Source of the DNA: an uncultured Gammaproteobacteria bacterium
GTDB lineage: Bacteria; Pseudomonadota; Gammaproteobacteria; UBA9214
Assembly: GCA_963773065.1 (NCBI GenBank)
Contig: CAVYZN010000029.1
Location: forward strand, 1-18,399
DNA length: 18,399 nt
Direction: 5' to 3'
A program made the translations under genes and the position numbers. The stretch's first letter is position 1; every line of letters begins with the position of its first letter. The notes beneath the pieces are model-generated. The model was not told the DNA's origin. It was given only the letters and a program-made list of their open reading frames with translations, and searched no databases. Shown piece after piece: positions 1 through 18,399 of the stretch.

Positions 1-24
1 GGCCCCGACGATGGCGATACGCAT
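1..24 (-). CDS. N-terminus of a probable FAD/NAD(P)-binding oxidoreductase (runs off the window edge)
   Basis: Reverse complement of 1-24 reads ATG CGT ATC GCC ATC GTC GGG GCC = MRIAIVGA, the typical first beta-strand entering a Rossmann GxGxxG motif. GGGA lies just upstream. Confidence 0.6.
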
Positions 25-209
25 GGTTATTCCCGCTTTGCTTCCGGAAAGATAGTACCCGTGTTCGCGGTCGTGGTGAAGGGCTACTACCGGCCGTCGG
101 GCCAGGGACCGGTCACTCAACGGGACACAGCGATGCGAGCTTCATGCAGGCGCATCACGCGCGGCACCCTGCTGAATGCGTGAACGCCTACGATCGTACA
201 GACCGCCTG

Positions 210-434
210 CTACGGGGCTGGGGCGCTCTGCCGCTCTTCAGTAATCTCATCCGGTGTCCTGTGCGCGATGCCTTTGTGGCAGTCGATGCAGGTCTTGCCC
301 TCCAGGGGTCCGGCGACATGCGCCTTGGAGGCCATTCCTTCCTGCTGCTCCAGTACAAAATGATCTTCGCTGTGGCAGTTGCGGCATTCGCGGGAATCGG
401 TTTTTTTCACGTAGGCCCACACGTCCTCGGCCAT
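210..434 (-). pseudogene. napC: C-terminal half (hemes 3-4) of a NapC/NirT-family tetraheme cytochrome c, 5'-truncated
   Basis: DSRECRNCH and GKTCIDCHKGIAH are the characteristic last two heme motifs of NapC/NirT. The TM anchor and first two CxxCH motifs are missing, and an in-frame TGA lies 5 codons upstream of the ATG. Confidence 0.75.
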
Positions 435-874
435 GCGGTTCCTTCCTCATCCAGTATTGATACTCGCCGCGGCTGACCACTGCACAATGCCTGCATGGCG
501 CATGGCATTATCATGCGATAGGTGAACGTTCAGCTTATCCAGACGGGAATTCGCATGGTTATCCCCGGCAACCCCTGTCAGCCGATGATTTGTACCACGC
601 CGCTGCATTACTACAGGCGCCAGAGAGCGGAGACACTGATACGGATTGCCTGATTCCCGAGTCGAATAGCACATACATGCAGCCTGAAGTTGCTGTATAT
701 TCCAGTTCTAATCATGAAAATTCCGGTTTATACAGTCACACGCTATGTCCGTAAGTCCTGCTTGACGTTAATCATGTTGATGCCTAAATTAGCGACTGCT
801 TGGATGGGATGGCCACATAACGAAATGTTTTTACCGGGAAATGATACCTAACAGAGCAATCTAACCCAGCAAAC

Positions 875-1267
875 GTGGACAAGGAAAAACGACAAAACCC
901 TCGGCTCGATGCAAAAATTCCGGGAAAAGTGCGTCTCTCGAATGGTGATTTTCTCTCTGCGTTGATAATCAATTTGTCACTAGGTGGGCTCAAATTCAGC
1001 TGCGGGCGTGATACTGCCGATCACATCCTGCCAAAAAACCAGAGAACACCAGGACAGGTCATGGGGGTCATGATCGAGATCCAGTTCGATCTGCAACCAC
1101 CCTCGCAGCCCTTGCTGTCGATAGACGCCACCGCCAAGGTTATACACTCAGAACGGCTTGCTCAGGATATATTCCACGTCGGCGTACAATTCAGCAAAAT
1201 CGATGCTGCTGCAGTCCAGACATTGAAAGCGTATATCGATGGACTCAGCAAACAACATCTGACATAG
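875..1267 (+). CDS. Stand-alone PilZ-domain (c-di-GMP-binding) protein
   Basis: RxxxR (RQNPR) and D/NxSxxG (NLSLGG) motifs, with C-terminal VGVQF; GTG start. Confidence 0.85.
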   Translation: MDKEKRQNPRLDAKIPGKVRLSNGDFLSALIINLSLGGLKFSCGRDTADHILPKNQRTPGQVMGVMIEIQFDLQPPSQPLLSIDATAKVIHSERLAQDIFHVGVQFSKIDAAAVQTLKAYIDGLSKQHLT

Positions 1268-1465
1268 ACAGGTCACCGTTCCAGGCGGTTGCTTCAGTGT
1301 CGTTCACGGCGATGTGGTCGGCGTTTTTCCTTCGCTGGCAGGGGTCCCTTTCCGAACCAATAACCACGGTAATCACGGCGGGATTGATAAAGAACCATCC
1401 CTGGCAGGAGTAGAAACTCCATCGGTCCGTCCCTGTGGTTTAAGCGGTCACTGATACCATGCCAT

Positions 1466-1497
1466 GAAAAAATTGGCCCCGCGTCTAGGGGGGCCGA
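1466..1497 (-). terminator. Rho-independent terminator
   Basis: The minus strand reads TCGGCCCC-CCTAGACGC-GGGGCCAA-TTTTTT: a GC-rich stem followed by a U-run. Confidence 0.7.
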
Positions 1498-1570
1498 AAT
1501 AGCCACGGCAGTGTATGGCTATGAGGAGAATATCTATGCCTCTACTCACACACCATCCCGGCGGCGAGCA
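1466..1570 (-). ncRNA. Candidate sigma54-dependent small RNA (~105 nt) with anti-SD seed
   Basis: Bounded by a sigma54 -24/-12 promoter (1581-1596) and a terminator. It contains the seed-like AUUCUCCUCAU and a hairpin ATAGCCA...TGGCTAT (1499-1522), and has no credible ORF on this strand. Confidence 0.55.
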
Positions 1571-1580
1571 AATTGATAGC

Positions 1581-1596
1581 AGCAAAACATATGCCA
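1581..1596 (-). promoter_or_regulatory. sigma54 (RpoN) promoter
   Basis: Minus strand TGGCATATGTTTTGCT fits TGGCA-N6-TTGCW with exact GG-N10-GC spacing. Confidence 0.7.
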
Positions 1597-1643
1597 GAGC
1601 GAGGTAATCACATAGGTAACTGAAAACTAGGGAATGTCCCAAC

Positions 1644-1666
1644 GCGACTCATTTACCAGGAGTCGC
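1644..1666. promoter_or_regulatory. Perfect 7-bp inverted repeat, possible enhancer (UAS) for the sigma54 promoter
   Basis: GCGACTC-N9-GAGTCGC, about 75-95 bp upstream of the predicted start site. Confidence 0.35.
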
Positions 1667-2133
1667 TGACTGCACTTTTATGGGGATACATTGCACCAGA
1701 ATATCCGGCCATGTGGCCATGTCTGACTATCTTGAAGTCAATATCGCCCTGGTCTTCTCGGTCATAATAACATCCTAAGAGAGGTTTGGTTCCATTCATG
1801 TTGGGGCAGCAATACGCAAGGACTTTTACTTTTAATACAACGTCTTCACACGTGGATCTTGAGGCCTGAGCGGTTGGCATCAAGCTGTACGCGGAATTGA
1901 TGGTTTTGTGGTACTTACCATAAATGGTGAAATCGTGGTCAGTGATATATGCTTTCACGCAATGTCATCAAGGATAGAGCGATAGCAACGGCGTTCGATC
2001 CGCCATTTTCATTTATACTCAGTTAAATCGCCATTGCATTGGTCGATACGGGCGATGAAATAAACCCAGTAATCGAAAATCATCGCAAATCCCTGTCATA
2101 GGCATGAACTATCAGAATATCTGGATGGGCATA

Positions 2134-2442
2134 ATGCACTCAAAGCTATATGGGTTAATCGGTGGGTTTGCAATCGCATGGACCCTTTATCCGGGCACTG
2201 GACTGGCCTGCGACCCCAACATGGATGGTTGCCTGGGTTGCAGCGATGCAGATCTTCCCGTATGCGTGGAGAAAATTGCTATGGAGATATGCTCCAGCAG
2301 CGGTGGCTTTGAATACTGCGACAAGATGAGCGCCGAAGAAGAAATCGAGAGGCTGGTAATCAGAAATACCGGGTTACATATGTCCAGAGTACGAGCGCTG
2401 GTACGGGGCGCAAACCGATACCAGCATCCACACCCGCACTAA
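2134..2442 (+). CDS. Secreted Cys-rich hypothetical protein (alternative start 2104)
   Basis: Signal-peptide-like N-terminus (MHSKLYGLIGGFAIAWTLYPGTGLA|C), six Cys in the mature N-terminal half, C-terminal HPHPH. Confidence 0.7.
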   Translation: MHSKLYGLIGGFAIAWTLYPGTGLACDPNMDGCLGCSDADLPVCVEKIAMEICSSSGGFEYCDKMSAEEEIERLVIRNTGLHMSRVRALVRGANRYQHPHPH

Positions 2443-2587
2443 TCCAGGCAAAGAATCTACTCCTTAATTTCCCCTTTCACTGTTACACAGTGAGAATATG
2501 GCGCACAGCGCAGCGCTCTGTTATGCGCGGACTTACATCACACGCAGTCGATCAAAATGCGCTCTGATTGAACAGATTGATTAATGT

Positions 2588-2604
2588 TGCACCATACTAG
2601 TGCA
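2588..2604. promoter_or_regulatory. NtrC-type enhancer site
   Basis: TGCACCA-TAC-TAGTGCA has one mismatch to the NtrC consensus TGCACCA-N3-TGGTGCA. A weaker possible second site, TGCGC-N7-GAACA, lies 30 bp upstream (2558-2574). Confidence 0.7.
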
Positions 2605-2677
2605 TGATCCAGCATGCGACATCCCTGGGTTTCAGAATGTTTCCTCTAGATACATTGGGTTATATAACCCATCTTAG

Positions 2678-2693
2678 TGGCACAGTGGTTGCT
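2678..2693 (+). promoter_or_regulatory. sigma54 (RpoN) promoter
   Basis: TGGCACAGTGGTTGCT is near-consensus with GG-N10-GC spacing. It lies about 75 bp downstream of the NtrC box, with the 16-bp palindrome TGGGTTATATAACCCA (2656-2671) in between. Confidence 0.8.
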
Positions 2694-3009
2694 TAATTTT
2701 TTATTGTTCATTATCTGAAACGCCTTAGATTCAACCTGGGCCAGATTGCTTGATAGAAAATTACTCGTACTCCATATGCGGATGGCGAGTAAAGAAGATG
2801 TGCGAGGAATTGCTGGATCGTTCTTGGATAGCACATTCGCTGCCGTTTCTGATCATAGACCTTGCAATGGCTGATTTTTCATCAGGTTTTGATTACTGGG
2901 AATATTTTTCCACCAATGCTCGAAGAAAAGTGTGCCATCGTCGCTTGTTAACTGTTTGCAACTCATAATTAAAACAACGAAGAGTGGCCGCAGTATTACG
3001 AGATTTGCT

Positions 3010-3108
3010 ATGAGAGAAACAATTCGTGCCTTCCTGCTTGGTATCCTCATTCTCGCGGCAGCGTTAACACCCCCAGTCATTCTCCTGATGCAGCATTTCA
3101 GGCACTAA
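3010..3108 (+). CDS. 32-aa single-TM microprotein, copy 1 (MRETIRAFLLGILILAAALTPPVILLMQHFRH)
   Basis: Hand-translated. Hydrophobic core; same length as, and 19/32 identical to, the ORF at 17365-17463. Confidence 0.75.
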   Translation: MRETIRAFLLGILILAAALTPPVILLMQHFRH

Positions 3109-3720
3109 TTTGGCCGAGTTGAAAGTATTGGTCATTGTATCCTTCAATAGCGGCGTGCAAACCGCCTGCGCACTATCTCAAACCTTCATGGTAATAAACA
3201 CGTGAGTCTGACTTGAATCCAGATTGACAGGACAGTCTGAAGACACCGGGTAAGGGCGGGTTTCTCCAGGTGACGACCTCACAGGTTACCTCCCGCCATT
3301 GCCGCTTCACATGACCGGTAGGAGGAATTTTTCCTCCGAAAGAAAACTTGAGTCTTGATGCAAGCAGCTGTATCAAGACTTCCATTCAGGCACCAGTTGT
3401 TTCGCGCACACAAGACGAACCACCGATCGGTAGGGTCGTCGGCAAGTTTTCATTGATGTCCTGGAGAGTCCTGGAAAACATCAATGATTTCACCATGTTT
3501 TGGTAGACAGCCCGCATGGCTGAAAAATGACGATGCCGTCTCAAAGCATGAAATCCATGACTATTTATTTAATTATCATGCTACTATTCCGCACCTAAAT
3601 ATGGGGTAGGCATCATTGCCCGAACGTCGACTCCAGAAACTGTACGGGTGGCGTCGACCAGGGCTTCCCTGGTACCCGACATTTTCTAATTCACCCTGTC
3701 GATCTACTGAGGAACTGAAG

Positions 3721-4545
3721 ATGAAAATAATAACGTTGCACACACTGAATGCGCTGATTGCATGTGCTTTCGCCGCCTCAACAGCAATGGCCTACGACGA
3801 GGTCTCAGGGGAGGTCGCCGCGAAGGCCGGCGGATTCCTCGGCCTCGGCATCAGCTACCGACCGGACTATGAGGGGTCTGACAACTATGAGGCGGGTATT
3901 GCCCCCTTCGGCCGCTACAATCTGGAAAGCGGCCGCTACGTCAGCCTGGGCGGCACCGCGGGCAGCGAGCGTGCCATGCGCCTCAAAATAAATATCCTGA
4001 CGAAGGATACGGGCTGGGAAATCGGTCCGGTGGTGCAGTACCGTCTGAAGCGCGATGGTGATGTTGAAAACAACAAGGTTGCCCACATGCAGACGGTTCC
4101 CAAGGAAACGGAAGCAGGCGGTTTCCTTGGCTGGCATGCGGATCACCTGTCAGTCAGCTTAACCGGAGTCTACGATATATCAGGCGAAAGTGACGGCACC
4201 CTGTTTTATATCAATGGCGGCTACAAAATCCCGGTCAATGACAGCTTCGAGATGGCACTTGGTGCACAAACCACCTGGGCATCCAATGATTACATGGAAA
4301 CCTATTTCGGCGTGTCCACCCCCAATGCCGCGAGCAGCGGTTTGCCGAGATTCAGCGCCAACAGCGGGATCAAGGATGCCGGGGTAAGCCTGACCGGGCA
4401 CTACAAGTTCACTAAAACCTGGGGCATGCTTGGCAATGTGGGTTATACGCGGATGATGAATGATGCCAAAGACAGCCCCCTCGTTAAGAACGTGGGTGAC
4501 GAAAACCAGTACACCGCGATACTCGCGGTTACTTACAACTTTTAG
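3721..4545 (+). CDS. MipA/OmpV-family outer-membrane beta-barrel protein
   Basis: RBS GAGGA before ATG 3721, signal peptide (ASTAMA|Y), PDYEGSDNYE and YMETYFGVS motifs, DSPLV near the C-terminus, terminal Phe. Confidence 0.88.
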   Translation: MKIITLHTLNALIACAFAASTAMAYDEVSGEVAAKAGGFLGLGISYRPDYEGSDNYEAGIAPFGRYNLESGRYVSLGGTAGSERAMRLKINILTKDTGWEIGPVVQYRLKRDGDVENNKVAHMQTVPKETEAGGFLGWHADHLSVSLTGVYDISGESDGTLFYINGGYKIPVNDSFEMALGAQTTWASNDYMETYFGVSTPNAASSGLPRFSANSGIKDAGVSLTGHYKFTKTWGMLGNVGYTRMMNDAKDSPLVKNVGDENQYTAILAVTYNF

Positions 4546-4597
4546 ACCGGCGGGATACGCCCTGCTCGTTGCTGTTTCGACGGGACCGGCACGAGGA

Positions 4598-4626
4598 GGC
4601 AAGATCATCGTCTTGCCCGCTTTTTT
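4598..4626 (+). terminator. Rho-independent terminator after the MipA/OmpV gene
   Basis: GGCAAGAT-CATC-GTCTTGCC stem followed by CGC and TTTTTT. Confidence 0.55.
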
Positions 4627-4718
4627 ATGGTTATACACTATCGCCGGAACAAAGCCGGTTGCGGAGGCAATTAACCCGGACGGCGTGTGCATCTCCCACG
4701 ATTTGTCCATGAGCATGT

Positions 4719-4928
4719 TCAGCCTTCCGCGACGTAATCATCCGAGGCGCTACCCTCAAGGACAATCTCATGGTCTTCACCGAGGGCGAGATATATCTGC
4801 CGGTCCTCTTCGTTCTCAAAGTATATCTCGATACCATTATCACCATCGCCCTCGTAAAGGCAGGGTGCTGAGTCCAGGTTGGTTACTTCGTGCCAACTTA
4901 TGGGATCCATCGTGCAACGGATGTTCAT
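4719..4928 (-). CDS. 69-aa acidic hypothetical protein, YHS/TRASH-like pattern
   Basis: Strong RBS GAGGAGG before ATG 4928. DPIS..EV...YEG....IYFENEEDRQIY resembles the YHS pattern. The longer ORF-track start (5285) overlaps amrS. Confidence 0.75.
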   Translation of the reverse strand: MNIRCTMDPISWHEVTNLDSAPCLYEGDGDNGIEIYFENEEDRQIYLALGEDHEIVLEGSASDDYVAEG

Positions 4929-5107
4929 GTTGCTAACCTCCTCAACGCATAACAGCGTGACAATTATCTTCATCAAACTGCGGAATGACACTGTCTTTGA
5001 CTGTGCTATACATGACACACCTCTGTCATCGATCACACGCTTTTCCCTGTAAAACCAGTATTGCCGTCTGACACCATCAACTCCCCTCTGAACGATGGAC
5101 CCCGCTC

Positions 5108-6202
5108 TCAGGCATAGTTCACCAGCCTTACGGGTAAGCGCCTGCTTCCCCAGTTGCCATGCCGGGGCTCCAGAACGCCGGGGCAGGCCGCATGGCAGTA
5201 GGGGCAAAGGCCACTGTCCGTCAGATTCCATTCGGTAATGACATACCAGTCTCTTCCAATCAGCTTGCCGCCGCATTGGTAACAATAGGTACTGCCGCCC
5301 GCCTCATCGTGAACATTCCCCGTGTAGGAGTATCGGACACCGTTTTTCTGGGCTATGCGGCGTGCCCGACTCAGCGTTTCCGCCGGGGTGTGGGGTTTGT
5401 CGAGCATCTTCCAGTCGGGATGGAAGGCGGTAAAATGCATGGGAACATCCGGTCCCAGATTCTCCACCACCCATTGCGTCATTTCCTCCAGCTCCATGTC
5501 TGAGTCATTTTCATCGGGTATGAGTAAGTTGGTGATTTCAAACCAGACGTCGGTTTCCCGCTTCAGGAATGTCAGGGTATCCAACACCGGCTGCAGGTGA
5601 CCGCCGCATATCTTCCAGTAAAACCGTTCGGTAAAGGCTTTCAGGTCCACGTTGGCCGCATCCATATAGCGGTAGAACTCCACGCGCGGTTCCTCGCACA
5701 TATAGCCCGCCGTGACCGCTACCGCCTTGATGCCCACTTCATGACATGCCTGCGCCACTTCAATGGCGTACTCCAGAAAAACCACCGGATCGTTATAGGT
5801 ATAGGCGGTGCTCCGGCAGCCCAGTTTGCGGGCCACGCGGGCGATTTTTTCGGGCGATGCCTGATCCGCCAGGGTGTCGATCTCGCGCGATTTGCTGATA
5901 TCCCAGTTCTGACAAAACTTGCAGGCAAGATTACAACCGGCCGTACCGAATGACAGTACCGGCGTTCCGGGTAAGAAATGATTCAGGGGCTTCTTTTCAA
6001 TGGGATCAACACAGAAGCCGCTGGAACGGCCGTAGCTGGTAAGCACGATCTGCGCGCCCTGGTTCGCCCTGACGAAACATAGACCCTGCTGATCTTCCTG
6101 TAATTTGCAGGCACGCGGGCAAACATCACATTGTACCCGCCCGTCATCCAGCCTGTGCCAGTAGTGTGTGGGAACAATGGAATTCTCAACGATGGCATGC
6201 AC
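5108..6202 (-). CDS. amrS: AmmeMemoRadiSam system radical SAM enzyme
   Basis: N-terminal CDVCPRAC...GLCFVR, DPIEKKPLNHFLPG, the radical SAM motif CNLACKFCQNWDIS, TYNDP, and C-terminal CxxC...CxxC. Confidence 0.93.
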   Translation of the reverse strand: MHAIVENSIVPTHYWHRLDDGRVQCDVCPRACKLQEDQQGLCFVRANQGAQIVLTSYGRSSGFCVDPIEKKPLNHFLPGTPVLSFGTAGCNLACKFCQNWDISKSREIDTLADQASPEKIARVARKLGCRSTAYTYNDPVVFLEYAIEVAQACHEVGIKAVAVTAGYMCEEPRVEFYRYMDAANVDLKAFTERFYWKICGGHLQPVLDTLTFLKRETDVWFEITNLLIPDENDSDMELEEMTQWVVENLGPDVPMHFTAFHPDWKMLDKPHTPAETLSRARRIAQKNGVRYSYTGNVHDEAGGSTYCYQCGGKLIGRDWYVITEWNLTDSGLCPYCHAACPGVLEPRHGNWGSRRLPVRLVNYA

Positions 6203-6529
6203 GGATATAACCCCGCTTTAAAAACGTATCATTCAACTCTTCCTTAAAATATAGCCCAACACCGCAGAGATGACCTACGAGCAGTTACCAAGACGTTCGT
6301 TAATTGAACAACTTTGAAACGACGCGGTCCGGTGTGTGCTTGTCGGGACCATGTGCCGTCAGGATGGCGCCTGACGCGTAATTTCCTGCCTCGGTGGTTC
6401 CTTTTGCAACGATGGCCTGGGTTACCGATATGTCAAACCTATTGGCATATTTCACCCGCCCCTCGTGGACAGGGTATCGCTCAGGCAACACCTATCGGGG
6501 CTGTTACCGCCCTGCAGTAACCAACCTAA

Positions 6530-6562
6530 TTACTTGACTAATTTACTAGGTTATTATACTGT
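6530..6562 (+). promoter_or_regulatory. IscR type-1-like operator overlapping the sigma70 promoter of the suf operon
   Basis: TTACTTGACTAATTTACTAGGTTAT (6530-6554) resembles the IscR type-1 consensus ATASYYGACTRwwwYAGTCRRSTAT. It contains the -35 TTGACT (6534-6539), and TATACT/TACTGT follows at 6555-6562. Confidence 0.7.
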
Positions 6563-6648
6563 TAATTCACAGCATCGGATCGAGCATAGTTTATAATCTA
6601 TATATTTATCAATGTGTTATTATTCTGTCTCTTCAGCAGGAGCAATTT

Positions 6649-8097
<1,449 letters not shown>

Positions 8098-8116
8098 TAG
8101 TCACAGGAGGTCCGCT

Positions 8117-8875
8117 ATGCTCTCGATAAGAAACCTGCATGCATCGGTCGATGACACGCCGATACTCCATGGCATCAACCTGGAGGTGAAGGCGGGCGAG
8201 GTGCACGCCATCATGGGACCGAACGGGTCCGGCAAGAGCACCTTTGCGAACGTGCTTGCCGGGCGTGAACAGTACGCAGTCACGCAAGGCGAGGTGCATT
8301 ACAAGGGTCAGGACCTGCTCGCCATGAGTCCTGAAGATCGGGCGAGGGCTGGCGTTTTTCTCGCCTTTCAGTATCCCGTTGAAATTCCCGGTGTCAGCAA
8401 TATCTATTTCCTTAAGGCGGCGCTCAATGCCATCCGCAAGTACCGCGGACTGGAAGAGCTTGATGCCATGGATTTCATTTCCCTGGTGAAGGAAAAGGTG
8501 GAGATGGTGAAAATGGATGAGGCGCTGATTTACCGCTCCGTCAACGAGGGCTTCTCCGGCGGGGAGAAAAAGCGTAACGAGATATTGCAGATGATGGTGC
8601 TCGAACCGGCACTGGCCATCCTTGATGAAACGGATTCAGGACTGGATATCGATGCCCTGAAAACGGTAGCCGATGGCGTCAATCAGCTACGCAGTGATAC
8701 GCGCGCATTTATTATTGTCACCCATTATCAGCGCTTGTTGCACTATATCCAGCCGGACTATGTTCATGTGCTCGCGAGTGGAAGCATCGTCAGGTCAGGC
8801 GGCCCCGAACTGGCGCTCGAACTGGAAGCGCGCGGCTATGGATGGCTGAATGAGATAACCGCAGGCGCCGCATGA
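8117..8875 (+). CDS. sufC: Fe-S cluster assembly ATPase SufC
   Basis: Walker A GPNGSGKST, AFQYPVEIPGV, signature FSGGEKKRNE, ILDETDSGLDIDAL, ITHYQR-type motif; RBS AGGAGG. Confidence 0.98.
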   Translation: MLSIRNLHASVDDTPILHGINLEVKAGEVHAIMGPNGSGKSTFANVLAGREQYAVTQGEVHYKGQDLLAMSPEDRARAGVFLAFQYPVEIPGVSNIYFLKAALNAIRKYRGLEELDAMDFISLVKEKVEMVKMDEALIYRSVNEGFSGGEKKRNEILQMMVLEPALAILDETDSGLDIDALKTVADGVNQLRSDTRAFIIVTHYQRLLHYIQPDYVHVLASGSIVRSGGPELALELEARGYGWLNEITAGAA

Positions 8876-10221
8876 TGAATCTTGCACATACCGTCTACAG
8901 CGATGAATTCCGGGGAACGGCGAACACCCTGCCGGGATCGCATGCACCCTGGGTCCGGGCGCTGCGCGCGGATGCCATGGAGATTTTTCTGGATAAGGGT
9001 TTCCCGGACATGCGCATGGAAGAATGGAAATATACCGATATACGCACCCTGACAAGGCATCACTTCACACCGAGTCCCCGATCAGCAGCGGATATCAATG
9101 AGTCATGGCTTAGGACCCGACTGCTCACTAATGAACCGGCTCACCGACTGGTGTTTGTCGATGGTCATTTTGCGCCTGAAATGTGTCCGTTCAACACCTT
9201 GTTGACCGGAGTTACGATAACCAGCCTGGCTTACGCACTGGACAACAGGCCTGAGGAACTCGAGGCCTGGCTGGGGCACAATACCGATCTGTATAAACCG
9301 GGCTTCAATGCCCTCAACACCGCCTTCATGAGCGACGGCGCCTATATCAACCTAGCACCTGATGTGGTGCTCGAACAACCGATTCATTTGTTGTTTATTG
9401 CCACCGGGAGACCGGACACGGTAGCGACACTGAGGAATATCATCGTTGCCGGTGCAAGAAGCAAGGCGCGGATCGTGGAATCCTATATTGCCCTGAATGA
9501 TGCCGCCTATCTGACCAACACGGTCACGGAAATCATCACCGGCGATAGCGCCGACATCGAACATTACAAACTGGAACAGGAAAGTGAATCCGCTTACCAC
9601 ATGGCGGGCATTTATGTAAAACAGGAACGTGACAGCCGTTACACCTCCCACAATATCGCACTCGGCGGTTGGCTGGTAAGAAATGATCTTCATGTAGCCC
9701 TTAATGACTCGGGTGCCGACTGTACGTTAAACGGCTTGTATATCACCCGGGGACGCCAGCATGTGGACAACCACACATGGATTGATCACAACAAGCCGCA
9801 GACAACCAGCAACCAATGGTACAAGGGGGTGCTGGACGGACGTTCCCGGGCAGTTTTCAACGGCCGCGTGGTGGTGCACAAGGACGCGCAAAAAACCACC
9901 GCGCAACAGAGCAACCACAACCTGCTGTTGTCCGGCAATGCCGAGGTGGATGCCAAACCGCAACTTGAGATCTATGCCGATGATGTTAAATGCGCGCACG
10001 GTTGCACCGTCGGGCAACTCGATGCCGAGGCGCTGTTCTATCTCCGTTCCCGTGCCGTGGATGCCGCGACAGCGCGGAGTATTCTTGTTTATGCCTTTGC
10101 AGCCGACGTGCTGGAGCGCATTCAATTGCGTCCTGTCCGCCAACTACTGGAGCAGGAACTCGCTGTCCGTCTGATGGATACAGAAACATTGAGACTGCAT
10201 CAGGAACTGGTGGTTCATTGA
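8872..10221 (+). CDS. sufD: Fe-S cluster assembly protein SufD
   Basis: EEWKYTD, HVDNHT, PQLEIYADDVKCAHGCTVG, LFYLRSR; ATGA overlap with sufC. Confidence 0.96.
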   Translation: MMNLAHTVYSDEFRGTANTLPGSHAPWVRALRADAMEIFLDKGFPDMRMEEWKYTDIRTLTRHHFTPSPRSAADINESWLRTRLLTNEPAHRLVFVDGHFAPEMCPFNTLLTGVTITSLAYALDNRPEELEAWLGHNTDLYKPGFNALNTAFMSDGAYINLAPDVVLEQPIHLLFIATGRPDTVATLRNIIVAGARSKARIVESYIALNDAAYLTNTVTEIITGDSADIEHYKLEQESESAYHMAGIYVKQERDSRYTSHNIALGGWLVRNDLHVALNDSGADCTLNGLYITRGRQHVDNHTWIDHNKPQTTSNQWYKGVLDGRSRAVFNGRVVVHKDAQKTTAQQSNHNLLLSGNAEVDAKPQLEIYADDVKCAHGCTVGQLDAEALFYLRSRAVDAATARSILVYAFAADVLERIQLRPVRQLLEQELAVRLMDTETLRLHQELVVH

Positions 10222-10245
10222 GTGAACACCCGGGAAGCCAGAACG

Positions 10246-10695
10246 ATGTCATACCTTCGCCAGCTCTATGAGGAAATGATCCTCGATCACAATCGCAATC
10301 CGCGCAACTATCTCAAGGTGCCGGAGGCTGCCAACCGTCATGCGCGTGGTTTTAACCCGATCTGTAATGACGAGTTTACCGTCCATCTAAGGGTGAAAGA
10401 CGGTATTGTAGAAGATGTCGGCTTTGAGGGTTCCGGTTGTGCCATTTCTACCGCCTCGGCATCGATGATGACGGAAAGTATCAAGGGGAAAACGGAAGCG
10501 GAGGTGCGCGCCCTTTTCCATGGTGTACATAACCTGCTGACCGAAGAAGGTCCGGCCGAGGGCGTGGGCAAGCTGGAGGTACTGGCCGGCGTACACGAAT
10601 TCCCGATGCGCATCAAGTGCGCCACCCTGCCCTGGCATACCCTGCATGCGGCGCTCGATGAAAACCGTCAAATCGTTTGTACCGAGGCCCGATGA
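10246..10695 (+). CDS. sufU: SufU (SUF-system NifU-family) sulfur-transfer protein (alternative GTG start 10222)
   Basis: LYEEMILDH, NPICND, GSGCAIS, RIKCATL; has the SufU-type insertion before the third Cys and lacks the IscU LPPVK motif. Confidence 0.9.
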   Translation: MSYLRQLYEEMILDHNRNPRNYLKVPEAANRHARGFNPICNDEFTVHLRVKDGIVEDVGFEGSGCAISTASASMMTESIKGKTEAEVRALFHGVHNLLTEEGPAEGVGKLEVLAGVHEFPMRIKCATLPWHTLHAALDENRQIVCTEAR

Positions 10696-11027
10696 ACCGC
10701 ACAGACAAAAGTCTCATGCACAACATCCTGGAGGAACAGGTCATCCATGCCCTGCGGGAGATTTATGATCCGGAGCTACCGGTCAATATCTATGACCTCG
10801 GCCTGATTTACGATATCGAGATCGATGCGGCGTCAGGTACGGTAGACATCAAAATGACACTGACGGCGCCCGGCTGCCCGGTCGCCCAGACCTTCCCGGC
10901 CACGGTGGAGTGCGCGCTGTGCAAGGTACCCGGCATCAGGGAGGCAAGAGTCGCGTTGGTATGGGATCCACCCTGGAGCAGGGAGCGCATGTCCGAGGAA
11001 GCGCGCCTGCTGCTGGACATGTATTGA
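10692..11027 (+). CDS. sufT: SufT / DUF59 (MIP18/PaaD-like) Fe-S assembly factor
   Basis: DPELPVNIYDLGLIY, MTLTAPGCP and WDPPWS motifs; ATGA overlap with sufU. Confidence 0.88.
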   Translation: MNRTDKSLMHNILEEQVIHALREIYDPELPVNIYDLGLIYDIEIDAASGTVDIKMTLTAPGCPVAQTFPATVECALCKVPGIREARVALVWDPPWSRERMSEEARLLLDMY

Positions 11028-11043
11028 AGCGTCCGGGGGATCC

Positions 11044-11364
11044 ATGGCCGACTGGGTTGATGTGGCCGCCGTCGATGAGATTGAACCAGGCGTCGTGACC
11101 GTGGTCGATGTCGGCGGCGCCGAGGTCGCGGTGTTCAACATCGACGGTGAGTTCTACGCGCTGGCGGATGTCTGCACCCATGATGGCGGCACCCTGGCCG
11201 ACGGCACCGTGGAAGACCACGAGATCGAATGCCCGCGCCATGGCGCCCGCTTCGATATCCGCACCGGCAAGGTCATGGCACCGCCCGCCTACGAAGATGT
11301 CACCACCTACCCGGTACGGGTATTCAACGGCATGGTGCAGGTCAGGGACGACTCCGAGGACTGA
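11044..11364 (+). CDS. Rieske-type [2Fe-2S] ferredoxin (dioxygenase ferredoxin-like)
   Basis: CTH...CPRH Rieske ligands, GARFDIRTG; RBS GGGGGA. Confidence 0.93.
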   Translation: MADWVDVAAVDEIEPGVVTVVDVGGAEVAVFNIDGEFYALADVCTHDGGTLADGTVEDHEIECPRHGARFDIRTGKVMAPPAYEDVTTYPVRVFNGMVQVRDDSED

Positions 11365-11515
11365 GCCCATCGGCCAACAGTTATCAAGCAGCCATGGCAG
11401 AGCGTTACCTTCCACTCGCACACAATGACTCCACCGCCGCTCAAGCCGTCGGGACGCCCCTAACCTGTTTGTCCTTGCTCAGGGAGGTCCGGCCCTAAAC
11501 CCGGTGGACTGTTCC

Positions 11516-12016
11516 CTACCGCTCCAGCAATTTCTCCAGCATGATGTCGATCTTTGCCATGCGTGCATCCAGCCGGTCCAGACGCCCGATCAGCTCGCGG
11601 TATTGTTGCTGAGTCACACCGGCCTGGCCCCTGCAGCCGCCCATCATGCCGCCTTTACCCATGTCGCCGCCCGGGCCGCCATGCATCATGCCCATCTTAC
11701 CGCCTTTACCCATGTGGCAGCCCTCCTTGCCTGCCCCCTGCATGCCGGGCTCCATCGCCATGCCCTGGCTTTTATCGCCAGCGCCCGGGGCGCCCATCAT
11801 CATCCCGGGTCCGCCCATCATCCCGGGTTCACCCATTTTCATTTCGCCCGCCGGACCGGCCGTCTCCTGCGACTGTCCGGTCTCCGCCGCCGCGGCCGGC
11901 ACCCCCGCTTCGGTCTCGCTCTGCGCTGGCTGACCCGCCGTTTCCTCGGCCAGCACCAGCGGACATGAGAACAGCAGGCTGATCAGGGCAACTGGTATTA
12001 ATCTCTTCATGAACAT
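11516..12016 (-). CDS. Secreted Gly/Met-rich low-complexity protein with C-terminal helical (coiled-coil-like) segment
   Basis: RBS GAGGAG 8 nt before ATG, signal peptide (VLA|EE), GMMGG/MGKGG repeats, two mature Cys, heptad-like C-terminus. Confidence 0.8.
   Translation of the reverse strand: MFMKRLIPVALISLLFSCPLVLAEETAGQPAQSETEAGVPAAAAETGQSQETAGPAGEMKMGEPGMMGGPGMMMGAPGAGDKSQGMAMEPGMQGAGKEGCHMGKGGKMGMMHGGPGGDMGKGGMMGGCRGQAGVTQQQYRELIGRLDRLDARMAKIDIMLEKLLER
11649..11715. repeat. 16-bp intragenic direct repeat encoding MGKGG
   Basis: CCGCCTTTACCCATGT occurs at 11649-11664 and 11700-11715, 51 nt apart and in frame. Confidence 0.8.
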
Positions 12017-12442
12017 TTGGATATCTCCTCGCTCTCTGGTTTCCCGATTGGAAAATGTGGTTGCGTATCCCGGGGCTAGTTCCGATACAGTGACCTCCCG
12101 TCTTCGAAGGTACCCGGCTTACCGGACGTTGCAATCCGGCTTCCCTTTCCGATGCAACGCTCCGGTATTTCCTTGGACTGCCGCTTTGCCCGCGAGTTTC
12201 AACCCGGCTGCGATTCCCTGGCAGTCGCCAGGACCCGACCGCCGGCAACTGGAATCATTGATTTCATAGCATATCGCGACGGGTATAGGATAGCGAAATT
12301 CCATGCAGCAACAAGTGAACACTCCACCATCGACCAGGTGAATCGGCGTCCCGCATCGTTCCCGCCTTTCTTCGGTGGATCATCGTATTGCCGCGGCAGT
12401 ACAATTCTCCCTTTCGTCAACCGCAGGCTTTATATCCCCGCC

Positions 12443-15267
12443 ATGGCAACCCGCAAAAAGAAACGCCCGAAACCAGATAACAGCACCCAACACAAACCCA
12501 GCTTTCAGGGCTGGCTCACCAGCGATGAAGACGAGATCGAGCGCCGCCGCCTGCGCGGGCGGAATGAGGCCATCCGTATCGAAGCCCTGGAGCCGGACCA
12601 GGAATTCTTCGGCACCTTCCTCGCGCGTTCCGACAACCGCAAATCCTACCAAGTGGAAATCCGTTCCCTCGCTGAACACAGCAATTCCTGTGATTGCCCC
12701 GACCACCGCATCAATGGCCTGGGCACCTGCAAACACATCGAGGCGACCCTCGGCCGGCTCGAAAAAGGGCGCAAGCGCCGCTTCCGGGAAGCCGCAACTC
12801 AGGGCAGCCCGCGCATCGAGATCTACCTGGACCGGCGCGACGGCAAGATCAGGATACACTGGCCCCGGGGCAGCCGGTCCAATTCCCGCGCGCGCGATCT
12901 GTTTTCCCCTTTCGTTTCCGAAGACGGTGTGTTGCTCGCCGCTCCCCTCGATGCCCTTCCGGCGATCACACGCACTCTCGCCAAGGCGCCCGCTCAGGTA
13001 AAGGCGCAAATACGCCAGTCACGGCTGCTGGATGACTGGCTGGAAGACCTGGGCCGGCGCGCCGTACAGCAACATGCCCGGCAGACCTTCGAAAGCGACG
13101 TGGCGAATGGCAAGCGCAGCCTTGATATGGTCAATGTGCCGCTCTACCCCTACCAGCAAGAGGGCATGCTGCACTTGGCCTTCAGCGGGCGTGCCCTGCT
13201 GGCCGACGAGATGGGTCTGGGCAAGACGGTGCAAGCCATTGCCGCCTGCGAACTGCTGCGCCGCCTGCACGATATCCGGCGGGTGCTGGTGGTGGCGCCC
13301 GCCTCGCTCAAGGCCGAATGGGAGGAGCAAATCGCCAAGTTCACCGGTCTGCCCGCGCTGATCATCCAGGGCACGCGTGCCGCCCGCCTGCGGCAATACC
13401 GCGAACCGGCCTTCTTTTACCTCGTCAACTACGAGCAGATCGGCCCCGACGGCCGCGAGATCAACGAGATCCTGGCGCCGGATGTGGTCATCCTGGACGA
13501 GGCGCAGCGCATCAAGAACTGGAAGACGAGGACCGCCGGCGCGGTGAAACGGCTCGCCAGCCGCTACGCCTTCGTGCTCACCGGTACACCCATCGAGAAC
13601 CGCATCGACGAGATCTACTCCATCGTCGAATTCCTGGACCCGCAGCTCTTCGGCCCCCTGTTCCGTTTCAACCGCGACTTTTACCAGTTGGATGAACGCG
13701 GTCGCCCCATAGGCTACAAGAACCTGGATGAATTGCACCGCCGCCTGCGTCCCGTGATGTTGCGCCGGCGCAAGGAAGAGGTGGAAGGCGAACTGCCCGG
13801 ACTTACGGTCAACACCTACTTCGTCGGCATGGCGCAGGAACAGGCCGACCGCTACGACGAATATAAGGCCCGGGTGGCGCGCCTGACCGCTATGGCAAAA
13901 AGACGCCCCTTGACCAAGGAAGAAATGGACAAGCTGCAGCGCTGGCTGGCGTGCATGCGCATGCTCTGCGACACCCCCTATATCCTGGACCGCAATTGCC
14001 GCCTCTCCCCCAAGCTCAAGGAGCTGGAAAACATCCTCGAGGAACTGCTGGAGGACGGCGATCACAAGATCATCATCTTTTCCGAATGGGAACGCATGCT
14101 GGAACTGGTGCGGGAAAAAACCGCCAGCCTGGGCATCGGACACGCCTGGCACACCGGCAGTGTTCCACAACCCAAACGCCGTGCCGAGATCCGCCGCTTC
14201 AAGGACGATCCGCGCTGCCGTCTGTTCCTGTCCACCGATTCCGGCAGTGTCGGGCTCAACTGCAAGCGGCCGACGTGGTGATCAATCTCGATCTGCCCTG
14301 GAACCCGGCCAAACTGGAGCAGCGCATCGCCCGCGCCTGGCGCAAGCACCAGAAGCGGCCGGTGCAGGTCATCAACCTGGTGTGCGAGCACTCCATAGAA
14401 CAGCGCATGCTGCACCTGCTGGACCAGAAACGCACCCTGGCGCAAGGCATCGTGGACGGCAAAGGCGCGCTCCGGGAGATGGCCATACCGTCAGGACGCG
14501 CCGCCTTCCTGGAGCAGCTTGGGAACCTCTTGGGGCAGACTCCGGCGGCCGCGACGCCGGCGGCGAAACAAGCAGCGGCCGACCCCGTGCAACACCTGCG
14601 GGAAGATCTCCTGGCCCGCTGGAGCGAACGCCTCGAGCTGCTGGAGGTGCATGGCGAGGGCGCCGCACGCACCCTGCTGGTCGTGGCCGACCGCCTGGAC
14701 GATACCCTGAATGCCTCCCTGAGAGAGGCCGTGGTGGAACACTTCCCGGCCCCCACGCCGCGTATGGAACTCCTCGATCGTGCCACGTTCGAAACGCTCC
14801 AGCGCCTGATCGAGGCCGGCATATTGAGCGCCGGCCCGAATGCGGTACACAGCCTGCACCGGTCCCCCGCCCTGGCGTCACAACGGGCCGGCAGGGACGA
14901 ACGGCGACTGCTGGATGCGCGCAAGCTCTTCGCGCAGGCCGAACGCAAGCAACGAATGGCTAGGGTACTGGCCGACGGCGGTTTCACCGTCGAGGCCATT
15001 TCTCCCCTGAAAGAGGGCGTGGAAACCGCTTTGCAGTCCCTCGTTCACCTGCTGGGTGAAGCTCACGGCGAGCCCATCCCCCTCGGCCTCATCGAATCAC
15101 GCCTGGTGAACGAGAACCTGCTGCCGGCGGAAACGGTCTCACTGGTAACCCGGCTGCGCGCGAATGGCAGCACCGGCAGCGACGTAGAGACTCCGAACCT
15201 GCTGAGGCAGGGTGCCGCCCTGTTCAAGCATGCCGCCGAGGTCCTGGACCGGGCGGCGCTCGAATAA
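12443..15267 (+). CDS. SWIM zinc-finger + SNF2-family helicase/ATPase (~941 aa if repaired), split by a 1-nt deletion near 14260
   Basis: SWIM CDC...CKH, LADEMGLGKT, DEAQ, LTGTPIEN and IIIFSEW. Motif V (GLN|LQAADVVINLDLPWNP...EQRIARAWR) continues in the second ORF: CTC AAC TG CAA lacks one C of AAC CTG. Confidence 0.88.
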
Positions 15268-15595
15268 TCTCGATATGTGCGACGTGATGACGGCATGGAC
15301 ACGCCGGCGGAAGCGGATGGGAGCAGGGATTGAACTCGCCGCTCACTCGTGGATTCGACAGGTAATACCAGCAGGTGAGGTGATGGGTTATCAGTGCAAA
15401 GGCGCTACGTTCTGGATACTTGCCTGAGACCTGACTCAGGGCATCCACGTGTTGCGGCTATTTCTGTTCGATTCATGCCATCCCTATCACGACTTCCCTG
15501 CTCTTTCATACGCCGACCTACTCAAGGTGACACTCTCCGTAGATTTTTTTCTCTGTTGCTTGTAACCGCTGGACGACATGCAATCCCCTGCTTTT

Positions 15596-15718
15596 TCAGC
15601 TAGCGCTGTTGGAGGCCGTCTGCACCTCGTAGCCAGCCGAATGAAGGCGCAGGGACAGCAGCCGAAGCAAATCGGGATCATCGTCCACGAGGAGAACCCT
15701 GCAACGGCGGCTGCTCAT
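15596..15718 (-). pseudogene. glrR: N-terminal 40-codon remnant of a GlrR (QseF/YfhA)-like sigma54 response regulator
   Basis: Hand translation MSSRRCRVLLVDDDPDLLRLLSLRLHSAGYEVQTASNSAS* is a receiver-domain start closely resembling GlrR (LLVDDDP.LL.LL.LRL...GY.V.TA). It stops before the phospho-acceptor Asp. Confidence 0.7.
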
Positions 15719-15789
15719 AGGACATGCCAGGGTCTGCTTAACTGAGATATAGTCTGCTCGGGGTTGTTCCGGCTACCCCGCAGAAAATC

Positions 15790-16155
15790 CTCCTCCCTGA
15801 CTATCAAGTGTGAACCGTATGACATTGCCGAACAGGTTTTCATGAACCTTTCACCCTGCCCCTATCGATCCGCACGTGAACATCCGCCGAGGAGTCTTGG
15901 CGTATACCTTCGGCGATTAAACCGCACTCGGAGAATATAACGACTTGTGGAAATGAGCTGTTGACGGCATGTTTCCACTGGCGTACTGATTTGGTAATAG
16001 CCTAGCAGATCCTCGAGATTCTGCCGCAAATCGCCAGCATTGTTACTCAGGAACTCGACGATCTCTACCTGCTGTGCGGGTAAAGCTTACCCCTGGTCAC
16101 CATTCCCCGTCCCTATTCACAGAAGTCTACGGCTTCCGCAACCCAAGGGAGACCT
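15790..16155 (-). pseudogene. Decayed sensor histidine kinase (GlrK/QseE-like); boundaries approximate
   Basis: Frameshifted fragments GKL/PAQQVEIVEFLSNNAGDLRQNLEDLLGY (HisKA second helix) and DVHVRIDRGRV/ENLFGNVIRFT (HATPase N-box), directly upstream of the glrR remnant. Confidence 0.6.
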
Positions 16156-16309
16156 GTCCAAGGTCCGGACACACCCTGGCGTCACTGCCGTGCGGAGAGT
16201 CTGTCGAACAGTTTCCAGGCAGAGATATAGCGACATCATCTACGGGAGCGCACCTCATAACTGTAGCTGTATACGGCCCTTCATTTATGCCGTATATGCC
16301 GTGTACACA

Positions 16310-16917
16310 CTAGCCGCCGTTCTGGTGGTTGCGCTGTGCGAGCCGATCGGTAAGCGTGTCGATGCCGCCTTGCTGGATCTCGGCGGCAAAGTTGCTCCGG
16401 TTGCTCGTCACCAGACTGACGCCATCGATTGTTATATCGTAGACTTTCCAATCGCCATCCTTGAGATGCATGCGGTAGTCGATGGGTATCGGTAGCCCGT
16501 TTTGCTGTTGCACCTCGGTATTCACCACCACCTCATCGGCAGCGGCGGGCGCGTGCAAGGGCTTGTAATCAATCTTCTGATCCTTGTATTTCGCCAGCGA
16601 CACGGCATAGAAGTGCACCAGATGCGTGCGGAACTCCTCAATGAAGCGTTGCTGTTGTTGCGGATTCGCGGCACGCCAGTAATGGCCCAGCACCAACCTC
16701 GCCGTGGCATCGAAGTCGAAATGCGGCGCCACGATCTGATTCAACAGATTGTAAATGGAGTTGGGATCACGCTGCGCCACGTCCGGTTCTTTCTTGAGAG
16801 CTTGGATACCTGGTTCGAGACGTCGACCACCAACTGTTGCGCGGAGTCAGCCGCGCCACCGGCCACACCGGTAACGAACAGCGCCGTCGCCAACAATAAC
16901 GCCAGTCGTTTCATCAT
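16310..16917 (-). CDS. mlaC: MlaC/Ttg2D-family periplasmic phospholipid-binding protein, frameshifted near 16806
   Basis: GGAG RBS and signal peptide MMKRLALLLATALF start at 16917. Adding one base at CAG GTA TC CAA joins this to PHFDF..ARLVLG.YW, IDYRM and WKVYDITIDGVSLV. Confidence 0.85.
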
Positions 16918-17046
16918 TTGATACGCTCCATCACCCGTTTGCGGGGTCGGTAAAAAAATTCACCCCGTTGCCGGCAGCCTGGCCGGCAGCGGTACTCGGC
17001 GTCTCATAGACCGCACGGCACGTGGGCGATCACAGCCCACGCCAAC

Positions 17047-17349
17047 TTACATCGGGCCTCCGGACCCTCCGCTCGGCGACGCTTTGCTCGGTTCCTCTCC
17101 GGACTTCTCGGGATTCCCTCGCAGGCTCTCGAAAGCGCTGAACTCGGTGCGACTAATTGCTCCGTCCTTATCCGTATCGACGGTGCTCCACATCTTGGTC
17201 ACCTCGATGTCTTTGCCTGCCTCGACGGCGCTCACCTTTCCGTCTTTGTTCGCATCGAGTTGCTGAAAGGTGGCACTCGTGGCCAGTCCACTGCCGCCGG
17301 CCGCGGTGATAAATATCAGCGTCGCGAGCACATTATACCTTGTATTCAT
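17047..17349 (-). CDS. Secreted two-EF-hand calcium-binding protein
   Basis: RBS AAGGAGG, signal peptide, EF loops DANKDGKVSAVE and DTDKDGAISRTE. Confidence 0.88.
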   Translation of the reverse strand: MNTRYNVLATLIFITAAGGSGLATSATFQQLDANKDGKVSAVEAGKDIEVTKMWSTVDTDKDGAISRTEFSAFESLRGNPEKSGEEPSKASPSGGSGGPM

Positions 17350-17364
17350 ATATAGCCCTCCTTG

Positions 17365-17463
17365 TTAACTGCCGAACTTCTCAATCAGAGAAATGGCCGG
17401 CGGTATCAAAGCCGTAGCCAGGATTAACACCCCATATAAGAAAGCACGAAATGTTTCAATCAT
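17365..17463 (-). CDS. 32-aa single-TM microprotein, copy 2 (MIETFRAFLYGVLILATALIPPAISLIEKFGS)
   Basis: Hand-translated. GGGGG RBS-like run upstream; its stop is immediately followed by the EF-hand gene RBS; paralog of 3010-3108. Confidence 0.78.
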   Translation of the reverse strand: MIETFRAFLYGVLILATALIPPAISLIEKFGS

Positions 17464-17659
17464 CGCAGCCCCCAATAAGGTCACTCGCTAGATAAAAGAA
17501 ACCCCTCTGTGAAGTATGGCATCCGCTATCGCATTACTCGCTGGAACCATTGACACAAGTTCTTCCGAGCAGATAGATGCCAACTTTCGGCAAGCCGCAT
17601 ATTTTCAAAGAGATACACAGCATAACCCGCTCCAGCAGGAGTTGTTTGGAGAGCGATCC

Positions 17660-17742
17660 TGTCGTGCCACGGCGACGCTCAAACAGACTCCAGGGTTAGG
17701 TGATTGAAAGGATAGGAGTTTGGCTGTCTTTCTGCGGCGTCA
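17660..17742. promoter_or_regulatory. Two GlrR-like activator binding sites
   Basis: TGTC-N10-GACG (17660-17677) and TGTC-N10-GTCA (17725-17742), each one mismatch from the GlrR site TGTC-N10-GACA known from the E. coli glmY promoter. Confidence 0.4.
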
Positions 17743-17744
17743 GG

Positions 17745-17791
17745 CGACTGCAGGGATGCAGGAGGTAGGACAATGCAGGAGCAATTGCCGA
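17745..17791 (+). repeat. GGA-rich short element with two GGA-loop hairpins
   Basis: CTGCA-GGGA-TGCAG and TGC-AGGA-GCA hairpins; four GGA motifs within about 30 nt. Confidence 0.45.
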
Positions 17792-17870
17792 TTATGCGGA
17801 AACGAGCTGACGCTCGAGGCCGGTTCCTCACACGGTCCTTTTACCCATGTATGACCAGGGGGATTTCTCC

Positions 17871-18338
17871 ATGAAAATGCTCGTGTCGATTCCAGTAGCC
17901 TTGACCGGGTTTCTGTTCATGGCGAGTGCGACCGTCATGGCAGGTAAATTCGATGCCAAGATTCCCATGTCCGTCGGGACCGCCACGACCTATTATGTCC
18001 AAGGCCGGTTTGGCAACCTGGAAACCACTGAATTCATGGTAGACACAGGCTCGGGTTTCCTGACCATCAACAGACCCACGCTCGACGAACTCCTCGAACG
18101 AGCTTTGGCGACCTATAAGCGGGATTTGCCCGGCGTTATGGCCGATGGTACCGAAGTAGTGGTTCCTGTCTATCAGGTGGCGCAATTCAGCATCGGTCCC
18201 TGTCTGCTACAGAATGTGGAGGCGGCGGTGTTTCCATCAACGAAACGTCAGATCCTCGGTCTGAATGTCCTGAACCGGTCCGCCCCTTTCATCTTTTCCG
18301 TGAATCCGCCCGAGCTGGTTCTAAGCCATTGCACCTAG
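17871..18338 (+). CDS. Exported retropepsin-like (clan AA) aspartic protease
   Basis: FMVDTGS catalytic motif, ADGT flap region, ILGLNVL psi-loop motif, signal peptide; AGGGGGA RBS before ATG 17871. Confidence 0.88.
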   Translation: MKMLVSIPVALTGFLFMASATVMAGKFDAKIPMSVGTATTYYVQGRFGNLETTEFMVDTGSGFLTINRPTLDELLERALATYKRDLPGVMADGTEVVVPVYQVAQFSIGPCLLQNVEAAVFPSTKRQILGLNVLNRSAPFIFSVNPPELVLSHCT

Positions 18339-18399
18339 GATGGACTGGCGGAGGCCGAGGTCTCTTCCTTAGCCAACTAGTGTCCGTCCCCAAAATAAG

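Follow-up and report, generated by a model that had tools for sequence, protein, structure and literature searches.

Do two open reading frames (ORFs) of only 32 codons, lying about 14 kb apart in the genome of an uncultured gammaproteobacterium, represent genuine genes, and if so, what might such small proteins do and under which control would they be produced? The stretch of DNA analysed here, referred to as the window, comprises 18,399 nt and corresponds to contig C29 of an assembly of 33 contigs with 6.3% contamination. In a first-pass annotation, the two ORFs had been described as paralogous members of a family of small membrane proteins, evolving under purifying selection and tied to sigma-54-dependent two-component regulons.

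Copy A (3010..3108, + strand) encodes the 32-aa peptide MRETIRAFLLGILILAAALTPPVILLMQHFRH, and copy B (17365..17463, - strand) encodes the 32-aa peptide MIETFRAFLYGVLILATALIPPAISLIEKFGS, with a Shine-Dalgarno-like GGGGG run located 7 nt before its ATG. Both ORFs read as described in the first-pass annotation, and their ungapped alignment exhibited the same 19/32 identical residues. The earlier count of differing codons was also reproduced, with 11 of these 19 identical residues being specified by different codons and a nucleotide identity of 60/96 between the two copies. A GAGTG(G/A)CC...TATT stretch, likewise claimed to precede both ORFs, was found upstream of each, and orthologues of copy A have it as well. 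The proposed purifying selection was borne out by a comparison of synonymous and nonsynonymous differences (pS=0.66 and pN=0.24 for the pair of copies), and pN was smaller than pS in 120/120 pairs formed by 16 members of the family, although the members compared here and below are kin, so that counts across them overstate their independence.

A profile derived from the two copies produced strong matches (E < 1e-10) in six-frame translations of all five genomes of the genus (5/5) and weaker matches across the taxonomic family. With a profile of 19 sequences, 63 places were located in 31 of the 54 genomes of a single Gammaproteobacteria order, where the family is present in five of six genera with one to four copies per genome; outside this order, matches were observed in two of the 398 genomes of a class-wide sample, one of them good and the other marginal. 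At the protein level, HMMER, run exhaustively against 1.84 billion representatives, returned 78 clusters at E <= 1e-3, including 18 at <= 1e-10, while relatives in named records (nine loci, retrieved with a 12-sequence profile) were all derived from metagenome-assembled genomes (MAGs) of uncultured Gammaproteobacteria or Pseudomonadota. A lack of homologues, named in the first-pass annotation as grounds for abandoning the family, is thereby ruled out. Judged by these searches, the family appears to occur almost exclusively in a single order of uncultured Gammaproteobacteria, made up of soil and sediment bacteria. One outlying member, MIQTILAYFRGALILFVALIPPTIHLIDKTGF, was detected in another taxonomic family, on a contig of 47% GC in a fragmented genome with 7% contamination, and represents either contamination or transfer.

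The earlier suggestion that the peptides belong to no described family was confirmed in all collections consulted. In Pfam-A, the best match of copy A was TatC, at 14 bits against a cut-off of 25.1, and copy B produced none; NCBIfam yielded no match above cut-off for either copy, and the best profile search match among PDB chains had an E value of 0.26. The Atlas returned unnamed clusters only (0.76), neither window peptide has been called as a protein in a collection of 15 billion proteins, and relatives in public sources are labelled only as 'hypothetical protein'. Five core strings of the family were found in print nowhere in the literature searched. A further possibility raised at first pass, that the peptides are truncated N-termini of a longer known protein, was ruled out as well: in the majority of the 78 clusters, the called ORF has no residues beyond the C-terminal end of the match, and many of the clustered proteins are exactly 30-33 aa long. 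Longer forms are few; they resemble read-throughs or ORFs with a miscalled start and correspond to no known longer protein.

Coding and translation signals were compared among the 40 distinct members at retrieved loci, a subset of the 63 places. ORF length was 32 aa in 29 of these 40 members and 29-36 aa in 38, and sequence change was concentrated at third codon positions, with non-consensus fractions of 0.24, 0.15 and 0.44 at the first, second and third position, respectively. A Shine-Dalgarno-like 4-mer was present at -16..-4 in 34/39 members, while four control windows contained one in 8, 6, 1 and 4 of the 39.

The deduced peptides of the family carry a 20-residue hydrophobic core (residues 7-26, mean hydropathy 2.34), flanked by an N-terminus with a net charge of +0.74 and a tail with a charge of about 0. 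AlphaFold2 predicted one helix spanning residues 2-31 (pLDDT 93.9). These properties are consistent with a layout in which the positive N-terminus would remain inside, the 20-residue hydrophobic helix would cross the membrane and a tail of 5-6 residues would be exposed outside. Residues T4, G11, A18 and P21 show no or almost no variation across the family, and T4, A7, G11, I14, A18 and P21 share one face of the helix. The evidence for a conserved face is borderline, with a conservation moment of 0.24 versus 0.126 +/- 0.064 that was reached by 5.2% of shuffles, and is regarded here as suggestive. Taken together, the two ORFs are most likely genuine genes of an undescribed family of ~32-aa microproteins, which are predicted to be translated and to span the inner membrane once.

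The region upstream of copy A contains the site TGGCACAGTGGTTGCT (2678..2693, + strand), with -24 and -12 elements, which matches the sigma-54 promoter pattern at 11/11 positions and lies 332 nt upstream of the copy A start codon. Positioned 90 nt upstream of this site is an NtrC-type dyad, TGCACCATACTAGTGCA (2588..2604, + strand; 13/14 match), the putative upstream activator site. Perfect sigma-54 sites are rare in this genome, amounting to six in 7.68 Mb of both strands, two of which precede the two copy-A loci (the second being on contig C30, described below) and one the porin-glnK-amtB operon. The dyad is the sole match with at most two mismatches in the window (0.11 expected), and its 13/14 score is the best beside any of 843 sigma-54-like genomic sites, values of at least 12/14 being observed at the copy-A loci only. 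It is one mismatch removed from the NtrC consensus TGCACCAnnnTGGTGCA, as given in PMC8743547 and PMC4987338, and its half-sites are the same as those of the glnA dyad TGCACCAGTACAGTGCA. Thus, the layout of the NtrC regulon, a GG-N10-GC promoter with a TGCACCA-N3-TGGTGCA dyad ~80-120 nt upstream, is found at copy A. Three sister species retain the promoter in the form TGGTAT-N5-TTGCA; in them, the dyad has an invariant left half-site, TGCACCA, and a weak right half (10/14 in total in the three species). The NtrC/sigma-54 promoter postulated in the first-pass annotation for copy A therefore stands, and transcription of copy A is predicted to depend on sigma-54 and to be activated from an NtrC-type site.

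For calibration, known nitrogen genes of the same lineage were inspected. In the window's own genome, two dyads and then a sigma-54-like site precede glnA, and a dyad together with sigma-54 sites occurs at both the porin-glnK-amtB operon and a nirB-like gene. The genome encodes NtrC beside glnA (745 bits versus a cut-off of 558.6), and NtrB, which scored above its own equivalog cut-off, adjoins glnA. Across the order, the sigma-54 site was conserved at 26 of 29 glnA loci, with dyads (at least 11/14) at 79-81 nt in 21/29, at 109-112 nt in 20/29 and at either distance in 23/29. The promoter of copy A thus exhibits the architecture of the lineage's own nitrogen genes, as represented by glnA, glnK-amtB and the nirB-like gene. 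As an observation in its own right, the glnA promoters of the order (29 genomes) share a nearly invariant sigma-54 site, TGGCATAATTC(C/G)TGCT, ~110 nt before the ATG, and tandem NtrC dyads located 80 and 110 nt upstream of it.

Across the family, a sigma-54 site of at least 9/11 was present upstream on the same strand in 15/40 members, and one of at least 10/11 in 8/40. The corresponding control counts were 4 and 0 for the opposite strand and 1 and 0 for the downstream region, and the genome-wide chance rates per 450 nt amounted to 0.048 (at least 9/11) and 0.005 (at least 10/11). In 12 of the 15 sigma-54-linked members, a dyad of at least 10/14 is located 88-92 nt before the -24 element, whereas the spacing to the ATG varies between 128 and 353 nt. 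In the family tree, members linked to sigma-54 occur in both of the groups that the best-supported split separates, which fits an ancestral gene that was dependent on NtrC and sigma-54. The remaining 25/40 members, including copy B, are without a sigma-54 site of at least 9/11, so that nitrogen control holds for a subset of the family only; upstream of copy B itself, no sigma-54 site better than 8/11 was detected. The earlier claim of a tie to sigma-54 two-component regulons consequently holds for copy A, whose promoter is conserved, and fails for copy B. The GlrR-like sites reported near copy B did not withstand counting: TGTC-N10-GACA with at most one mismatch occurs eight times in the window against 7.05 expected, which is chance level, and GlrR regulation of copy B was discarded. 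Intrinsic terminators follow only 2/40 members.

The two copies also differ in their history. Contigs C29 and C30 are syntenic: most of their sequence, with the entire SUF operon, is ~96% identical, and copy A is the same in both; they probably represent two co-binned strains. Absent from C30 is a 604-bp segment (16930..17533), inserted between mlaC and its upstream region, which contains copy B and a gene for an exported, calcium-binding EF-hand protein of 100 aa (17047..17349, - strand; Pfam EF-hand_5/1/6/7). The latter gene begins 15 nt after copy B. Copy B, its stop codon and 72 nt upstream together form a 172-bp cassette (17364..17535, - strand) with 97.7% identity to a gene on contig C1, which follows a gene for a PNPOx-like protein, as do its orthologues in three other genomes, where the order is PNPOx-like gene, peptide and 190-aa lipoprotein. 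The presence of this near-copy within an insertion indicates that copy A is an old paralogue and copy B a recently moved copy of another. Of the two paralogues 14 kb apart described at first pass, both are therefore present and related, but they are not old neighbours.

Several features of this region may be recorded separately. The EF-hand protein has two EF-hands and a weak, sub-threshold similarity to the lanmodulin and XopAW models, and its gene occurs only on this contig within the assembly. The mlaC gene (16310-16917, - strand) is split into two overlapping frames, with a different single-base indel on C30, reflecting either assembly error or decay. An SNF2-family helicase gene (12152-15267, + strand) is represented by two ORFs, 12152-14281 and 13951-15267, which overlap by ~330 nt, pointing to either a frameshift or an assembly error; on C30, other DNA, with a gene for a sigma-54 activator, takes the place of this gene.

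Orthologues of copy A are located between a cysteine-rich protein of 107-112 aa and MipA. In the window, the former is a 112-aa protein (2104-2442, + strand) with a hydrophobic N-terminus, the cysteine-rich stretch CDPNMDGCLGCSD... and no Pfam match, and its synteny upstream of copy A is kept in four species. On its own strand, no gene follows copy A for ~600 nt. The upstream region of MipA is conserved in its own right; here, 250 nt before MipA (~3500-3720) are conserved across species and contain TTAATTATCATGCTAATAT, possibly the MipA promoter or operator. In one subgroup (seven loci in two genera), the peptide is encoded ~85 nt behind a stand-alone CheY-like response regulator of 127 aa on the same strand, and the remaining members have unrelated neighbours. 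The neighbourhood comparison proposed at first pass accordingly revealed no conserved partner: in the flanks of the 40 members, no gene accompanies the family throughout.

Between its promoter and its start codon, copy A has a conserved leader of ~300 nt (2704..3009, + strand), the start coordinate of which is deduced from the predicted transcript start. An alignment of five loci from four species showed this leader to be as conserved as the peptide gene, and one RNA library yielded a contig over 2736-3056, which is weak evidence for a transcript. A transcript start deduced from the RNA-contig gap at 2507-2735 was rejected; two DNA runs cover this interval, but contig gaps prove nothing. Within the leader, ORF1 (2798..2968, + strand) is the altered form of a hydrophobic 35-aa ORF that is intact in three sister species, where it reads MCEELLDxFRxALALLFLIxVPQLLIIIIWFYLPG and displays a coding-like distribution of substitutions over the three codon positions (20/4/16). 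Its frame is changed in the window's species, resulting in 56 aa on C29 and 43 aa on C30, and contigs of four independent runs contain no indel across 2812-3004. A distant paralogue of ORF1 on C1 (~32380-32508; 42 aa) has a PP motif and no sigma-54 site. ORF1 was considered as a member of the microprotein family and rejected, as it scored only 1.4 bits against the family profile. Its first ~65 nt are nearly invariant, and RNAalifold pairs an invariant stretch inside ORF1 with the Shine-Dalgarno/AUG region of the peptide gene, with covariation being almost nil. Occlusion of the ribosome-binding site by the leader was dismissed, since in single-sequence partition-function folds 0/13 members had a Shine-Dalgarno/AUG region that was more paired than after shuffling of the leader head, and in 3/13 this region was more open than with all shuffles. 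Rfam produced no match in the window.

As a whole, these observations are best explained by an inner-membrane microprotein that is induced under nitrogen limitation and that tunes a larger membrane protein, a reading to which we assign a probability of roughly 0.55. According to this explanation, phosphorylated NtrC would activate the copy A promoter when nitrogen is scarce, giving rise to a transcript with a leader of ~300 nt that in sister species would also encode the 35-aa hydrophobic peptide. The microprotein would be translated from its own Shine-Dalgarno site and inserted into the inner membrane, where the conserved face of small residues may pack on a transmembrane helix of a larger protein, such as a transporter or a sensor, and this packing would tune the larger protein for the duration of nitrogen limitation. 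Other paralogues, including copy B, would have left the NtrC regulon and may be expressed in other contexts. A single-run complex prediction for the peptide and AmtB from the same genome returned scores of 0.00 and 0.00 and provides no verdict.

Proteins of this kind have precedents. MgtS, MgtU, MgrB and PmrR each comprise fewer than 50 aa with one transmembrane helix, belong to the PhoPQ or PmrAB regulons and bind a larger membrane protein. The present family likewise consists of peptides below 50 aa with one predicted transmembrane helix, and shares with these proteins a nutrient-type two-component promoter (at copy A and in 12 of the 15 sigma-54-linked members). It differs in being linked to NtrBC and sigma-54 rather than PhoPQ, in being multi-copy and in having no Pfam or NCBIfam relationship to them; in addition, it is known from sequence alone, that is, from comparisons among uncultured organisms represented only by MAGs. 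By its predicted features, it is a new family of an already known kind, namely single-transmembrane microproteins embedded in regulons. With regard to function, MgtS and MgtU protect magnesium transporters, as described in PMC12719787. For nitrogen, PMC10714827 describes sP36 of Methanosarcina mazei, a nitrogen-regulated protein of 61 aa that acts on AmtB1/GlnK1 and remains cytoplasmic until ammonium upshift. The likeness to sP36 is one of kind, not of sequence: both are small proteins tied to the nitrogen response, and action on a membrane transporter, which is a property of sP36, may extend to the family. Unlike the archaeal sP36, which has no transmembrane helix, the family is bacterial, measures ~32 aa and has a predicted one.

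The main rival holds that the peptide perturbs the membrane under stress, as YohP or a type I toxin would: it would oligomerise, lower the membrane potential and slow the growth of starved cells, with no specific partner. The size, copy number and variable context of the family fit this reading, which we consider unlikely, though deserving of attention. Type I toxins such as TisB, Hok, Ldr and Ibs are short and hydrophobic, occur in multiple copies and variable contexts, have stress-regulated promoters and in some cases long leaders. The family resembles them in its short hydrophobic single-helix peptides, in the presence of several paralogues per genome in unrelated neighbourhoods and in the long conserved leader of copy A, and the NtrC/sigma-54 input would qualify as stress-type regulation. 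To our knowledge, a sigma-54/NtrC promoter is known for no type I toxin. In the sequence, no conserved antisense element or promoter was seen, the one opposite-strand sigma-70-like site (3161-3134) being within the chance count; moreover, the DNA 3' of copy A is not conserved in orthologues, and the leader hides the ribosome-binding site in 0/13 members. A weaker argument is that the invariant T4, G11, A18 and P21 fit specific packing better than membrane perturbation. The closest individual comparison is with YohP of Escherichia coli, according to PMC12719787 a stress-induced 27-aa protein with a single transmembrane segment and no catalytic potential that impairs the membrane potential; the same paper notes that YohP-like proteins share features with TisB-type toxins. 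In size, predicted single helix, lack of catalytic potential and predicted stress-type regulation the family is similar to YohP, from which it differs in lineage and regulator, and family scans revealed no sequence similarity between the two.

Improbable to a greater degree is the reading in which the peptide, rather than acting as a regulator, would be a small subunit dedicated to a single membrane complex, comparable to KdpF, CydX or AcrZ. Its size, single helix and conserved helix face would suit such a part. Subunits of this type are usually single-copy and encoded beside their own complex, whereas up to four copies per genome occur here, with neighbours that differ by subgroup (MipA; a PNPOx-like protein and a lipoprotein; a CheY-like regulator; and others).

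That the ORFs act as leader peptides or upstream ORFs controlling the gene behind them is very improbable. The idea draws on the position of copy B 15 nt before the EF-hand gene and of its orthologues 37 nt before a lipoprotein gene, and it is countered by the ~600 nt without a same-strand gene behind copy A, by the separate conserved upstream region of MipA and by the opposite-strand genes that follow several sigma-54-linked members. No regulated gene is found directly downstream in all members, and selection acts on the amino acids across paralogues with differing downstream genes. Least probable of all is a conserved RNA in which the ORF is incidental, for example a small RNA dependent on NtrC and sigma-54 of the type present in Pseudomonas, as the absence of an Rfam match in the window, the correctly placed Shine-Dalgarno motifs and the retention of length, frame and third-position excess in paralogues sharing no flanking sequence outweigh the observation that the leader of the copy A group is as conserved as the ORF.

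Within the preferred explanation, that of a nitrogen-limitation-induced microprotein tuning a larger membrane protein, a more specific and decidedly tentative version may be formulated. In this version, the ancestral gene would be a direct effector of the NtrC starvation response, gating a nitrogen transporter or feeding back on nitrogen signalling; in some species it would be paired with ORF1, the leader may act as an RNA, and paralogues would have been rewired to a CheY-like regulator or to operons for envelope proteins. An NtrC-dependent transmembrane microprotein has no printed example in the literature searched, which was covered mostly at the level of listings. If the proposed role is correct, the family would be the first case of a membrane microprotein serving as an arm of an NtrC regulon in bacteria. 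The module of activator site, promoter and ORF is compact, occupying ~520 bp (2588-3108). Small membrane proteins routinely escape gene callers, and here comparative evidence alone establishes such a family and ties it to an NtrC/sigma-54 input, turning an anonymous ORF into a testable hypothesis on how these bacteria may adjust their membrane to nitrogen scarcity.
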